Source: a virus (lineage: Duplodnaviria; Caudoviricetes). From it: a stretch of DNA of 64,000 nucleotides. Within the stretch, counting starts at the first letter, position 1. The number at the start of each line of letters is the position of its first letter. The translations under genes and the position numbers were made by a program. Where the stretch lies: the IMG/VR virus record IMGVR_UViG_3300000439_000004, positions 32,001 to 96,000 of that record. One strand, 5' to 3'. The notes under the pieces are model-generated. The model saw nothing but the letters and a program-made list of their open reading frames with translations, did not search any database and was not told where the DNA came from. Positions 1 to 64,000 of the stretch are shown piece by piece.

Positions 1-324
1 TTGGATATATGTGAAGCATAGTACTTTAATGTTCTCTCAATGTCATTAATACTAATCCATTCTTTTATTAGAATATTATCTAAAGTATATTGACATACGA
101 TTTTATTTTTTTTATTTTTAACTGATTTATCAATTAAAATTTTTATATTTTTATCATATTCCTCTTTTGATATATTTTTCCACTTATTATTATTAAAATC
201 ACCATTTTTAATTTTATTTTTCATGGTTTTACTCATTTTCTCTTTTGTTTAGATTTATACTACTACCAATATAAATTTGATTAGTTTCGGTATTTACTAT
301 TTTATATACTCCTGATATTATCAT
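1..324 (-). pseudogene. Decayed GIY-YIG/NUMOD homing endonuclease (frameshift or internal deletion; runs off window edge)
   Basis: ATG at 324 reads MIISGVYKIVNTETNQIYIGSSINL (GIY-YIG motif) then stops; another frame continues with NUMOD-like VCQYTLDNILIKEWISINDIER. Confidence 0.65.
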
Positions 325-383
325 AATAATAAATATTCAAAATATAGTTTAAGTCAATACATGGCCTTAATATATTTAGAAAA

Positions 384-802
384 TGATGGAAATTCTATGT
401 CTGTTAATTTTAAAGTTTAATTTTTAGAAGTAAGACAAAATAGATGGCCATCAATAATATTATTCAAAGAACTAATTTTTGTTATTGTAAATATAGTTAA
501 AATTTTTAAATAACAAAATAAAAAGGAAGGGAATTGTTTTGGTAATAACGTTACAAATGTTTAGAAGTAACCAAAAAAAACATTGCCTTCACAAAGGTTA
601 AAATGGTAATTGTGTTGGTATCGTTGCAGTAGCTCGGGAACCAGTCCCGAAAAATTGATTAGAAGTAACCAAATAATCAGTTCAGTTAAGTGAAGTGATT
701 ATAACACATAGCCATTTAAATATTTTAAGAACTAAAGTTTGTGGGAATTGGATTAGTGAATTTTTACCAATTAAAATAGAAGTAACTAATTCCGTTGCCA
801 CA
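384..802 (-). ncRNA. Array of four structured ncRNA units (384-453, 526-590, 601-717, 740-802) downstream of the Ro-like/TerD gene
   Basis: Shared minus-strand pattern GG-CNAY-stem-TACTTCTA-variable loop-stem-AATTH-CC; stems differ in sequence but keep pairing. Confidence 0.75.
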
Positions 803-832
803 TTAATATTTTTAATAATTTGATGGGTTTTA

Positions 833-2908
833 TTACACACCCATCAATTTTCCTGTTTCTTCGTATGAAGTCATAAAGTCTTCATATTTGAAGTAAGTAT
901 CCACATTGTCATCCAATGTTACTTGTTTACCACGTCCTTCAACGTGTAATAATACAAGGTCATAAACACTTACTTTTGGTAGTTTAGTATAATCTTCTAC
1001 AAGTTTCAATGTGTTTTTCATATCTCCTCTTGCATATGTTGTACCACTTGAGTCAATATCCAACATAATATACTCTTTTGTTACCAAGTCAATTATTGAA
1101 ATTAACGTCACTGAAGATGTTGATTCCAAAGATGAACAACTTGATAATGTTTCAGGTAACCAGTGGTCATTTGATTCAGGATGTTCTCTTTCCATGATAC
1201 CAAATGATGTTTCAACTGATTTCAATGATCCACCGTTAAAGTTTCTCACATCAATTACCGCATATTTGTATCCACGAGATAAAGCATCTTTCATATGAAT
1301 ATCAATGTACTCAGCACAAGCACCTCTTCTATGTCTAACATCACCTGAGTGAACTGACTTACCAACTCTTAACCTAAAGAATGATAACACATCGGCGGAT
1401 TTGTCACCCACAAATGTAACACTCAAATCCAAGTCTTCACTACCACGAGGGTCCATCCAATGTACGAAAGGTCTGATGACTTTAGCGTCTGGATTATCCA
1501 ATGGAGTTCTTTGACCTCTAACAGTTGGTTTAGAAGAGAAGTTCATACTTCTCATGTTAGTTGGTAAAGGAATCTTTTTCAATTCTTCATCAATCCAACA
1601 GTTACCCAAACTATCCAAGTTAGAGAATTTATCTCTTAATGTTTCAAATAATTTAGAGTGAATTGATTCAACAATATTATTTGATAACGCTGGTAAAGTA
1701 GGTAATGGAGTACGTTTTCTTGCCCCTTTAATCATTACTGATCTATCTGACTTCGCTTCCAAACGATTCTCAAAGTGGTTGTACACCTCGAACAATACCT
1801 TGTTTGAAGTACCTTTCACCGCCTCACTAAAGTAAGACATGATTAGTTCAATATTCTTTGGATTAGTACGGATTAACCAATCAATTCTTCTTGAGAATTC
1901 ACCTGGTCTTTCAGACAATACTTTTAAACCATTTTCCAAAGACTTATCAAATGCTTCATTCAATTTAGAATACCAAGTTTTCACTTTTTCATTTCTAATT
2001 TTGTTGATAGCATCGAATGCTTTAGGGAAAGCGTTCTTGTATTCACCTGCGTGTAATCCGTGCGCCAACTTAACCCATCTTCCACTCTTTAACGCCATTT
2101 CCTTTGGATCACAATTTGTTTTCTCCAATAAACCTAAAAGATATTTTCTTTCTTTACGAGAGAAACTTTTAAATTTGAATTTTTCTCTTTCAGGGTTGTC
2201 ACTCTTGTAAGAACTCCATCTGTTTAACCTAACTTGTGCATCAGGTACTTTTGGTAAAGAGATGTCACCACCTGATAAGTGTACAGCAATACGTAAAACG
2301 TCAGTAGTTGTTTTTACTGGTAATCCTTCAATACCCATACCTGCTAAGGTACAAAGGTTTTCTTTGAAAGGAATTACATCAGGGAAAACTAATTTTTGAT
2401 TAGTCTCTGCGAACCACTTAACAATATTCAAATCACTTGGAGTCAATGAAGTATTAATAGAAACCAAGTCAGTGAAGATTCTTTCAAATCTTTCTTGTGT
2501 ACCATATTTTATCATGGTATACTTGATTTTTTCAAACTTAATTGGTCTTTCGTATGTTACAGTACTAGGTTCCCACGTACCATTACTCCAATAATGTCTA
2601 ATAGCGTTAAAGAATAATTCTGAATCAGACTTAGACATAACTTCTTCAGGGAAGTTTTTGTACAATGCGGTGAAATTTCTTTTACCACCAGTTATTTCTC
2701 TCAAATAAGAGATAACTTCATCATTAAATTTTTGTATTTCTGATAAATCTGATTTAGATAATTCTGCAAATGCATCCTCATCTAACATGTAACCAAAACT
2801 CATTAAGTGAGCTTGTACTGTAGCGACTGGTATTCTGTTATCCAATCCATCATTAGATGGACATACCAAACCTTTTTGAAGAGCGACGATGTTTCTTGTC
2901 AATTTCAT
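833..2908 (-). CDS. Ro/TROVE-like helical domain fused to a C-terminal TerD domain (Rot-type protein)
   Basis: 691 aa; RPGEFSRRIDWLIR motif; TerD-like DLDLS...HSGD...AEYID motifs. Confidence 0.7.
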   Translation of the reverse strand: MKLTRNIVALQKGLVCPSNDGLDNRIPVATVQAHLMSFGYMLDEDAFAELSKSDLSEIQKFNDEVISYLREITGGKRNFTALYKNFPEEVMSKSDSELFFNAIRHYWSNGTWEPSTVTYERPIKFEKIKYTMIKYGTQERFERIFTDLVSINTSLTPSDLNIVKWFAETNQKLVFPDVIPFKENLCTLAGMGIEGLPVKTTTDVLRIAVHLSGGDISLPKVPDAQVRLNRWSSYKSDNPEREKFKFKSFSRKERKYLLGLLEKTNCDPKEMALKSGRWVKLAHGLHAGEYKNAFPKAFDAINKIRNEKVKTWYSKLNEAFDKSLENGLKVLSERPGEFSRRIDWLIRTNPKNIELIMSYFSEAVKGTSNKVLFEVYNHFENRLEAKSDRSVMIKGARKRTPLPTLPALSNNIVESIHSKLFETLRDKFSNLDSLGNCWIDEELKKIPLPTNMRSMNFSSKPTVRGQRTPLDNPDAKVIRPFVHWMDPRGSEDLDLSVTFVGDKSADVLSFFRLRVGKSVHSGDVRHRRGACAEYIDIHMKDALSRGYKYAVIDVRNFNGGSLKSVETSFGIMEREHPESNDHWLPETLSSCSSLESTSSVTLISIIDLVTKEYIMLDIDSSGTTYARGDMKNTLKLVEDYTKLPKVSVYDLVLLHVEGRGKQVTLDDNVDTYFKYEDFMTSYEETGKLMGV

Positions 2909-2945
2909 TGTTGTAAATTTTTGTTGTTATTTAATTGTTGTTCGA

Positions 2946-2953
2946 CAAATATA
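2946..2953 (-). promoter_or_regulatory. Bacteroidota-type -7 promoter element TATATTTG (recurs at 4591, 14560, 18802, 21656, 25517, 44840 and elsewhere)
   Basis: Matches the TAnnTTTG consensus just upstream of many minus-strand units. Confidence 0.7.
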
Positions 2954-3058
2954 GTAAATTTATTTGAAAAATAAAGTGTTTTTTAAAAAATATTTTTTTT
3001 TCTTTTTATTTCTTAATTTTTACAAAGATAAGAAAACTTTTTGAGTCTACCAAATATT

Positions 3059-3244
3059 TTATAAAATATTTTTTTCTTTTGAAATTTCTATTGATTCATG
3101 AAGACTTTCATAATGTTCACAGCCTAATATATATTTCACATCATTTAAAGTTACTTTAAAACCAATGACCATTCTTTTAGCTTGGTTAGTATCTGTTATT
3201 AAATAAACAATATCACCAATTTCAAATTCATTATGAATAACCAT
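3059..3244 (-). CDS. Hypothetical protein (FEIGDIVY SH3/KOW-like start)
   Basis: 61 aa ORF. Confidence 0.5.
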   Translation of the reverse strand: MVIHNEFEIGDIVYLITDTNQAKRMVIGFKVTLNDVKYILGCEHYESLHESIEISKEKNIL

Positions 3245-3257
3245 ATTAATTAATTTG

Positions 3258-3328
3258 TATTTCGTATCAGATTCGAACTGACAACTAATCTTTTAGAGAG
3301 ATGTATTTTACCGTTAAACTAACGAAAC
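3258..3328 (-). tRNA. Amber suppressor tRNA (anticodon CTA)
   Basis: GTTTCGT/ACGAAAT acceptor, D-loop GG, anticodon arm ATCT-CTCTAAA-AGAT, T-loop TTCGAAT. Confidence 0.75.
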
Positions 3329-3438
3329 AATTATATTACAAATATATGAAAACTTTTTCATATAACCAAATATTTTAAAACTGAACCTCGAACCTCGAAC
3401 TTTTATAGAAATGGGTATATTTATTATAAATACATATA

Positions 3439-4056
3439 ATGGAAAATTTAGAAGAAATCGTGAAATTAAGTTATAATAGTAAAAATTGTTTAGAAAATTT
3501 AGGGTGGAATATAAATGGTTCCAACTATGTAAAGTTAAAAAAATTAATTGAAAAATTTAAAATAAATACTGAACATTTTAAAACACAAGCTCAATTATCA
3601 AGAGAATATACTAATAAATCAAAAAACATAAATCGTTTTACTGTAAATTCTGATTTTAGTAGAGGTTGTGTTAAAAAACACATTATTAAAAATAAATTAT
3701 TACCTTATGAATGTTTAATGTGTAAAAATGACGGTAATTGGATGGGTAAAAATTTTTCATTAATTCTTGATCATATTAATGGTGTTAATAACGATAATAG
3801 ATTAGAAAATTTAAGATTTTTATGCCCAAACTGTAATGCAACATTAGATACACATTGTGGTGGTAATGTTAAAAATACTGATAACAAAAAAATATTAAAA
3901 ACACCAGAAGAAATAATCAAATTTTCTAGGAGATTAGTAGAACGTCCAGATTATAAAACACTAGTTAATGAAATAAATACACTAGGTTATTGTGGAACGG
4001 GAAGAAAATATGGTGTTAGTGATAATGCAATCAGAAAATGGATAAAAAGTTATTAA
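3439..4056 (+). CDS. HNH homing endonuclease
   Basis: CxxC...LDHINGVNNDNRLENLRFLCPNC plus C-terminal HTH (YGVSDNAIRKW). Confidence 0.9.
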   Translation: MENLEEIVKLSYNSKNCLENLGWNINGSNYVKLKKLIEKFKINTEHFKTQAQLSREYTNKSKNINRFTVNSDFSRGCVKKHIIKNKLLPYECLMCKNDGNWMGKNFSLILDHINGVNNDNRLENLRFLCPNCNATLDTHCGGNVKNTDNKKILKTPEEIIKFSRRLVERPDYKTLVNEINTLGYCGTGRKYGVSDNAIRKWIKSY

Positions 4057-4267
4057 AATCCTACTCTATCGTTGAGTTAACATGCCATTTTAAAAAATTA
4101 TCAAAGAACTGTTAAAAATTATGTAGTTTTATGACGTATTCAGTTTTTGTCACAGGTCTCATTCACTTTACTACATGTACCTTGATATTTGACAGAATAA
4201 ACTCCATAGGAGATTTGTCCTCATCCGTCTTTCATTGGTATTATGGACACCAGTACTGAAATTCCAG

Positions 4268-4339
4268 AGGTAAAGAAAGGATTCGAACCTTTGTAATAAG
4301 AACGTCTGTTCCCACACCTAACCACTCGGTCACTTTACC
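4268..4339 (-). ncRNA. tRNA-like RNA (Cys-like body) with non-canonical anticodon arm
   Basis: GGTAAAG/CTTTACC acceptor, U73, normal D and T arms; anticodon arm TGGGAAC-AGAC-GTTCTTA lacks a 7-nt loop. Confidence 0.6.
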
Positions 4340-4343
4340 ATAA

Positions 4344-4586
4344 AGTTCTTTAAAATATCTGTCACTCCAAGAATGTGAATAAACCTTAGTACGCTCCCTA
4401 CTTTGGGGAGAAAGGACTTCCTTCCAATGTACCTAAGTACAATCTAAGGTCGTTTATCTGTCCACAAACATCTCTCTTGGTTGAGATAACCCCGATGTGT
4501 TAATTCACAGTTACACCAACGGTCACCGAAGCCTATTATGTTGGTCAAGATTATTGTTTGTTTATCAGCAGATATTTTAAAGAACT
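4344..4586 (-). ncRNA. About 243-nt structured ncRNA closed by a perfect 18-bp stem
   Basis: AGTTCTTTAAAATATCTG/CAGATATTTTAAAGAACT termini, several internal helices, TATATTTG promoter immediately upstream. Confidence 0.7.
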
Positions 4587-4603
4587 GATGCAAATATAAA
4601 GAC

Positions 4604-4924
4604 TTAATTTTGATTCACCAAATCTTTTTTATTTATTTTTTTCTTGAACTCATAACCACGTTCAACACGTGCTTTATGTATTCTTCTTTTTTCCCTCTTC
4701 TCAAATTGATATGAGGTTAATAACTCGGAACTTTCTTTATGTAATTCCATTATTTTATCAAAGATCTCAATCTTTTCTTTTTCAGTTAATTCTTTTTTAT
4801 ACTTCCAACGTTGATAAGTTTTTTTATCCATGTTAGGTTCTAATAATTTATGAACTGAGTTTGAAAAACTACATTTAATTACTGTTGTTGGGTTTTGTTT
4901 TGACCCGTTGTTTTTTTGTGACAT
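4604..4924 (-). CDS. Hypothetical protein
   Basis: 106 aa ORF in operon. Confidence 0.55.
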   Translation of the reverse strand: MSQKNNGSKQNPTTVIKCSFSNSVHKLLEPNMDKKTYQRWKYKKELTEKEKIEIFDKIMELHKESSELLTSYQFEKREKRRIHKARVERGYEFKKKINKKDLVNQN

Positions 4925-4945
4925 TTTATTAATTTTTTTATTTTA

Positions 4946-5206
4946 TTAATACAACCTTGCGATTGTCTGATTATTCTCATCCGTTTCTAAAACCAAATTT
5001 GCTTTAAATTTGATACTCCCCTTTGTATGAGTGTTATTTGGAGTTTCTTTTGTTGAGAAACCAACACCGGGTTCTACAACTACGTGATGGACATAATGAG
5101 TGTCACCCCTACATTTAATTACCCACATTGGAATGGTAGGGTCTTCCAAATGTTTCTTGTTGAAGTGAAATACAATTTCACATTTCTTTTCTGTAATCTA
5201 CATCAT
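4946..5206 (-). CDS. Phage protein with an in-frame TAG at codon 3 (MM*ITEKKCEIVFHFNKKHLEDPTIPMW...)
   Basis: ATG ATG TAG ATT at 5206-5195, in frame with the track ORF 4946..5149, which has only a TTG start. Confidence 0.7.
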
Positions 5207-5217
5207 AACTGTTTGTT

Positions 5218-5559
5218 TTATTGTTTATTAAAATTTTTTAATGATAAAGGTAATGACGATGTTAATCTCCTTGTTTGTTCCGTTTCAAGGAAACAAATTG
5301 AAGTCAATTGATTGTCAATATCGGGTTCTGTGAAATAAGACACAGGAACGCCAATATCTTGAATTTTTGTTAATAAATTACTTAATTTTTCTTCTGAATC
5401 AATGGATAACGATATTAAAAAATTGTTATTCCATTTCTTAGCCAAATCATGATGTTCAAGTATGAACTGTGATACTGAATGACAACTTTGTGCCATTTGA
5501 TAACCTGGTGTCATATCACCTCTGGTTATTACTACAAGTTTATTAATCTAATGTGTCAT
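5218..5559 (-). CDS. Peptidyl-tRNA hydrolase 2 (Pth2)-like protein with an in-frame TAG at codon 4
   Basis: MTH*INKLVVITRGDMTPGYQMAQSCH...FTEPDIDNQLTSI: Pth2-like N-terminal strand, AQxxH and E-P-D motifs. Confidence 0.7.
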
Positions 5560-5611
5560 ATATAATAAGTATTACGTTGCAAAGATAAATCTAATTTTTC
5601 AAATAAAAAAA

Positions 5612-5860
5612 TTATTTATAAACTTTTTTATTATTTTTTTTCTTACTATCACGTTGTTTTTCGGAAATAGTTTTCTCAACTTTTTTCTCAACAAGTACTG
5701 GTTCAACTACAACCGGTTTAATAGTTTTTTTGTACTCAGATTTTGATACATATGACCAAGATCCACTTCTTACAGATAAATCTGCATCCACATCATTTAC
5801 CCTTTTAATTTCACCAAGTTCAACATTCTTGCCAACTCTAACTGATTTAATACACTTCAT
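5612..5860 (-). CDS. Hypothetical basic protein
   Basis: 82 aa ORF with upstream promoter. Confidence 0.6.
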   Translation of the reverse strand: MKCIKSVRVGKNVELGEIKRVNDVDADLSVRSGSWSYVSKSEYKKTIKPVVVEPVLVEKKVEKTISEKQRDSKKKNNKKVYK

Positions 5861-5951
5861 AATAATTTTTTTATTGTTAATTAATAATAGAATGCAAATA
5901 TAAGTGATATTATTGACATTATCAAATATTTATTGTAATAAATAATTTATT

Positions 5952-6905
5952 ATGATAATAAATGAATCAAAATTAAATGAATTAATAAGTGAGGAGATAA
6001 GTTTAGTTAAATCTGAAAAATTAAATTTAATTAAAGAATGTACAATTGCTGCAGTTAGACTTGATAATGGTATTATTTTGGCAAAAAATAGAGATAGAGG
6101 TTATGTTGCCAAAATGAAAGTAGTTCATGAAGTTGTTGATGATGTGGAAATGGTATATTGGATTGATGAGGATACCGATTGGTCTGAAGGTATGAATGAA
6201 TATGGTATTGGTATTGTTAATTCAAGTCTATTGGTTAGACAAGATGAAAAAGAAAGTGATAAAATAGAAAAAAAACAAAAGGATGGAAAAAATTATGTTT
6301 TTAAAGATCCAAAATTAGACGATACTGAAAATAGAAAGAAAGCGACTGATGGTTTTAAAATTAGAACAGCATTAAAACATAAAGAAATAAAAAATGTTGT
6401 TAAGTCGGTTATTTCATTCTCCGGTGATGATAAAAAAAATGTTGGTATTAAAGGTCAAACAATGGTTGGAAATAATAAAAACATTTATAATATTGAAGCA
6501 ACTAGTAAAGACACTTCTGTTGTAACAAAATTAAAAGAAGATAAAAAAGTCATGGTTAGAACAAATCATGGTATAGCACATGAAGTTGCTGGTTATACAA
6601 CAGGTATTAAAAAGAAATCTTCTCATATGAGAATGTTATTTGCAAAAGAATATTTGAAAAGTTGTAAAACAGATAGTGAAGTGTTTGAAAAAATGAGACA
6701 ACAATATCATAAAAACCCATTCTTCAATCCATATAGAGAAAAAAATGAACATAACATGCAAACTGTTGGTCAGATAATGTTAAATCTTGATAAAAAAGAA
6801 GTAACAATAAGGATGGATAAAAATATGGGGAAATTTCTAGGTATAGATAATAGACTACCAAATGGTTATGAACCGAAAATAAAAATAAATGTTATAAAAG
6901 AATAA
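5952..6905 (+). CDS. Ntn-hydrolase (peptidase C45/choloylglycine hydrolase-like) with N-terminal propeptide
   Basis: CTIAAV...AKNRDR...EGMNEYG...RTNH motifs. Confidence 0.7.
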   Translation: MIINESKLNELISEEISLVKSEKLNLIKECTIAAVRLDNGIILAKNRDRGYVAKMKVVHEVVDDVEMVYWIDEDTDWSEGMNEYGIGIVNSSLLVRQDEKESDKIEKKQKDGKNYVFKDPKLDDTENRKKATDGFKIRTALKHKEIKNVVKSVISFSGDDKKNVGIKGQTMVGNNKNIYNIEATSKDTSVVTKLKEDKKVMVRTNHGIAHEVAGYTTGIKKKSSHMRMLFAKEYLKSCKTDSEVFEKMRQQYHKNPFFNPYREKNEHNMQTVGQIMLNLDKKEVTIRMDKNMGKFLGIDNRLPNGYEPKIKINVIKE

Positions 6906-6928
6906 AGGTGGAAATTAATCCACCTTTT

Positions 6929-7702
6929 TTATTTATAAAACGCTGTATTTTTTGCTGGAGTATTTTTCTTATTCAATATGTTTATTTTATCATCCATTTC
7001 AAAATTATATTCACCATTCTTTAAAATGTTTGCTTTATACATATAACCCTTCTCAAATGGTGCGGTAACTCTAGTACCCTCATAAGATAATATTTCATAT
7101 TCATATGTCTTTGCATTTTTTTCAACAACAGAAAAATGATTTAGATCTTCAAAATTCATCATTAATATTTTTGGATTTTCACTTGAGTTAACAATAAATT
7201 CCAAAAATAAACCATCATCTTTATAATGTATTTTTACATTACTAGCATACTTATACAAATCATTATTTGTACTAAATTTATATTTGGCATCCTCATCAAG
7301 ATTATTAATATCCTCCATTAAAGAACCAAATCTTTGATTTCTAAATCCAAGTATTGGTCTATCTTCAATTTCTTTTATTTTTTCCTCAGTTAATGTAGAA
7401 TTCAAAGCTTCTCTTATTTTTTGATTTGCAGCTTCAACTTTTTCTGGATTTTTGGATACTAAATCTTTATTATTAAGTATATCCAAGGATACACCTTCTT
7501 TTAATGCTCTTTCATATTTATCTGCCTTGTTTAAAATATCATAAAACCTACTTTTTGTTACAAGTTTTATTTCATGTTTTTCTACTTCTTTTTGAATTGA
7601 AATGTTATTATCAATTCCATTAACAGTTTGACTTATATTTTCTTGAACTTTATTTAATGATACTACTGCACCAATTAAAAAATTTTTTATTTTATTTCCC
7701 AT
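6929..7702 (-). CDS. Hypothetical protein
   Basis: 257 aa ORF. Confidence 0.7.
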   Translation of the reverse strand: MGNKIKNFLIGAVVSLNKVQENISQTVNGIDNNISIQKEVEKHEIKLVTKSRFYDILNKADKYERALKEGVSLDILNNKDLVSKNPEKVEAANQKIREALNSTLTEEKIKEIEDRPILGFRNQRFGSLMEDINNLDEDAKYKFSTNNDLYKYASNVKIHYKDDGLFLEFIVNSSENPKILMMNFEDLNHFSVVEKNAKTYEYEILSYEGTRVTAPFEKGYMYKANILKNGEYNFEMDDKINILNKKNTPAKNTAFYK

Positions 7703-7897
7703 ATTACAATGATAGTAAAAAAATATTATTTAATAAATAAAAAAAGGTGGATTAATTTCCATCTTTCTTATTTCTTTCTTTTATTAATTTTAAAATTTCT
7801 CTTATTTTAATTTTAGACATGACCTTTTCTCTCAGAACTTTTTCAACTTCTGATTTGAATTTAATCTCATATTCCAATTTACTTAAAAAATCTCCCA

Positions 7898-8362
7898 TTA
7901 CAAACGAACTAAATGATTTGCAGCATAGGTCATAATTGCACCTAAGTGTTTATATCTGACTTTATAACCACAAGACTCAACCATACCAACCGCTTGTCTA
8001 AGTGTTGCATTAGATTTATATTTTGGATCTGGATTTAAGTCAATATCTATCCATTGTGGTTTTGGTAAACCATTATCTTTAAGATATTCAGCTAATTCAA
8101 TTGATTTCCAAACTTCAGTTAATAATCTTGTTGCAGTATTTCTCTCCATTGGAACTGTCTCACGACTACATAAAACATGGGCACCTTTACCCTTTGTATA
8201 TAATGCAATTACTACACCATATACTGTTTTTTTATTTCCATAACATTGTGAATCTGATCCGATTAAGATTTCTACATCTTCTCTGTTTGATAAGTAATCT
8301 TTTACATAATCAACTACATTTGGTATCGGAGTACCATAAAGTGTTCTAAATTTCCGTTCCAT
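7898..8362 (-). CDS. RNase H-like YkuK/DUF458 family protein
   Basis: IGSDSQ, EVWKSIELA, IDIDLN, AANHLVR motifs. Confidence 0.8.
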   Translation of the reverse strand: MERKFRTLYGTPIPNVVDYVKDYLSNREDVEILIGSDSQCYGNKKTVYGVVIALYTKGKGAHVLCSRETVPMERNTATRLLTEVWKSIELAEYLKDNGLPKPQWIDIDLNPDPKYKSNATLRQAVGMVESCGYKVRYKHLGAIMTYAANHLVRL

Positions 8363-8494
8363 AATTGTGTTTTTAAATAAATACTAAGTCATCTTTCTTT
8401 ATTTTTTGTTAATTAATTTAATTGTTAATTTCTTAGCCGGCATTACCCGTTTCCAGTTGTAACCAAACGTGGAGGTGAATTAACATATACAACT

Positions 8495-8660
8495 CTGCTA
8501 AGACAGGATTCGAACCATGTACGGTGCAATTAGGTACAGAACAAATAAGTTTTAACATTTTTAGTGGTCAATCCATTATTCTGTCTTTATTTTGTTATCA
8601 CCACCCTTTAGACAGAAGGGCGAGTCTGCCGAGACACTTAAGTCATTTCAACACTTAGCA
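8495..8660 (-). ncRNA. 166-nt expanded tRNA-like RNA
   Basis: TGCTAAG/CTTAGCA acceptor, TTCGAAT T-loop, hairpin in D-loop, anticodon-like arm with CTGTCTA loop, very long variable region. Confidence 0.7.
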
Positions 8661-8676
8661 ATATTTAAAAATTCTG

Positions 8677-8763
8677 CGGAGAGAGAGGGAGTCGAACCCT
8701 CGCACCGGTCTTACCCGATGTACAACTTAGCAGGTTGCTACATTACCACTCTGTCATCTCTCC
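8677..8763 (-). tRNA. trnS: tRNA-Ser(GCT)
   Basis: Cloverleaf, long variable arm, G73. Confidence 0.95.
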
Positions 8764-8774
8764 AATTTTTAGTG

Positions 8775-8845
8775 TTGTCCTGTAAAGATTCGAACTTTAA
8801 ATATAACATCCAAAATGTTATGTGTTACCATTACACTACAGAACA
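8775..8845 (-). tRNA. trnQ: tRNA-Gln(TTG)
   Basis: TAACA-TTTTGGA-TGTTA anticodon arm. Confidence 0.9.
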
Positions 8846-8987
8846 ATGAATAAACTAGCGGTCACATTCGTTACTAAGGACACTTACCCGATGCACCTGT
8901 AATGCATCAGACTAGTTAATTTGTGGGGGACTTTCACCCCTTGGACATGGTTTGTTTTCATTAAGTCACCATATCAACGGACCATTG

Positions 8988-9060
8988 ATCCAGAGACAAG
9001 CTTCGAACTTGCGACTTGAAATTTACAAAATTCCTACTCTACCAACTGAGTTACTCCGGA
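8988..9060 (-). tRNA. trnT: tRNA-Thr(TGT)
   Basis: GGAAT-TTTGTAA-ATTTC anticodon arm. Confidence 0.85.
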
Positions 9061-9171
9061 ATGGAGAGGGACACGTTATTTATCCGTTTTTGGGACTCCC
9101 TCAGACCCATATTTTAAAATTTTTATACTAAAAAATATAAAAACCGAGTTTTATAAATAATTCAATATTCT

Positions 9172-9855
9172 TTATTTCATCTTATTTCTTCCTTTATACC
9201 AACCTTGTGGTATTTCAGTTTCTTTCTTAATTTTCTTATTCTCAATACCATTTGTAATCCACATCGTTCCAAATTGTGAATTTAATGAACCTTTTTGATT
9301 AATTGAACTCTTTTCTCCAATTATCTTTTTTGTTTTATCATTATGTTTTTTTCCTTTAAAAGTTTTAGAACGATCAAAATTTGAATTTATTTGTCCATTT
9401 ATTATTTTTTTATTCCGTTCTTTTTTTTGGTCTTCAGTTAAATTATTATAATATTTTTTTACAATAATTGAACGAAAATCTTCACCATATTTTTCTCTTA
9501 AAATTAAATCACATTTTTTCCTACCTTTTTTTAATTGTTCTTTTGTTAAAAATCTATCACCTTGACCTCCAGTACCTCCTATTCCAAGATTCATACACAT
9601 TTTATCCTTCAATAATTCTTCATTAACTAATTCTCTTTCTTTTTTATATAATGATTCTCTATCTGAAAAATATTCAAGTATTTCACATTTAAAAATTTCT
9701 TTTCCATACTTGTTTATAGAATACCATAATCGTTTTCCAGAACCAATATAACCATCATTTAAATCATTTGTACTATGAATACCAATATAAAATTTTCCAT
9801 TAATAATATTAGTTGTTTTATAAATGTAATGATATTGTTTTTCTTTTCTTGACAT
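9172..9855 (-). CDS. GIY-YIG (Seg-like, NUMOD3) homing endonuclease
   Basis: YIYKTTNIINGKFYIGIH...YIGSG motif. Confidence 0.9.
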   Translation of the reverse strand: MSRKEKQYHYIYKTTNIINGKFYIGIHSTNDLNDGYIGSGKRLWYSINKYGKEIFKCEILEYFSDRESLYKKERELVNEELLKDKMCMNLGIGGTGGQGDRFLTKEQLKKGRKKCDLILREKYGEDFRSIIVKKYYNNLTEDQKKERNKKIINGQINSNFDRSKTFKGKKHNDKTKKIIGEKSSINQKGSLNSQFGTMWITNGIENKKIKKETEIPQGWYKGRNKMK

Positions 9856-9904
9856 AAATATAATTTATATATAAATATCAAAAAAAGGTACAAAAGTTCA
9901 AATG

Positions 9905-9980
9905 AGCATCGTGTCGGGCTCGAACCGACTAATTCCACCGACTTGGAAGGACGGGATGCAACCAGTTACACCTACGATGC
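9905..9980 (-). tRNA. trnG: tRNA-Gly(TCC)
   Basis: CTTCCAA loop, U73. Confidence 0.9.
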
Positions 9981-9982
9981 GT

Positions 9983-10624
9983 TTATTTTTTATATCTATA
10001 TTTTCTACCATGTCCTTTATTCAATGCACCATATGTTGGTGTTAATGAATGATGATTAGGACATAATAACATTAAATTTTCTAAAGTATTATTTTCTGAA
10101 TTACCATCAATATGTTCTAATTGAATAGGGACTTTTCCTGTAACTGGATTAATTTCGTTCCATCCACATTTCATACATTTATCCCCATATTTTTTTATTA
10201 AAAATTTTTTATATGATTTTTCAGAAAATGTTATATCACCGTTTTCAATTTTTTCAAAAATTGAATTTTGTTTATGTTCACCTTGACATTTATTAGAACA
10301 ATAATTTTTTTTTATTTTAATTTCTTTATTACAATTTAAACAATTATTTTTTTGATATTCATTTTTAAATCTAATTTTATTATTATATGTTGCCGAACAA
10401 CTATGATTACAAAAAAGTTTTTTATTACTAATTTCTTTATTACAATTTAAACAATGATTAATTTCAGTTTTTATAAAATCAGTACTTTTATATCCTAATC
10501 TATATAGTTTAGTTCTTATTGAAGATGATTCTCTTCCCAATTCAAAACTAATTTCTTTGTAAGATTTACCTTTTTTTATTAATTCAATTAAATTATCAAT
10601 TTCATTTTGTTTCCATATATTCAT
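9983..10624 (-). CDS. HNH homing endonuclease with zinc fingers
   Basis: LEHIDGNSENNTLENLMLLCPNHH motif. Confidence 0.9.
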   Translation of the reverse strand: MNIWKQNEIDNLIELIKKGKSYKEISFELGRESSSIRTKLYRLGYKSTDFIKTEINHCLNCNKEISNKKLFCNHSCSATYNNKIRFKNEYQKNNCLNCNKEIKIKKNYCSNKCQGEHKQNSIFEKIENGDITFSEKSYKKFLIKKYGDKCMKCGWNEINPVTGKVPIQLEHIDGNSENNTLENLMLLCPNHHSLTPTYGALNKGHGRKYRYKK

Positions 10625-10684
10625 ATATTATAAATATAATAAAATGAGCGATAAATGTAAATTGAAAAAAAAAATAATTTAAAG

Positions 10685-10756
10685 AGCGATAAAGAAGATT
10701 CGAACTTCCATATCCGAATTGGTAATCCGGAGTAATAACCATTATACTATTATCGC
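10685..10756 (-). tRNA. trnG: tRNA-Gly(ACC)
   Basis: CCGGA-TTACCAA-TTCGG arm, GCG start, U73. Confidence 0.85.
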
Positions 10757-10819
10757 ATAGGTACCATACTTACCATTGCAATGGTTGTTGAGGTAATGGT
10801 TACCTTTATCAACATTCTG

Positions 10820-10892
10820 TAGTTCCGACCAGAATCGAACTGGTGAGTTGACCTTGTAAGGGTCACATATTAAACCGCTATATGACGGAACT
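10820..10892 (-). tRNA. trnV: tRNA-Val(TAC)
   Basis: TGACC-CTTACAA-GGTCA arm. Confidence 0.9.
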
Positions 10893-10964
10893 AAAGAGGG
10901 TTCGCATTTTAAGAGTGCGATACCATCACCTTCTCTGAAGGTTATTCACTATACCTACAAACAG

Positions 10965-11035
10965 TGGATACAATGGGAGTCGAACCCACACACATCCGAA
11001 TTAGACCATTCTTGCTTCGCTCGGTACTTATACCC
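10965..11035 (-). ncRNA. Three-arm tRNA-like RNA with Ala identity (G3.U70, A73), resembling the tmRNA tRNA-like domain
   Basis: GGGTATA/TGTATCC acceptor, GTGGG-TTCGACT-CCCAT T arm, no D stem, single CCGAG/TTCGG arm. Confidence 0.6.
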
Positions 11036-11042
11036 AAATTTA

Positions 11043-11137
11043 GTTATATACCCCCTTGGACTTACCTGAACCAATTTGTCATTACCTCATGTATTGCTCG
11101 AGATGCACGAGTTAGATTCATTCAAGGGGTATATAAC
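11043..11137 (-). ncRNA. 95-nt hairpin ncRNA
   Basis: GTTATATACCCCTTG/CAAGGGGGTATATAAC closing stem between tRNAs. Confidence 0.55.
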
Positions 11138-11144
11138 GATGATG

Positions 11145-11218
11145 TTGATCCTACCGGTCTCGAACCGATCACCTAATGATTATGAGTCATTTGCTCTAAC
11201 CAACTGAGCTAAGGATCA
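11145..11218 (-). tRNA. tRNA-CAT (Ile2/lysidine or elongator Met)
   Basis: AATGA-CTCATAA-TCATT arm. Confidence 0.85.
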
Positions 11219-11294
11219 ATATAAAACAATTACCCACTCCTCACTACGGTCACCACTACAAGTCATGCTCAGGTTGTACCAGTAGGTAATTCTT

Positions 11295-11828
11295 TTATCT
11301 TTTTAATGTGATTGTTGTGAATAAATAATCATCATTAGTTTCAATCAAAATATCTTCTTCTTTCAAACTATAAGAACAACAATCAGAACTCCATAAACAG
11401 TCAATTAAACCTCGTTTAAATTCATTCATATCTTTTACATTTAAAGGTGACAGATGTGATTGAATTGTTGGGGGATAATATTTATCATCCAACATTTTTT
11501 GATATGTTCTAAGATTATTCCATTCTTCTTTTGTTGCTTCCTTTTTTTCTTCTTCTGTTCCTCTAAAGTTCCAAACTTTATTAAACCATATATCATTTAA
11601 TCTTTTAAGTTCGTTTGTTTCTTCTTCTGAAACTTGAATAGTGTTTCTGGTTGTAATATCATCACAACTTAATGTTGGTAATGTTCTGTAAACTATATAT
11701 TCACCAACATATTGACCAAGTTGATATTCCAAAGAAAGTTCTTCAATTTGTTTTTTTCTTCTTTGTCTACCAATTTCAATTTCTTCCGGCGAACGTTTCA
11801 TAATACGTTCTAAAACACTTGATTTCAT
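11295..11828 (-). CDS. Hypothetical protein inside tRNA operon
   Basis: 177 aa ORF. Confidence 0.75.
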   Translation of the reverse strand: MKSSVLERIMKRSPEEIEIGRQRRKKQIEELSLEYQLGQYVGEYIVYRTLPTLSCDDITTRNTIQVSEEETNELKRLNDIWFNKVWNFRGTEEEKKEATKEEWNNLRTYQKMLDDKYYPPTIQSHLSPLNVKDMNEFKRGLIDCLWSSDCCSYSLKEEDILIETNDDYLFTTITLKR

Positions 11829-11857
11829 AAATAAAAAATTTAATTTTTAAAAAATTG

Positions 11858-11942
11858 TGGGACGTGATGGGGTCGAACCATCCGAGTCATTAAGACAAAC
11901 GATTTACAGTCGTTTCTGCTACCACTTACAGGATAACGTCCC
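11858..11942 (-). tRNA. trnY: tRNA-Tyr(GTA)
   Basis: AACGA-CTGTAAA-TCGTT arm, long variable arm. Confidence 0.9.
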
Positions 11943-12046
11943 GAATTTAGGAAAACAGAAGATGGGCGAGTGGACATCTGTTTTTATAATTGGCATTACT
12001 TATTTCACCTCCGATAGTGATACTACCTTTCCCCAATTAACCTTTG

Positions 12047-12121
12047 TACTTATAGTCGGATTCGAACCGACACTACTATGTTCCTAAGACATATGACTCC
12101 TTCCAATTGGTCTATACAAGT
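12047..12121 (-). tRNA. trnL: tRNA-Leu(TAG) with a short variable loop
   Basis: TATGT-CTTAGGA-ACATA arm, A73, 5-nt variable loop. Confidence 0.8.
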
Positions 12122-12131
12122 GTATTTATTG

Positions 12132-12215
12132 TGATCAAAGAAAGACTCGAACTTTCACGTCTTTACGGACACCGGGTTTTGAATCCAGCGCGTCTACCAA
12201 TTACGCCATTTGACC
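12132..12215 (-). tRNA. trnL: tRNA-Leu(CAA)
   Basis: TTCAAAA loop, long variable arm. Confidence 0.9.
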
Positions 12216-12222
12216 ATAAATG

Positions 12223-12295
12223 CTCCCACAGAGGGTCACGATCCCCCGACCTCAATCTTAACAGGATTTTGCTCTACCAACTGAGCTATGTGGGA
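12223..12295 (-). tRNA. trnN: tRNA-Asn(GTT)
   Basis: CTGTTAA loop, TCC start, G73. Confidence 0.9.
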
Positions 12296-12323
12296 ATTTT
12301 AAAAAGGTACAAAAGTTCAAATG

Positions 12324-12414
12324 TTGGGGTGACGAGACTCGAACTCGCATTTTCGGATATTAACCTACTTTCTAGTTCCCAAAACTAGTCGTCTTCCATT
12401 GACTTCACACCCCA
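12324..12414 (-). tRNA. trnP: tRNA-Pro(TGG) with enlarged variable region
   Basis: CTAGT-TTTGGGA-ACTAG arm; about 23-nt variable region. Confidence 0.8.
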
Positions 12415-12425
12415 ATATAAAAATG

Positions 12426-12497
12426 TAGTCCTGAGTGGGATCGAACCACTATGTATTGTTTAGAAAACAATTATTCTATCCATTGAATTACAAGACC
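12426..12497 (-). tRNA. trnR: tRNA-Arg(TCT)
   Basis: ATTGT-TTTCTAA-ACAAT arm. Confidence 0.9.
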
Positions 12498-12614
12498 ATT
12501 TAACATACATCAATATAATCAGGAATTGTATCCATAACAATTATAAATCATGTATGTTTTTTGTGCCCTAGGCGGGGGTCGAACCCGCACCCCCATTGCT
12601 GGGGACGGGATTTT

Positions 12615-13559
12615 CTTACCACTATAATTTTCATTACCATTTTATAATGTTTGTGGTCTGGACTTTCTCTTTACCATGTCAGTTATTCCATATAATTCAC
12701 ACCATTTATGTACAGCTTTATCTGAAACATTATAATGTTTACCAACTTGAACAAATGATCCATATATTTCAAATGATTTTAATAAATCAGGAACTTTAGG
12801 TATATTTGTTCTTGAGTGTTCTCTATAACACTCAGTTGAACAATATTTACTTTCATTCCGACTAAAAATAAAATCATTATTACAATGTAAACATTTTTTT
12901 GTTTTAACTGATTTAGGTATATCGTGTAAAGTCTCTGCACCTTCTCTATTTTTAATAGAGCTTGGCTCAGGATTAACAGTTAAGTCTTCCCTGAATTTAC
13001 GATATTCTACATCTCTCTTTTCAGAAAGTGCACTCAATTTATTTTTACTACGAAAATTTGATGTCATTGAATGACAGTTAGGGCAAAGTATTTCTAAGTT
13101 TTCAATACGATTATCCATATTATTACCATTTATATGATTAAGTTCTAATTTAATAGGTTGATTTAACCAAATTGTATTTTCACATCTTTCACATTTATAT
13201 TCTTTAATATTTTCTTTAATTAATCGTTTTCTTAATGAATTAGTATTTGAATATGTAGAATTTTCTACTAAAATTTCAGATAAAGATTGTTTTTTAGAAA
13301 ATGTCTTATATCTTGTACCAGTATTCCATCCTTTTCCTGTAAAATGATTAATATTAATATTATTTTTTTTTAACATAATATTAATAGTTTTATAATTACC
13401 ACCAACAGGTCTAATACTTAATTCTCTGCAAACTTGTGCAATACTTAATGATTTACTAACTGCAATTTCTAATTCTTCTTTTGTGTATTTATGTTTCATA
13501 TATAATAAATATATCGAACTAACACAAAAGTTAATTAAATTAATCGTGTATCACTTTTT
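12615..13559 (-). mobile_element. Group I intron (trnL-UAA type), 945 nt, encoding an HNH endonuclease
   Basis: 5' splice after U, terminal G; P AAATTCAGGGAA (12987-12998), Q AATCCTGAGC (12965-12974), R GTGCAGAGACT (12930-12940), S AAGAGAAAGTCC (12660-12671). Confidence 0.92.
12642..13499 (-). CDS. Intron-encoded HNH endonuclease reading through the ribozyme core
   Basis: LELNHINGNNMDNRIENLEILCPNCH, second zinc finger and HTH. Confidence 0.9.
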   Translation of the reverse strand: MKHKYTKEELEIAVSKSLSIAQVCRELSIRPVGGNYKTINIMLKKNNININHFTGKGWNTGTRYKTFSKKQSLSEILVENSTYSNTNSLRKRLIKENIKEYKCERCENTIWLNQPIKLELNHINGNNMDNRIENLEILCPNCHSMTSNFRSKNKLSALSEKRDVEYRKFREDLTVNPEPSSIKNREGAETLHDIPKSVKTKKCLHCNNDFIFSRNESKYCSTECYREHSRTNIPKVPDLLKSFEIYGSFVQVGKHYNVSDKAVHKWCELYGITDMVKRKSRPQTL

Positions 13560-13657
13560 AAGTCCCGCGTGTCTACCTAGTTTCACCACCAGGGCAACTT
13601 ATTCCACAATGTCAAAGAAATTTAATTTTTATTTTTTCTTATGATATTTATATACAT

Positions 13658-14347
13658 ATGAAACATACATATACACCAGAAGAATATAATAACTCAACAC
13701 CAGAAACCGACATTCCACTTATTTGTGTTGGTTGTGATCATATATTCTATGTAAAAAAGAAAACCATAGAAAATAATAAATGGGGTCATAGAACATTTGA
13801 TTTTTGTAATTCCGAATGTCGCAGAGAACATAGAAAAAAAAATATTATGATAACCACCAATTGTACTAATTGTAATACTGTTATAACAAAACTATATTCA
13901 GCAAGTAAACGACATAAAAATACATTTTGTAGTCATTCATGTTCTACGATATATTTAAATTCACATAAAACATTTGGTTATAAACGTTCTAAATTGGAAA
14001 TTTGGATAGAAGAACAATTAACACAAATTTATCCAGAACTGTTAATTAACTATAATAAAAAAGATATTATTAATTCAGAATTAGATATTTATATACCATC
14101 TCTTTCACTAGCATTTGAATTAAACGGTATCTTTCATTATGAACCTGTTTTTAGTAATGAAAGATTAATATCAACACAAATTAACGATTCTTTAAAATTT
14201 AAAAAATGTATTGAAAATAACATATCATTATGTGTTATTGATACATCACAACAAAAATATGTTAAACCATCCACAAGTCAAAAATATTTAGATATTATAA
14301 CTAAAATAATTAATGAAAATTTAATATTAAAAAACAATATTAACTAA
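13658..14347 (+). CDS. Zinc-finger plus PD-(D/E)XK (Vsr/DUF559-like) endonuclease
   Basis: ELDIYIPSLSLAFELNGIFHY motif and Cys clusters. Confidence 0.8.
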   Translation: MKHTYTPEEYNNSTPETDIPLICVGCDHIFYVKKKTIENNKWGHRTFDFCNSECRREHRKKNIMITTNCTNCNTVITKLYSASKRHKNTFCSHSCSTIYLNSHKTFGYKRSKLEIWIEEQLTQIYPELLINYNKKDIINSELDIYIPSLSLAFELNGIFHYEPVFSNERLISTQINDSLKFKKCIENNISLCVIDTSQQKYVKPSTSQKYLDIITKIINENLILKNNIN

Positions 14348-14371
14348 TTATACAACAATGTAAAAGAACTA

Positions 14372-14415
14372 AAACAAAAAACCCGAACTTATTTTTTTAT
14401 TAGTAAGTTCGGGTT
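14372..14415 (-). terminator. Attenuator terminator of tRNA operon 1
   Basis: AACCCGAACTTA/TAAGTTCGGGTT 12-bp stem followed by TTTTGTTTT. Confidence 0.85.
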
Positions 14416-14439
14416 ATATTTTTTAGAAATTAATCTATT

Positions 14440-14541
14440 TTATATTTTATATTCCGAACATACTATACTTTGCACATTTCCTCTATTGCCGTTATATAAC
14501 GGGTTAGGGTTAAGTGTTAGTATGTTCGTCAATAATTTCAT
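14440..14541 (-). CDS. Leader peptide 1 (33 aa, MKLLTNILTLNPNPLYNGNRGNVQSIVCSEYKI)
   Basis: Lies between promoter TATATTTG (14560-14567) and terminator; contains antiterminator TAGTATGTTCGG and protector CGAACATACTA. Confidence 0.8.
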   Translation of the reverse strand: MKLLTNILTLNPNPLYNGNRGNVQSIVCSEYKI

Positions 14542-14696
14542 CTTACTAATAATTATATGCAAATATACGAAAAGTTTTTCAAACTACAAAATATTTTTAT
14601 TTTTTTTTTATTATACTTTGTTTTCGTACTTTGATGAGGCAAATATAAGTGAAATATTTGGAATAATAAAATGTTTTTTAAAATATTTATTTATAA

Positions 14697-14831
14697 ATGA
14701 AAATAATCAGAAAGATATTATGTTTTGTAGGTTTTCATCGTTATATTGATTGTGATGAATGTGATCTAAAAAACAAAGTATCAATTATGGTTAAATGTGA
14801 GATTTGTGGGAAAATTAGTGGTAATGGTTAA
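14697..14831 (+). CDS. Small Cys/His zinc-ribbon protein (44 aa)
   Basis: MKIIRKILCFVGFHRY...CDEC...CEICGK after a TATTTAT motif; below ORF-track cutoff. Confidence 0.55.
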   Translation: MKIIRKILCFVGFHRYIDCDECDLKNKVSIMVKCEICGKISGNG

Positions 14832-15415
14832 AGATCATAATTGTCTAATCTATCATTTGATTTTACTTGTAAAACATTTACTATCTTTTTCATATTATAC
14901 AAGACCATCATTTTTTCTCCAAACCCAAACGCATTACCAACAATTTCGTAATCAATATTATTATCAATTAAAAATTGACGTAGTTTAGAAGTATTAGTTC
15001 CTTTTATTGCTTTATGATTTAAAATAATATTATTGAATATTTCAGCATCTACCATTCCATTTTCTGTGTATCTTTCCAAACGTTCCATAACAATTTTTCT
15101 TAAACCTTTTATAACATAGGTGTTTATAAATTCATGAACATTTTTTTCTGGTATTGATGAATTGGTAATATCATTTCCCAATTCAACTGTTATGATATAA
15201 AGTTTTCTACTACCTTTTGAATATTTTTTTGCAATATTATATTTTGTAATAAGATATAAACCAGGTCCATATTCATATCGACCATTTTTTTGTGCAATTA
15301 TTTCATTATAATCATCAAGATTACCACCATGCCAAAAGTTTTTTGTGTTTGGTATATTTGGTAGTGTTATTGTATTTTCGTTTAATATTTCGTTTAATAT
15401 ATTATATATTTTCAT
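14828..15415 (-). CDS. Putative ADP-ribosyltransferase-fold protein
   Basis: FWHGG...YGPGLYLIT...AKKYS pattern. Confidence 0.5.
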   Translation of the reverse strand: MKIYNILNEILNENTITLPNIPNTKNFWHGGNLDDYNEIIAQKNGRYEYGPGLYLITKYNIAKKYSKGSRKLYIITVELGNDITNSSIPEKNVHEFINTYVIKGLRKIVMERLERYTENGMVDAEIFNNIILNHKAIKGTNTSKLRQFLIDNNIDYEIVGNAFGFGEKMMVLYNMKKIVNVLQVKSNDRLDNYDL

Positions 15416-15416
15416 G

Positions 15417-16139
15417 TTAGTCCCAATAATTTACATCTTGTTGAAAAAATTCTTTATTATCTTTATATAAGTATCCGTTAATTAATAATTTAATCATTCC
15501 AAAATAACCCATTTTTTTAAATCTTCTATCATCCTGACCAATATAATGTTTTGATATTCTAAATTTCTTTGGGTTATATTGTTTTGATAACCAGTAATCT
15601 TCTGAGTGATGTAATGTTTTATCAAAACCACCTAATTCATTGAATACACATGTTTTTGTTAAAAAAAACATTCCAACTGCAAATGGTGTGGTTAAAGATA
15701 ATAGATAATTTATTGGATTAAATAGACTGAACATAATACTTGTTCTTATATCTTTACCATACGATTTAACTTTACAGGTTAATAAATCTAATTTATAATG
15801 ATACATATCGAATAAAGAATCATTAATAATTTTTGGGTCATCCAAAACAGTATCAGCATCCAAAAATAATGTATATTTTGTATTAACCATTGATGCACCT
15901 TTATTTCTCGCAAAAGAAACAGATCCTCCATTAATTAATTCAATTCTTATGATGTCTTTAAATTTTGTTTGTAGATCACTTACAATCATTCTAGTTTTAT
16001 CTGTGGAAAATGCATCAGCAATAATAACTCTAGTTCCAATTATATTTTTTTGTCTAACAATAGAGTTGATTGTTCTTTCAATATAATTTTCCTCATTTTT
16101 ACAAGGAATGACGATTGTTAATTTATATCTTATATTCAT
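15417..16139 (-). CDS. Glycosyltransferase family 2
   Basis: IVIPCKNEE, DAFSTD, FLDADT, SEDY motifs. Confidence 0.9.
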   Translation of the reverse strand: MNIRYKLTIVIPCKNEENYIERTINSIVRQKNIIGTRVIIADAFSTDKTRMIVSDLQTKFKDIIRIELINGGSVSFARNKGASMVNTKYTLFLDADTVLDDPKIINDSLFDMYHYKLDLLTCKVKSYGKDIRTSIMFSLFNPINYLLSLTTPFAVGMFFLTKTCVFNELGGFDKTLHHSEDYWLSKQYNPKKFRISKHYIGQDDRRFKKMGYFGMIKLLINGYLYKDNKEFFQQDVNYWD

Positions 16140-16815
16140 GTACTTCGTATTTTCCGTTTAAAAGTGTTATGTATGAGTTATTTTCAATCCAATCACCACA
16201 ATTCAAATATCTTACACCATCAACTATTCTATCTTCAGGTTTATGTATATGTCCACAAATAACTGTATCACATTTATGTTTTTTTGCTTGTCTTACCAAT
16301 TCCACTTCATATTGTGTAATATATTTAACAGCTTCTTTTACTTTTTGTTTTAAGAATTTTGATAAACTTCTTTTATAACCCATTTTTTTTAATCTCTTAT
16401 CAATGCTGATAGCCAAATCATAACCTACTGAACCAAGAACCCCCAACCATTTTAATTTAACAACCCCATCATAAAGATCACCATGAGTTATAAATGTATT
16501 TTCAAAAACATATTCATTATGAACTTCAATATTACCAAAAGAAAATTCACCATATTCTCTTAAAAAGTCATCGTGGTTACCGGGAATATAAATTACTTTG
16601 ATATTGTTTTTTGAATAGGATAGGATTTTTCTTAATACGTTTGTGTGGGATTGTGGCCATCTAAATCTTCTTTTTAATAACCAACCATCAATTATGTCAC
16701 CAACAAGAAATAATGTTTTGGGTTCATATTCTTTTAAAAGTTTTAAAACATGTTCAGCATTTGAACCTTTTGAACCCAGATGTACATCGGAGATAAATAA
16801 TGCGTCTACTTTCAT
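16123..16815 (-). CDS. Metallophosphoesterase, LpxH-like
   Basis: SDVHLG, GDIIDG, PGNHD, HGD, GHIH, NCGDW motifs. Confidence 0.88.
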   Translation of the reverse strand: MKVDALFISDVHLGSKGSNAEHVLKLLKEYEPKTLFLVGDIIDGWLLKRRFRWPQSHTNVLRKILSYSKNNIKVIYIPGNHDDFLREYGEFSFGNIEVHNEYVFENTFITHGDLYDGVVKLKWLGVLGSVGYDLAISIDKRLKKMGYKRSLSKFLKQKVKEAVKYITQYEVELVRQAKKHKCDTVICGHIHKPEDRIVDGVRYLNCGDWIENNSYITLLNGKYEVHEYKI

Positions 16816-16829
16816 TTTTATAAATATTT

Positions 16830-17282
16830 ATGAATATGATTAAAATTATAAATTTAATTAACGAAATTATTTCTGAAACAAAAATATTATATTTTGCATA
16901 TGGTTCCAATATGGATGTTGAAAGAATGAAAAAAAGATGTCCTGATGCAAAAAAATTATCTGATGGAACTTTACATGGTTGGGATGCATTTTTTGATGAG
17001 GATGGTGTTGCATCAATTAAAAAATCAACAAAAAATGATTATGTAAATGGTGTGGTTTGGGAAATTAAAAAATCAGATATAAAAATATTGGATAAAAAAG
17101 AAGGTGTTAAAGTTGGTGATTATAAAGAAAGTCATGTTAATGTTAAAACACCTGATGGAATAAAAAAATGTTTGGTTTATATTGCATTAGATAAAAAACC
17201 TGGTAAACCAAAAAAAGAATATGTTAAATTAGTTAAAAAGGGAGAAAAGGAAAATAAAATAAAAAACACATTTACAAAATAA
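16830..17282 (+). CDS. Gamma-glutamylcyclotransferase (AIG2-like)
   Basis: YFAYGSNM...LDKKEG motifs. Confidence 0.85.
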   Translation: MNMIKIINLINEIISETKILYFAYGSNMDVERMKKRCPDAKKLSDGTLHGWDAFFDEDGVASIKKSTKNDYVNGVVWEIKKSDIKILDKKEGVKVGDYKESHVNVKTPDGIKKCLVYIALDKKPGKPKKEYVKLVKKGEKENKIKNTFTK

Positions 17283-17305
17283 AATATTTTATTTAAAATT
17301 AAAAT

Positions 17306-17659
17306 ATGGGTTATGTGTATCTTTTAATGTCAACCGATTCTGATGGTTTTAGGGAATTATTTAAAATTGGAATAACAAAAACATCTGTTGAAAAACGGAT
17401 AAAATCTTTAACCACGGGTAATCCAAATAAAATAACATTGATAAATTCTTATAATTCAAAAAACTATAAGGAAATTGAGAAGTGGTTACATTCAAGATAT
17501 TCATTAAGTAAAACACAATCAGAAAATGAATGGTTTTTTTTAAGTGATGATGAAGTAATTAATTTTATTGATACATGTAAAAAAATTGAAGGTACAATAG
17601 AATTAATTAAATCTACCAGTACCTTCAATTCATACCCAGAACAGAAATTTCATCTGTAA
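17306..17659 (+). CDS. GIY-YIG T5orf172/MUG113-like protein
   Basis: GYVYLL...FKIGIT...LTTGNP...EWF motifs. Confidence 0.85.
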   Translation: MGYVYLLMSTDSDGFRELFKIGITKTSVEKRIKSLTTGNPNKITLINSYNSKNYKEIEKWLHSRYSLSKTQSENEWFFLSDDEVINFIDTCKKIEGTIELIKSTSTFNSYPEQKFHL

Positions 17660-17961
17660 CTAATTTTCTAAGCCCTACGTGCAGGATTTTCACTACCTCG
17701 TATTAGTGTTTGATCGGACGTACTCGGTATCTAACGATACTTCCTGAATATTTCCCCATATTGAGATGATATGAGTAGTCATTATTGTTTTTGCTATTTG
17801 AAAAACCTACTGGGCATCCCCAATTAAAAACGTCAACCGTTACTGGGAGAAAGGACGATTTTCCAGCTTTATTCCCAAGAGACTGGCGTTTAAGGATGTC
17901 CAGTCTAATACCCTATCCATTGTTTAAGTCTTGGATTAAAGACTATGGAGGATCTCACCTC
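17615..17961 (-). ncRNA. Putative about 350-nt structured ncRNA at the end of tRNA operon 2
   Basis: GC-elevated stretch with many helices (CTGGACATCC/GGATGCCCAG, CAGGA/TCCTG, GTATC/GATAC); boundaries approximate. Confidence 0.5.
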
Positions 17962-17963
17962 TT

Positions 17964-18039
17964 TGGAGCCAAAGACAGGGTTCGAACCTGCGACCTGATC
18001 ATTACAAATGACCGGCTCTACCAACTGAGCTACTTGGGC
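17964..18039 (-). tRNA. trnT: tRNA-Thr(TGT), encoded CCA
   Basis: GGTCA-TTTGTAA-TGATC arm. Confidence 0.95.
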
Positions 18040-18244
18040 GTTTGACACCTTTATTTATCCAACTTACAGGTGTCGTAGCTGTCCCTTTTCAGGTTAGGAA
18101 TAGACTTCATGGGTTACTATTTATTCCCGCTTTCAGTAGATAGTCAATCTAAATAGAACATTGTCCTATAATCAGTCCTATATGGTCATCACTCCATTTC
18201 TCATCGTATAAGGCATACTATCCGTTGTCATGTTTCGGATCGTG

Positions 18245-18316
18245 TAGCGGGGAGTGGGTTCGAACCACTGACCTAAAGGTTATGAGCCTTCCGAGCTACC
18301 GCTGCTCTACCCCGCA
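18245..18316 (-). tRNA. trnM: tRNA-Met(CAT), initiator-like
   Basis: 1-72 mismatch, GCGGGGTAGAGCAG body, CTCATAA loop. Confidence 0.9.
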
Positions 18317-18324
18317 ATCTCTAT

Positions 18325-18774
18325 TTATGTAAAACTATTAATTATTTCTTTAACAGTATTTGCATCTGACATACCAGGAAAAGATTTATTAAATAATCCA
18401 ATTGCTTTTCCAATTTTCTTATTAATATTGGATTCATCACTTAAAGAATCCAATATCTTTTTTATTTCAATTTCCATTTCTTCTTTTGTTAAAGGTTTTG
18501 GCATATATTTTTCCAAAACTAACATTTCATTTTTTTCATTTTCAGACAAATCTAAACGATTACCTTTGATGAATTCATCATAAGATTGTTTTCTTTGTTT
18601 GATACAATTTGAAATTACCTTCAAAATACTTTCTTCAGTTAATTCTTGATTAGAATTTAACTTTTCTGATTCAGTAATTTTTGATTTTAAACTACTCAAA
18701 GCATTTTTTGTTACTTGATCTTTTGCTTTCATTGCAACAACAAAATCATTTTGTATTTGTTCTTTTAATTTCAT
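18325..18774 (-). CDS. GatB/YqeY domain protein
   Basis: AMKAKD...KQRKQS...E..VLEKYMPK motifs. Confidence 0.88.
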   Translation of the reverse strand: MKLKEQIQNDFVVAMKAKDQVTKNALSSLKSKITESEKLNSNQELTEESILKVISNCIKQRKQSYDEFIKGNRLDLSENEKNEMLVLEKYMPKPLTKEEMEIEIKKILDSLSDESNINKKIGKAIGLFNKSFPGMSDANTVKEIINSFT

Positions 18775-18841
18775 TTCTTTATGTTTTTTAATTTAACAAT
18801 GCAAATATAGATAAAAATTTTTAAATAAAAAAAAATATTTG

Positions 18842-18999
18842 TTCCGTAACCAGGAATCGAACCTGGGATCTCCGCCACATGCACGGCGGTGAGATTTAGC
18901 CTTTCTTCACTTGATATGAGTAACTTTTGTTTTTGCGTTGCTCACCGCTCGAACATATAAACTCATTCATCCGATTTGCTTCCACTTCTCTACTACGGG
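18842..18999 (-). ncRNA. 158-nt tRNA-like RNA with a large D-loop insertion and 8-nt anticodon loop
   Basis: CCCGTAG/TTACGGA acceptor, GAGA/TCTC D stem, CCGCC-GTGCATGT-GGCGG, CCAGG-TTCGATT-CCTGG. Confidence 0.7.
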
Positions 19000-19009
19000 A
19001 AAGTTATAG

Positions 19010-19082
19010 TTGCTACGTCTGGGAATCGAACCCAGTTATTTTGGCTTATGAGACCAACGAAATACCTTACCTCCCACCAGCT
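19010..19082 (-). tRNA. tRNA-Met(CAT) with bulged acceptor stem
   Basis: TTGGT-CTCATAA-GCCAA arm. Confidence 0.7.
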
Positions 19083-19095
19083 ATTTATTGTACTT

Positions 19096-19172
19096 TGGTA
19101 GCGTATATTGGATTTGAACCAATGAATGTATCCTTATGAGAGATATGTGTTCGACCACTTCACCAATACGCC
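19096..19172 (-). tRNA. tRNA-CAT on a Glu/Asp-like body, encoded CCA
   Basis: TATCT-CTCATAA-GGATA arm. Confidence 0.8.
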
Positions 19173-19255
19173 AAAAGAGCCCCGATATTTTCATAAGTAC
19201 TTAATCTTCATTTACCTGGCTCGGGGCCACACTGGTAAATTACTTCCTTACTTTG

Positions 19256-19346
19256 CGGAGAAGATAGGACTCGAACCTACACACCAGCTCATCACCGATG
19301 ACCCGTTTTCAAGACGAGGCCGATACCAATTTCGGTTTACTTCTCC
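19256..19346 (-). tRNA. trnS: tRNA-Ser(TGA)
   Basis: CTCGT-CTTGAAA-ACGGG, long variable arm, G73. Confidence 0.92.
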
Positions 19347-19463
19347 ATTAAAACAAATACAAAAAAGTCCAAAAGGGTGATTAACCAGGTATGATCTGGC
19401 ACTCTTCTGCTCCACAAACAGACGCTTTAATTCCATTTAAGCGATAACCACCATGTATATATG

Positions 19464-19611
19464 TGTTGATAATGGGATTTGAACCCACAAGTTGGTGACT
19501 AAATCAACAATTATTTTCATTGTCATCTGGTTTACTAAAACAGGAAATCCATAAATGGTCCAAATATTTTCCTCAAACAGTAATCATGTTTACCAATTCC
19601 ATCACATCAAC
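19464..19611 (-). ncRNA. 148-nt tRNA-like RNA (Leu-type D arm) with expanded anticodon/variable region
   Basis: GTTGATG/TATCAAC acceptor, GGAATTGGTAAAC D-loop, GTGGG-TTCAAAT-CCCAT T arm. Confidence 0.7.
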
Positions 19612-19707
19612 AATATAAAAAATAAACATTGCTATCAGGGTTTAAATGTCGCTCGGAATGACTTACTGACACCAACTGATTTTACAGTTTCTTAGTTTAT
19701 TTTTTTG

Positions 19708-19788
19708 AGGCCAAGGTCAGATTCGAACTGACGTGTTTAATATATCGGGTTTGCAATCCGACCTCTTCAACCACTCGAGCACTTGACC
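19708..19788 (-). tRNA. trnC: tRNA-Cys(GCA)
   Basis: TTGCAAA loop, U73, enlarged variable loop. Confidence 0.88.
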
Positions 19789-19801
19789 ATGTTTTTTTTA
19801 G

Positions 19802-19875
19802 AAGTCTCAGAGGGATTTGAACCCATCAACCTCTCGTTTCGTAGACGAGTGCTCTTCCAATTGAGCTATGAGACC
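19802..19875 (-). tRNA. trnR: tRNA-Arg(ACG)
   Basis: CTCGT-CTACGAA-ACGAG arm. Confidence 0.9.
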
Positions 19876-19880
19876 AATTG

Positions 19881-19962
19881 CACACCACACCCGACTCGAA
19901 CAGGTATTGAGAAACTCTCACGATTTTGGAGATCGCTGCATTACCAATTATGCTAGTGATGT
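19881..19962 (-). tRNA. trnW: tRNA-Trp(CCA) with variable-arm hairpin
   Basis: GCGAT-CTCCAAA-ATCGT arm, G73. Confidence 0.88.
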
Positions 19963-20042
19963 GTTTTTATTTTATTTCTTGTAATTGTTTTCTTAAATCT
20001 TGAATTTTTGTTAAGTAACCTGATACTGATATTTCAGCAGTG

Positions 20043-20234
20043 TTAGATATTTTTTGTTTCAGATTTGTTTTCATTTCTTCTTTTTTTATATAAATGATAA
20101 TCAAATCCTACTTCATTACATAATTTTTTTATTTTTTCACAATTTCTATATTTATCATCATTATATAATTTTCTAGCACCATCATTTAATGATACACAAT
20201 TATTTAAAAAATTTAAAATTTCATCTTTATTCAT
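20043..20234 (-). pseudogene. Probable truncated N-terminus of a homing endonuclease
   Basis: MNKDEILNFLNNCVSLND... resembles the N-termini of neighbouring HNH genes; no catalytic domain. Confidence 0.4.
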
Positions 20235-20296
20235 ATAAATAAATATATGAAAATGTGGTTTAAATGTAAATGGAACCACAATAAAAAAAATTTTTG

Positions 20297-20370
20297 TGTC
20301 AACAACCAGATTCGAACTGGTAACTACTAGGTGCTTCAAACCTAAGCTCTACCATTGGAGCTATGTTGAC
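20297..20370 (-). tRNA. trnF: tRNA-Phe(GAA)
   Basis: TAGGT-TTGAAGC-ACCTA arm. Confidence 0.88.
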
Positions 20371-20455
20371 ATTTTTATCCATATTTCAAAGAACATATAT
20401 CGTTTCCGATTGTTCAGCAAAGATAATAATATTTTTGATTCTACCAAATTTATTT

Positions 20456-21223
20456 TTATTGAATATTTTTATTATATTTTTTATCCCACATTTCTATTCG
20501 TTCTAATAATTGATTGTATGTTAAAATAGATTTTTTGTTTTTAGAAACATTTTCATTATGTATCATTAATTTACAATTTGCCGGATGTGATAATAATTTA
20601 GGATTAATACCTTTATTAAAACCATCTTTAACTGATAACATATGATCCCTACTTACACCACTTAAATTATTACCTCTATTTTTAGGTTTATACCAACCAT
20701 ATTTTTCAATTAACGAAAAATCAAATTCATTTGGATAATCATTCAAACTAAATTTAAAATTGGTTTCTTGTTTATATTTGGCAAATTCAGTCATATCTTT
20801 TTGATTGTTTTGTTTTTTACAATTATCTGAACAAAATTTTTTACGTATTTTTTTTTCTATTAGAATATCACAATTTTTACATTTAATAGTTTTATTTACT
20901 AATTTATTCTTATGTGATATAGACATTCTTTTTTTTGTTTCATTTGTAACTACTCTACCTATATTAGTAAATGAAGTGGAACATGACTGAGAACAAAATG
21001 AATTTCTTCTTTTTTCGTAACTTAAAATTTTATTACATTTTGGATTTAAACAAAATTTTAATTTTTTTTCATAAAGTTCTTTTGTTTTTTCAGTTAACCC
21101 ATTGCCATTTTTACTATAATCTCTTAAATTTTTATTTACATGATAATTTCTACATTTAAAAGAACAATAAATTCTATTGTTTTCAATTTCTTTGTTACAC
21201 TCAATATTTTTACATTTATTCAT
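20456..21223 (-). CDS. Zinc-finger HNH-like homing endonuclease
   Basis: Cys clusters, SRDHMLS...HPANC...N motif. Confidence 0.8.
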   Translation of the reverse strand: MNKCKNIECNKEIENNRIYCSFKCRNYHVNKNLRDYSKNGNGLTEKTKELYEKKLKFCLNPKCNKILSYEKRRNSFCSQSCSTSFTNIGRVVTNETKKRMSISHKNKLVNKTIKCKNCDILIEKKIRKKFCSDNCKKQNNQKDMTEFAKYKQETNFKFSLNDYPNEFDFSLIEKYGWYKPKNRGNNLSGVSRDHMLSVKDGFNKGINPKLLSHPANCKLMIHNENVSKNKKSILTYNQLLERIEMWDKKYNKNIQ

Positions 21224-21278
21224 ATTTATAAATATTAATAAAATGGAAAAAAGTAAAGACGAATTAAAAACAATTTAG

Positions 21279-21355
21279 TGGAAGTTACGGTGAACGATAC
21301 CGTCTGATTTCCGCATTGCAAGTGCGGTGACCACACCAATGCAGTCCCAACCCCC
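21279..21355 (-). tRNA. trnA: tRNA-Ala(TGC)
   Basis: G3.U70, CCGCA-CTTGCAA-TGCGG arm. Confidence 0.88.
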
Positions 21356-21431
21356 ATTTAATTCCCCATATTTCAAAGATCAGATGCTCATCCACTAGAG
21401 CTTCACCCCCATTTTTTTTAAAGAACTATAT

Positions 21432-21467
21432 AAACAAAAAAACCTCGGAAGGTTATTCCGAGGTTTT
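21432..21467 (-). terminator. Attenuator terminator of tRNA operon 2
   Basis: AACCTCGGAA/TTCCGAGGTT stem followed by a U tract. Confidence 0.85.
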
Positions 21468-21491
21468 CACTTATAATGTTAAAATTAAAAT

Positions 21492-21593
21492 TTAACTTAA
21501 ATCAGTATCAACAACTCGGAACATAATAATATCACGCTCATCCGCCCATTTTGAACAGATTGTAAACGACATCGTATGTTTGAATTGTTTCAT
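21492..21593 (-). CDS. Leader peptide 2 (33 aa, MKQFKHTMSFTICSKWADERDIIMFRVVDTDLS)
   Basis: Lies between promoter (21656-21663) and terminator; contains antiterminator TGTTCCGAG complementary to CTCGGAATA. Confidence 0.78.
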   Translation of the reverse strand: MKQFKHTMSFTICSKWADERDIIMFRVVDTDLS

Positions 21594-21815
21594 TGAAATT
21601 CTTTTATTTTTTTTACTTTATAATACCTCAGATACTATTTTCTCCGATTGTATTGCAAATATAGATATAAATATTGGAATAAACAAGAAAAGTTCAAAGT
21701 TTTTTAAAAATATTTTTTTTTATTTTATTTTTCCATATTTTTTTAAGATGTTTATATTGTGAAATTAAAAGATTAATAATTCAATCTTTTCTGAATTTTT
21801 AATATATTTATTAAT

Positions 21816-22622
21816 ATGAAAAAAACATTTTTATATATTAAAGAAACGCCATTAGGATTAAAATATTTAGGTAAAACAACACAAGATCCTTACACATATA
21901 AAGGTAGTGGTATATATTGGAATAATCATTTGAAAAAAAATAATTTTACAATAAATGACATAAAAACTACGATACTACTTGAAACCACAGATCGTAATGA
22001 ATTAAAAGAAATGGGATTATATTATAGTGAGTTATATAATGTTGTAGACAATAAAAAGTGGGCAAATTTAAAACCTGAAATTGGTGATGGTGGAAGTGGT
22101 AAAATGAAAGATGAGGTTAAAGAAAAAATAAAAAAAACAATGAAAGGTAAAAAATTAATATGGTCTGAGGAAACAATTAAAAAAAGAAATGAAAAATTAA
22201 AAGGTAGAAAAATGCCACCATGTTCAGAGGAAACTAAATTAAAAATAAGTTTGGCCAATAAACTATGGGAACATAAACCATTAACTGAAGAAACAAAAAG
22301 AAAAATTTCTGAATCAAATAAAGGTAAAATAGTCTCTAATGAGACTAAAATAAAAATCTCAATTAAACGAAAAGGAAAAAAACATACAGAAGAAACAAAA
22401 AACAAACTTTCAGAAGTTAATAAAGGTAAAATTGTTAGTGAAACAACAAAAATAAAAATGTCAAAAAATAAAAATAATGTCAAAAAAGTATTGGATGTTA
22501 AAACAAATTTTATATATGATACAATTAAGGATGCTGCCAATTCAATAAATATGAAACACACTACATTATGTGCAATGTTAAGAGGACAAAATAAAAATAA
22601 AACAAATTTAATATATTTATAA
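21816..22622 (+). CDS. GIY-YIG/NUMOD3 homing endonuclease
   Basis: LKYLGKT...YKGSG and repeated SEETKxKIS. Confidence 0.85.
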   Translation: MKKTFLYIKETPLGLKYLGKTTQDPYTYKGSGIYWNNHLKKNNFTINDIKTTILLETTDRNELKEMGLYYSELYNVVDNKKWANLKPEIGDGGSGKMKDEVKEKIKKTMKGKKLIWSEETIKKRNEKLKGRKMPPCSEETKLKISLANKLWEHKPLTEETKRKISESNKGKIVSNETKIKISIKRKGKKHTEETKNKLSEVNKGKIVSETTKIKMSKNKNNVKKVLDVKTNFIYDTIKDAANSINMKHTTLCAMLRGQNKNKTNLIYL

Positions 22623-22634
22623 TAAAATAAAATT

Positions 22635-22910
22635 ATGTCAGAAAATTTAAGTTTTAAATCGTGGATTCAGGATCTCTTCAAAGATGAGAGAGGTTCTACA
22701 TCAATTAAACCGGTTGTTGCTTTGATTGGTGCTCTTTTCTTATGTGGAACAATGTTAGCTAATTCATTTAGTGCTGAGAATATCAAACCATCAAATGATT
22801 TGGTTAATGCTGTAATGGTAATTACTGCAATTGGTATGGGTGCAGATACTTTGGATAAGTTCTCATCAAAAAAGAAAGATGAATCTACTGACACACCACC
22901 AGTAAATTAA
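22635..22910 (+). CDS. Small two-TM membrane protein (holin-like)
   Basis: Two hydrophobic segments, charged C-terminus. Confidence 0.5.
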   Translation: MSENLSFKSWIQDLFKDERGSTSIKPVVALIGALFLCGTMLANSFSAENIKPSNDLVNAVMVITAIGMGADTLDKFSSKKKDESTDTPPVN

Positions 22911-22922
22911 AAAAGGGGAGAA

Positions 22923-23246
22923 TTAATTCTCCCCTTTTATTTTTATTAATTGATTATGTAAATCTCTTATTTCAGTACATTTTTCAAATAATTCATTTTG
23001 TTGATAATATGGTAAAAGATCATCTATAAGAATGTTTATTTTCATCTTATCAAATTTAAATTCAGTGTCCCATTCAAGATTTTGAATTTTTGCCCTAACT
23101 AATAAATTAACATTCTCAATAGATATATCTTCAAGTTGTTTAAAACATTCGATGATTTCATTATATATTTTTTCAATATTATTATCATAGAAGTCTTTAA
23201 AATCTCCATGGTTTTCATCAATGGTTATTGTTTTTTCAAAATTCAT
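22923..23246 (-). CDS. Hypothetical protein
   Basis: 107 aa ORF. Confidence 0.65.
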   Translation of the reverse strand: MNFEKTITIDENHGDFKDFYDNNIEKIYNEIIECFKQLEDISIENVNLLVRAKIQNLEWDTEFKFDKMKINILIDDLLPYYQQNELFEKCTEIRDLHNQLIKIKGEN

Positions 23247-23247
23247 T

Positions 23248-23721
23248 TTAATCTTTTATTGTATGTTTTATCTGTACTCTTATACAGGTTTGAGGTTTTC
23301 TACAATTTTTAAAGAAATTATTAACGAAACCAATGATATTTCCAGCACCGATTGGATTTGCGGAATGTGTATAAACTGTTGGAAAAACAAATTTTTGGAA
23401 TGGATTATCAATAAACACACCTTCTTCTGTTGGATGCGGTATTTGTAATCTATTTTCAAAATAATAATTTATCAACCATTTTGCACAATCAAGACCGGTT
23501 TTTTCTTTAATATTATCATAATTAAGTGTATAATTCGGACCAACATTGTTAAAATATTCTTCCATTGCGGTATCACCTAAATCATGATCCAAAGAAATTA
23601 TTTCAATATTATTCAAACCAATTTCTTTTATTTTTTCAACAAACTCATCATAGTTTCTTACTACAATCCAACCTTCTTCTGTGGGGGTTCTCACATCATC
23701 TAAATAAATTTTATTCATCAA
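23248..23721 (-). CDS. Cyclic-phosphate-processing receiver-like domain protein
   Basis: IYLDDVRTP, ISLDHDLG, TGLDCAKWL, HSANPIG motifs. Confidence 0.8.
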   Translation of the reverse strand: MMNKIYLDDVRTPTEEGWIVVRNYDEFVEKIKEIGLNNIEIISLDHDLGDTAMEEYFNNVGPNYTLNYDNIKEKTGLDCAKWLINYYFENRLQIPHPTEEGVFIDNPFQKFVFPTVYTHSANPIGAGNIIGFVNNFFKNCRKPQTCIRVQIKHTIKD

Positions 23722-24862
23722 TATTATTTTTAAACGGTTTTGAATATTTTGGGTATATATAATCCCATATTATGTTATCATAATTTTGTCTATCATACAT
23801 TTTAAACAAAATTGGTCTTAAATGTTTTTCTTGCATTAAAACCCATTCTGCGTATGTTTTTCTTATTGGTAATTCTCCATCATAAGATTCGTAGATATTA
23901 TCAAACAATTTACCAGCATATTCTTTTATTGAATGGAAATTATATCTCAAATCTCTAACAGTATCTTTCACCCATTTATAGAAGTCATCTGGTACTTTTT
24001 CCAATATTTCATCTAATGGTTTATCTTCTTTCAAATATTCCCATAAATCACGATTAGAGATGTTTGTTAATATTCTATGTAATCTACAATATTCATCACC
24101 CTTTATCTTCATTCTAAAACCATTCTTAAAACGAATAACAAATCCTTCTGCATCATTTGATATAATTAATTTTAATTTATCAAAATCATTGAATCCGTCA
24201 TATTTTTTAACAATCTTAAAACCTAAATTTGTCATTAGGTTTTTGAATCTTATACCACCATCATAATCTTCATCGTTATAAAGATTTATTTCTTCACCTG
24301 TTTTAGTTTCGATAATTCCAAGTAATATTAAATCTTCGTAATCGTAATTACAAACAATTTTATTTTCAGGATATATGATTTCAAATAGATAAGTGTGACC
24401 TTTTGGTAGTCTATTATAATCGTATTCCTTTAATAGTTCAGTACCTTTGATTGATTGTTCTGAAGTAAATGAACCACGAGTAGATAATACCCATTCGTCT
24501 TTATAATTAAATAAAATACCCAATGAACCATCCATTTTTTCAAACACTTCAAATGATTCGTTTGGTATTATTTCTGGTGATATTTCCAAATATTCTTCAT
24601 AGTTGAAGAACTTATTAAATGGACGAGCGATAATGTCACCATCTGAATTTGTTACAAGTCCACGGCATTGTCTTGTCACATCATCCCATAAACGATCATA
24701 TTGGACTTTTGGTGAATAATTCCATGTAGTCAAATCCAGAACTGGATGAGTTTGTTTTAATAACAAACCATCATTGTGGTATTTTTCTAATAATTCAGTT
24801 GTAATTAACATTATTTTTTTATTTAAGTTTTCAAATATAGTTGTAATATTTGAAACTACCAA
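23711..24862 (-). CDS. T4 Rnl1-like RNA ligase
   Basis: CRGL, KFFN, EKMDGSLG, FEII, EGFV, KIK motifs; true start may be slightly downstream. Confidence 0.9.
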   Translation of the reverse strand: MVVSNITTIFENLNKKIMLITTELLEKYHNDGLLLKQTHPVLDLTTWNYSPKVQYDRLWDDVTRQCRGLVTNSDGDIIARPFNKFFNYEEYLEISPEIIPNESFEVFEKMDGSLGILFNYKDEWVLSTRGSFTSEQSIKGTELLKEYDYNRLPKGHTYLFEIIYPENKIVCNYDYEDLILLGIIETKTGEEINLYNDEDYDGGIRFKNLMTNLGFKIVKKYDGFNDFDKLKLIISNDAEGFVIRFKNGFRMKIKGDEYCRLHRILTNISNRDLWEYLKEDKPLDEILEKVPDDFYKWVKDTVRDLRYNFHSIKEYAGKLFDNIYESYDGELPIRKTYAEWVLMQEKHLRPILFKMYDRQNYDNIIWDYIYPKYSKPFKNNIDE

Positions 24863-24867
24863 ATAAA

Positions 24868-25290
24868 TTACAACTTTACCTCAAAACGGTTACGCATTTT
24901 TTCTATTGTTTCATCAGGTACATTGTGTTCGTTAACACCACCATGACGATTTTCTACAATTACAGAATGAACTCTATAATTATATCTTTCTGCCATTTCA
25001 TAATATGTTTTCATTTCCCATTCTTGAGTGAATGTATTGGAAACAACAATTTTTGAAAGTTCATTTTTCATTTTATTTGCACATCTAACTTGACAATCGT
25101 TATGTGCTTCTTTTATTTTTGTTGCATCAAAATTATAATTACCTTTTTCATCCATGAAATAATCATCGGCAGATAAAACATCAGTTGTATCGCTAGTCAT
25201 CCATTTTAATATAACATGTCCTAATGTTGTTTTCCCGCTACCTGGTATTCCTCTTAATAATATTAAGTCTCCTTTGAATTTATTTTCCAT
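24868..25290 (-). CDS. P-loop polynucleotide kinase (AAA_33)
   Basis: RGIPGSGKTT, SADDYF, NTF, HNVP motifs. Confidence 0.85.
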   Translation of the reverse strand: MENKFKGDLILLRGIPGSGKTTLGHVILKWMTSDTTDVLSADDYFMDEKGNYNFDATKIKEAHNDCQVRCANKMKNELSKIVVSNTFTQEWEMKTYYEMAERYNYRVHSVIVENRHGGVNEHNVPDETIEKMRNRFEVKL

Positions 25291-25346
25291 GTTCTTTTAT
25301 AAATAAATAGTTAAAAAAATTGGGGTCAAATTAATGACCCCGTTTT

Positions 25347-25511
25347 TTACTTCTTGATGATAGTATCAGGTGTGTGAGTTGAATCACTTGTTTTAATACT
25401 ATCAACCTTTACAGTTGTTGAGTCTGTTGTTCCATTTGTGGTTGACCCAGTTCCACATGCAGTCATTGCAACGGTTGCAATAAGAGCAATTACTAAAATA
25501 ATTTTATTCAT
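25347..25511 (-). CDS. Small lipoprotein (54 aa)
   Basis: MNKIILVIALIATVAMTA-C lipobox, Thr/Ser/Asp-rich; own promoter and terminator. Confidence 0.7.
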   Translation of the reverse strand: MNKIILVIALIATVAMTACGTGSTTNGTTDSTTVKVDSIKTSDSTHTPDTIIKK

Positions 25512-25547
25512 AGTGCAAATATAAATAAAATATTCTATACTTCCAAA

Positions 25548-26768
25548 TTATTTTTTGGAGATGGTTAATTTGTCTGTTTTATAACGTATTGTTATTTGAC
25601 CATCTTCAATAACATTACCTCTTAAAATTTCTTCACTCAAGAAGTCTTCGCAAAGGTTTTGTATGATCCTTTTGATTGGTCTTGCACCATATTCTTCTTG
25701 GGTATTTAATTCAAAAATCTTATTTGTTACACTTTCATCAAATTTAATTTTATAACCCTTTTCTTTCAAACGATCATTTAATTTATTCAATTCGATAGAA
25801 ATAATTGATTTGATTGTTTCATCATTCAATGGATTGAATAATATTAAATCATCAATACGATTTAAGAATTCAGGTTTGAATTGTTGTTTCAATGATTTTT
25901 GAATCATTGTTTTTCTAACCTCATATCCTTGTTTTTCACTAGTGGCAGTTTTAAACCCTACACCACCACCAAAATCAGATACTTTCTTTGCCCCAACATT
26001 TGATGTCATGATAATGATGGTATTTGTGAAATTAACTTTTCTTCCAAAAGAATCTGTCAAATGACCTTCATCTAATATCTGAAGAAGTAAATTAAACACA
26101 TCAGGGTGAGCTTTCTCAATTTCATCAAATAATATAACTGAGAATGGGTTGTTTTTAACTTTTTCTGTTAATTGACCACCTTCATCATATCCAACATATC
26201 CGGGAGGAGAACCAATTAGTTTTGATACATTGTGTTTTTCCATAAATTCCGTCATATCAATCCTTATCATTTTATTTGGATCACCAAATAATATTTCCGC
26301 AATTGATTTTGCCAGATATGTGTTATGTGATAATATACCATTAGTATAATACCTTCTATTAGAACCTTCTATTAATTCAAGGTCATACATAATTTCCTCA
26401 TAACCTAAATTAGATATTTCTAACACTTCAGATTCAATCAATTTACCATCATTATCCGATACCATCACAAATGAACCAAATTTTAAGTCTTTAACAAATA
26501 CTTCGGTTAAACCAATTGGTTCAAATGTAGTTTCATCATAATCAATAAGAAAAATAATATGATTATCTGCACATTTAAGTTCTTTGCCGTCTTTTAATTT
26601 AAGATGATAAACTTCGTATGGTATTGTTTCATGAAGGGATTCTATATCAACAAACCCATCATCAGTTAAAACTTCATACTCACTAATTTTAGTTGTTTTA
26701 GTGATCTTTTTTAATGAATCAAGTTCATTTTTTACAATTAAGTTGTTTAATTTTTCTTTTTTTATCAT
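25548..26768 (-). CDS. Clp ATPase C-terminal part preceded by a 149-aa C-intein (26322-26768)
   Basis: CADNH...YYTNGILSHN/T then YLAKSIAE, DMTEF, ILFDEIEKAHPDV, GARP. Confidence 0.92.
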   Translation of the reverse strand: MIKKEKLNNLIVKNELDSLKKITKTTKISEYEVLTDDGFVDIESLHETIPYEVYHLKLKDGKELKCADNHIIFLIDYDETTFEPIGLTEVFVKDLKFGSFVMVSDNDGKLIESEVLEISNLGYEEIMYDLELIEGSNRRYYTNGILSHNTYLAKSIAEILFGDPNKMIRIDMTEFMEKHNVSKLIGSPPGYVGYDEGGQLTEKVKNNPFSVILFDEIEKAHPDVFNLLLQILDEGHLTDSFGRKVNFTNTIIIMTSNVGAKKVSDFGGGVGFKTATSEKQGYEVRKTMIQKSLKQQFKPEFLNRIDDLILFNPLNDETIKSIISIELNKLNDRLKEKGYKIKFDESVTNKIFELNTQEEYGARPIKRIIQNLCEDFLSEEILRGNVIEDGQITIRYKTDKLTISKK

Positions 26769-26794
26769 TTGTTTAATTTTTTACAAATATACGT

Positions 26795-28012
26795 TTATTT
26801 TTTTAAAAATAATAAACATTTTTTTAATACTTCTTCTTTATTACCCCATCTATATTCGGAATCCCATATAACTAAAACATCAAACCCATTTTGTTTTGCA
26901 CAATTTAATTTTAATTCATCTTTATCCCACATCTCTTGTGCTGTAATGGTTTTTATAAACGGATGTGGATAATCATCAGCTTTATATTTATTTGGATTTC
27001 CATGAAACATATCACCATGAAATTCAATTATCCGTTTATTTTTAATATCGGTAAAATCATATAACCAAACACCACCTTCTTTTTTAGTTAATTTAAACTC
27101 ACTATTATGTGTTGCGAAATGAACTTTATCCCTATTACTAATATCATATGTTTCTAAAATTTTATAGAACAAATCTTGAGATATTTTAGAATATCCAATA
27201 ACTATATTACCATTGGTTAATAACGATTTTAACCATTTATTTTGTCTTTCAGTAAAACGTTTTTTACCTTCTTCTTCACCATACTTTGCAATGCATTTTT
27301 CAAGACTAAAAGTTGACTGATGTTCTGATACATTTTGTTTTGCATCTTCTTTTGAATAACCTTTATTAACCCAATATTCTATATTGGATGGAATTAGTCT
27401 TTTTTCAAAATCAACTTGTTTCGCAGATTCAGTTTGGTTTTTACTAATAATGTCTTTTGCCTCATTTTCAGAACACCCCTTATTAACCCAGAATTCAGAA
27501 TTTGTTGGTGTTAAACAAATACGTTTTATTTCTTCTTCGGTGTAACCTTTATCAGCTAACATTTTTTTAGATTTACCATGATAAGTTTTAACACATTTAG
27601 ATGATTTTTGTTGCTGTTTAGATATTTCTTTATTAGCTTCTTCTATAGAATAACCCTTATTTATCCAATATTCCTTACATAAACGATTCCTTTGTTTTAA
27701 TTCTTCATTACGTTTATCCAATTCAACCAAAGCGTCTTTATCATTCCAACCACGTTCAATCCAATATCCTAATTCTCCCCATTTTTTAGTTTTAAAACCA
27801 TAATTTTTAACCAACCAACCACGCATTAACGATAACGAAACAACACCTTCTTGTTCTTGTAATTTAATTATTAATGATTCCATTTCTTTTTTAATCGTTT
27901 CATTATCGTAGCGTATGTTTTTATCTAATTTTAAAACATGGTCTTTAAACGTTTCTAAATCTGGAAACACTTCAGTCACTTCTTTAATTCCTTTACTTGT
28001 TTTTATCTTCAT
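26795..28012 (-). CDS. Free-standing Vsr/DUF559-like endonuclease between split-intein halves
   Basis: Repeated YWINKGYS; YDF...IIEFHGDMFH...VIWDSE motifs. Confidence 0.8.
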   Translation of the reverse strand: MKIKTSKGIKEVTEVFPDLETFKDHVLKLDKNIRYDNETIKKEMESLIIKLQEQEGVVSLSLMRGWLVKNYGFKTKKWGELGYWIERGWNDKDALVELDKRNEELKQRNRLCKEYWINKGYSIEEANKEISKQQQKSSKCVKTYHGKSKKMLADKGYTEEEIKRICLTPTNSEFWVNKGCSENEAKDIISKNQTESAKQVDFEKRLIPSNIEYWVNKGYSKEDAKQNVSEHQSTFSLEKCIAKYGEEEGKKRFTERQNKWLKSLLTNGNIVIGYSKISQDLFYKILETYDISNRDKVHFATHNSEFKLTKKEGGVWLYDFTDIKNKRIIEFHGDMFHGNPNKYKADDYPHPFIKTITAQEMWDKDELKLNCAKQNGFDVLVIWDSEYRWGNKEEVLKKCLLFLKK

Positions 28013-28058
28013 GACATATATTTTATAATAAATATCATGAAGTTTTAAAAAGTTAGGA

Positions 28059-29396
28059 CTAATTGGTGTCGGGTACTATATTTTTTATATCAATCGTTTT
28101 TATCTCACCAGTTACTTTGTTTCTAACAGTTATTTTTGTATCACCACAAATACACTTACCAACACCAGTAGAACCTAAGAACATAAATGAACCGATTGGT
28201 TTATTTGTATCTTTAATTCCCACTCTATTTCTTCTGATAGATTTTGCAATTATTGAAATTGCTTCTTCTTGACCGATAACTTTCTTATTAAGAATTTCTT
28301 CCATCTTTAAAAGTTTTTCAGTTTCCTTATTGTCAAGTTTTGCAATCGGAACACCGGTCATTTCTGTTATGATATGATAAACATCATCAACTGAAATTAC
28401 TTTTTTATTTAATTTACATTCTTCCTCAAATTTGGCTTTGATTTCAATTATTTTATTTGCCAATTTCTTTCCTTCATCTCTCAATCTTGCTGCATCTTCA
28501 AAATTCTGACTTCTTACAACCAATTTCTTTTGCTCATTGATTTTTTCAATTTCAGCATTAATTTTATCAACTTCTTCTGGTAGTTTTGTTGAGATCTTCT
28601 TTTCAGAACCCAATTCATCCATGATATCAATTGATTTATCAGGGAATTGTCTATCTGTAATAAATCTACCAGACAATTTAACAATGGTTTCTATAACATT
28701 ATCATTATATGATACCATATGGAAATTCTCATAAGAAGTTTTTAAGTTCTTTAAGATTTCTATTGTTTCCAATTCTGTTGGTTCATTAAGAATAATCTTT
28801 TGGAATCTTCTTACCAAAGCAGAATCTTTTTCGATATGTTTTTTATATTCATCGAAAGTCGTTGCTCCGATGCATTGTATTTCACCACGTGCCAAAGCGG
28901 GTTTAAGGATATTTGCTGCATCCATTGCACCACTTGCATTACCAGCACCTACCATTGTATGTAATTCATCAATGAATACAATAACGTTGGTAACACCTTC
29001 CAATTCATTTAAGATTGCTTTAATACGTTCTTCAAATTGTCCTCTGTATTTTGTACCAGCAACTAATGAGGTTAAATCCAAGGACATGATTCTTTTATCT
29101 AATAGATTAGAAGGACAATCACCTTTATATATCATTAGTGCAAGTTTTTCAACTAATGCAGATTTACCAACACCCGCATCACCAACAATAACTGCATTGT
29201 TCTTCTTCTTACGAGATAGAATTTGTGCAATACGTTTAACTTCTAAATCTCTACCTATAATAGGGTCAATCTTTCCTTCCTCTGCCAACTTAACAAGGTC
29301 TCTGGAAAAATTATCCAAAATAGGTGTGTTTGAACCCTTCTTAGTTTTTTTAGGGTTAGTGGGTTGTTGACCCTCTTCGTAATAATCTACTGACAT
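28059..29396 (-). CDS. ClpA/B/C-family ATPase N-terminal part ending in a 31-aa N-intein (28062-28154)
   Basis: GDAGVGKS, FIDELH, UVR-like linker, second Walker A GSTGVGK/CICGDT. Confidence 0.92.
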   Translation of the reverse strand: MSVDYYEEGQQPTNPKKTKKGSNTPILDNFSRDLVKLAEEGKIDPIIGRDLEVKRIAQILSRKKKNNAVIVGDAGVGKSALVEKLALMIYKGDCPSNLLDKRIMSLDLTSLVAGTKYRGQFEERIKAILNELEGVTNVIVFIDELHTMVGAGNASGAMDAANILKPALARGEIQCIGATTFDEYKKHIEKDSALVRRFQKIILNEPTELETIEILKNLKTSYENFHMVSYNDNVIETIVKLSGRFITDRQFPDKSIDIMDELGSEKKISTKLPEEVDKINAEIEKINEQKKLVVRSQNFEDAARLRDEGKKLANKIIEIKAKFEEECKLNKKVISVDDVYHIITEMTGVPIAKLDNKETEKLLKMEEILNKKVIGQEEAISIIAKSIRRNRVGIKDTNKPIGSFMFLGSTGVGKCICGDTKITVRNKVTGEIKTIDIKNIVPDTN

Positions 29397-29549
29397 AATT
29401 AAAATTTTATTTGTGCAAACATAACCCAAAAAATAATCCAAACAAAATATTTTTTTATTTTTGTCAAATTGTCAAACATATATGTCAAAAAGTCCATTTT
29501 TTTTATTTGGTATTTAAATTGATAATTTATGAGAAAAAATTAATAAATT

Positions 29550-29921
29550 ATGTTAACAAGAATCAGAAGTCCATTTTTTGACACATTAGAGTCAATTTTA
29601 GAACAAACTAACTTCAATGAGAGAAGTTATAATTCCTCAATAACTAATGTAACAGAGGATAATTATCAGGTTTTAGTATCAGTTCCCGGTTTATCTAAGG
29701 ATGATATTAAAATCACGATTAAGGATGGTTTATTAACCGTTTCTTATGATAAACCAAAGGAAAGTAAAAATCCATTTGTTGGATCATTTAAGAAGACATT
29801 CTCATTACCGGAGGATGGGGATGAGGGTAATATTACTGGAAAGGTCGAGAACGGGGTGGTGGAAATTTCAATTCCTAAAGTTCAGAAAAAATCCACAGAA
29901 CGTATAATTGTGGTTAAATAA
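29550..29921 (+). CDS. Small heat shock protein Hsp20
   Basis: VPGLSKDDIKI...F.LP...NGVVEISIPK motif. Confidence 0.9.
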   Translation: MLTRIRSPFFDTLESILEQTNFNERSYNSSITNVTEDNYQVLVSVPGLSKDDIKITIKDGLLTVSYDKPKESKNPFVGSFKKTFSLPEDGDEGNITGKVENGVVEISIPKVQKKSTERIIVVK

Positions 29922-29959
29922 GTTAAAACCCTCAATAAAATGATGGTTTTTTTTATTTA

Positions 29960-30706
29960 ATGGGATATTTATATAAAAAAATATTAATGAAAAAATCTGC
30001 ATTGAATGAGGAAATAGTTAGAATCAAGAGTATGATGTCTAAACTAATGAATGAACAAAGTACACCTAATCCAACTATAGTAAAAAATTTGGGTAATATA
30101 TTAAAATCAGTTCAAAGTAATAATGGTGTTATAAAAGACCCTAATAGTATGTATAATGGTCAATCAATTGTGGATCTTTATAACAATAATACATTATCTG
30201 ATGCTGATTTTAAAGCTGCATTAGAATATAATAAAACTGGTACAATACCGACAACTACTTCAACACAAACAGCTCAAACAGAACCACAAGAAAAAGGTTA
30301 TAATTATAAAGTTAAGACAATTGCAAAATGGTTAAAAACTGTTGGTGATACTAATGGAGTAATTAAAGACCCAACTAGTATTTACAATGGTAAGTCATTA
30401 TATGATCTTATGAATAATGATAAGTCTTTTGCGGATGCTGTTTCAACTGCATCAGATTATAATAAAACAGGAAATATTACCCCATATAATTCACCTGAAC
30501 CTGAAACAATATATCAAGTAAGTGATAGAATTAAAGAAATTGCAGGATGGTTAAAAACAAATCCAGATGGTACTATGATAAGTGGTCCATTTAAAGGTCA
30601 GACATTCCAAGAAATGTTAGGTTCACCTAATCGTCCTTCTGGTGCTGAATTAAATGCCGCAAGTAAATATAATGAGTTAATAAAAAAAAGTAACATTAAA
30701 AATTAA
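29960..30706 (+). CDS. Hypothetical protein with three internal repeats, probably virion-associated
   Basis: Repeats such as NGVIKDP.S.YNG.S..DL. Confidence 0.7.
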   Translation: MGYLYKKILMKKSALNEEIVRIKSMMSKLMNEQSTPNPTIVKNLGNILKSVQSNNGVIKDPNSMYNGQSIVDLYNNNTLSDADFKAALEYNKTGTIPTTTSTQTAQTEPQEKGYNYKVKTIAKWLKTVGDTNGVIKDPTSIYNGKSLYDLMNNDKSFADAVSTASDYNKTGNITPYNSPEPETIYQVSDRIKEIAGWLKTNPDGTMISGPFKGQTFQEMLGSPNRPSGAELNAASKYNELIKKSNIKN

Positions 30707-30793
30707 AATAATCTAAATTAACATATTAAACCCTCCAATAATGGAGGGTTTTTTATTTAATAATATTTTACTATCTTTATAAAAAACAAATTT

Positions 30794-31036
30794 ATGGCAA
30801 TTTTAAAAGAAACAATTAATGGTGTTATGATTGAGGTTGATATTAATTCAACTAACTTAAAAAATGGAAAATATAACACACAAACAGAGGATTTAACGAT
30901 GACATTCAATAATGGAAGTATTTATGAATATAATAAAGTTCCTTGGGATTTATTCACCAAATTTAGATTGGCAGAATCTCATGGTAAATTCTTTAACGAG
31001 AATATTGCAAGAAAATTTACTTATAAAAAACTATAA
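30794..31036 (+). CDS. KTSC domain protein
   Basis: STN...F.NGSIYEY..VP...AESHGKFFNENI motif. Confidence 0.88.
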   Translation: MAILKETINGVMIEVDINSTNLKNGKYNTQTEDLTMTFNNGSIYEYNKVPWDLFTKFRLAESHGKFFNENIARKFTYKKL

Positions 31037-31782
31037 TGAAATTATTTGAAGAATTAATAGAAGATAAGGAATTAGACAAGAAGATTGTTAATACATTTAG
31101 GATGAAGAATTCTTTATGTCAGGACATATTTAACGGAACATCAATGAAAGATGATGTTAAAAATTCTCTTATAAAAATTTCAGATAATTTTATTGATTCT
31201 TTGGGTATTGAATTTTTCATACATGACGTTATTTTAACCGGGTCATTAGCAAATTATAATTGGTCTGAGTATTCTGATGTTGATTTACATATTTTAATTG
31301 ATTTTAAGGAAACTGATTATAATTTGGATATGTTAAAAGAATTCTTTGATGCAAAAAAAGATATTTGGAACGAACAACATAAAATAACAATTAAAGGTTT
31401 TGATGTTGAAATATATGTTCAAGATGTAAATGAGGAACACGTATCTTCTGGTGTTTATTCTGTACTTCATAATAAATGGATAGTTAAACCAAATAGAAAA
31501 AACCCTAATATTGACGATAATAAAATTCTTAACAAATCAGAGGAGTTAGCAAAGAAAATAGATGATTTAATTGATAAATCAAAAGAGGGTAAAGATGTGT
31601 CTAAAGAACTTGAAAAATTAAGAAAAAAAATAAAAAAGTTCAGACAAACCGGATTAACTGATGGTGGTGAATTTTCTTATGAGAATTTAACATTCAAATT
31701 GTTGAGAAGAAATGGATATATTGGGAAACTTTTGGAATTAAAAAATAAAATAACAGACAATAAATTGTCCATAACACAATAA
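31036..31782 (+). CDS. Pol-beta superfamily nucleotidyltransferase
   Basis: GSLANYNWSEYSDVDLH motif. Confidence 0.75.
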   Translation: MKLFEELIEDKELDKKIVNTFRMKNSLCQDIFNGTSMKDDVKNSLIKISDNFIDSLGIEFFIHDVILTGSLANYNWSEYSDVDLHILIDFKETDYNLDMLKEFFDAKKDIWNEQHKITIKGFDVEIYVQDVNEEHVSSGVYSVLHNKWIVKPNRKNPNIDDNKILNKSEELAKKIDDLIDKSKEGKDVSKELEKLRKKIKKFRQTGLTDGGEFSYENLTFKLLRRNGYIGKLLELKNKITDNKLSITQ

Positions 31783-31859
31783 ATATCTTATTTTTTCATA
31801 TAATCAATGTATTTATATGATAAGAATAAATCTATTTATTTAATTAAAATTAAAAAAAA

Positions 31860-33038
31860 ATGGCAGAGTACAAACCACTAGGTAGTGAAAAGTTAGACGG
31901 AGATGATAAATTAAAAAGAATTCTCGAATTAACTTACTACAATACGAATAAGAAAACATCTTCAAATAAACCAGAATTAGTTGAGTCATCAGTTAAGGGT
32001 GGAATTTATGGTATCGTTAAAGAAAACGGTAGCTATTATATTAAACAAGGTTTAAATGAACAATCACTTGATTATATTGGTGGTATGTTTATGAAGAATA
32101 AGAACAGATTTAGTTCTTATGCTGAAGCATATAAAAAACTTGAATTTTTAAGAGGTCAAGAAAATTTGCAAGAAGCAACAAAATATGTTCTAAAACAATC
32201 TAAACCTCAACAAGAAGCTCCAATGGCAGCGCCATCAATGGACGCTCCACCACCTCCTCCTCCTGCACCAACAGATGCACCTCCTGCAGCACCAACTGAT
32301 ACCGCACCTGATGATAGTATGGATACACCTCCATCACCTGAAACTGGTGATGAACCAACTGGTGATGAAGATAATCAAGAAAGTAAACGTTCTGACTATA
32401 TGGCGGAAATACAAAAATTTTCAGGTAAACTTGGTCAAGAATTGAGAGATCAACATCAAAAAATGGAAAGTGATGATATTAAGTATGTTCTTAATATGAT
32501 TATATCTGCGGTTGATTTGGATAAATTACATGATAAAGATAGAAAAAAGATTGCGAAAGAATTTGAACCAGAAGAAGAGGATGATTATAGATCAAATGAT
32601 ACAACAACACCTGAAGAACCTGAAGATGATGTTCCAACTGAACCAACACCAGGTGGTGATTCAGAATTAGGTGAAGGTATTGATATGTTAGATGAATTTG
32701 TCAATACACCAATAGAAACTGATGAAATTGATTTATCAAACTATGCTTTTGATGAGTTGGAAGAACAAGGTGAAGATAAAACCCATTATGATGATGAAGA
32801 TGATTATGATGATTGGGAAAAAAATCCATATAGAGACGAACATGATATGTTAGGTGATAAAGAATGGGATGAAGATGAATTGGAAGACAATCCATTTATA
32901 GATAATGGATCAGATGATGAGGAAGATTATCCAAATCCAGACGAAGAGGATGACATTCAAGAAATTGATTTAGATGAAATTAAAAATGAAATAAACAAAC
33001 ATATTACATCAACACTAGGGAAATACTTTAAATCATAA
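31860..33038 (+). CDS. Acidic/Pro-rich hypothetical head-module protein
   Basis: 392 aa ORF. Confidence 0.75.
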   Translation: MAEYKPLGSEKLDGDDKLKRILELTYYNTNKKTSSNKPELVESSVKGGIYGIVKENGSYYIKQGLNEQSLDYIGGMFMKNKNRFSSYAEAYKKLEFLRGQENLQEATKYVLKQSKPQQEAPMAAPSMDAPPPPPPAPTDAPPAAPTDTAPDDSMDTPPSPETGDEPTGDEDNQESKRSDYMAEIQKFSGKLGQELRDQHQKMESDDIKYVLNMIISAVDLDKLHDKDRKKIAKEFEPEEEDDYRSNDTTTPEEPEDDVPTEPTPGGDSELGEGIDMLDEFVNTPIETDEIDLSNYAFDELEEQGEDKTHYDDEDDYDDWEKNPYRDEHDMLGDKEWDEDELEDNPFIDNGSDDEEDYPNPDEEDDIQEIDLDEIKNEINKHITSTLGKYFKS

Positions 33039-33436
33039 TGAATTTATTATACATCAACCAAATTGGTTCAGATTATAAAGGTCAAAAACAATATGAGTTT
33101 ATTTTCAGTAAATCTACTGAGATTGAGGTTGAGGAATGGTTTATAGTGCCGGCATCATCTTCAAGTTATCCAATGTCTCCGGGTGTTGAATATATAGATC
33201 TTGTGGGTTTATTAAAAAATACAGATATTGACTTAGAACTTATTCAAAACTCCGATTATTTCGGAGTTATTGATGCTGTGGATGGTGTGGTATCTTTAGG
33301 TTGGGAAAAATTTGATTTTGATTCTGAATATCAAAGATTAAGTTTTAAATTTGGAGAATCTTTAGATTCAGTTACAAAAAAATTAAATTCAAGGGGACAC
33401 GAATTAATAAAAGAAGAAATAAAAATTGAAATATAA
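33038..33436 (+). CDS. Hypothetical protein
   Basis: 132 aa ORF, coupled to neighbours. Confidence 0.7.
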   Translation: MNLLYINQIGSDYKGQKQYEFIFSKSTEIEVEEWFIVPASSSSYPMSPGVEYIDLVGLLKNTDIDLELIQNSDYFGVIDAVDGVVSLGWEKFDFDSEYQRLSFKFGESLDSVTKKLNSRGHELIKEEIKIEI

Positions 33437-34722
33437 TGAAAAGAAATGAATTAGTTGGTATCCTTATGAATGAAGGATTTTCCGAAAAGACTTTGGTTAA
33501 TTTTAGTGATAAACAACTTGTTACATTAGCAAGTAGAATACTATCAGAACAAACAACAGTCCCAACATTAAAAATACCTAAAGGTTCTCCACAAGAAAAA
33601 GATGCAATGAATAAAAAACAATCTTTTATTGCATATGAAAATGAATTAAAAGGTGGACAAAAGAAATTAGATAAGAATCATAATGGAAAAATTGATGGTC
33701 AAGATTTTAAAATTTTGAGAGGTCAGAAAAAATCTGATATAGAAGAAGTTAAAAAAAATACACCAAAAAAGAAATCAGAAACAATTTATGATAAGGCGTT
33801 AAAACATTATGGTGGTGAAAAAGGTGTATTAAAAATGTTTGATAAAGAAGCAAAAAGAATTGGAATTAAATCTAAAAGTGAAGTAAAGGAAGATGAAAAA
33901 TGGATTCAAAAGGCAATTAATCCTGCTAAGAAAGGTGCTTTGAAAAAGGCATTACATGTTCCACAAGATGAAAAAATACCAGCAAGTAAATTAAATGCCG
34001 CAGCAAAAAAAGGTGGTAAATTGGGTCAAAGAGCAAGACTTGCAAAAACATTAAGAAAACTTGATGAGTCTAATTCTGAATTAAATGCTAAACGTAATTT
34101 ACAATATGAATTAAGTGAAGCTGGTTGTTCTTCTGAAGATTTAAATACAAAGGATATTAATGAATTGGCAGATAAGTTTTCAAAAAAATCTCAAGGTGTA
34201 AAATCAGCACATGATTATTACAAGAGAGTTACTGGAAAAGATATGTCAAAAATCAACGAAAATTTGGCAATTAAGAAATGGGTTCGTACATTAGCTGAAA
34301 ATAATTATCATTCATTCACATCAAAAAAAGAAATTATGAATTTAATCAGCGAAAAAATGAACGGTGCGGAAACAATGCAACCAATGCCAGCAAAAGCAAA
34401 AAAAGGACACAATGGTATTCCTGAATTTATGACTTATGATGCAATTAAATCATCAGGTAGTCCAGCAGTTGCTCCAACGAAACCAAAAACAAAACCCGGT
34501 ACAAAACCTGCACAACCGACAAAACCAAAGAAAACCCCATTTAATCCAGGACCAAAGGAAAACCCAGGACCTTCTGCAATGAGAGAAAACAGTCCAGCAG
34601 TTGCACCAACAAAACCAAAAACAAAGCCTGTTACAAAACCTTCAACTCCAAGTAAACCGAAAAAAACTCCGTTTAACCCAGGACCAAAGGAAAATCCAGG
34701 ACCTTCTGCTCATAAGAAATAA
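33436..34722 (+). CDS. Basic mosaic protein (EF-hand-like loop, duplicated Pro/Lys tail), probable internal head protein
   Basis: LDKNHNGKIDGQDF; two copies of SPAVAPTKPKTKP...PFNPGPKENPGPSA. Confidence 0.7.
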   Translation: MKRNELVGILMNEGFSEKTLVNFSDKQLVTLASRILSEQTTVPTLKIPKGSPQEKDAMNKKQSFIAYENELKGGQKKLDKNHNGKIDGQDFKILRGQKKSDIEEVKKNTPKKKSETIYDKALKHYGGEKGVLKMFDKEAKRIGIKSKSEVKEDEKWIQKAINPAKKGALKKALHVPQDEKIPASKLNAAAKKGGKLGQRARLAKTLRKLDESNSELNAKRNLQYELSEAGCSSEDLNTKDINELADKFSKKSQGVKSAHDYYKRVTGKDMSKINENLAIKKWVRTLAENNYHSFTSKKEIMNLISEKMNGAETMQPMPAKAKKGHNGIPEFMTYDAIKSSGSPAVAPTKPKTKPGTKPAQPTKPKKTPFNPGPKENPGPSAMRENSPAVAPTKPKTKPVTKPSTPSKPKKTPFNPGPKENPGPSAHKK

Positions 34723-34747
34723 TGATAAAAAAAATATTTTTAGTAAA

Positions 34748-36196
34748 ATGCACATAACTAAACAAAACTTACTATCTTTGCTGAAACAAAATTTAAATGA
34801 AATGGCAATGGACTTCGATTCGGCGGATAGACCACATAGTGATATTACCCGTACATTATCAACTGGTAATACACCAATAAAGAAAGTACCTCTACCAAAA
34901 ACCGGTAGAGAACCAAATCAAAACTTCCAAGAGTTATTAGCATCAGAACGTTATAAAGAAGTAATTAGTAATGTTAGACGTTATACTGGTATTCAAGATA
35001 CCCTTGGGTCTAATCCTAATATGAGACTAATGCGTATGATGATGGATGCTCATAATCAGATTATTCGTATTGAAAGGGATCATAAACAAGAACTTACACA
35101 ATTAGCAATTGATATTGTTAAAGAAGAAATGGGTATTGGTGAAGATGACGTTAATTTTGATGTTAAATTAGTTAACAACCAAGAAATCAATACAAATGAT
35201 TTTGAAAGGGGTCAACCAAATGAAACAAATCCAGAGGAACTAAATCCAGATGAATATGATGATGAAGAAGAAGATGATGAAGATCAACCTCAACAACCTC
35301 AACAACAAGGTAATAGAGAAGAAGAACAAATTTTCTTTAGTCTTGAAAGATTAAATATTGAAAGAGCTAGACAAAGATTATTAAATGCTATTATGCAAGG
35401 TGCATCTAAAAGAGGTCATTATTTATATCATACCGTTGAAGAAAGATTAAGACAAATTACTGGTTCAGATCAACTTATTAATCTTTATGGTATAATGATG
35501 TCAATTAATGATACAAATTATTGGCAGTTTGGTGATAATACAATATCAGATTTTCAAAGTTCTGTAGCAGGAACTGCAGATGTTATTATGCCAAGACCTG
35601 ATAATGATGAAGAAGGTGAAGAAGGTGAAGAGGGAGAAGAAGGTGAACAACATGACCCATCTAAACCAACAATTATTGTAAGAGGTGTTAATTTTCCGGT
35701 ATTGGTTCATGAATTAATTAAAGGTGCATTAAAAGTACTTACAGCACATGGTCAACCTGATTATGATAAACATCCAGAAGAAAGAGAATTATATAGACAG
35801 GTTAAAAAACATGAAAATACTTTAGAAAAAGAAATATGGGATTTGAGATTAGGACCATCAATATGGGCTAGATTAAGAGATTCTTTTCCTGATGAAGTTT
35901 TAGAAGAAAATAATAAAGATTTACAGAATTATTTATTAATGAATATCTTCTCACTTCCAGCAAAGAAATTCTTAGTGTTTATGAAAGAAGTCATATCTGG
36001 TTCAGATAGTGGAAAACGTTTAATCTCAACGATGGTAGAATCTATCAAACAAATGTTTAGAGATGAAGATTACCAATCCGCAATTGAAGGTTTTAATGAT
36101 GATTTAGATGATATTAGTGATGATACAGATGATGAAGATTTAGGTGACTTTTTAGGTGGTTTAGGAATATCTTTATCAGATGATGATGAAGATTAA
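34748..36196 (+). CDS. Hypothetical protein (HELIKG motif)
   Basis: Likely start MHITKQ at 34748. Confidence 0.7.
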   Translation: MHITKQNLLSLLKQNLNEMAMDFDSADRPHSDITRTLSTGNTPIKKVPLPKTGREPNQNFQELLASERYKEVISNVRRYTGIQDTLGSNPNMRLMRMMMDAHNQIIRIERDHKQELTQLAIDIVKEEMGIGEDDVNFDVKLVNNQEINTNDFERGQPNETNPEELNPDEYDDEEEDDEDQPQQPQQQGNREEEQIFFSLERLNIERARQRLLNAIMQGASKRGHYLYHTVEERLRQITGSDQLINLYGIMMSINDTNYWQFGDNTISDFQSSVAGTADVIMPRPDNDEEGEEGEEGEEGEQHDPSKPTIIVRGVNFPVLVHELIKGALKVLTAHGQPDYDKHPEERELYRQVKKHENTLEKEIWDLRLGPSIWARLRDSFPDEVLEENNKDLQNYLLMNIFSLPAKKFLVFMKEVISGSDSGKRLISTMVESIKQMFRDEDYQSAIEGFNDDLDDISDDTDDEDLGDFLGGLGISLSDDDED

Positions 36197-36261
36197 ATTA
36201 AAAAATAGATGGATATTAAAAGGTGGTAATTTTTTACCACCTTTTTTTTGTATTTATCTAT

Positions 36262-38604
36262 ATGAATAGTAAAATAGAACAATTAAAGGAGTATGCTAGA
36301 ATAATTAAAGATACCCCTTACGCATTAAGAACATATCTTCAGACATATGATAACACGCAAAAGAAATATGTACCAATGGATTTGTTTCAGGATCAAATCC
36401 AATTGATAGAAGATTATGAAAATTACAACGAAAATATTACGAGAAAATATCGTCAGGCTGGGGTTACTACTGTAACTGCGGCATGGTTATCTAAAAAACT
36501 ACAATTAGCAAAACCTGAAAACCCTGAAAGAGTTCTTCTTATTGCAAATAAACGTGATACTGCCGTGGAAATGGCAAATAAGATAAGAAACTTTTTAGAC
36601 CAATGGCCATCATGGATAAATGTTGGTTTTTCACCTGATAAGAATTCTGAAAGTAGATTTAAATTAAATAATGGTTGTGAGGTTAAAGCGGTTGCAACAT
36701 CTCCCGATGCGTTACGTGGTTATACACCAACAATACTTGTATTTGATGAGGCTGCGTATATTGAAGCCGGTGAGGACTTTTGGTCAGCATCAATGGCATC
36801 CCTTTCAACAGGTGGTAAGATTATATTAATATCTTGTGTTACAAAAGATACATATGTTTTTACAAAAAATGGTTTAGAACAAGTGTCCGATTTTATAGAC
36901 GAAAATAAAACTATTGGTGATGGTTATATTGTTGATGATTATGAAATATTAGGAAAAGATAAAGTACGAAAATCTAACTTAATGTTAAATAACGGTAAAC
37001 AAAAAACATTAAAAATACATACTGTTAATTCAATTTTAGAAGGTACTGAAACACATAAAGTATGGGGTTTTTCTAATGAATTAAATAAATATGATTGGTA
37101 TAAATTATCCGAATTAAAAATTAACGATTATATCAATGTAAATTTTGGTATGAACATGTGGGGTAATCAAGATGAAATTAATTTTGAATATGATCCATCA
37201 AATAAAGAACATAATATTTTTAATCCGGGTAATAAAATAACAAAAGAATTATCATATTTTTTAGGATTATTTATTGCTGAGGGTTCAACATATAAAAAAT
37301 TAGATGAGAATGGTAAACATATTGGGAGTTCGATTACAATTACTTGTGGTGATGATATAAGTGAATATATTAAATCAATAGGTTTAACCTTTTCATCCCA
37401 CGATAATTTACACTATACCATTGGATCAAAAAGTTTTTATAGTTTTTTAGAATATATTGGATTTGATTTAAATTTAAAAGCAAATCAAAAAATTATTCCA
37501 AAAAGATTATTAAAGATGAGTAAAGAAAATATAAAATTTTTAATAAGAGGGATATATGATGGTGACGGTTATGTTGATAAAATTAGAGGTAGGGTTGGAA
37601 TTGGCTTATCGTCTGCGGAATTGATAAACCAATTACGTATGTTACTTATTAATTTTGGTATTTTAACTGATTTTAATATTATGAATACAAAACCAACCAA
37701 AAAAGTAAAAGTATTTTCTGTTAATTATAGAATTGTTTCAGATTCGATTAACTCCAAAATATTCTTTGATGAAATTGGTTTTAATTTTGAACGTAAATCA
37801 AAATATTATTTTTTACACGAAAATAAAGATATTAATTATAATAACCCAAAAGATATTATTCCAAATGGTTCTAAATTAATAAAAGAAATTTTAGTTAAAA
37901 ACAATTTAAAAAGAAAAAATTTAGATAAAAAATTTAAAAAAATTTATGATGATAATTTAAGAAAAAAAAATATTTCAAGAAAAACATTTAAAGATTTTAT
38001 TGATTATTTTATTTTAAATAATTATGTGGTTAATGATATTGATAAAATTTATTTTGAAAATTCAAAATGGGTATCAATAAAAAAAATAGAAGAGAATGAA
38101 AACGAAACCTATGATTTTTCTTTATATAATGATGATTCTGATTTTTGGTGTCATTCTATCATTTATAATGGTATTTTAGGTCACCAAACACCAAATGGTT
38201 ATGACCCAATATATTATGGTGTTTATGACCAAGCAATTCGTAAAATAAATGATTTCCATATTACCGATTTAAGATGGTTTAAAGATCCTCGTTATACAAA
38301 AGATTTAAGATGGGTTAAATGTACTGATATTGTTCATTATATGTTAAATCGTGAATTATATAATGATGATGAAATTGTTTTATATGATTATGATATTGAA
38401 AAATATGTTGAATATATTGAGGATGGATATAAACCATTTTCAAGTTGGTTTGAATCAATGTCAAAGAAGTTCAAATATGACAAAAGAAAGATTGCACAGG
38501 AGTTGGAGTGCTTATCAAAAAACACAATTATAACCGTTAAAGATAAACAAACAGGAGAAATAAAAAAAATGAAAATTGGTGAACTTTATAATGAATTAAA
38601 ATAA
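36262..38604 (+). CDS. gp17: Terminase large subunit, N part, with a cis LAGLIDADG intein (36835-38187) and a terminal 31-aa N-intein (38509-38601)
   Basis: KYRQAGVTT, LVFDEAA, IS/C...GHQ/TPNG, QELE/CLSKNT. Confidence 0.92.
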   Translation: MNSKIEQLKEYARIIKDTPYALRTYLQTYDNTQKKYVPMDLFQDQIQLIEDYENYNENITRKYRQAGVTTVTAAWLSKKLQLAKPENPERVLLIANKRDTAVEMANKIRNFLDQWPSWINVGFSPDKNSESRFKLNNGCEVKAVATSPDALRGYTPTILVFDEAAYIEAGEDFWSASMASLSTGGKIILISCVTKDTYVFTKNGLEQVSDFIDENKTIGDGYIVDDYEILGKDKVRKSNLMLNNGKQKTLKIHTVNSILEGTETHKVWGFSNELNKYDWYKLSELKINDYINVNFGMNMWGNQDEINFEYDPSNKEHNIFNPGNKITKELSYFLGLFIAEGSTYKKLDENGKHIGSSITITCGDDISEYIKSIGLTFSSHDNLHYTIGSKSFYSFLEYIGFDLNLKANQKIIPKRLLKMSKENIKFLIRGIYDGDGYVDKIRGRVGIGLSSAELINQLRMLLINFGILTDFNIMNTKPTKKVKVFSVNYRIVSDSINSKIFFDEIGFNFERKSKYYFLHENKDINYNNPKDIIPNGSKLIKEILVKNNLKRKNLDKKFKKIYDDNLRKKNISRKTFKDFIDYFILNNYVVNDIDKIYFENSKWVSIKKIEENENETYDFSLYNDDSDFWCHSIIYNGILGHQTPNGYDPIYYGVYDQAIRKINDFHITDLRWFKDPRYTKDLRWVKCTDIVHYMLNRELYNDDEIVLYDYDIEKYVEYIEDGYKPFSSWFESMSKKFKYDKRKIAQELECLSKNTIITVKDKQTGEIKKMKIGELYNELK

Positions 38605-38790
38605 TTGAATTTGATGGGATTTATTGGCATAGAAATTCAAAAGAAAAAGATGAAATAAGAGATGTAACCTATAAAAATTTAGGATATCAGATATTAATCA
38701 TAAGTGAAAATGATTTAATAGATAAAAAAAATAAAATTAGTGATGAATTAATTAGTAAATGTGTAAATTTTATAAAAAATGAAAATAAAT
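38605..38790 (+). pseudogene. Remnant of a Vsr/DUF559-like endonuclease between split terminase halves
   Basis: Startless frame IEFDGIYWH...GYQILIISEND...KCVNFIK. Confidence 0.7.
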
Positions 38791-39978
38791 AATAAATACG
38801 AAATATTAACACCAAATGGTTTTGAAGATTTTGATGGTGTACAAAAATTAAAAAAGAAAACGATTGAAATATTTTTTAATAATGATTTAAATCTTAGAGG
38901 ATCATTTAATCATCAAATATATGATTATGATGGAAAACCAATTAAATTATCAAACATAAAAATTGGTGATAAAATCAAATCACATAATGGATTTTTAATA
39001 GTAAAAGACGTAAAGAAACATTATAATAAAACAAATGTTTTTGATATTATTAATTCAGGTAAAGACCATCTTTTTTATTCAAATGATATTATTTCACATA
39101 ATTGTGATTTCTTAGGTTCAGGTGATGGTGTGATTTCTAGTGATATTCAAGAGAATATTAGAAAAAACATGATTAGAGTACCAAATGAAAAATATATGAC
39201 AGGTACTTTATGGCAATGGAAAGAACCAATTGAAGGTCATAGATATATAATGGGTGTGGATGTTAGTAGTGGTCAAAGTGATGACTTTTCATCATTTAAT
39301 ATTATTGATTTTGATGATAGAGAACAAGTAATGGAATATATCGGTAAAATACCACCAGATGATTTGGCATCAGTAGTATATAAATGGGCAATATTATATA
39401 ATGCATTTATTGTTGTTGATATTACAGGTGGATGGGGTGGTGGAACTTCCAAAAAACTTAAAGATATGAATTATAAAAACTTATATTATGAGGGTGTAAA
39501 CACTCAGAATATTTGGGATTATAATGCAAAGGCAATGGAAAAATTACCGGGTATTAATTTCAATAATAAACGTGTTCAAATTGTATCTGCATTTGAAGAA
39601 CAATTAAGAAAAGGATTTATTGTAAGGTCATCAAGATTATTAAATGAACTGAATACATTTGTTTATATGAATGGTAGACCTGATCATATGAAAGGTGCAC
39701 ATGATGATGCAATTATGAGTATGTCAATTGCAATGTATGCTGGTGATATTTGTTTTAACCAATTACAAAGAACTGAACAAGTTAATAAGGCTATGATGGA
39801 ATCATGGACAATGAGTGAAAGAACATATGAACCACAAAGATCATTATATTCTTATGGTGGTTCTTTTGATCAAATTAGTGGTATGTATATGGATAATTCA
39901 CAATATGGTAATGGTTTTAATTCACCAACATTAGACCAATATAAGGAAAACGCATGGTTATTTGGTAAACAAAGATAA
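38779..39978 (+). CDS. gp17: Terminase large subunit, C (nuclease) part, preceded by a 108-aa C-intein (38779-39102)
   Basis: YEILTPNGF...FYSNDIISHN/CDFLGSG; MGVDVSSG, HDDAIM motifs. Confidence 0.92.
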   Translation: MKINNKYEILTPNGFEDFDGVQKLKKKTIEIFFNNDLNLRGSFNHQIYDYDGKPIKLSNIKIGDKIKSHNGFLIVKDVKKHYNKTNVFDIINSGKDHLFYSNDIISHNCDFLGSGDGVISSDIQENIRKNMIRVPNEKYMTGTLWQWKEPIEGHRYIMGVDVSSGQSDDFSSFNIIDFDDREQVMEYIGKIPPDDLASVVYKWAILYNAFIVVDITGGWGGGTSKKLKDMNYKNLYYEGVNTQNIWDYNAKAMEKLPGINFNNKRVQIVSAFEEQLRKGFIVRSSRLLNELNTFVYMNGRPDHMKGAHDDAIMSMSIAMYAGDICFNQLQRTEQVNKAMMESWTMSERTYEPQRSLYSYGGSFDQISGMYMDNSQYGNGFNSPTLDQYKENAWLFGKQR

Positions 39979-40031
39979 ACCTTTATTAATCATTAAAAAA
40001 GATTTATATTAATAGAAAAGTATTTATATAT

Positions 40032-43000
40032 ATGGCAGAACAAAATAACATGACAGTATTTCAGAAATTAACTAGAATGTTTGGTTATCCCGGTCAAACT
40101 AAATCAGACGAGAAACCGGTATCACCTTCGTTTAATTTCTCAAAAGATGAATTATTAAAAACAAATAGTAGGGAAGAATTTGAAACGGCATTATTACAAT
40201 CACAACAAAGTAATTATATTGCCGATAAATGGTCAAAATTAGATCAATCAATTTATAATCAATCAATCTATTATGAACCAAATAGAATATCTGCATATTA
40301 TGATTACGAATCTATGGAATTTTGTTTGGCTGGTGATACAAAAATTGCAACTCCAAACGGTTTTATAACAATTAAGGAATTATCGGATATGGGTAAAGAT
40401 CATGAATTTATTGTTTATTCATATGACCATAATTTAAAAAAAGTTGTACCTGCATGGGCACGAAATGCTCATCATACAAGAGATGAAATGACATATAAAG
40501 TTATTTTTGATGATGGGACACATATTATTGGTACATATGATCATAGACTTATGAAAAGAGATGGTTCATTTAGTAGAATTTCTGAATTAAAACCTGGAGA
40601 TTCTATGATGCCATTTTATAGAAAATCTTTTTATAATAATAAAAAATATAATTGGGTTTATGTATGTAATTCAAATGAGGGTCATAATGGGTGGATTTCT
40701 GAACATAATTTAATTGCTGAATGGTTTTATGAAAGAAAAATAGAAAAAACTGAAGAAGTTCATCATTTAGATTTTAATGGTAAAAATAATTTACCTGAAA
40801 ATTTAAAAATTATGGATATTAATGAACATCGCTCATATCATGCAAAATTAAATAATGAAAAATTATGGTCAAATCCAGATTTTAGACAAAAAATGTCTGA
40901 AGTTGCCAAAAGAAAAGGTAAATTAAGTTGGAATGGAAAAAGAAGTGGTAAAAATAATCCCGCTTATTTTCATATGCCTTTTGATTTGATAACAGAAACC
41001 GCTAAAAAATGTAAAACATTAAAAGGAACGTCAAAAGCATTAAATATTGCACATACAAAATTACAGAGAGAAATAATGTGGGCTGGATATAAGGATTGGT
41101 CAACATTTTGTGACGCTTATGGTATTGAAAAATCAAAATATTCAACAGCAAAGGTAAAAGGAGATAATTATGTTTTAAATCATAAAGTAGTTTCGATTGA
41201 GCAGTATAAGATTATTCCGGTATATGATTTAACTGTTCCAGGGTATAAAAATTTTGCAACTGATACTATTTTTTCACATAATACGCCAGAAATATCTGCA
41301 GCGTTAGACATATATGCAGAGGAATCTACAACAATGTCTGAAAAAGGTGAAATTCTTACAATTTATTCCGAATCAAAAAGAGTTAAACATATACTTGAGG
41401 ATTTATTTAATACAAGATTAGATATTAATACAAACCTACAAATGTGGGCAAGGGGATTGTGTAAATATGGAGATGATTTTGTTTACTTAAAAATAGACCC
41501 TGAAAAAGGAATTGTGGGTTGTCAACAATTACCAAACGTTGAAATAGAAAGAGTTGAGGGGGCTTCATCTAAATCCCCACAACAAATGGATAATAGGGTA
41601 CCAACTAGAGAACTAAGATTTATGTGGAAAAATAAAGATTTAGAGTTTCAATCGTGGGAAATTGGTCATTTTAGATTATTAGGCGATGATAGAAAATTAC
41701 CATATGGTACTTGTTTAAAGTATAATACTAGAATTGAAACTGAAAATGGTTATTCTGAAATACAAAATATAAAAATCGGTGATTTGGTTTGGTCATTCGA
41801 CACTATTACACAAACGAAAGTTTTATCAAAAGTATTAGATACAGTAAATTCTGGTATTAAAAAAACATATAAAATTTCAACTAAAAATAATTTTATTGAT
41901 GTTTCTAAAGAACATAAGGTATTATATTATAACACTAATAGTAAAAATTTTGAATATAAAAACACCTTAGAATTTAAAATTGGTGATTTATTGGTGATTA
42001 ATAAGACAAACAAATATAACGTTAATACAATAATAGATAAAACAAAACCAATAAATAACAATAATGGGTATTGGAATAATATAGATTGTGTACCAAATGT
42101 TGTGACTCCTGAATTTGCAGAACTATTTGGTTATTTAATAGGAGATGGTTGGATAAGTAATAATGCTGTTTATATTGCTCTTTCCGAACACAAAACAATT
42201 AATGAAAAATATGTTAAATATTTGGAAGATTTTAGTGGAAAATCAATTAAATTTCATGGTGGTGAAAATAACACTTCTCAAGGTGTTTGTAATTCTAAAA
42301 TGTTGAAAGAAATTTTAATACAATTAGGATTTTCAGGTAAGTTTAACGAAAAAAGAATACCAAAATGGGTTTATTCATCGTCATATGATGTTCGTAAATC
42401 ATTACTTAATGGTATTATTGATTCTGATGGTAGTTTGTTTATTGATAAATGGAATTGTTTACGTTATAATATTGAACTTTCAAATGAAGAATTAATATAT
42501 GATATTAAAATTTTGGTACAATCGTTAGGTTATAAAAGTGGTAAAATATCATCAAGATTACGTAATGGTGGTAAAATTGGTGATAGAATGTTCAAAACTC
42601 AAAGTGAATCGTTTTATTTTTATTTTTATGAATCAATATTATCACAAAAAAAGAAATACGATATACAAAATAGATTAAATGATGATTTTATTATTGAACC
42701 AATCGTTTCAATTGAAGATTCTGGCGAACATGAGACATATGATATTTTTGTTGAAAACAATAACCATAATTTTTATGCAAACGGGATTGTTGTTCATAAT
42801 TCAATGTTAGATAAAATTAGAAGAATTTGGAAACAACTTTTATTAGCGGAAGATGCTATGTTAATTTATAGAACATCTAGAGCACCTGAAAGACGTGTAT
42901 TTAAAATATTTGTAGGTAATATGGATGATAAAGATATTGAACCATATGTACAACGTGTTGCAAATAAATTTAAAAGACAACCTATTTCCGATCCAACAAA

Positions 43001-43895
43001 TGGTCAAGTTGATATGAGATATAATCAAATGGCGGTTGACCAAGATTATTTCGTTCCTGTTCGTGACCCAGCACAAACAATGCCAATTGAAACATTACCA
43101 GGTGCACAAAACTTAGGTGAAATTGCCGATATTGAATATATCCAAAAGAAAATGTTAGCTGCTTTACGTATACCTAAAGCGTTTTTGGGTTTTGAGGAAG
43201 TTGTTGGTGATGGTAAAAACTTAGCCTTAATGGATATTCGTTTTGCAAGAACTATCAATAAAATACAAAAATCTTTAATACAAGAATTAAATAAGATTGC
43301 ATTAATCCATTTATATCTATTAGGTTTAGAAGATGAATTAAATGAGTTTAGTTTATCGTTGACAAACCCATCAGCACAATCTGATTTATTGAGATTAGAA
43401 CAATGGAAAGAAAAAATTACATTATATAAAGATGCAACATCCGATCAATCTCAAATGGGTATATTACCAGTATCTCACACATGGGCTAAGAAAAATATCT
43501 TGGGTATGAGTGATAATGAGGTGATTTTAGATTTACAACAACAACGTTTAGAAAGAGCAATTGGATTTGAATTAACAAATACACAATTAATTATTAAACG
43601 TTCTGGTGTGTTTGATGAGATTGATTCTAAATATGGTATACCGGAAGAAGAAAGAGAAAAAATTGAAGCTCAAGGTGGTGGTGAAGCTCCGGGAGGAGGT
43701 GGAGGACCAATGGGTGGTGGTGGTGCACCTCCGGCAGGTGGAGGTGGTGAAGGACCATTAAGTGAATCAAAAAAACATAAAATATTAGGTATGTTGGGAG
43801 AAAGTGAAAATTTTTCTGATCTTTTTAATATGGAAAAGGCACAACAGAATATTTATGAAATAGAAACAAAAATAAAAGATATATTAAATGATTAA
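40032..43895 (+). CDS. gp20: Portal protein (gp20-like) with two inteins (40323-41282 HNH-type; 41712-42800 LAGLIDADG-type)
   Basis: PEISAALDIYAEE, EDAMLIYRTSRAPERRVF, TLPGAQNL, DIRFARTI; C...HN/T and C...HN/S junctions. Confidence 0.95.
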   Translation: MAEQNNMTVFQKLTRMFGYPGQTKSDEKPVSPSFNFSKDELLKTNSREEFETALLQSQQSNYIADKWSKLDQSIYNQSIYYEPNRISAYYDYESMEFCLAGDTKIATPNGFITIKELSDMGKDHEFIVYSYDHNLKKVVPAWARNAHHTRDEMTYKVIFDDGTHIIGTYDHRLMKRDGSFSRISELKPGDSMMPFYRKSFYNNKKYNWVYVCNSNEGHNGWISEHNLIAEWFYERKIEKTEEVHHLDFNGKNNLPENLKIMDINEHRSYHAKLNNEKLWSNPDFRQKMSEVAKRKGKLSWNGKRSGKNNPAYFHMPFDLITETAKKCKTLKGTSKALNIAHTKLQREIMWAGYKDWSTFCDAYGIEKSKYSTAKVKGDNYVLNHKVVSIEQYKIIPVYDLTVPGYKNFATDTIFSHNTPEISAALDIYAEESTTMSEKGEILTIYSESKRVKHILEDLFNTRLDINTNLQMWARGLCKYGDDFVYLKIDPEKGIVGCQQLPNVEIERVEGASSKSPQQMDNRVPTRELRFMWKNKDLEFQSWEIGHFRLLGDDRKLPYGTCLKYNTRIETENGYSEIQNIKIGDLVWSFDTITQTKVLSKVLDTVNSGIKKTYKISTKNNFIDVSKEHKVLYYNTNSKNFEYKNTLEFKIGDLLVINKTNKYNVNTIIDKTKPINNNNGYWNNIDCVPNVVTPEFAELFGYLIGDGWISNNAVYIALSEHKTINEKYVKYLEDFSGKSIKFHGGENNTSQGVCNSKMLKEILIQLGFSGKFNEKRIPKWVYSSSYDVRKSLLNGIIDSDGSLFIDKWNCLRYNIELSNEELIYDIKILVQSLGYKSGKISSRLRNGGKIGDRMFKTQSESFYFYFYESILSQKKKYDIQNRLNDDFIIEPIVSIEDSGEHETYDIFVENNNHNFYANGIVVHNSMLDKIRRIWKQLLLAEDAMLIYRTSRAPERRVFKIFVGNMDDKDIEPYVQRVANKFKRQPISDPTNGQVDMRYNQMAVDQDYFVPVRDPAQTMPIETLPGAQNLGEIADIEYIQKKMLAALRIPKAFLGFEEVVGDGKNLALMDIRFARTINKIQKSLIQELNKIALIHLYLLGLEDELNEFSLSLTNPSAQSDLLRLEQWKEKITLYKDATSDQSQMGILPVSHTWAKKNILGMSDNEVILDLQQQRLERAIGFELTNTQLIIKRSGVFDEIDSKYGIPEEEREKIEAQGGGEAPGGGGGPMGGGGAPPAGGGGEGPLSESKKHKILGMLGESENFSDLFNMEKAQQNIYEIETKIKDILND

Positions 43896-44637
43896 TAAAA
43901 TGAAAAAATTTGGTGATATAAAATCAAAAATGTTAACTAAGTTAACTGAATCTTATTCTAAACAAAATAAAGAAGAAATAAAATCAATATTAAATTTGAT
44001 TAAAGAAAATAAAGATTTTAAAGAACTTTATTTATTTTACGAAGAAATAGAAAATAAACATTTTGAAGATAAAGAAGTTGCTCAATTATATGTTGAACAA
44101 ATTGGTTCAATGTTAAAGGAAAGAAAACCTTTGGATGGTAAATTTATTAATAAATTATCATCGGTATTAAAAGATGTTGAAATTAATGAAAATGAAATTT
44201 ATAATAGTTTAGATATATTATGTGAGGAAGATTCATTATTAAACATTGATAAAAAAGTAATATCAAAGAAAAAACTTGTAGACTATTTATTAATTAAGAA
44301 AAATGTTGTTGAAAATACCGGTATAAAATATGTTCAAAACGAAACTTTATTACACTCAGTTTTAGCAAATAATTTTAATGTACTTTATGATAACACGTTG
44401 AGCGAAAGCGAAAAAGATGAATTAAAAACTATTTTATCCTTATCACAAGAAGAATTAACAAACAAAACTACTGAATTAAAAGAATCTATTAATTTACAAA
44501 TTGAAAATTTATTAAAAGAATCATCTACTGACGAATTAAAAAACTCACTTGATAAAGTGAAGGAAGAAATTAAAACGATGGATACATCGAAACATAATTA
44601 TTACAGATTAACACAATTAAAAAATGGTCTTATTTAA
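43888..44637 (+). CDS. Hypothetical coiled-coil protein
   Basis: 249 aa ORF after portal. Confidence 0.7.
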   Translation: MINKMKKFGDIKSKMLTKLTESYSKQNKEEIKSILNLIKENKDFKELYLFYEEIENKHFEDKEVAQLYVEQIGSMLKERKPLDGKFINKLSSVLKDVEINENEIYNSLDILCEEDSLLNIDKKVISKKKLVDYLLIKKNVVENTGIKYVQNETLLHSVLANNFNVLYDNTLSESEKDELKTILSLSQEELTNKTTELKESINLQIENLLKESSTDELKNSLDKVKEEIKTMDTSKHNYYRLTQLKNGLI

Positions 44638-44821
44638 GACCATTTTTTATTTTCTCAGTATGTATTGCCCTTAACTTACTATCTCTCTTTTCAACAGAAG
44701 GTTTAATATATTCCTTTCTATTTTTTAAATCCTGAAGTTGTCTTGTCTTTTGAACTTTTTGTTTATAAGTTCTCAATGCAGCATCAATACTTTTTTCTTT
44801 TGTTACGTCAATTATAATCAT
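44630..44821 (-). CDS. rpsU: Ribosomal protein bS21
   Basis: MIIIDV...SIDAALRTYKQKV...RKEYIKPSVEKR; start at 44821 after a TATATTTG promoter. Confidence 0.88.
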   Translation of the reverse strand: MIIIDVTKEKSIDAALRTYKQKVQKTRQLQDLKNRKEYIKPSVEKRDSKLRAIHTEKIKNGLK

Positions 44822-44926
44822 AATATAAATAATTACTGCAAATATAATAATAAATTTTGTACTATGAAATATTTTGTTTAAATTTATTATTAACAATAAA
44901 CAGAATATAAAATATGTGTAAAATTA

Positions 44927-45349
44927 ATGAAGACAGGAAAGTATATACCTTTAGGGTATTATAATAACGTAAAGATAGGTTATGGTACAGTAGACTTTAA
45001 GAACTTAAAAACAATTTATTTATCCTTTAATGCATGGGTACAACCAGAAGAAATGGAAGATTTTGATAGTTGTATTTTTAAAACAAGAAGAAGAGTAAAA
45101 GAATACATTGGAGACTTACAAGATAAATATTTTAAACAACAATGTATTGTAGATTTGGATGTGAGGACTAAAGGAATAAAATTAGAAAAAAGATCTTTTA
45201 TGGATTTGGAAATAACTTTATTTGTTAATTCACATTTTGATGTTAAATCAAAAGACACAAAAAATAAAATCAAAAATATCTTAGAATCCGTTATTGACAA
45301 TAGTTTTAGCGATAAAAAATTGTTCAATTTTCATAAAACTAAGAAATAA
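44927..45349 (+). CDS. Hypothetical protein
   Basis: 140 aa ORF. Confidence 0.7.
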   Translation: MKTGKYIPLGYYNNVKIGYGTVDFKNLKTIYLSFNAWVQPEEMEDFDSCIFKTRRRVKEYIGDLQDKYFKQQCIVDLDVRTKGIKLEKRSFMDLEITLFVNSHFDVKSKDTKNKIKNILESVIDNSFSDKKLFNFHKTKK

Positions 45350-45460
45350 TAAGAATATCGACATATTTATAGTAATAACAAACTATAAATGAAGGTATTA
45401 AAAGAAAAAAGATTATCTGCTAATGGGTATAAATGGAAATATTCTAATATTTATTAGGAT

Positions 45461-47308
45461 ATGGATAAGAATACAACATATAAAGATAATAGAATCCTTT
45501 TAATCGAATACGATGCAGGATACGTATCTCCTAAAGAAAATACTAAGATTATACAGGAAATGAAGGATTTGGACTATTCAGAAGACCTTATCCTTTATGC
45601 TGTGCTACAAAAATATGATACACCAAATAAGAATGGTAGAATTTATCCCGAAGTATTATTAAAGAGGGAAAACGAAAAATATCAATCTGTAATTAAAAAA
45701 GGTAGTGCTTTAAATGAATTAAATCACCCTTCATGTCACACGGGTGATGTTGATATTTTAACAACCTCTGGTTGGAAAAATATCCAAAATTTAAGTGAGT
45801 TTGAAGAAATTATCACATTAAATGAAAATGGTGTTCAAGAGAACAAAAAAATTTATTCAACGGTAAAAGAAAAATATAAAGGTAAGATGATTCGATTATA
45901 TGGTCGTAACATTAATACTTTAGTAACTCCTAACCATAAATTTCCTGTTATAAACAATAAAAAATTTTCATTTATAACATCAGAAGAAATTTTAAAATCT
46001 TTTAATCAAAATAATAAACTTTCAAATTTTTATATACCTAAAGTAAGTAAAGTAAATGATTTGAAAAATGAATATTTTAAATTGGAAGGGGTTTTAGAAA
46101 ATGAATTTGATATAAGATGTGAGGAAGATGTTAAATTTTTATATAAAAAAGATTTATATATACCTATGGATGTTTTTATGTGGTTTATGGGTATATATTT
46201 ATCTGAAGGACATGTTGGTTTAAGTAGCGTTAAAAAAAGAAAATCAATTCTTTCAAATGGTGAAACATGTTACTATGAATCATCCGATAATGGTTATATT
46301 GTTGGTATTTCGCAAAAAAAAGAAGAATCTACAGAATTAATTGAGGGATTATTATCTTTTTTACCGTTTAATGTAAAAAAATATGTTAAAAAAAATGGTA
46401 CAACTTCATTTATAATTAATGATAGACGATTGTGGAAATTTTTAAAACCTTTGGGAAAATCACATCAAAAATATATCCCTGAAATCTTAAAAAATCAATC
46501 ACCTGAAAATTTAGAAAACCTTATTAAATGGTTTAAATTAGGAGACGGTAGAACTATTGGAAAATACAACCAATCTGATATATTTTCAACATCAGAAAAA
46601 TTAATTAATGATTTGCAAGAAATTCTAATAAAAACAGGTAAGTCTGGAAATATTAGAAAAGAAATAAGAAATAAAGATAGGTTTATTATTGAAGATAATG
46701 GTAAAAAACGTCTAATAAAAGGTGAAAATACCAAAGACATGTGGTTTTTAACATTATCAAAAACAAATGGGATATATTTAGACAATCGTAGTCTTAAAGT
46801 TACTGAAGAAGATTTCGATGACTATGTTTATTCTGTTGACGTTCCAAACCATACGTATTATGTTAGAAGTAATGGTAAGTGTCATTGGACTGGAAATTCT
46901 TCACTTATCGACTTAGATAGAGTTTCACATTCAATATTGGAAACATGGTGGGATGGAAAAATGTTAATGGGGAAAATTAAATTATTCACATCACCAGGTT
47001 GGAAAAAAATGGGCATTGTTAGTACCAAGGGTGACCAAGCTGCAATGTTATTAATGAACGGAGCAACACTTGGTATTTCTTCACGCGGTGTTGGTTCATT
47101 AAAGAATGTTAAAGGACAAAACATAGTTCAAGATGATTTTGAATTAGTGTGTTTTGACTTAGTATCATCACCATCTACACCTGGTGCATACATTTTTGCA
47201 GATCCATCTGAAAGAGACCAATATCAAGAATCTGAAGGAGAAAAACCTGCGGTAGACGATCGCATGAAAAAATTAATGGGTAATTTAAATAATTTTTTAT
47301 CAAAATAA
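45461..47308 (+). CDS. gp21: Prohead protease (gp21-like) with a LAGLIDADG intein (45734-46897)
   Basis: NKNGRIYP, ELNHP, GISSRGVGS, DLVSSPSTPGA; intein C...TGN/S. Confidence 0.95.
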   Translation: MDKNTTYKDNRILLIEYDAGYVSPKENTKIIQEMKDLDYSEDLILYAVLQKYDTPNKNGRIYPEVLLKRENEKYQSVIKKGSALNELNHPSCHTGDVDILTTSGWKNIQNLSEFEEIITLNENGVQENKKIYSTVKEKYKGKMIRLYGRNINTLVTPNHKFPVINNKKFSFITSEEILKSFNQNNKLSNFYIPKVSKVNDLKNEYFKLEGVLENEFDIRCEEDVKFLYKKDLYIPMDVFMWFMGIYLSEGHVGLSSVKKRKSILSNGETCYYESSDNGYIVGISQKKEESTELIEGLLSFLPFNVKKYVKKNGTTSFIINDRRLWKFLKPLGKSHQKYIPEILKNQSPENLENLIKWFKLGDGRTIGKYNQSDIFSTSEKLINDLQEILIKTGKSGNIRKEIRNKDRFIIEDNGKKRLIKGENTKDMWFLTLSKTNGIYLDNRSLKVTEEDFDDYVYSVDVPNHTYYVRSNGKCHWTGNSSLIDLDRVSHSILETWWDGKMLMGKIKLFTSPGWKKMGIVSTKGDQAAMLLMNGATLGISSRGVGSLKNVKGQNIVQDDFELVCFDLVSSPSTPGAYIFADPSERDQYQESEGEKPAVDDRMKKLMGNLNNFLSK

Positions 47309-47387
47309 CCACTTTTTTATTGATTTTAATAGAGAAAAAATAGTTTTTCAAAAAAACATAATATTTATAATAAAATAAAAAATACAA

Positions 47388-48842
47388 ATGAGTCAAAAAT
47401 CCATTTTAGAACAAGCTTTACTTCAAGTACAAAATCTTGAAGATGCAGTAAAAGTAAACGCAAAAGGAATACTTGAATCTACCATGAAACAAGAATTAAA
47501 AGATTTACTTAAAGAAAGTATGGAAGAAGAGGAAGATGTAACAACAGAAGCAGATGACGATGTTGATACGAATCCTGACGAAGAGGAAACAGATGATATG
47601 TCAGACGACACAGATGAAACAGATGTAGATGATACAGATGGTAATGAAGGTGACGATACTGAAAATGATGAAGACCTTGATAAAGAACCTGATAATGATT
47701 CAGATGATTATGGAAATGATGAGGATTCTTTAGACGAAGAAGGTGAAGAAGATGAACCATCAATTGATGATTCAGATGATTCAGATGATTCAGATGTTAT
47801 GGACATGACTGGTGCATCACATGATGAAGTTTTGAAAGTTTTTAAAGCAATGAAACCAGAAGATGGTATTGTAGTTAAAAAAGATGGAAACAAAATTGAA
47901 TTTAATGATGGTGAGTCAGATTACATTATCAAATTAGATGATGAAGGTGAAATGGATGAAAATTGGGAGCACGATATGGCTGAAAACGATAATCCATTCG
48001 ATAAAAAAGTTGGTAATCCAAAAATGAGACCTGGACATTCAGTTATTACTGGAAAAGGAGCTGGTTCACATAGTGAAACTTTTAATAAACCTTCAACGGA
48101 AGACCATGATCCATTCGATAAAAAAGTTGGTAATCCAAAAATGAGACCTGGACATTCAGTTGCAATTGACGAAAATGATGAACCATTTTCTAAGAAAGTT
48201 ACTGGTAAATTAAAATCAGAAAAAGGTCATTCAGTAGCAATGGACGAAAATGGTGATCCTTATTCTAAAAAAACAAGTCAACCAAAAATGAGACCTGGTC
48301 ATTCAGTAGCAATGGACGAAACAGACGAAACTGTTTATGAAATTGAACTTGATGACGAAGGTAAAGAAGGTGATCAAAATGAAGCATCAAGAACATTCGG
48401 TAATGGAGTAAGAGGACCAAGACAAAAATATACGTATCAAGCTGGTCGTCACGAAATGAACGAAGAAATTAGTAAATTAAGAAAACAAAACGCTGAGTAT
48501 AAGAAAGCTTTAGTTTTATTCAAAGACAAACTTAACGAGGTTGCAGTATTCAACGCTAATCTTGCACACATGACATGTTTATTTACCGAACAAACAACAA
48601 CTAAAAAAGAGAAATTGAATATTATTAAGAGATTTGATTCAATTTCTTCAATAAACGAATCAAAAAATTTGTTTAGAATAATCGAAACTGAATTAACTGA
48701 CAAAAAACCAATTAGTGAAGCAGTAGTAGAAAAAATCTCTATGACACCAACATCTTCTTCTACGAATGTATTATCAGAAGCAAAAGCATATGAAAATCCA
48801 CAATTCAAGAGAATGAAAGATTTAATGTCAAAATTAAAATAA
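47388..48842 (+). CDS. Prohead scaffold/core protein
   Basis: Acidic, coiled-coil C-terminus, between protease and capsid. Confidence 0.75.
   Translation: MSQKSILEQALLQVQNLEDAVKVNAKGILESTMKQELKDLLKESMEEEEDVTTEADDDVDTNPDEEETDDMSDDTDETDVDDTDGNEGDDTENDEDLDKEPDNDSDDYGNDEDSLDEEGEEDEPSIDDSDDSDDSDVMDMTGASHDEVLKVFKAMKPEDGIVVKKDGNKIEFNDGESDYIIKLDDEGEMDENWEHDMAENDNPFDKKVGNPKMRPGHSVITGKGAGSHSETFNKPSTEDHDPFDKKVGNPKMRPGHSVAIDENDEPFSKKVTGKLKSEKGHSVAMDENGDPYSKKTSQPKMRPGHSVAMDETDETVYEIELDDEGKEGDQNEASRTFGNGVRGPRQKYTYQAGRHEMNEEISKLRKQNAEYKKALVLFKDKLNEVAVFNANLAHMTCLFTEQTTTKKEKLNIIKRFDSISSINESKNLFRIIETELTDKKPISEAVVEKISMTPTSSSTNVLSEAKAYENPQFKRMKDLMSKLK
47992..48310 (+). repeat. Four-copy peptide repeat (PFDKKVGNPKMRPGHSV-like) in the scaffold
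   Basis: 53-nt identical copies at 47992-48044 and 48109-48161 plus two diverged copies. Confidence 0.85.
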
Positions 48843-48882
48843 AAATAAATAAAAATAAAACAAAAATTAAAAAACAATTAAA

Positions 48883-50673
48883 ATGGGAGCATTATTAGAA
48901 TCAGGTATGGTTGGTAATATAGGGTTAAAACACCTTAGAGTTATCAAAGAAGATACCATCAGCAAATGGGACTCATTAGGATTCTTAGAGGGTCTTGATG
49001 GTCATCAAAGAGAAAACGTGGCGCAATTATACGAAAACCAAGCGTCATATTTGATAAACGAAGCAGCGACTGCAGATGCATCAGGTTCTTTTGAAACTGT
49101 TGTATTCCCTATCATCAGACGTGTATTCTCTAAATTATTAGCGAATGATATCGTATCTGTACAGGCAATGAACTTACCAATTGGTAAATTGTTCTTCTTC
49201 ATTCCAAAAATACAAGATAGATATTCTGATCCTTTAACAGGACCAAACTCACACTACCACCCTTACGGTTATCCAAGTACTTCTTCTACATGGAACGAAG
49301 GTTACTTAAACCAAGCACAAAATTTATATGATCGTTTTTACACTAACGGTGATGGTAACGATGCTAATTCAAGTTTATATGACTATTCTAAAGGTCAATA
49401 TTCTGCAATCACTGGTATTGTACCAGCATCTGCAGTTACTTTTAGTAATGGTGTAGTTAGTTCATTACCACTTACTGGTATAACAGGTACAAGTGCACAA
49501 CCTTACATAGTGTTAGCATTTACTGGTTTCACTACAACAGGTGAAGGTCAATTAATCGGTCCAAATGGTAACATTATGGACACAGAAGAATTCTTAGCAT
49601 CTATGGAAATTTTCATTGGTGGTTCTTTAAGTTCAAATACTTATCAAGGTTCTTTATCAAGAAATTTCTCTATCGTTACACAAAAATATGGTAAAGGTAT
49701 TGTTGAGTACGGTCAAAAATTAACTTCAACATTCCCAACACAATCAAGTGGTCAATATTATGTTGATACTGTAAACCAACAAGGTACAATGTATGTTCAA
49801 GTGGATATGCAAAACTACACTACAACTGGTTTCACTAACATAGTACCAGGTACAGGTTTCACATTATCTGATTTTTCACTAAGTTATAGAGTATACGATA
49901 CATTGGAATTTGAAGATCAAATTGGTGAGGTATCTTTTGATTTGCAATCTGTAACTGTTTCTGTAACAGAAAGAAAATTAAGAGCATCATGGTCTCCTGA
50001 ATTGGCTCAAGACGTAAGTGCTTTCCATAACATTGATGCTGAAGCTGAATTAACCGCTTTATTATCTGAACAAATTGCAGCAGAAGTTGACCGTGAAATC
50101 CTTCGTGATTTGAGAAAAGGTGCAGCATGGAATGCTAAATGGGATTACAATGAGTGGAGATATGGTGGTGCTAACGGTGCTACTTTACAAGGTTACACTC
50201 AAAAAGACTGGAACCAAACATTGATTACAAAAATCAATCAGTTATCAGCTCAAATCCATAAAACTACTTTAAGAGGTGGTGCTAACTGGATCGTTGTTTC
50301 ATCAGAAGTTTCTGCAGTATTCGATGATTTAGAGTACTTCCACGTTTCAAACGCATCTCCTGAAGAAGATCAATACAACATGGGTATCGAGAAAATTGGT
50401 ACTTTAGGTGGTCGTTATCAAGTTTATCGTGATCCATACTTCCCACCTAACAAAGTGTTAATTGGACATAAAGGTAAATCATTGTTAGATAGTGGTTACA
50501 TATACGCACCATACGTGCCATTGCAACTTACCCCAACAATGTTTAATCCGTTCACTATGACACCGATTAAAGGTATCATGACTAGATACGCGAAAAAAAT
50601 GGTCAATAACCGCTACTTCGGGGTTATTACCGTAAGAGGTATTCAAGTGTTTAACAATGACACATTAAGATAA
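48883..50673 (+). CDS. gp23: Major capsid protein (gp23-like)
   Basis: VSVQAMNLPIG, RKLRASWSPELAQD, YAPYVPL, GIMTRY motifs. Confidence 0.97.
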   Translation: MGALLESGMVGNIGLKHLRVIKEDTISKWDSLGFLEGLDGHQRENVAQLYENQASYLINEAATADASGSFETVVFPIIRRVFSKLLANDIVSVQAMNLPIGKLFFFIPKIQDRYSDPLTGPNSHYHPYGYPSTSSTWNEGYLNQAQNLYDRFYTNGDGNDANSSLYDYSKGQYSAITGIVPASAVTFSNGVVSSLPLTGITGTSAQPYIVLAFTGFTTTGEGQLIGPNGNIMDTEEFLASMEIFIGGSLSSNTYQGSLSRNFSIVTQKYGKGIVEYGQKLTSTFPTQSSGQYYVDTVNQQGTMYVQVDMQNYTTTGFTNIVPGTGFTLSDFSLSYRVYDTLEFEDQIGEVSFDLQSVTVSVTERKLRASWSPELAQDVSAFHNIDAEAELTALLSEQIAAEVDREILRDLRKGAAWNAKWDYNEWRYGGANGATLQGYTQKDWNQTLITKINQLSAQIHKTTLRGGANWIVVSSEVSAVFDDLEYFHVSNASPEEDQYNMGIEKIGTLGGRYQVYRDPYFPPNKVLIGHKGKSLLDSGYIYAPYVPLQLTPTMFNPFTMTPIKGIMTRYAKKMVNNRYFGVITVRGIQVFNNDTLR

Positions 50674-50692
50674 TCTTATAAAAAACAAAATA

Positions 50693-50722
50693 AAAAACCT
50701 TCGAGAAATCGAAGGTTTTTTT
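50693..50722 (+). terminator. Intrinsic terminator after the major capsid gene
   Basis: AAAAACCTTCG-AGAAAT-CGAAGGTTTTT plus U tract. Confidence 0.85.
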
Positions 50723-50768
50723 ATGTCTTTTAATTGACAATTGATTTTTTGGTGTATTTATATTATAT

Positions 50769-51464
50769 TTGTTTATTATGAAGAAAAAAGAAATTACCGA
50801 AGAAGGGTTGAAAAATTTAATAAAAGATTATACTGATAATTTTTTAAGTTCAAACACATTATCTGAAAAATATGATTTACCTAAAAAAAGAGTTTTATTA
50901 ATATTAAAAGAAAATAATATTAAAATGAGAAATTCTGGAAGATTAGATCTTGGTGGAAAAAAAATTGCAAATAAAAAATGGATTGAATTAAATAAAGAAT
51001 ATGTTAGTAAAAAACAAAAAGAATGGTATGAAGATAATAAAGAATATAGAAAAAATTATCTAAAAGAATATCGAAAAAATAATTACGAAAAAATAAAAGA
51101 AACAAAACGTAATTATGAAAAAACGCGTAAATCAAATGATCCGTTATATAAATTAATTGGTAATTTTAGGACAGCAATTTATATTGTTCTAAAAGAAAAT
51201 AACATAAAAAAATATGGACATTATTTTGATATATTAGGTTATAAACCGAAGGATTTGATAGAACATTTGGAAAAAAAATTTACGGATGAGATGACATGGG
51301 ATAATTATGGTGAATGGCATGTTGATCATAAATTACCAATAACATCATTTAATTTTAAAGATATAAATGATGAGGAGTTTAAAAAATGTTGGTCGTTGGA
51401 TAATCTTCAACCAATGTGGGGTTCTGAAAACATATCTAAATCTAATAAATTATTTTTTGCTTAA
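50769..51464 (+). CDS. HNH-like endonuclease
   Basis: WHVDHKLP...NLQPMWGSENISKSN motif. Confidence 0.8.
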   Translation: MFIMKKKEITEEGLKNLIKDYTDNFLSSNTLSEKYDLPKKRVLLILKENNIKMRNSGRLDLGGKKIANKKWIELNKEYVSKKQKEWYEDNKEYRKNYLKEYRKNNYEKIKETKRNYEKTRKSNDPLYKLIGNFRTAIYIVLKENNIKKYGHYFDILGYKPKDLIEHLEKKFTDEMTWDNYGEWHVDHKLPITSFNFKDINDEEFKKCWSLDNLQPMWGSENISKSNKLFFA

Positions 51465-51490
51465 TAATTTTTTTTTATTATATTTGTGTT

Positions 51491-51799
51491 ATGGGAGAAA
51501 TTGAATATGAAAAACTACGTTTAGATGTTTTACAAAAATTAATTGAAGAACGTGGAATTGAATGTAAATCAAACAAAACAGAAATAATAAAACATCTTAT
51601 AATGGATGATGAAGGAAAGTATATTAGAGAAACGACATATGAGAAATATGGAAAAGATATGTTTCTTTGTGGTATTGATATAAAAAATCAAAAACACATT
51701 ATGGATATGAGTAAACTAATAGAAAAAAAAGAAGCAAAAAGATTCGATATGTATTCAAATAATAGAATACATTATATAACAAAACAAAAATTAATGTAA
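51491..51799 (+). CDS. Hypothetical protein (SAP/HeH-like N-terminus)
   Basis: 102 aa ORF. Confidence 0.55.
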   Translation: MGEIEYEKLRLDVLQKLIEERGIECKSNKTEIIKHLIMDDEGKYIRETTYEKYGKDMFLCGIDIKNQKHIMDMSKLIEKKEAKRFDMYSNNRIHYITKQKLM

Positions 51800-52239
51800 T
51801 GGAATGGAATGAATATTTTTTAAGTATTGCAGAACAAGTAAAAGTAAAATCAAAAGATATTAATACACAGATAGGTGCGGTTATCGTTGGGAGTGACAGG
51901 GAGATACTTTCTACGGGTTATAATTCGTTTCCAAGGGGTTTGGATGATACGAAAGAAGAACGTCAGGAAAGACCTGAAAAGTACTTCTGGATGGAACATG
52001 CTGAACGTAATGCAATATATAATGCGGCAAGAGTTGGAACACCAATAAAAGATTCATCAATTTATATCACATCTGGTGTTCCTTGTATGGATTGTGCAAG
52101 AGGAATAATTAATTCAGGTATTAAAAAAGTATATTGTAAAAGGGTTTGTACTACTACAAATAAAGATATGTGGGATGAACACCAGAAACGTAGCATAGAC
52201 ATGTTACATGAATGTGGTGTGGAAGTTATATTTTATTAG
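51799..52239 (+). CDS. dCMP deaminase
   Basis: HAERNAI, PCMDC motifs. Confidence 0.92.
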   Translation: MEWNEYFLSIAEQVKVKSKDINTQIGAVIVGSDREILSTGYNSFPRGLDDTKEERQERPEKYFWMEHAERNAIYNAARVGTPIKDSSIYITSGVPCMDCARGIINSGIKKVYCKRVCTTTNKDMWDEHQKRSIDMLHECGVEVIFY

Positions 52240-52726
52240 GTAATTGATCGTAATAATTTTTTAATTGATGTTCGTATTTAAAATATTTTATATTATCCGG
52301 TGGATTATAATTAACCATTTCTCTACCTTTAATTACCAATCCATCATAACCTAAATTTAACATTTCAGTTCTTATATCAGTTTGATTAAAAAATTCAGTT
52401 GGATTATAAGACATATTGCGTTCTTTACACCAATTGTTAATTACATTTTGAAGAAAGATTTCTGCCAAATTTGCATCATGAACAACTTTTGGTGTTTTTG
52501 GAATAGCATTTAATACGAAATAAACTTTACCGTATTTGTTTGCCATACTTTTATTACTTAGAAATGCAGTATATAATCCTGAACCAAATCTACCACCCGC
52601 ATTATTTTCTTTACCGAGTTCATTAACACCACGTAACGTTACATTTTTACGTTTCCATTTAAGATAATCTTGGTGAGATTGTTCGGTTAATGTTTTTAGT
52701 TGTTCTTCTGTTATAATTATTTTCAT
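52226..52726 (-). CDS. Putative ART-fold protein with MKIIITEEQL leader
   Basis: TLRG...FGSGLYTA...MANKYG pattern. Confidence 0.45.
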   Translation of the reverse strand: MKIIITEEQLKTLTEQSHQDYLKWKRKNVTLRGVNELGKENNAGGRFGSGLYTAFLSNKSMANKYGKVYFVLNAIPKTPKVVHDANLAEIFLQNVINNWCKERNMSYNPTEFFNQTDIRTEMLNLGYDGLVIKGREMVNYNPPDNIKYFKYEHQLKNYYDQLPNKI

Positions 52727-53262
52727 AAATTATTATTAGGTAATTTAGTGTCTTTTATGAATTTACTATGTGAATTTTTATAAGATTTTTGTGATTCATC
52801 TTCCACATCTTTTGTGTATTGCCAGTTCCAATATAAGTCATTGTTTGGTTTGAATTCGTAAAATCTATGTACTTCTTTTTGAAGGTTATTAACATTTTCA
52901 CCATTCCAATTTTGACCAACACATATATAACCGGTTTCAATATCTTTAACTAAATTTTGTTCACCTAAAGTTGTCCTAATATTTTCTATCCAATTTAATC
53001 TTTCAATTAAATTTTGATAATACATATTGGTTTGTCCCCATCTTATTGAACTAAAAAAAATGACAGCATCAGATTCAAACAATTCTTTACTAATCTTCCA
53101 AAGTTCGTCTTTTGGGTTATTAAAACTTGCCCAACATCTGTGATGACCTGATGGGTTTTTATCTTTATCTTTAAGTTTTGATTTTAATAAACCACAAGTA
53201 TTATCATCTTTTCTTGATACATTTCCCTCACAAGGTAAAATATTTAATTCTGGAACATCTAT
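52723..53262 (-). pseudogene. 5'-truncated flavodoxin-like/NADPH-dependent FMN reductase
   Basis: Startless frame IDVPELNILPCEGNVS...ELFESDAVIFFSSIRWG. Confidence 0.6.
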
Positions 53263-53299
53263 TTAAAATATTTTTTATTCTATAAACAAATGCCATAAT

Positions 53300-54028
53300 T
53301 TACCAAAATTTACAGCTCCAGTATCTCGGAGAGGTTTTATCTTTAGCAGTATCACAATGGTGTCTTGCTCTAAATGATTTACGATGTGATGGGATATGTT
53401 TTTTAATTCTCATATTTGGGTCACCAAAATTAACTTTTATAACATTACCCTTTTCATTTTTAACATAAACAGAACGTTTTTTGGGTCCATTTGGTGTTAA
53501 AAATGGTTTACCTAACTGAACTTTTCTTCCTTTATATTCTGCTTCATTCAATAATTCATCAGGAATGAAATTAGTATTTTGAACAGAACCAAATTCATCT
53601 TCAAAAATAATATCATTATTCTCATCAAATTCATTTAATGAATGTATTTCTTTTAAAATTAAATTTGTAATATTACTTATAATTTCTTCATTATAATGAG
53701 TTAATTTAGGTGAGTTACCAGTACCACTTTTTGGGTGATCTTTTTCTGCATTTCTTTTTTGATTCGTCATTGCCTTTTTTTCTTTTTTTGTATATGAATT
53801 AGCTGTTTTTGGCGTTTCTTTTGAAACTTTTTTGGATGGTCTACATTTTGGGTAACTTCCATCTGCCGCCTTCTTTCTTCCACATGGTGGATGTTTTCCA
53901 TTAACTTTTTTGCTAACGTCAACCCATTTTTCTTTAAACCATCTATTAAGATCTTCTTTTAAAACCTCACCAGATTCTAAAGATTCTTGAATGTAATTAA
54001 AATCTTCTTTATTAACTAATATTTTCAT
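53300..54028 (-). CDS. Basic mosaic hypothetical protein, probable internal head protein
   Basis: RWFKEKWVD...YPKCRP and VNFGDPNM...RARHHC...RYWSC modules. Confidence 0.7.
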   Translation of the reverse strand: MKILVNKEDFNYIQESLESGEVLKEDLNRWFKEKWVDVSKKVNGKHPPCGRKKAADGSYPKCRPSKKVSKETPKTANSYTKKEKKAMTNQKRNAEKDHPKSGTGNSPKLTHYNEEIISNITNLILKEIHSLNEFDENNDIIFEDEFGSVQNTNFIPDELLNEAEYKGRKVQLGKPFLTPNGPKKRSVYVKNEKGNVIKVNFGDPNMRIKKHIPSHRKSFRARHHCDTAKDKTSPRYWSCKFW

Positions 54029-54036
54029 TGTTTATA

Positions 54037-54366
54037 TTATTTAACTGTTCTCCATCCACCACCTTTAGATTTATATCTTTTAGCAGCAGCACCATTACAA
54101 TATGCACTTGGACAGACTTTGTATTTAGATCTTGCCCACGCTAAACAACTAGCCCATAATTTTGAGTTTGTTGGTTTGTGTTTTGCTTCATCTATTTCCA
54201 TTTCTTCATTGTCTTCGTTTATTGTTTTATTTTTAGGAACACAATTAGGAACTTCTTTTCCATTTTTCATTTTTTTACCAACCATTTTATAACCCTCCCA
54301 ACAAGTACTATCCATTTTTTCATTAAGGATTGATCTTAATTGTTCTTCTGTTATTATTATTTTCAT
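54037..54366 (-). CDS. Basic hypothetical protein with MKIIITEEQL leader
   Basis: CWEGY...VPNCVP and PSAY...YKSKGGGW modules. Confidence 0.7.
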   Translation of the reverse strand: MKIIITEEQLRSILNEKMDSTCWEGYKMVGKKMKNGKEVPNCVPKNKTINEDNEEMEIDEAKHKPTNSKLWASCLAWARSKYKVCPSAYCNGAAAKRYKSKGGGWRTVK

Positions 54367-54372
54367 ATTTTA

Positions 54373-54918
54373 TTAATTAATATATGCGTTTAGTTCGTAT
54401 TTTTTACCCAAGTCAGTTACTTGTATTTGTAATGCCTTTCTTTGTTCTCTACCATTTTTGAAAAGGGTGATAGTAAATCTATTTGTTCTACCATTTCTTG
54501 GTCTAGCAGGACCAAAACCTATTTTAGTTGCTGTTTCATCTTTATCATATTCATAACCTCTAGCTTCAGCATATTCCAATGCTGAATTTATTGCGGAAGT
54601 ATATGTATCGTGATATACTTTATAATCAAATTTTGATTCATTTAAATTTTGTTGTTCAAAATAACCTTCCATAAAGTTTGCAACTTCTTCAATATCATCT
54701 TTTGATGTTGTGATATGGTCTGCGGCCCAAGCATGTTCACCAGTGATTAATTTATCAAAACCTGGATGATGTTTAAAATTCAATATTTTTTCAATATCAT
54801 TTTTCAAATTAACTAAATTAGATAGAACCATATATGTACCATCATTTTTTTCTTTTTCAATTTGTTCAGAAATAATTCTTTTTAATTGAGCTTCACTAAT
54901 TTTAATTTTTCTTTTCAT
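54373..54918 (-). CDS. Hypothetical protein with KIKISEAQL leader
   Basis: Likely start MKRKIK after a TATTTAT motif. Confidence 0.7.
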   Translation of the reverse strand: MKRKIKISEAQLKRIISEQIEKEKNDGTYMVLSNLVNLKNDIEKILNFKHHPGFDKLITGEHAWAADHITTSKDDIEEVANFMEGYFEQQNLNESKFDYKVYHDTYTSAINSALEYAEARGYEYDKDETATKIGFGPARPRNGRTNRFTITLFKNGREQRKALQIQVTDLGKKYELNAYIN

Positions 54919-54931
54919 AATATATAAATAC

Positions 54932-56302
54932 TTATTTTTCTGATACAATCTCAAATTTTATTTGATCTTTATAATAAATTTCTTCTGTATGTGTATGACC
55001 TTTAAATTCCATATAATATTCTCTTGGAATTAAATAATTGGTATCTAAATAGAAGGAGTTTTCGTTGGTTACATCTAATTGTGTCCAATCGTAAACAATA
55101 ACGTCAGTGTGACCTTCTTTCACAAAAAGTCTATAATAAACTTCTTTAAATAATTGTGTTTTTGGTACATCTATTGATCTAAATGAAACGACAATTTTTC
55201 TTATATCACCTTGTTTTATTTTATCAGATTGTTTGATTCCAAAATATTGTATTGAATATCTTTGTAGTTCTGTTTGATTAGTACCAACTGTGAAATTTGC
55301 TGAGTATGGATTTGGAATAAATTTTTGTGTTACATCGTTAATTGATATACCATCTAAACTTAATGATTTCCATTTATCATAGAAGAATCTTCTACCATCA
55401 CAAATCTGACCTGATAGACCAAATGTGACTTTATAAATACCTTTTCTTATCTTTGTTGTAGTTAACCCAGTAAGTGTTGGGATTGGGGTATTTGATGAAT
55501 CTAAAATATCAACAGTAGGAAGATAATCTAAATCATAAAAATTAGTTCCTTTTGTTACATATAAATATAAATTTTGGGGACTATTTTCTATAAATAAATT
55601 TCTATCATCATCTATTCTATCATCAAAAATTGTTTCAACAAATGGTTCAAAAAACGTTTGTGTATATTTTGTAAAGAAAGCAACAGATTGTTCAAGAGAG
55701 TTAGTTATACTTTGATATGGTACTGAGAATGCAAGTCCTAATCCATAATTTGTAGAATCACCAGTTAAAATACTATTAATATAAGATGTGATATCTACAT
55801 TTATATTTTCATTTCCGTTATCAAAATGAATAGTATTGATAATTGTTGGGTTTGTATCATAGATACCAGGTGTTGTCCAACCACTTAATGTTGTTTTATT
55901 ATACCAGTTAGATGGTTTAATATCATATGTGTGATTATCTATTGAAATATCTGCAGTATATTCGTAATCGTAACCTGTACCTTCATCCCAATATTCATCT
56001 ATTTGAAATATAATCAAATCAAATGAGCTGGTTCTTTGTTTACCAGTATTTTTGATTTCATTTCTCATTGTTTCATCACCAAATATTGTGTTGGTCATGT
56101 TAAGATAATGTTTTGTATTAGAATCTATTACAAAATCATTATTATCTATTTTGTATTTTAAATCGGTTAAATCTACTTTAAAAATGAATTTAGAAAATCC
56201 ATTACCATAGTATAATTCGGTAGCTGGAAATTTTGATGTGTTGACATCAGAATTTTTAATTATTGTATTGTTTTTTTCAAAATATGAACGAAAATATGAC
56301 AT
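54932..56302 (-). CDS. Putative virion structural protein
   Basis: 456 aa, beta-rich, next to baseplate-like gene. Confidence 0.55.
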   Translation of the reverse strand: MSYFRSYFEKNNTIIKNSDVNTSKFPATELYYGNGFSKFIFKVDLTDLKYKIDNNDFVIDSNTKHYLNMTNTIFGDETMRNEIKNTGKQRTSSFDLIIFQIDEYWDEGTGYDYEYTADISIDNHTYDIKPSNWYNKTTLSGWTTPGIYDTNPTIINTIHFDNGNENINVDITSYINSILTGDSTNYGLGLAFSVPYQSITNSLEQSVAFFTKYTQTFFEPFVETIFDDRIDDDRNLFIENSPQNLYLYVTKGTNFYDLDYLPTVDILDSSNTPIPTLTGLTTTKIRKGIYKVTFGLSGQICDGRRFFYDKWKSLSLDGISINDVTQKFIPNPYSANFTVGTNQTELQRYSIQYFGIKQSDKIKQGDIRKIVVSFRSIDVPKTQLFKEVYYRLFVKEGHTDVIVYDWTQLDVTNENSFYLDTNYLIPREYYMEFKGHTHTEEIYYKDQIKFEIVSEK

Positions 56303-56325
56303 CTTTTTTATTATAAATATCTCAA

Positions 56326-57867
56326 TTAGTTGATTCTAATTGAATTATTTAAAAGATCATTTTCAATTGTTTCAACTAATTTAATTAACTTATCATAATT
56401 AGGGTCACCTTTAACTAATGGACCATGTAAATTATGTTCATGACTTAATAATAAGTTAATCATCGCATATATTAATTTAATTAAATTTTCACCTCTTACT
56501 GTTGCAAATGTATTTGGTTCTATTTTTTCAATATAATCACTTTGAGTATAATCATATGTGTTTAAATTATTGAAATCAATAGGTTTATTTGTTTCATTGG
56601 TATCTGTAGATAAAAAATAAATTCTATCAGATACTAAAGTTCCAAAACTTTGTTCCGGTGAATTATTATTAATTTTGGCGTATTCTATTGTTTTTTCTTT
56701 TGTTTTAGTTTTTGGTTTAACAGATTGTTGAGACCATATTAAACCATTTGTTGGTCCGACTTTAGAAACTTCAATATTACTTAAAATATTGGTTCTATTA
56801 TTTTTTTCTGTATCAGTTAAACCATTTCTATGAACAAATTCATATGTTGGTCTAAAATAGAATGGGTGTAAATCTTCATTTAAATACTTACTATTTTCAG
56901 GAGTACTTAATTTGGAATCGGTTAATGTTTGTTTTAAACCATAATCATGTAATAAACTAATTATATGTCTAATTTCAATTGTTGATATTTTTATTAGGTC
57001 ACCATCTGCTGGGTCTAAAGGTACTGAAAATGTTGTGGTGCCTGATGGTGTTGTTATAAATTTACTAGTTCCACTGGTTATTGGTGTGTATTCATTGAAA
57101 TTAGTTGTTAAATAAGTCGGTCCTACAGCTTTATTTTGATCTATTTTATATAAATAAAAATTAATTTTTGTTGGGGTTAATAAATCATCTACATCATATT
57201 CAACAACATATTTAATTATACCAGATTCAACATTACTTTCATTTGTTTTTTCTTGAACTAATTCCATTGTTTTTGAGAATTTCTTCAAGAATAATTTTGA
57301 ATATTTTGATCCTAATATTGGTTGAGATAATAGGGTTTTTTTATCAACAACACTTGCTGCTCCTTTGGATAGTAATTTACCTCCTCTTAATACGATACCA
57401 TTTTCTGTGAATAAAATATCTGAACCATCTTTTCCATATAAAGCATTATCAGTATTTTTTGGGTGAGCACCTTCTGCTCTTTTATTAACATAGTTACCGT
57501 TAGTATCAAATATTGCTGGACTATGTTTATATGTCACACCATATGATAAGTTTTCAACTTGTTGTGAATATGTTTGACTATTAAAATCATGTAATGTTGT
57601 AAATGGTCCTGGTATATATTCTTGGTTAACAGTTTCTTTTGTTGTGTTATAATTAATAAGTTTAACTGCTTGTTGTTTTGATGGTATAAAATTAATTGTT
57701 GGTGGTAAGAATGGTAGACATATAAATGGATCTCTATCTCCCCAAGGAGTATAATCCATTGCCTTTTCTTTTTCACCAATATAATCATTATAACGAATTG
57801 CACGTATTCTCCCAATACCCAATGGGTCTACGTTATCAACACAAATTGCAATATCTATTATTTTCAT
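56326..57867 (-). CDS. Baseplate hub/spike protein (gp5-like OB-fold N-terminus)
   Basis: AICVDNVDPLGIGRIR, P...QAV, C-terminal HEH motif. Confidence 0.65.
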   Translation of the reverse strand: MKIIDIAICVDNVDPLGIGRIRAIRYNDYIGEKEKAMDYTPWGDRDPFICLPFLPPTINFIPSKQQAVKLINYNTTKETVNQEYIPGPFTTLHDFNSQTYSQQVENLSYGVTYKHSPAIFDTNGNYVNKRAEGAHPKNTDNALYGKDGSDILFTENGIVLRGGKLLSKGAASVVDKKTLLSQPILGSKYSKLFLKKFSKTMELVQEKTNESNVESGIIKYVVEYDVDDLLTPTKINFYLYKIDQNKAVGPTYLTTNFNEYTPITSGTSKFITTPSGTTTFSVPLDPADGDLIKISTIEIRHIISLLHDYGLKQTLTDSKLSTPENSKYLNEDLHPFYFRPTYEFVHRNGLTDTEKNNRTNILSNIEVSKVGPTNGLIWSQQSVKPKTKTKEKTIEYAKINNNSPEQSFGTLVSDRIYFLSTDTNETNKPIDFNNLNTYDYTQSDYIEKIEPNTFATVRGENLIKLIYAMINLLLSHEHNLHGPLVKGDPNYDKLIKLVETIENDLLNNSIRIN

Positions 57868-58067
57868 TATTTACCAGTTCGTTTACTTATTTCATTATTA
57901 ACTTTATTATACAATTCCTCAACACTATCAAGATGTCTTGTTAGATCTATAATTAGTTCTTTTGTTTTATTAAATTCATCAAATAATTCATTTTTTACTA
58001 AAAACAAATCATTATTTGATCTATCTTGGATATTTTCTACAATATCAATTATTTTTTTCTTATCCAT
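57867..58067 (-). CDS. Hypothetical protein
   Basis: 66 aa coupled ORF. Confidence 0.6.
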   Translation of the reverse strand: MDKKKIIDIVENIQDRSNNDLFLVKNELFDEFNKTKELIIDLTRHLDSVEELYNKVNNEISKRTGK

Positions 58068-58068
58068 T

Positions 58069-59958
58069 TTACATTGATTTTCCCGCTAATGTCATCATAC
58101 CAGGTAAAATTGTACCAGGTCCAGATGGTGTTGCAACAATAATCGGTAAAGTATTTGTTGATTTTGTAAAACCATTCATATCTTTTTCTTCTGTATGACC
58201 ATCAATAATTGATTTTACCATTGCTTGAAGATTACTACTTTCCCCATAAATTGGACCCATATTTATTCCTGCTGCTGACATTCTTTCTGATATATTCATA
58301 CTTGCTCTTTCAGGACTAAAACCCGGTTGTTTGTCTGCAAATAGTAATAATAAATTAGGTACTTGGTTTGATCCGTTTACTGCCAATGCAGTATTAATTG
58401 CAGTTATAATTGCATTAAATAAGTCATAACAATTATCTAATCCAGTTTCTAAAACTTTTAATAAAAATGAAATCAGTGCACTTATAATGACCAAATATCT
58501 TTTATTTTTTCCTTTAATAATTTTTTGTGCTGTTTTTAATAAAAATTTTAATAAATCCGCTTTAACTAATTTCCAAAATGTTCTTATAAATAACCAAAAT
58601 AAATCAGTAATTATTCCATTAAATAATTTAAATAATTTTTTCATTAAACTTTTTAAATCTAATGAACCTAAATTATTTTTAATTACTTTATACATTAAAA
58701 CAATTGGATAAATAATTTTTGGTGATAATATTGAAGTGATTATTGCCTTTGGTATGTTTAATATAAATAAATTTTGTAAATTTAAATTAAAATTAATTGG
58801 TAATAAATTCCCTTCTGATTGTGCTGCAGCATCATTTGCAACTTTTGAGAATGTCTCATTTATTGCAGTATTTAATGGTTTTTTATTTATATAATAAACA
58901 AAATCTTCAATCATTTTTCCATTGACTGGAACTTCAAAATTATTACAATCTGCAAATTTTAAAACTCTTCTTTTTCTTGTATCTTCATCATCTAAATCAA
59001 TACCTTCAACATCATCAAAATTAAAATAAGCTTCGATATCTTCTTCGTTTTCATCAAACATGTTATGTTGATTTTCTAACTTATTTTTATTTTTTGGTGA
59101 ACCACATACTGCGAACAATTTTTTAATTATTCTTTGTATCTCATTCATACCATCTAAGAAAAAAGAAGGTTCTGTACCATCACCTTGTATTGTCATTAAC
59201 ATTGCAGTTTTTGCAATATGTTTTAAATCGGGTAATTCAATTGAAGAGTAATAATCCGAAAAAAATTCACTTACTTTTGGTTTTGTATTTTCTTGTGTTA
59301 GACCTGAAACAATAAAATACTGATTTGGTGCACTCCAATTTGCAGTAAATAAAGTTTTATTATTATTTGTATTAAATTGGTAAGGACCACTTGTAAATGA
59401 TGTATAAAAATCTCTATTTAATTTTAATTTACCTTTATTTGGTGATGTTGCCTCATACATTATCTGACCTGATGAAGATGAAGGGTCAACAGTAAACATT
59501 TTTAAAAGATCAAATTCATTAGGTGTAATTGTTAATTGATCAATATTAATAGATGTTAATGTACCACAAATACCATCTCCAGCAAAAAAAACTTTCTCAA
59601 CATTACTAGATACTATTTGTTTCGCAGAATCTAATGTCGTTTTCCCTGCACTCATTGCATATTTCTTTAACTGACCAGTTATTGAAGTTTTATCATTCCC
59701 ACCAGGTTTATTATTGTTACCAAAAAAACCATTTGCAATATCCATTAATTCACCAAAAATATCTTTATTATTGGTTTTTTTTGAATTTGTTTGACCAAAT
59801 TGACCTAGTTTTTTACCTAATAATTGATCTGTTGATGGTAAGTCTTTAAGATATTTATCTTCTAAACTATTTGCAAAGGCATTGGGGTCATCATTAATTT
59901 TTTTGATGGCCTCTAATTTTGATTGTATTTTATTTTTTACACTTCTTGTATCACTCAT
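58069..59958 (-). CDS. Hypothetical (probable structural) protein
   Basis: 629 aa ORF. Confidence 0.7.
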   Translation of the reverse strand: MSDTRSVKNKIQSKLEAIKKINDDPNAFANSLEDKYLKDLPSTDQLLGKKLGQFGQTNSKKTNNKDIFGELMDIANGFFGNNNKPGGNDKTSITGQLKKYAMSAGKTTLDSAKQIVSSNVEKVFFAGDGICGTLTSINIDQLTITPNEFDLLKMFTVDPSSSSGQIMYEATSPNKGKLKLNRDFYTSFTSGPYQFNTNNNKTLFTANWSAPNQYFIVSGLTQENTKPKVSEFFSDYYSSIELPDLKHIAKTAMLMTIQGDGTEPSFFLDGMNEIQRIIKKLFAVCGSPKNKNKLENQHNMFDENEEDIEAYFNFDDVEGIDLDDEDTRKRRVLKFADCNNFEVPVNGKMIEDFVYYINKKPLNTAINETFSKVANDAAAQSEGNLLPINFNLNLQNLFILNIPKAIITSILSPKIIYPIVLMYKVIKNNLGSLDLKSLMKKLFKLFNGIITDLFWLFIRTFWKLVKADLLKFLLKTAQKIIKGKNKRYLVIISALISFLLKVLETGLDNCYDLFNAIITAINTALAVNGSNQVPNLLLLFADKQPGFSPERASMNISERMSAAGINMGPIYGESSNLQAMVKSIIDGHTEEKDMNGFTKSTNTLPIIVATPSGPGTILPGMMTLAGKSM

Positions 59959-60338
59959 TATATTGAATATGTTGTTTTTGATGTTCCTTTATCATCATCA
60001 TTAACTAATTTATCTAATATAGCTCTATCTTCGTCAGATAATGTAAGTTTACCAATTGGTCCTCCACCATTACCTTGACCTTGTGTTTGTTTTAATAAAA
60101 CACTTTGTAATTTAACTAATGATATTTTCTTTTCAGCACATTCATTAAGGATTTTTTGTTGTTCTTTAATTACAGGTCCAATCATACTCATATCCTCAGC
60201 ATCTTTCATAAATGCAAGCATTTTTTTCATAATTAATGATGCTGTATTTTTTTGTTCAACAATATCATTATAAATTTCTTGCATTAAAGACAATGCAGAA
60301 TCAACATCTAATGATATAATATTTCTTTTGTTTGCCAT
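59958..60338 (-). CDS. Hypothetical protein
   Basis: 126 aa ORF. Confidence 0.7.
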   Translation of the reverse strand: MANKRNIISLDVDSALSLMQEIYNDIVEQKNTASLIMKKMLAFMKDAEDMSMIGPVIKEQQKILNECAEKKISLVKLQSVLLKQTQGQGNGGGPIGKLTLSDEDRAILDKLVNDDDKGTSKTTYSI

Positions 60339-60358
60339 ACTAATAAATAGATGTTTTT

Positions 60359-61057
60359 TTATTTTATGACATCTTCTAATATACCATTATACATTTTTTT
60401 ATAACGTTTTAATGATAATCTTATTTCTTTTGTTGATAAAGATGTCATTTCTCTCAATGATAAAAGTATTAGGTTCTTATTAAATTTATTACCTCCACCA
60501 ATTTGAAATATTTTATTAAAATTGGTAAAAATTTCAAGTAATGCGTATCCTAATTTTTTTTCATTTTCGTTCATTTCTTCATTTTCCATGAATTCTTCTA
60601 ATTCTACCACTAATTTTGTAATAATATCAGAATAATCAACGTCTTCATGGTCTATTGTATATGATAAATGAGGACTTTCCTCTATTTCAGAAGAAATGTC
60701 CTCATATGATATACTTCTATTACTTTCTTTGGTGTCTTTTTGAATTGCACCCATCAAGTAATTTTTACAAATCGTACCAAAATACGAATACGCCTTCGTA
60801 TTTTTGGTATGATCAAATTTGTTTAATTTTGTAATTAGAAAAGACCATGTATCGGTATGATTTTCATCAAATGATATACCTTTTCTATATAATTTATAGC
60901 GTCGAATAATTGATTCGATCATTATAATTAGGGGTTCTCTTAAATATTCATTGAATATCTTATTCCTTTCAGTTTCGTCTTCAGATTCTAGATATCTTAC
61001 TACCGCTTCTTCTTGTTCAACCCCAAAATACTCTTTTTGGGTTCTTTTTTTTGGCAT
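60359..61057 (-). CDS. Phage sigma factor, T4 gp55-like (late transcription)
   Basis: KFD...KAYSYFGTICKNYL region-2-like motif. Confidence 0.65.
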   Translation of the reverse strand: MPKKRTQKEYFGVEQEEAVVRYLESEDETERNKIFNEYLREPLIIMIESIIRRYKLYRKGISFDENHTDTWSFLITKLNKFDHTKNTKAYSYFGTICKNYLMGAIQKDTKESNRSISYEDISSEIEESPHLSYTIDHEDVDYSDIITKLVVELEEFMENEEMNENEKKLGYALLEIFTNFNKIFQIGGGNKFNKNLILLSLREMTSLSTKEIRLSLKRYKKMYNGILEDVIK

Positions 61058-61839
61058 TAAGCTGGTACATAATTAATTTCTCGTTTATTTTTAAAGAAAA
61101 ATTCTTTTTTAGCTGAATCTATCCAAAACTTAACTTCATCCTCAGTTAATTTTTCATTTTCAAATGACCAAAATAATGAATCTTCTCTTAAATTCACGTG
61201 TTGATAACCAATACGTGGAACTGTCATTATTTTAACTTGATTATTAGTTAATCTTAGTAAAAATTCATAACTAAATGTTAGTTTCATGTTTTCTTTAAAC
61301 ACCCCATTTTCTTTAATGGTTTTTGTTCTATAAAGACCACCACTAGTTTGATAATTTTGGAATTCTAACAATGTACCATTATCAATATAACCTTGTTGAT
61401 CTGTAAAACCATAAGCCCAAGATGATTCATTCGTAAAACTTAAAAAATTACCATCTTTATCAACATCTTTAATGATTGGAAGAAATACATCAACATCTGT
61501 ATATGTGTTAATATGTTCATTCATTGATTTCAACCATATTGGTTTAAATATGTCATCAATTTCCAATATTGCAAACCATTCGGTATCACATGTTTCAATA
61601 CCTTTGTTAATTTGTGAACAAAAATCTGTTTTACCTAAATTAACGATATAATTGATTTCTAATTTTTGTCCAAAATCTATTTTGGTTATTTCATTTTTAA
61701 TGTCTGCTGGACAAATAATTGAAACTTTAACATCATTATAAAATGTGTTCATAGAATCAATTGCAATTGTTAACATTTCTTTATAATCTTCATCTATTTT
61801 GTGTACTGCTAAAAGTACTGTTATATTCTTGTTCTCCAT
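61057..61839 (-). CDS. Glycosyltransferase family 2
   Basis: INKGIE...LEIDD motif. Confidence 0.75.
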   Translation of the reverse strand: MENKNITVLLAVHKIDEDYKEMLTIAIDSMNTFYNDVKVSIICPADIKNEITKIDFGQKLEINYIVNLGKTDFCSQINKGIETCDTEWFAILEIDDIFKPIWLKSMNEHINTYTDVDVFLPIIKDVDKDGNFLSFTNESSWAYGFTDQQGYIDNGTLLEFQNYQTSGGLYRTKTIKENGVFKENMKLTFSYEFLLRLTNNQVKIMTVPRIGYQHVNLREDSLFWSFENEKLTEDEVKFWIDSAKKEFFFKNKREINYVPA

Positions 61840-62900
61840 TATATTGTTTCTTTATTTATATTTTCAATCCCTTTTTCGATTGCTTCTTTTCTTTTATTTT
61901 TTATTGATCCAAAAATAGATAATATGTTATTTTGTGTCACATGTGTATCATATGGTAATAAAGTATCTTTCATTTTAGTTTTAACTTCGTCAGTTAAATC
62001 AATACCATCTAACCAAGATAATAAGAAAGTACCTAAAATATCTACCAATTTATTGGTATCATCTGTCCACATACCATTTTCTCCTAACCAATCTGGTTCT
62101 GTATCAGGTATCTTACCAATAACAGGAACAGCACTTTTTAATGATTCAAGAGGAAATGTACCAAATGTAGATTCGTTATCCACCCATAATGATACAACAC
62201 ATTCTTTTAGTGCTTCACTAAAGTCTTTATAATTCATTTGAACCATATCTCTGAATGTGATGAATCTAAGTTGTGGATACCTAAGATAAAATTCAGATAT
62301 TAATCTTCTATGGATGACTCTATCTCTACAATTAATCGCTACCAATGGTTTTATTGGTTTTTCTGAAGGTGTGAAATTATCACCAATTATTGGTGGTATA
62401 ATGAACACTAATGCTTCCGGAAAGTTTTGTAAAATATATTTTTTACTTTCTTCTGTTGTAGTAATTACCCTGTCAAATCCAAAATCAATCCATCTACTAC
62501 CAACTGGTAATGTTTCAAAAATATAATTTTTTTGTTGAACTAACATTACTTTACTACATTTAACATTAGTCAGTTGTTGTAAAACATTTGAATAGTATTC
62601 AGGAACGACAATAGTGTCATCAATTTTAATTTCTGGTCTGTCTTCTTTAATAGATACGACTTCTAATTTAGAATAATCGTCACCTAACCAAGGTACGCCA
62701 CCATATGTTTTATCTTCAACAAGGATTTTTGATGGGAATCCATTATTATTTAATGTTAAAGCCATATCATAGATATGTTTAACTGATGCTCTTGGGTTAT
62801 TTTTTGTGTCATATGTTAAAAAATACGTAACACTTTGACCCCCCTCTAATCTACCTATCGCTTCGATTAGTTTTTGTATTTGTTCTTCTTTATTCATCAT
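61839..62900 (-). CDS. GT-B (family 4-like) glycosyltransferase
   Basis: IVVPE, STFGTFPLES motifs. Confidence 0.65.
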   Translation of the reverse strand: MMNKEEQIQKLIEAIGRLEGGQSVTYFLTYDTKNNPRASVKHIYDMALTLNNNGFPSKILVEDKTYGGVPWLGDDYSKLEVVSIKEDRPEIKIDDTIVVPEYYSNVLQQLTNVKCSKVMLVQQKNYIFETLPVGSRWIDFGFDRVITTTEESKKYILQNFPEALVFIIPPIIGDNFTPSEKPIKPLVAINCRDRVIHRRLISEFYLRYPQLRFITFRDMVQMNYKDFSEALKECVVSLWVDNESTFGTFPLESLKSAVPVIGKIPDTEPDWLGENGMWTDDTNKLVDILGTFLLSWLDGIDLTDEVKTKMKDTLLPYDTHVTQNNILSIFGSIKNKRKEAIEKGIENINKETI

Positions 62901-63201
62901 CTTCTATATATTCAATTAAAATTTCACTTTTTATTAGACTATTCATCGCAATTTGAAAGGATATGTCTTCGTTTTTAAATCCTTTTAATAATGTGTCGTC
63001 TTCTGATTCTTGAAAGTCATTGATGACTCTATCTAAACACATTTTCACCATTTCATATTTGAAAACGTTGATTTCTAAATCTGAAGGTACTTTTTCTTCA
63101 TCTTTATTATCAGCGTCATCATCATTTATTCTTGTGATTTTGCATTTGTCAATGATTTTGTCGAAGTCAATGTAGTACTGTTTTCTGAAAAATTGATCCA
63201 T
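62890..63201 (-). CDS. Hypothetical protein
   Basis: 103 aa ORF. Confidence 0.6.
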   Translation of the reverse strand: MDQFFRKQYYIDFDKIIDKCKITRINDDDADNKDEEKVPSDLEINVFKYEMVKMCLDRVINDFQESEDDTLLKGFKNEDISFQIAMNSLIKSEILIEYIEDDE

Positions 63202-63815
63202 GTTTCTTTTATTTCTGTTAATTTAGTTATTTCTTCTCCAATTGTAAAGAATTCATTGTATTTAGTATTAAATTTATAGACAAATTTATCAATAGGACAT
63301 TTTTCTATTATTTTTTTATTATCCGTTATCCAATAATGACAATTTTTCCAAGCATCTTCAATTTCATTTGATTTAATAAACTTAATATTATTTGCCATTA
63401 TACCATTTTTAGATAGAAAAAATAATGTTGCTGGTTTTGCTTTACCAAATTCATCCAAACCAATTAAAGTAATATTATGTTCTAAATTTGAGGAAATTAA
63501 TTTATTTAAATCTGTTATCACAGTTGAGTAACTAAGACCTGCATGACCGAAGATTTCTATTGGAAATTCTAAGAATAAAAAATATTCAAATTCTTCTTTT
63601 GATTTAAATTTATAACTATTTAATATATTATCATTTTGAACAGGTAAATTTATTCCATATTCAAAATTACTATCATTTGAATCAATAACTTCTCCAGTTT
63701 CAACATCAAGTTTATCACCGATTTCATCTGAGTTTAAATAATAATCTACGTAGTGGTAGTCGAATTTTTGTATGAGGTTTCTAATAACCCCGTCAATACT
63801 AATATATATTTCCAT
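63126..63815 (-). CDS. HAD-fold 5'-nucleotidase-like protein
   Basis: IYISIDGVIRN...WITDN...YN motifs (first catalytic Asp replaced). Confidence 0.55.
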   Translation of the reverse strand: MEIYISIDGVIRNLIQKFDYHYVDYYLNSDEIGDKLDVETGEVIDSNDSNFEYGINLPVQNDNILNSYKFKSKEEFEYFLFLEFPIEIFGHAGLSYSTVITDLNKLISSNLEHNITLIGLDEFGKAKPATLFFLSKNGIMANNIKFIKSNEIEDAWKNCHYWITDNKKIIEKCPIDKFVYKFNTKYNEFFTIGEEITKLTEIKETWINFSENSTTLTSTKSLTNAKSQE

Positions 63816-64000
63816 GTCGACTAATATAGTATTAGTGTAAATATAAGTAAATAATAAACCAATATCACTATAATAAATGATATGGGTTTATTGTACAAAA
63901 ATTACTTTATTACTTAGCTAAATGTGCTTTGTATTTTTTATATATCTTCTGTATTAATGGATCTCTTTTTTGGAATGATTCATCTAATTCTTTAATACCG

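Follow-up and report, generated by a model that had tools for sequence, protein, structure and literature searches.

Two neighbouring small genes of a large phage that otherwise uses the standard genetic code each carry an in-frame UAG stop a few codons after the start, and the phage encodes its own UAG-reading tRNA nearby. The same arrangement is found in hundreds of distant phages, and it is thus probable that the two proteins are made only when this tRNA overrides the stop. One of the genes (gene A) encodes a Pth2-like protein, and the other (gene B) encodes an 86-aa protein of no known family.

The analyzed stretch of DNA, hereafter “the window”, comprises 64,000 nucleotides and corresponds to bases 32001-96000 of a 162,180-bp phage-like contig (IMG/VR record IMGVR_UViG_3300000439_000004) with 27.6% G+C. 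It carries a major head protein, a head protease and 22 tRNA genes. An initial annotation, made from the sequence alone, described the two early in-frame TAG codons. That observation is confirmed by our analysis, whereas its interpretation is supported only in part, as described below.

Early in-frame stops in two adjacent genes

On the minus strand gene A begins with ATG ACA CAT TAG ATT and gene B begins with ATG ATG TAG ATT (Table 1). Both TAG codons are in frame with the downstream open reading frames. Under the standard bacterial code (code 11) both frames can start only later, gene A at an ATG and gene B at a TTG.

Table 1. Positions of the features in the window and in the related loci (L numbers designate the loci retrieved in this study)
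Sequence	Positions	Strand	Feature
Window	5218-5559	-	Gene A, Pth2-like, 113 codons counted from the ATG at 5559-5557; first five codons at 5559-5545
Window	5548-5550	-	TAG of gene A (codon 4), followed by ATT at 5547-5545
Window	5514	-	First code-11 start (ATG) of gene A
Window	4946-5206	-	Gene B, 86 codons; first four codons at 5206-5195
Window	5198-5200	-	TAG of gene B (codon 3), followed by ATT at 5197-5195
Window	5149	-	First code-11 start (TTG) of gene B
Window	4268-4339	-	tRNA-like element with U73 and a 4-nt loop in place of an anticodon loop
Window	3439-4056	+	HNH homing-endonuclease gene between the tRNA-like element and tRNA(CUA)
Window	3257-3328	-	tRNA(CUA), about 1.6 kb downstream of the gated genes (3258-3328 in the initial annotation)
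Window	8386		Rejected third candidate, ATG ACT TAG TAT
L021	1859-2644		Homing-endonuclease gene with a copied gated 5' end
L038, L040	near 2350		Homing-endonuclease genes with a copied gated 5' end
L169 (Rhizobium phage RHph_I1_18, MN988519)	2468-2700		Gene-B homologue with an amber gate
L170 (Agrobacterium phage Atu_ph07, MF403008); L205	1420-1540 (L170)		Pth2-like gene with an early in-frame TGA; tRNA(UCA) near 430.7 kb of the genome
L168 (Mycobacterium phage IkeLoa)	2474-2482		ATG TAG GTG
L087 (Mycobacterium phage Myrna)	2974-2982		GTG TAG GTG

Within this one genome the bare pattern is not beyond chance. A scan for ATG, up to five codons, a stop and then at least 50 open codons gave 11 cases for TAG, 27 for TAA and 9 for TGA. 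However, only the two genes described here combine the pattern with conserved N-terminal sequence missing from the code-11 frame. A third candidate (Table 1) was rejected, because this frame has its own ATG seven codons later and its PHROG profile fits that start.

The genome otherwise uses code 11, in agreement with the statement of the initial annotation that the recoding is local. Long genes, including structural ones, are intact in code 11. Reading TAG as sense changed almost nothing: the number of frames of at least 300 codons was 53 under both codes, and the coverage per 10 kb was nearly unchanged. Among 118 frames of at least 150 codons, the closing stop is TAA in 101, TGA in 9 and TAG in 7.

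Conserved residues between the TAG and the first canonical start

Residues that form the predicted first beta-strand of each protein lie between the TAG and the first code-11 start. Gene A read through the TAG matches the Pfam family PTH2 (PF01981) with 24.6 bits against a cut-off of 23; residues 7-78 are aligned, and residue 7 corresponds to profile position 2. A profile built from 23 relatives hits the Pth2 structure 2zv3 in the PDB with an E-value of 3e-9, and 1rzw, 1q7s, 1wn2 and 1xty more weakly. In the best hit the residue just after the gate region is aligned to residue 2 of the crystal chain. The structural model of gene A (pLDDT 93.5) places strand 1 at post-gate residues 4-9, upstream of the code-11 ATG. 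In a Foldseek search (E-value 8e-7) the model superposes on MJ0051, AF2095 and Bit1 (2zv3, 3erj and 1q7s) at TM 0.75-0.79 over about 110 columns. The predicted Pth2 alpha/beta fold therefore includes the N-terminal strand. In the sequence alignment alone, the GKGK-type loop of Pth2 is replaced by PGYQ, while an acidic residue (E/D) of the conserved motif F-x-E-P-D aligns with the Asp of R-D-A-G.

Gene B is modeled as an all-beta protein (pLDDT 91.3). Its first strand (post-gate residues 6-13) holds the invariant FHFNK motif and lies before the code-11 TTG. No relative of known function or fold was detected for gene B. Searches against Pfam, PHROGs and PDB profiles found nothing for the short or long forms of the family, Foldseek against the PDB gave nothing below an E-value of 0.5, and VIA-align over 48,161 chains gave a best Z of 3.7. 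An atlas search returned only viral hypothetical proteins, and an atlas feature search with the long form returned eukaryotic pectate lyases at 0.94, which we treat as noise.

Conservation of the gate in related phages

Whether the TAG codons are private to this assembly had been named beforehand as a test of the observation, and they are not. An independent assembly that is 99% identical to the window (L001/L002) carries both TAGs, and the TAG is conserved across about 145 diverged loci.

Gene B has 281 relatives in IMG/VR. Among the best 80 of them (54-76% identity), 67 start with ATG, 1-4 codons and TAG, and the TAG lies 9-14 codons (10 in most) before FHFNK. The next codon is ATT in 55 loci, ATC in 4, ATA in 3, GTA in 2, and GTT, AAC and ACT in one each. 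The 13 loci without a TAG start with M-L-N/K-I or similar, collinear with M-x-TAG-I. The protein sequence downstream is strongly conserved, with 19-21 invariant residues. Database proteins that begin with MKQI or MQTE are gene calls made with TAG=Q, and many other calls start at the internal Met of IPMW, which is the mark of a frame cut by the TAG.

The Pth2-like gene has 269 relatives. Of 79 loci examined, 78 have TAG and one has TAA directly before the conserved N-terminal strand. Many of these frames contain no ATG at all after the gate. In L141, L150 and L156 the TAG nearest the conserved motif lies inside the protein (near the conserved W-x-x-x-S-N-Y-L stretch) and not at the start; these phages may use TAG more widely. 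In Prevotella phage Lak-B7 (L088) the Pth2-like gene shows no early stop, but a tRNA with a UUA anticodon lies about 600 nt upstream.

The same gate is present in huge phages (LR756504, LR745206 and LR756501) and in cultured rhizobiophages. In Sinorhizobium phage Phosso the Pth2-like gene reads ATG AAG TAT TAG GTT, while its annotation starts at an internal ATG. In Rhizobium phage RHph_I1_18 gene B reads ATG TAG AAC and is not annotated in GenBank; a tRNA annotated as tRNA-Pyl(cta) lies 30 nt downstream. Homing-endonuclease genes (HNH; GIY-YIG-like) in L021, L038 and L040 begin with a copy of the gated 5' end of the neighbouring Pth2-like gene or gene B (ATG..TAG ATT plus the first residues), and seem to borrow the amber-gated start.

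The codons around the gate and the number of codons before it (1-4) vary freely. After the stop, relatives have ATA, ATC, GTT, GTA, ACA, ACT, ACG, AAC, AGC, GGC or CTT as well as ATT, so the ATT shared by the two genes of the window is not a fixed part of the signal, contrary to the initial annotation. The base after the stop is nearly always a purine, a context that favours suppressor tRNAs in E. coli.

The ribosome-binding signal tracks the ATG. Where relatives show AAGGAG-type sites, the G enrichment lies 9-13 nt before the ATG, i.e., 18-22 nt before the codon after the stop, and the distance to the ATG is kept whatever the number of codons before the stop. The leaders in the window itself have no visible Shine-Dalgarno site, so the start-site argument rests on the relatives. 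A scan of window positions 3000-6000 for promoters and terminators gave counts equal to those in shuffled sequence.

A linked tRNA with the matching anticodon

The tRNA(CUA) of the window was found with ARAGORN and matches the Rfam tRNA family with 59 bits. It is the only stop-reading tRNA of the 162-kb genome. A tRNA(CUA) lies on the same strand within 3 kb in 59 of 80 gene-B loci and within 4 kb in 69 of 79 Pth2-like loci. In one clade it ends only 15-30 nt before the ribosome-binding site of the gated gene. The other 21 gene-B and 10 Pth2-like loci show no tRNA(CUA) within the retrieved flank; it may lie further away, as in L161, a Pth2-like locus.

The label “tRNA-Pyl” given by ARAGORN follows from the anticodon alone. 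The tRNAPyl shape has a very small D-loop, a 3-nt variable loop and a 6-bp anticodon stem, whereas the tRNA of the window has a 7-nt D-loop, a 4-5-nt variable loop and a 5-bp anticodon stem. Fifty distinct tRNA(CUA) sequences keep a cloverleaf and a YU-CUA-A loop. The nearest isotype among phage tRNAs is Trp for 21 of the 50, and the loop CUCUAAA equals a Trp loop with C35 changed to U, but the window's own tRNA is nearest to Val or Gln at low scores.

In relatives of the window the order Pth2-like gene, gene B, (tRNA-Cys), tRNA(CUA) is kept. An Rfam search of the window region found only two tRNA-type elements, the tRNA(CUA) and the tRNA-like element (44 bits; not called by ARAGORN). The latter has U73 as in tRNA-Cys and sits where relatives have a normal tRNA-Cys(GCA) directly before tRNA(CUA); its membership in the module is uncertain. 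The HNH gene that sits between the tRNA-like element and the tRNA(CUA) explains why the tRNA is 1.6 kb from the gated genes here but 0.6-0.9 kb away in relatives. In L056, L072 and L081 phage-encoded tmRNA genes lie next to the tRNA(CUA) and gene B.

The two exceptions to TAG that we followed have the matching anticodon. The one TAA-gated Pth2-like locus (L151; L216; IMG/VR 3300035208_009193) lies in a 676-kb phage that has a tRNA(UUA) and no tRNA(CUA) among 29 anticodon types seen. Its relative L161 has the same leader, ATGAAAGAAACATAGATT, with TAG, and carries a tRNA(CUA) and no tRNA(UUA). The tRNA(UUA) is not a one-step derivative of the tRNA(CUA) of this relative, as they are only about 58% alike. 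Agrobacterium phage Atu_ph07 has ATG ATT GGC GAA CAC TTT TGA ATT before its Pth2-like strand, and carries a tRNA(UCA) and no tRNA(CUA) among 26 types; GenBank annotates this gene from an internal ATG. Phosso, with a TAG gate, has two tRNA(CUA) genes. Stop and anticodon therefore go together, which is hard to explain unless the tRNA decodes the gate.

The mycobacteriophages IkeLoa and Myrna are ambiguous. Their annotated peptidyl-tRNA hydrolase genes start at a GTG directly preceded by ATG TAG (IkeLoa) or GTG TAG (Myrna), with a tRNA(cta) 130-250 nt downstream. This GTG is well spaced from the ribosome-binding site, and there the gene may be made without suppression.

Association of the two genes

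Where gene B has lost its own TAG, the neighbouring Pth2-like gene keeps its gate. A search of 1.84 billion cluster representatives found only 149 members of the gene-B family, which come in three forms: alone, with a C-terminal extension of about 100 residues and an acidic tail, or with an N-terminal extension. Two contigs encode in-frame fusions of a Pth2-like part followed by gene B under table 11, each with a single gate (L202, ATG AAA AGG TAG ATT; L203, ATG TTG TAG ATT). In L203 a tRNA(CUA) lies 230 nt upstream. This is Rosetta-stone evidence for a joint function, and the two proteins probably work together.

Discussion

We are rather confident in the following reading, which rests on sequence and structure prediction alone: the window holds a three-part translational switch. 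Ribosomes would start both genes at the upstream ATG and meet UAG after one to three sense codons. Only if the phage's own tRNA(CUA) is made, charged and beats the release factor would translation continue into the protein; otherwise only a di- to tetrapeptide would be released. The gate sits at the extreme N-terminus (codons 2-5), so in this view the inserted residue lies outside the fold and its identity does not matter, and a failed attempt costs almost nothing. This placement makes sense for a purely regulatory stop. TAG also ends seven long frames of this genome, so a strong suppressor would have side effects. The two products most likely act together; our guess is a catalytic part plus a part that binds the substrate or the ribosome, acting on a tRNA-linked substrate.

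The analysis itself establishes the gate, its conservation and linkage to the tRNA, the agreement of stop and anticodon, the standard code elsewhere in the genome, the fusions and, by profile and model, the Pth2 fold. What we infer is that read-through actually occurs, that the tRNA is expressed and charged, which amino acid is inserted (the scaffold of the suppressors looks most like tRNA-Trp, so Trp or Gln), the joint action and activity of the two proteins, including any hydrolysis of peptidyl-tRNA, and the purpose of the gating.

Several claims of the initial annotation are thus supported: a deliberate stop-codon gate, restoration of the first Pth2 strand by read-through, the start of gene B at the upstream ATG, and the tRNA as the likely reader. 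Its alternative, that the proteins are made when RF1 is limiting, is not supported as worded: where the gate is TAA or TGA in relatives, the genome carries the matching UUA or UCA suppressor tRNA instead of CUA, which points to the tRNA, not to RF1, as the key. Its proposals that the enzyme is made when a peptidyl-tRNA-releasing enzyme would help, and that the logic resembles prfB autoregulation, remain hypotheses.

Among other explanations, a leaky stop read by host tRNAs, or a sensor of RF1 shortage, with the phage tRNA serving some other purpose, is unlikely. UAG followed by A is a weak termination context in E. coli, and TAG is read by RF1 alone. However, this does not explain the tight physical linkage of tRNA(CUA) to the gated genes in about 130 loci, or why gates that are TAA (read by both release factors) or TGA (read by RF2) come with UUA or UCA tRNAs. 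No other use for the tRNA is visible in this genome.

Termination at a mini-ORF followed by reinitiation at the adjacent codon is about equally unlikely. ATT, ATA or ATC follows the stop in most loci, and AUU is a rare, weak and IF3-sensitive start codon (as in infC). However, in a minority of loci the stop is followed by GTA, GTT, ACA, ACT, ACG, AAC, AGC, GGC or CTT, none of which can start translation, and the I/V/T/L variation looks like selection on a translated residue. The stop is TAG in about 145 of 147 loci although TAA would serve as well, is one transition away and is the common stop in this genome. Reinitiation explains neither the linked tRNA(CUA) nor the TAA/UUA and TGA/UCA matches.

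Genome-wide reassignment of TAG (code 15), as in crAss-like and Lak phages, is very unlikely: the phage-encoded tRNA(CUA), the low G+C and the rarity of TAG as a stop would agree with it, but TAG still closes long frames, and reading it as sense lengthens no long gene and does not increase the number of long frames. Broken genes or an assembly error, which two short genes with premature stops might suggest, are excluded by the conservation.

Phage suppressor tRNAs combined with in-frame stops as a brake on translation have been described for code-15 phages, in which TAG is read as Gln (bioRxiv 10.1101/2021.08.26.457843, PMC9523058). There too a phage brings its own tRNA(CUA) into a standard-code host, and in-frame TAGs are proposed to hold back certain genes until the tRNA is active. 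In those phages tens to hundreds of TAGs are scattered through late, structural and lysis genes, and TAG is lost as a stop. Here the code is otherwise standard, there is one TAG per gene, within the first few codons of two small non-structural genes that are conserved partners of the tRNA itself, the same small set of genes is gated across hundreds of phages, and stop and anticodon are interchangeable as a pair. Xanthomonas phage XacN1 (PMC5852040) represents standard-code jumbo phages with large tRNA sets, tRNA(CUA) genes and a peptidyl-tRNA hydrolase gene; its authors read through the amber stops at gene ends and reported that they could not identify target genes, while the targets proposed here are at gene starts. 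In full-text searches of the literature, necessarily incomplete, we found no description of early-stop-gated Pth2-like genes.

In prfB (RF2) autoregulation an early in-frame stop in a translation-factor gene also makes synthesis depend on how that stop is decoded. However, prfB needs a +1 frameshift at UGA and its product acts on that same stop, while here the conserved protein continues in the same frame directly after the TAG, the proposed reader is a dedicated tRNA, and feedback by the product is only a hypothesis. The bldA tRNA-Leu(UAA) and the TTA codons of Streptomyces likewise form a switch from a dedicated tRNA and a codon confined to a handful of genes, but bldA reads a rare sense codon in a cellular genome, whereas here the codon is a stop, the tRNA is a suppressor, and the module is viral and compact.

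The link to a peptidyl-tRNA-hydrolase fold, the tmRNA genes beside the tRNA in some loci, and the recurrence of Pth2-like genes next to suppressor tRNAs even in mycobacteriophages suggest a role in termination or in ribosome and tRNA rescue. A further possibility, which we regard as unlikely but not excluded, is that the module is a self-setting regulator of stop-codon read-through. The Pth2-like/gene-B enzyme would act on the suppressor tRNA itself, either stripping its amino acid or peptide, or rescuing ribosomes that the tRNA has carried past stops. Because synthesis of the enzyme needs that tRNA, the infected cell would settle at a fixed level of read-through. This would be a prfB-like feedback loop built from a tRNA and an enzyme, portable between phages and able to switch between UAG, UAA and UGA.

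The gate explains systematic annotation errors: genes are missed or cut to an internal Met in RHph_I1_18, Phosso, Atu_ph07 and many metagenomic gene calls. It ties an uncharacterised, very conserved phage protein (gene B) to a Pth2-like enzyme and to stop-codon decoding. If read-through occurs as inferred, the gated genes would be a natural target for the suppressor tRNAs that standard-code phages carry, a question that the authors of the XacN1 study left explicitly open (PMC5852040). A single stop codon at the very start of a gene, paired with a private tRNA, would then be a widespread and conserved way of controlling translation in phages, and it may be the small first step from which genome-wide stop-codon reassignment in phages grows.

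Follow-up and report, generated by a model that had tools for sequence, protein, structure and literature searches.

Why phages carry tRNA genes is debated, and the reasons proposed include a match to codon usage, decay of host tRNAs and escape from anticodon nucleases. In T4, T5 and other large phages, tRNA genes occur in clusters with homing endonuclease genes interspersed. How phages regulate their own tRNA genes is, to our knowledge, essentially unknown, and we know of no leader-peptide attenuator described for the tRNA clusters of these phages. Here we ask whether a tRNA array in an uncultured giant phage is controlled by a short translated leader in front of it. The initial annotation of this DNA had proposed such a leader, spelled in codons of the downstream tRNAs, as a sensor of tRNA depletion. 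The element has every sequence-level hallmark of a leader-peptide attenuator, and we consider it very probably a ribosome-mediated attenuator of transcription that regulates the phage's own tRNA genes.

The tRNA array

The window analyzed here is the whole stretch of 64,000 nucleotides, bases 32001-96000 of an IMG/VR record of about 162 kb with 27.6% G+C and a completeness of 52% (CheckV). All tRNA genes of the record lie inside this window. The array in question occupies positions 8676-13595 on the minus strand and consists of 14 genes with endonuclease ORFs interspersed, an organization that it has in common with the tRNA blocks of T4 and T5. The order on the minus strand is split Leu(TAA), Arg(TCT), Pro(TGG), Asn(GTT), Leu(CAA), Leu(TAG) and Tyr(GTA) in the first half, followed by CAT, a tRNA-like gene with an enlarged anticodon loop, Val(TAC), Gly(ACC), Thr(TGT), Gln(TTG) and Ser(GCT) in the second half. 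The array begins at 13595, as annotated, with the split gene: tRNA-Leu(TAA) is interrupted in the anticodon loop by an insert of about 945 nt with an HNH ORF, and its joined halves give an 88-nt tRNA-Leu. The insert had no match to an intron family in Rfam.

Fourteen tRNAs had been listed downstream of the leader, and 13 of their anticodons were verified. The exception is "Gly TCC" at 10965-11053, which is unsupported because the anticodon loop of this tRNA-like gene is enlarged by about 12 extra bases and has no readable TCC. Reading the CAT tRNA as Ile2 is an assumption. The same phage has a second array in the window (20370-17964), which has a promoter directly ahead of it and no leader; a search for a second attenuator at this array found none. 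We also looked around the 8676-13595 array for a leader-trailer helix of the kind found in rRNA operons. The strongest candidate partner (about 8252-8232) falls within a coding ORF, and a partner of this quality is what the best among 594 windows would be expected to give.

Promoter, leader and terminator

The promoter of the leader is located on the minus strand at 14560-14590. The initial annotation had placed a promoter at 14560-14567, and this segment proved to be the -7 box (TATATTTG, 14567-14560), which is accompanied by a -33 TTTG (14590-14587) at a spacing of 19 nt. The pattern TTTG-N18-20-TAnnTTTG is the sigma-A consensus of Bacteroides/Bacteroidota. It occurs 13 times in the window versus 3.4 expected, a count reached by no shuffle, and 12 of the 13 matches are on the minus strand. 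The leader promoter has an extended consensus in common with the promoters of tRNA-Sup(CTA) (3339-3370) and tRNA-Phe (20418-20448), both of which directly precede their tRNA loci.

The leader ORF (14440-14541, minus strand) has the annotated coordinates and length of 33 codons, from the ATG at 14541 to the TAA at 14442-14440. Its ATG lies 18 nt past the -7 box, and a short ORF is found similarly near the promoter in the related cassettes described below. An intrinsic terminator follows the ORF. Its hairpin (14380-14415, minus strand) has a perfect 12-bp stem formed by 14415-14404 and 14391-14380, a 12-nt loop and a folding energy of -15.3 kcal/mol, and it is followed by the T-tract TTTTTTGTTTT (14371-14381, minus strand), in agreement with the terminator originally assigned to 14415-14372. 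Between 2900 and 21000 the minus strand has no other strong terminator.

This terminator is bidirectional because the hairpin is symmetrical and there is a T-run on the plus strand as well. Such an arrangement, with T-runs on both strands and located between a convergent endonuclease gene and the upstream minus-strand genes, is also what would be expected of an independent small-protein gene with a promoter of its own and a bidirectional terminator separating convergent genes. The array would then be transcribed from elsewhere and the codon likeness of the leader would be a matter of composition. We return to this explanation when the related cassettes are compared.

Alternative helices

Two segments of the ORF can pair with each other or, in the case of the second, with the terminator. 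Segment 1, the putative protector (anti-antiterminator) CGAACATACTA, lies within codons 5-8 (14519-14529, minus strand) and pairs at 11 of 11 positions with 14466-14456. Segment 2, the 5' strand of the antiterminator, is TAGTATGTTCGG in codons 26-29 (14455-14466, minus strand); it pairs at 11 of 12 positions with CCGAACTTACTA (14412-14401), the 5' arm of the terminator, here called segment 3, with segment 4 as the other arm. Both pairings are exactly those given in the initial annotation. The end of segment 2 and the stop codon are separated by 12 nt (14454-14443). The leader therefore combines an antiterminator that overlaps the end of the ORF and excludes the terminator with a protector helix that a ribosome could disrupt, which is the arrangement expected of an attenuator.

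In the minimum free energy structure of the 184-nt leader RNA, helix 1:2 is formed together with helix 3:4. The energy is -41.9 kcal/mol (z = -5.45), a stability that none of 200 shuffles reached. The domain of helix 1:2 contributes -22.6 kcal/mol. Helix 2:3 has an energy of -14.5 kcal/mol (z = -4.8 versus shuffles). A translating ribosome was simulated by masking a 30-nt footprint, ending the transcript at segment 3 and refolding. When the A site was placed at codons 5-14, the refolded RNA contained helix 2:3 (10 pairs), so that the masked folds change from 1:2 to 2:3; folding of the alternative structures had been suggested as a check of the model. With the ribosome at codons 17-20 the fold permits 1:2 across the ribosome, a helix that would have to close around it. 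At codon 24 or later (>=24) segment 2 is covered, and a ribosome that has reached the stop codon hides the 3' half of this segment. In folds of the full transcript, helix 3:4 always beats helix 2:3 at equilibrium, and the switch must therefore be kinetic. The choice made in attenuation of the trp operon is kinetic as well.

Codon content of the leader

As claimed originally, all 25 codons from position 3 to 27 fall within the family boxes of the downstream tRNAs. These family boxes account for 52% of codons in the long ORFs of the phage, and given this coverage a run of 25 matched codons has P = 3.8e-7. No other among 518 small ORFs (genome, six frames) has a run of at least 20 matched codons. 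Under strict wobble rules the match falls to 24 of the 33 leader codons, in runs of 9 at most; the length of the 25-codon run thus depends on the generous family-box reading. The decisive evidence for the codon match is comparative and does not lie in the run length within the window.

Related cassettes in other phages

A search with a pattern for the two helix arms identified a 5986-nt contig (L014) in which promoter, leader and terminator are all present with 93.6% identity. The cassette in L014 is located about 35 nt before a tRNA-Leu(TAA) without an intron and a 12-tRNA array whose gene order is that of the window; no gene intervenes. Since L014 is uninterrupted, the ancestral layout can be given as promoter, leader, terminator, box (see below) and tRNA array. 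The two leaders differ only in a synonymous change of GGC to GGT and in two C-terminal substitutions, K32E and I33V. L014 apparently does not have tRNA-Gly(ACC), yet its leader retains both Gly codons.

Other searches added little to this pair. Patterns of the back-translated peptide and the helices found only L014 in viral contigs, and in metagenomes they found only a twin of L014 and three chance matches (L015, L016 and L018). Homologs of the 195-aa protein encoded upstream (L003-L013) are not syntenic and have no leaders. A match in LR756500 (H6) was rejected; the similarity there is limited to the promoter, with neither a leader nor an array behind it.

A wider family was found using two separate approaches. 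Five huge-phage records that share a neighboring protein were screened for a terminator at most 200 nt ahead of a tRNA (<=200 nt), which gave ten further cassettes ahead of tRNA arrays. All ten have the layout of a TAnnTTTG promoter, an ORF starting with ATG-AAA, a terminator 17-30 nt beyond the stop codon and then tRNAs. Stop codon and terminator are 17-34 nt apart in all cassettes, and the leaders have an MK(N) start and the general layout in common. Between the terminator and the first tRNA there is also a conserved box of 16 nt, TTCTTTGACATnnTGG. The second set was collected from IMG/VR by scanning for this box with a T-run ahead, a selection that is blind to codons. It yielded 40 loci, 28 of them with a tRNA array 7-104 nt past the box (in 26 of the 28 the distance from box to first tRNA is 7-18 nt), and 27 of these 28 arrays have a terminator and a small ORF.

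The peptides of these leaders follow the tRNAs behind them. A leader containing QQQQQ (L026) stands before Gln, Gln and Gln, and one containing TYYKKYYYKHY (L019) before Tyr, Lys and Lys. Two other leaders of L019 are THTQPQPQQHPQ, rich in P, Q and H, before Pro, Pro, His, Gln, Gln and Gln, and one rich in D, E, V, L, A and W before Asp, Glu, Glu, Val, Leu, Ala, Leu, Leu and Trp. In L024 the leader SKHSKSFKSFWSH precedes Lys, Lys, Phe, Ser and Trp, followed by more Ser, Phe, His, Trp and Lys genes, and in L022 a leader rich in A, G, Y, P, M and D precedes Pro, Asp, Asp, Tyr, Ala, Ala, Gly, Gly, Tyr, Met and Met. The leader of L031 is homologous to that of the window, with NP..NG.N.NVQS..V.CSE in common, and has been re-spelled for the array of L031 itself.

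Co-variation of leader codons and anticodons

A comparison of leader codons with anticodon sets in related phages had been named as a check of the proposal, and it was strongly positive in both of the separately collected sets. In the structure-selected set (n = 11), the summed match of leaders to their own arrays was 5.82 versus 2.78 +/- 0.46 (z = 6.6, 0 of 100,000 permutations), and in 9 of the 11 pairs every distinct anticodon has a cognate leader codon. For the 13 non-redundant representatives of the box-selected set, z was 5.3 (0 of 100,000 permutations), with an anticodon coverage of 0.94 for the own array versus 0.68 for others. With both sets combined (24 non-redundant pairs), z was about 10, again with 0 of 100,000 permutations, and the share of distinct anticodons with a leader codon was 0.96 for the own array compared to 0.64 for other arrays. 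Antiterminators are likewise fitted to their own terminators, with a mean pairing energy of -15.2 kcal/mol versus -8.7 kcal/mol for other terminators (z = -11.5). The proportion of matched codons is 70% before segment 2 versus 41% after it.

These comparisons make the independent small-protein gene described above highly improbable. L014 and 37 other loci have the cassette without a convergent gene, leader composition follows the own array in the permutation tests, and a plain gene would have no role for an 11/11 protector or for an antiterminator fitted to its own terminator.

The match is also specific to the reading frame. In the frame of the ORF 52% of triplets are matched, compared with 25% and 24% when the frame is shifted, and 22 of the 24 pairs have their highest match in frame 0, so the triplets are read as codons. 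This bears on another explanation, in which the leader RNA would act independently of the ribosome and bind tRNAs directly, with the triplets as specifiers. T-boxes are known to work in this general way: uncharged tRNA docks directly on their specifier loop and T-box sequence, and no ribosome takes part. As proposed for the phage leader, they sense the state of tRNA, which would still be the regulated signal, and they too switch between a terminator and an antiterminator. The phage leader differs in having no such motifs and in its frame-dependent signal. The leader matches no Rfam family, the T-box (RF00230) included, whether the window is searched at gathering score or 12400-14700 at E up to 1, and this interval has no Rfam match to an intron, T-box or leader family. 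The triplets are in frame with a conserved ATG-AAA and with a stop codon 17-34 nt before the terminator, a shift of frame loses the signal, and ten to thirty different specifiers in a row would be without precedent. We consider direct binding of tRNAs by this leader extremely improbable.

A test of synonymous codons (Leu, Ser and Arg) gave 30 of 44 matches versus 26.4 expected (z = 1.3), which is not significant; specificity is therefore demonstrated at the level of the amino acid and codon family and not at that of the isoacceptor. This result, together with the common MK(N) start and layout of the leaders, would also suit a general gauge of translation capacity or infection timing, for which the gate would open upon any slow-down of ribosomes (host shut-off, ribosome shortage), with the codon match tuning only its sensitivity. 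Leaders before small single-family arrays are, however, dominated by the very amino acids of these arrays (QQQQQ in one case and Y with K in another), and such dominance is hard to explain without specific sensing. A general gauge therefore appears quite improbable.

A boxA-like element and the host group

The box in front of the arrays was searched for as GTTCTTTGACATNNTGGNAA in one genome per prokaryote species. Nearly all of the matches listed are in Bacteroidota records, with Chitinophagaceae, Bacteroidales, Saprospiraceae, Cytophagales and Sphingobacteriales among the groups represented. Of the 81 listed matches, 46 lie in the 16S-23S spacer, 288-880 nt past the 3' end of 16S; short contigs account for many of the others. 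The boxA of E. coli rrn operons is UGCUCUUUA with the spacer ACAAUUUA (PMC2724277). In a base-by-base alignment the phage/Bacteroidota box UGUUCUUUGACAUAUUGG is identical to this E. coli boxA and spacer at 12 of 17 positions.

We read the phage box as a host-type boxA of rRNA operons, placed directly after a conditional terminator, because it is identical to the Bacteroidota spacer element and resembles the E. coli rrn boxA. Binding of Nus factors would follow from this reading, and the order of elements would let the decision at the terminator come before processive transcription of a long array that is not translated. Compared with rrn boxA and Nus antitermination (rrnTAC), the sequence is the same, letter for letter, as the element of the Bacteroidota 16S-23S spacer, whereas its position differs, as the phage box precedes a tRNA array; it is a predicted NusB/NusE site. 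The box was also considered as a second promoter and rejected, since its -10 element would fall inside a tRNA both in the window and in L014 and the box is the element of host rRNA spacers. Judged from their sequences, the promoter type and the boxA together place the probable hosts of these uncultured giant phages in Bacteroidota.

An endonuclease gene between terminator and array

The initial annotation correctly placed the terminator upstream of the array; it did not mention a gene in between. A free-standing homing endonuclease gene of 690 nt, encoding 229 aa, is located at 13658-14347 on the plus strand, antisense to the array. Its product matches PHROG families of HNH/homing endonucleases (best E = 1.2e-13). 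The gene is absent from L014 and is an insertion. It sits between two copies of the box: a degenerate boxA-like copy, GTTCTTTTACATTGTTG, at 14353-14369 (minus strand), beyond which the alignment loses collinearity with L014 at the insertion, and an intact boxA-like copy, TTTCTTTGACATTGTGG, at 13604-13620 (minus strand), which stops 8 nt short of the tRNA, whose first base is 13595.

One consequence could be that the attenuator family is real while the copy in this genome has been uncoupled from its array by the insertion. Transcription of the array would then come mainly from a promoter within the insert or from other read-through, and the cassette would be a recent relic or produce a small terminated transcript. 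A full match to TTTG-N19-TAnnTTTG is indeed found inside the insert at 14282-14252 on the minus strand, which is the strand of the array, and it could drive the array without the attenuator; by an estimate from the 3.4 matches expected per window, about 0.02 would be expected per 700 nt. The antisense gene of 690 nt separating terminator and boxA, and the decay of the box on the terminator side with the tRNA-side box intact, also favor uncoupling. However, leader, promoter and all four helix segments are identical or near-identical to those of the uninterrupted copy in L014, the leader has suffered no stop or frame damage, and read-through, in which the RNA would cross 760 nt antisense to the endonuclease gene, is mechanically possible. 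We regard uncoupling, with transcription of the array at least partly bypassing the attenuator, as rather unlikely.

Proposed mechanism

We propose that host sigma-A RNA polymerase would start at the TTTG/TAnnTTTG promoter and that a ribosome would load on the ATG-AAA leader ORF. If the leader is read fast, the ribosome would reach the region of segment 2 and the stop codon, helix 3:4 would form and transcription would end at 14381-14371. Termination would also be expected if the leader is not translated, with helix 1:2 forming and 3:4 following. If a cognate charged tRNA is scarce, the ribosome may stall in the first 14 or so codons (perhaps up to 22), covering segment 1 and leaving segment 2 free. 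Segment 2 could then pair with the emerging 5' arm of the terminator, and the polymerase would read through, pass the rRNA-type boxA, where host Nus antitermination factors would probably be loaded, and transcribe the array. The tRNA array is thus probably made only when ribosomes slow on leader codons. Translation of the leader, the direction of the switch, the loading of Nus factors and the physiological trigger are what we infer from this anatomy.

As the leader is spelled in the codons of its own array, the loop would be a negative feedback on decoding capacity. The initial annotation had described a multi-input OR gate, in which a shortage of any one of several tRNAs would open the switch. 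The codon match and the anatomy of the switch agree with this description; the exception is codons 23-27 (Val, Gln, Ser, Ile and Val), which are placed where a stall would mask the antiterminator. Since the Val, Gln and Ser(GCT) codons are badly placed, the gate probably weighs its inputs unequally. The shortfall could arise from cleavage of host tRNAs by anticodon nucleases, from host shut-off or from the codon demand of the phage itself, and simple feedback on total decoding capacity accounts for the data as well as an anticodon-nuclease trigger does.

Taken together, host-type promoter, codon-matched attenuator and rRNA-type boxA could constitute a modular cassette for demand-driven production of the array, in which any decoding shortfall would open the gate and transcription would then be processive. 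We lean toward this broader interpretation, which would make the cassette a multi-input sensor of the tRNA pool and a possible counter-measure to tRNA-targeting defence.

Relation to known attenuators

The enterobacterial ilvGMEDA, thr, trp, his, pheA and leu operons are controlled by leader-peptide attenuators, of which those of ilv and thr are multivalent. In E. coli pheST, a leader with Phe codons controls phenylalanyl-tRNA synthetase, and the speed of the ribosome reports on charged tRNA. Of the known systems, pheST and the multivalent leaders of ilv and thr come closest to the phage cassette. The amino-acid operons and the phage cassette are alike in having a short leader ORF rich in regulatory codons, three helices, a stop codon just before the terminator and, as predicted for the phage, translation of the leader and read-through upon stalling, and the sensing of several amino acids in one leader would be a further likeness to ilv and thr. 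Unlike these leaders, that of the phage would control tRNA genes and not biosynthetic enzymes, and the product would thereby act back on the very step of decoding that the leader senses. It also samples up to 13 or more codon families, is phage-borne and is followed by a boxA. With pheST it would have in common that a component of the translation apparatus is regulated by leader-peptide attenuation, whereas the output of pheST is one synthetase for one amino acid and that of the phage cassette would be tRNAs, with many of them sensed at once. No published account of leader-peptide control of tRNA genes was found in a search across 8.4 million papers and preprints. The phage cassette differs from the known systems in the proposed application of leader-peptide attenuation to tRNA genes, with a leader that samples the whole anticodon set and a boxA that follows.

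A textbook mechanism would thereby be extended to a new class of regulated genes whose product closes the loop on the sensor, and would be combined with antitermination in the style of rRNA operons. Being short, modular and naturally re-coded for different tRNA sets, the cassettes would lend themselves to use as sensors of tRNA availability. Because the leader is spelled like its array, it may reveal the quantity that is measured, namely decoding speed at those codons, which opens the question to tests with simple reporters. If the proposal is true, the phage carries a built-in sensor of the tRNA pool, which could act as an automatic counter-measure to defences that target tRNAs.

Endonuclease genes and mosaic structure of the main array

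In the window, the attenuator and the main tRNA array are separated by an inserted free-standing homing endonuclease gene (13658-14347, + strand). The gene is flanked by two copies of the boxA-like box, the conserved element located between terminator and first tRNA gene. One of these copies (14369-14353 and 13620-13604) is decayed and the other intact. Since the gene is convergent with the leader, the attenuator hairpin (14415-14380) doubles as its terminator. Inside the gene, on the strand of the array, there is a full match to the TTTG-N19-TAnnTTTG promoter (14252-14282, - strand), which as a sequence match could drive the tRNA array while bypassing the attenuator.

The first gene of the array, tRNA-Leu(TAA) (12564-13595, - strand), is interrupted in its anticodon loop by an insert of about 945 nt, and joining the two halves gives an 88-nt tRNA-Leu. 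The insert carries an HNH endonuclease ORF (12642-13499, PHROG E = 1.3e-52) and matched no Rfam intron family. The same tRNA lacks the insert in L014, a related contig with the same cassette. Three more ORFs (9172-9855, 9983-10624 and 11295-11828) lie between tRNA genes on the same (-) strand as these genes; they comprise GIY-YIG and HNH endonuclease-like ORFs and one 177-aa ORF. Comparison of the window with L014 shows a mosaic, with block identities ranging from 79% to 99%.

Unusual tRNA genes

The anticodon loop of a tRNA-like gene at 10965-11053 (- strand, Rfam 35.9 bits) is enlarged by about 12 bases, which prevents assignment of the anticodon. The gene is 90% conserved in L014, and ARAGORN called it in neither sequence. 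The nearby tRNA-Gly(ACC) (10684-10756, - strand) has an unusual A34; L014 has apparently lost the homologous stretch along with the neighboring HNH gene.

The gene at 3257-3328 (- strand) encodes a CTA-anticodon tRNA of the suppressor type, labeled "Pyl" by ARAGORN, and a consensus promoter (3339-3370) is found 10 nt upstream. In part of this phage, TAG may be decoded as sense. A suppressor-type tRNA (CTA) is also present in the phage genome G002, whose leader at locus L021 ends in TAG.

Control of the tRNA arrays

At L022, L033/L045/L047, L053 (second box), L025 and L031, all phage loci outside the window, the sequence directly 3' of the boxA core is complementary to bases located at the array's last tRNA or shortly past it, and both partners vary in step from locus to locus. 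In this respect the arrays are reminiscent of rRNA operons with their leader-trailer helix. For the window array, the best partner (about 8252-8232) falls within an ORF (7898-8362) and is not significant.

In L025 of phage genome G003, leader and attenuator (1812-1904) are located within an array, 22 nt past two tRNA-Met genes and without a promoter of their own, indicating that the cassette can act as the gate for a sub-array carried on a read-through transcript. The second array of the window, running from Phe to Thr and including three CAT tRNAs (17964-20370, - strand), is immediately preceded by a consensus promoter (20418-20448) and lacks a leader, a terminator and a box. The two arrays of this phage are thus controlled differently.

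Follow-up and report, generated by a model that had tools for sequence, protein, structure and literature searches.

Organization of the leader-2 unit and its tRNA array

The analyzed sequence, referred to as the window, is a stretch of 64,000 nucleotides from a 162-kb IMG/VR virus record with a completeness estimate of 52 % and a G+C content of 28 %. Genes for a terminase, a major head protein and a Lon-like protease are present in this phage record, and ORFs for homing endonucleases are numerous in it. DNA similarity to GenBank phages was restricted to mobile ORFs in common with Lak megaphages. The Lon-like ATP-dependent protease is spread over two ORFs on the minus strand (29441-28059 and 26768-25548; region 25548-29441) with a 405-aa ORF between them, and the gene may have been split by a mobile element. 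An amber-suppressor tRNA with the anticodon CTA lies at 3257-3328 (minus strand); the ORFs of the window are nonetheless long under translation table 11. A tmRNA gene was detected by ARAGORN in the record outside the window (G000:C1:28544-28944), and the relative L043 also has one.

Two tRNA arrays of the window, here called array 1 and array 2, are preceded by leader 1 and leader 2, respectively. The leader-2 unit consists of a Bacteroidota-type promoter, an A-rich 5' leader that is about 30 nt longer than in relatives, a short ORF and a putative intrinsic terminator directly ahead of the array (Table 1). The positions that a first-pass annotation had given for promoter, ORF, terminator and array held, and all parts lie on the minus strand as it had described. 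Between positions 8000 and 24000, 14 terminator-like sites were found compared to 5.0 +/- 2.5 in shuffled sequences, and the folding of the leader-2 transcript is better than that of its shuffles (z -4.2). Rfam had no family for either leader, and the leader-2 unit had no match in Pfam. A G-U-rich hairpin at about 21549-21533, which has homologs in relatives, covers the Cys-Ser-Lys-Trp-Ala codons of leader 2. A reading of the unit with a sigma-70 promoter was dropped, as such sites showed no excess over shuffled sequences; a group I intron and a plain bidirectional terminator for the neighboring genes were also considered and dropped as explanations of the unit.

Table 1. Coordinates of the leader units, array 2 and associated features. 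Positions refer to the window unless another sequence is named.
Feature	Position	Strand	Basis or remark
Bacteroidota-type promoter 2	21656..21687	-	-7 box TATATTTG at 21663-21656, TTG 19 nt upstream
A-rich 5' leader before the start codon	21594..21655	-	alignment with relatives
Leader-2 ORF, 33 codons and TAA	21492..21593	-	ATG at 21593, TAA at 21494-21492
Proposed sensing stretch, codons 2-23	21525..21590	-	codon-class match to array-2 tRNAs
Region 2 (codons 24-27), putative antiterminator strand	21514..21524	-	complementary to the terminator 5' arm
Small stop-codon hairpin GTTAAA/TTTAAC	21478..21496	-	folding; similar hairpins in relatives; role not assigned
Putative intrinsic terminator	21436..21468	-	13-pair stem at 21468-21438, 5-nt loop, 7 T
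First boxA-like word GTTCTTTAAAA	21416..21426	-	resemblance only
Degenerate 5' half of tRNA-Ala	21372..21410	-	aligns with the tRNA-Ala directly 3' of the terminator in relatives
Second boxA-like word TCTTTGAAAT	21370..21379	-	resemblance
Probable tRNA-Ala(TGC), G3:U70, divergent	21279..21355	-	cloverleaf read by eye
255-aa ORF, probable homing endonuclease	20456..21223	-	between tRNA-Ala and tRNA-Phe; similar to Lak phage ORFs
Internal promoter TATCTTTG	20418..20425	-	about 24 nt of surroundings resemble the leader promoter region
Third boxA-like word	20383..20392	-	12 nt 5' of tRNA-Phe
Rest of array 2: Phe, Trp, Arg(ACG), Cys, His, Ser(TGA), three CAT tRNAs, Thr	17964..20370	-	ARAGORN/Rfam
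YqeY-like ORF within array 2	18325-18774	-	Pfam PF09424, E = 2.7e-32
Leader 1	14380-14567	-	promoter, 33-codon ORF 14541-14440, terminator 14415-14380
L037 leader units with terminators	17184-17282 and 19882-19962		contig L037
Lak-A1 region L282	484000-503000	reverse	MK250015.1
Lak-A1 region L283	106500-113000		MK250015.1

The gene content that the first-pass annotation had assigned to array 2 was confirmed only in part. Its three CAT tRNAs are all real, the third one being located at 19081-19011. The tRNA-Ala held partly, with a probable copy at 21355-21279 that was called by neither ARAGORN nor Rfam. The claim that the array lacks His failed, as a tRNA-His(GTG) is present at 19451-19375. For the YqeY-like ORF, no relatives were found by the pattern method. 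The boxA-like pattern has four matches in the window, three of which are situated just 5' of the first tRNA of a unit; in the relative L080, a word comparable to the first of them comes after tRNA-Ala.

Conservation in related phage contigs

First relatives were obtained from 39 related loci drawn via the Lon-like protease, three of which have the leader next to tRNA-Ala. A degenerate pattern derived from the leader-2 ORF was then applied to viral contigs and returned 43 loci, 25 of them distinct. The S-F-x-x-C-S-K-W codons were fixed in this pattern, so that their invariance follows from the search itself. Furthermore, the contig counts cannot be taken as independent events because the sequences are related.

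With these restrictions, the leader-2 unit was identified in 25 further distinct metagenomic giant-phage contigs, several of which are 200-335 kb long. A lack of leader conservation, combined with orthologous arrays that never contain the missing isoacceptors, had been named in advance by the first-pass annotation as a point that would refute its reading. The TAnnTTTG box is nearly invariant among the aligned relatives (24/25) and sits about 33 nt 5' of the ATG. Across 26 distinct sequences, the ORF comprises 29-34 codons; indels are limited to one of 3 nt and one of 6 nt, and none of the sequences has an internal stop. The terminator begins 23-32 nt past the stop codon and is present in every sequence, with a stem of 11-13 pairs, energies between -13.5 and -18.7 kcal/mol and a tract of T6-9. 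Its stem shows compensatory changes, and three pairs stay paired through two-sided changes. The layout, its conservation and the maintenance of the reading frame are shown by these comparisons; that the terminator works in the host is an inference.

In the relatives, array 2 contains Ala and/or Ile, Phe, Lys, Val or Glu, Trp, Arg(ACG), Cys, His, Met, Met, Thr, Asp, Ser(TGA) and Glu. The first-pass annotation had predicted, as a test, that the orthologous arrays would carry tRNAs for Lys, His, Asp, Glu and Ile(GAT), and all of them were found there. The first tRNA starts only 12-15 nt past the beginning of the T-tract, gaps of 3-30 nt separate the first tRNAs from one another, and nothing resembling a promoter was found between the terminator and these tRNAs in relatives. 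Because of this short spacing and the absence of a promoter in between, the first tRNAs of the relatives can be made only by polymerases that pass the terminator. Further downstream, six contigs (L133, L089, L123, L135, L054, L098) have a TAnnTTTG-like site in the middle of array 2 near the CAT tRNAs, and it is conceivable that one Met-type tRNA, perhaps the initiator, has its own promoter in them.

Other searches did not extend the family. An exact-pattern search for the terminator in viral contigs had no match, and tblastn of the 33-aa peptide against GenBank phage records had none either. In bacterial and archaeal genomes, the matches returned for the leader pattern were attributable to chance, and none of them was a true leader.

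Leader codons match the tRNAs of the downstream array

In the window, 19 of the 20 codons at positions 2-21 of leader 2 belong to tRNA classes of array 2, and they cover 13 of the 14 classes of the family array. Both values together were reached by 0 of 13,649 windows taken from the long ORFs of the phage itself. The match extends to split codon boxes. Arginine is encoded in leader 2 by CGN in 43 cases and by AGA in 12, the latter only at codon 2 or in the tail, compared to a genome background of 107 CGN and 386 AGR. Within its sensing stretch, leader 2 uses CGN, TCN and ATY, and leader 1 uses AGA, AGY (AGT) and ATA. In addition, rare synonymous codons are enriched in both leaders (P = 0.02 for leader 2, P = 0.0002 for leader 1). 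Both the matching of each codon set to its own array and the partition of the split boxes had been proposed in the first-pass annotation; the two claims held, and each leader fits its own array and not the other.

The variation among the leader-2 sequences is not protein-like. The entropies at codon positions 1, 2 and 3 are 0.45, 0.87 and 0.79, and therefore the criterion for purifying selection on a micropeptide, variation mainly at third positions, is failed. Amino acid replacements are non-conservative, with T/I, E/V and R/A being common. Of the 33 class-changing variants, 28 stay inside the classes of array 2, compared to 55 % expected from single-base neighbors (P = 3e-4). Two of the five exceptions are Gln codons, which occur exactly in the two contigs with a Gln tRNA in array 2. 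As the variants stay in the array classes and the pattern is not that of a selected peptide, selection seems to act on which tRNA reads each codon. Such selection would require that the ORF is translated, and translation itself remains inferred from sequence alone.

Leader and array composition also change together. A Val codon occurs in the sensing stretch of leader 2 only where array 2 has Val(TAC); in contigs that lack it, the Val tRNA belongs to array 1 and leader 1 contains a Val codon. L080 has no Thr codon in leader 2 and no Thr tRNA in array 2, and it has a Gln codon at position 8 together with a Gln tRNA in array 2. Gln codons inside the sensing stretch are confined to L080 and L115, the two contigs with Gln(TTG) in array 2. 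For nine complete arrays and 24 classes, a class was present in both leader and array in 107 cases, in neither in 89, in the leader only in 15 and in the array only in five. These counts are affected by the fact that ARAGORN misses some tRNAs, and five of the 15 leader-only cases are Ala, a tRNA missed by this tool. Mismatches exist as well: in some relatives, leader 2 has Thr codons but the Thr tRNA belongs to array 1, the AGT codons of L115 lack a Ser(GCT) tRNA, and no matching tRNAs accompany the Asn, His and Arg codons of L034. Overall, the correspondence of leader codons to array tRNAs and the co-variation of the two are shown by these data.

Further leader types follow the same rule

Leader 1 has homologs in nine relatives, located about 220 nt 5' of tRNA-Leu(TAA) in an identical layout. 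All 25 of its 25 codons fall into array-1 classes, which is the case for 0 of 13,464 background windows. The length of exactly 33 aa in both window leaders, which the first-pass annotation had pointed out, is a coincidence, as leader 1 varies from 31 to 36 codons within its family and leader 2 from 29 to 34. Its view of the two leaders as paralogs is not demonstrated; they have only the layout and the promoter in common. In the window, the insertion of a convergent ORF (13658-14347) separates leader 1 from array 1. This array starts with tRNA-Leu(TAA), which is itself interrupted within its anticodon loop: the two parts (13595-13556 and 12610-12564, minus strand) are separated by about 945 nt containing an ORF for an HNH endonuclease (13499-12642); the Rfam intron models did not match this intervening sequence.

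In a different lineage, represented by L037, L042 and L032, a leader rich in Leu, Asp, Val, Ala, Glu and Trp precedes an array of Asp, Asp, Glu, Glu, Val, Leu, Leu, Ala ... Trp. A second leader of L037 is rich in His, Gln, Arg and Pro and precedes Pro, Arg, Pro, His, Gln, Gln, Gln and Leu. A narrower pattern for type-3 leaders found only the three known contigs. The word TGGGCNGATGAG, encoding W-A-D-E, is common to leader types 2 and 3 and might be a pause signal. In Prevotella phage Lak-A1 (MK250015.1), there are two units in which a micro-ORF and a terminator precede a tRNA array of matched composition; both have a promoter-like upstream region in common. One of its leaders is rich in Met, His, Pro, Cys, Gly and Arg and precedes His, Pro, Arg, Arg, Gly, Cys and Met; the other is rich in Asn, Tyr, Ile, Lys, Asp and Val, with a matching array downstream.

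Taken together, six leader types match their own array: leader 2, leader 1, two in L037 and two in Lak-A1. In each genome, a leader covers 92-100 % of the classes of its own array compared to 9-40 % of those of the neighboring array.

Predicted alternative structures of the leader transcript

The 3' part of the leader-2 ORF is complementary to the terminator. The word TTCCGAG in codons 25-27 can pair with CTCGGAA in the terminator 5' arm, and in total about codons 24-28 are involved. In the window, the resulting antiterminator (-13.1 kcal/mol) is close in energy to the terminator (-15.2 kcal/mol). Across the family, the 3' part of an ORF pairs with its own arm at a mean of -15.0 kcal/mol, compared to -9.1 kcal/mol with arms of the other classes (five arm classes), and the pairing with the own arm has a z of -3.9 against shuffles. 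Therefore, the antiterminator proposed in the first-pass annotation held, and it co-varies with the arm in relatives. The peptide frame of region 2 differs between subgroups and the pairing with the arm is kept, which indicates that the constraint over this region acts on the RNA. This co-variation is shown; condition-dependent read-through as well as the direction and the trigger of the switch are inferred.

For a simulation of the ribosome footprint, the transcript was folded up to the terminator loop and the footprint was masked. With the A site at codons 1-21, the arm is paired to region 2 with p ~0.9. From codon 22 onwards, this pairing is lost (p ~0.2-0.4). The conserved part of the ORF stops right at this simulated boundary.

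Less support was obtained for a protector helix between region 1 and region 2. The window has the AACATA/TATGTT pair claimed by the first-pass annotation (-11.8 kcal/mol, z -1.8), but this pairing is not significant across the leader-2 family (mean z -0.8). Equilibrium folding yields the antiterminator even without a ribosome, so that the untranslated state may read through, unlike in trp. Which structure results depends on kinetics that are not captured by equilibrium folding.

Erosion of the unit in the window

The copy of the leader-2 unit in the window is partly eroded. Its tRNA-Ala is followed by the ORF for the probable endonuclease and by an internal promoter. Four tRNA species are gone: no tRNAs for Ile(GAT), Lys, Asp or Glu were found in the 162-kb record. 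Due to their absence, only 57 % of the sensing codons of the window are served by a phage tRNA, compared to 95 % when scored on the array of L023. The codons without a phage tRNA in the record are nine of the 21 at positions 3-23 (Lys, Asp, Glu and Ile-ATY). A short ORF (19968-20233, minus strand) occupies the gap between tRNA-Phe and tRNA-Trp, where relatives have Lys, Glu, Asp or Val tRNAs.

The internal promoter could bypass the attenuator. This caveat of the first-pass annotation held (20425-20418), and the site is specific to this window. Control by the eroded unit probably persists for tRNA-Ala and the endonuclease ORF, whereas for the tRNAs from Phe to Thr the unit would only add to expression without being the sole control. 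This assignment is an inference from sequence alone.

Proposed mechanism

In its most probable reading, the leader-2 unit controls a phage tRNA operon as a ribosome-mediated transcription attenuator and raises tRNA transcription when decoding is slow. No expression data are available for it, neither transcript ends nor ribosome footprints nor reporter data. In this model, the host RNA polymerase would initiate at the Bacteroidota-type promoter and transcribe the leader ORF of 33 codons. Region 2 would then pair with the 5' arm of the terminator and thereby block the terminator hairpin. A fast ribosome that reaches codon 22 or beyond before the polymerase finishes the terminator would cover region 2, the terminator would form, and the transcript would stop at about 21436. 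A ribosome lingering in codons 2-21 would leave region 2 free, so that the antiterminator forms and the polymerase reads through into tRNA-Ala and the rest of the array. Codons 2-23 are drawn from the classes of the array's own tRNAs, often as rare synonymous codons. Because the codons match the array tRNAs, slow decoding of any sensing codon would raise exactly those tRNA genes. The net effect would be a negative feedback on decoding capacity.

A bolder reading is that giant Bacteroidota phages run a multi-channel sensor of decoding capacity, in which each leader acts as a codon checklist for its tRNA operon, a shortage of any one tRNA resupplies just that set, and the two leaders of this phage family jointly cover all 20 amino acids. 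The evidence tips only narrowly in favor of this extension. Within it, the shortage could conceivably stem from host defenses that cleave tRNAs or from a decay of the host tRNA pool.

Alternative explanations

The alternative that survives best is that the attenuator hardware reports the general translation capacity, such as ribosome availability, host shut-off or amino acid starvation, and that the codon match is a by-product or a fine adjustment. In its favor, any delay in codons 1-21 yields read-through in the footprint simulation, and the leader of the window retains Lys, Asp, Glu and Ile codons though the corresponding phage tRNAs are gone. However, the six leader types match their own and not the neighboring array, Val, Thr and Gln codons move with the tRNA genes, and class-changing substitutions remain in the array classes. 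A general sensor would need none of this matching, and this explanation is therefore considered unlikely.

As a second alternative, the cassette could be an independent micro-gene that is merely adjacent to the array, with a promoter and a terminator of its own and a small peptide or small RNA as product; the tRNAs would then be transcribed from elsewhere. The unit is indeed a complete cassette of promoter, ORF and terminator, there is a further promoter before tRNA-Phe in the window, and leader 1 is separated from its array by the convergent ORF. Against this, the first tRNA of the relatives follows only 12-15 nt after the T-tract begins and no promoter lies in between, second codon positions are as variable as third ones, which does not fit a selected peptide, the C-terminal part shifts frame with the complementarity to the arm kept, and there is no Pfam or Rfam match. 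Such a micro-gene is highly improbable.

Also hard to sustain is a nascent peptide of the erm, cat or tna type that arrests the ribosome on a small molecule or factor and for which codon supply is irrelevant: the 17-20 N-terminal residues of leader 2 are well conserved and the W-A-D-E word recurs in the type-3 leader, but the N-terminal conservation is partly forced by the search pattern, the chemically non-conservative replacements (T/I, E/V, R/A) remain within the tRNA set, and the other leader types are unrelated peptides with an identical codon-to-array logic.

Relation to known systems and significance

A long-standing and unanswered question is why phages carry tRNA genes and when these are expressed. 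According to recent work, phage tRNAs can substitute for host tRNAs that were cut by defense nucleases (PMC10264068, PMC11555353, PMC11464382), and counter-defense of this kind may be a plausible selective reason for gated arrays. If the attenuator reading is true, no regulatory logic of phage tRNA arrays would have been described before it. Leader-peptide attenuation would then reach beyond the supply of amino acids to that of tRNAs, with about fourteen sensed species in place of one to three. Furthermore, the unit would provide a compact natural part for sensing tRNA availability, and the idea is directly testable with reporters. No description of the attenuation of tRNA operons was found in the literature searched; this absence is not a proof of novelty.

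Two other systems were compared. In T-box riboswitches, as in the proposed phage unit, the choice between terminator and antiterminator depends on tRNA status. However, a T-box binds uncharged tRNA directly and without translation, and the phage unit has a conserved ORF instead. The T-box covariance model had no match at the gathering threshold or at E <= 5, and no T-box or specifier structure was found. A boxA consensus and boxA-dependent antitermination are known from rRNA and tRNA operons. Words like TCTTTGAAAT or TCTTTGACAT are located just 5' of the first tRNA of each unit; they are short, the likeness is a resemblance only, and there are no binding data for NusB/S10.

The closest counterparts are the leader attenuators of amino acid operons (trpL, hisL, leuL, pheL and the multivalent thrL and ilvL), for which the comparison rests on textbook knowledge. 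Common to these and leader 2 are a short 5' ORF, whose translation is inferred for leader 2, a terminator and an alternative helix on the terminator 5' arm. In both, the position of the ribosome would choose the helix, as inferred for leader 2, and the regulatory codons name the sensed item. A rare codon, CUA, is used in leuL, and rare codons are also found in the phage leader. None of the Rfam His, Phe, Trp, Thr and Leu leader families was matched at its gathering threshold; the best scores (His and Phe) were 22 bits compared to cut-offs of 49-55 and were driven by the terminator. A leader that acts on the translation apparatus is also known: pheM attenuates pheST, where the target is a synthetase mRNA and the signal is Phe-tRNA alone. 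Both pheM and the proposed phage unit use attenuation to feed back on the decoding machinery, and in the phage the products are the tRNAs themselves.

In contrast to the amino acid attenuators, the phage unit would control tRNA genes and not biosynthetic enzymes. Its leader has one to few codons for each of up to 14 tRNA species, and not a run of codons for one to three amino acids. In addition, it is phage-borne, has Bacteroidota-type promoters and lacks support for a protector helix. Overall, the hardware is that of a classical leader-peptide attenuator, and the unit differs from the known systems in its tRNA-gene target, its breadth of up to 14 species per leader and its phage setting.
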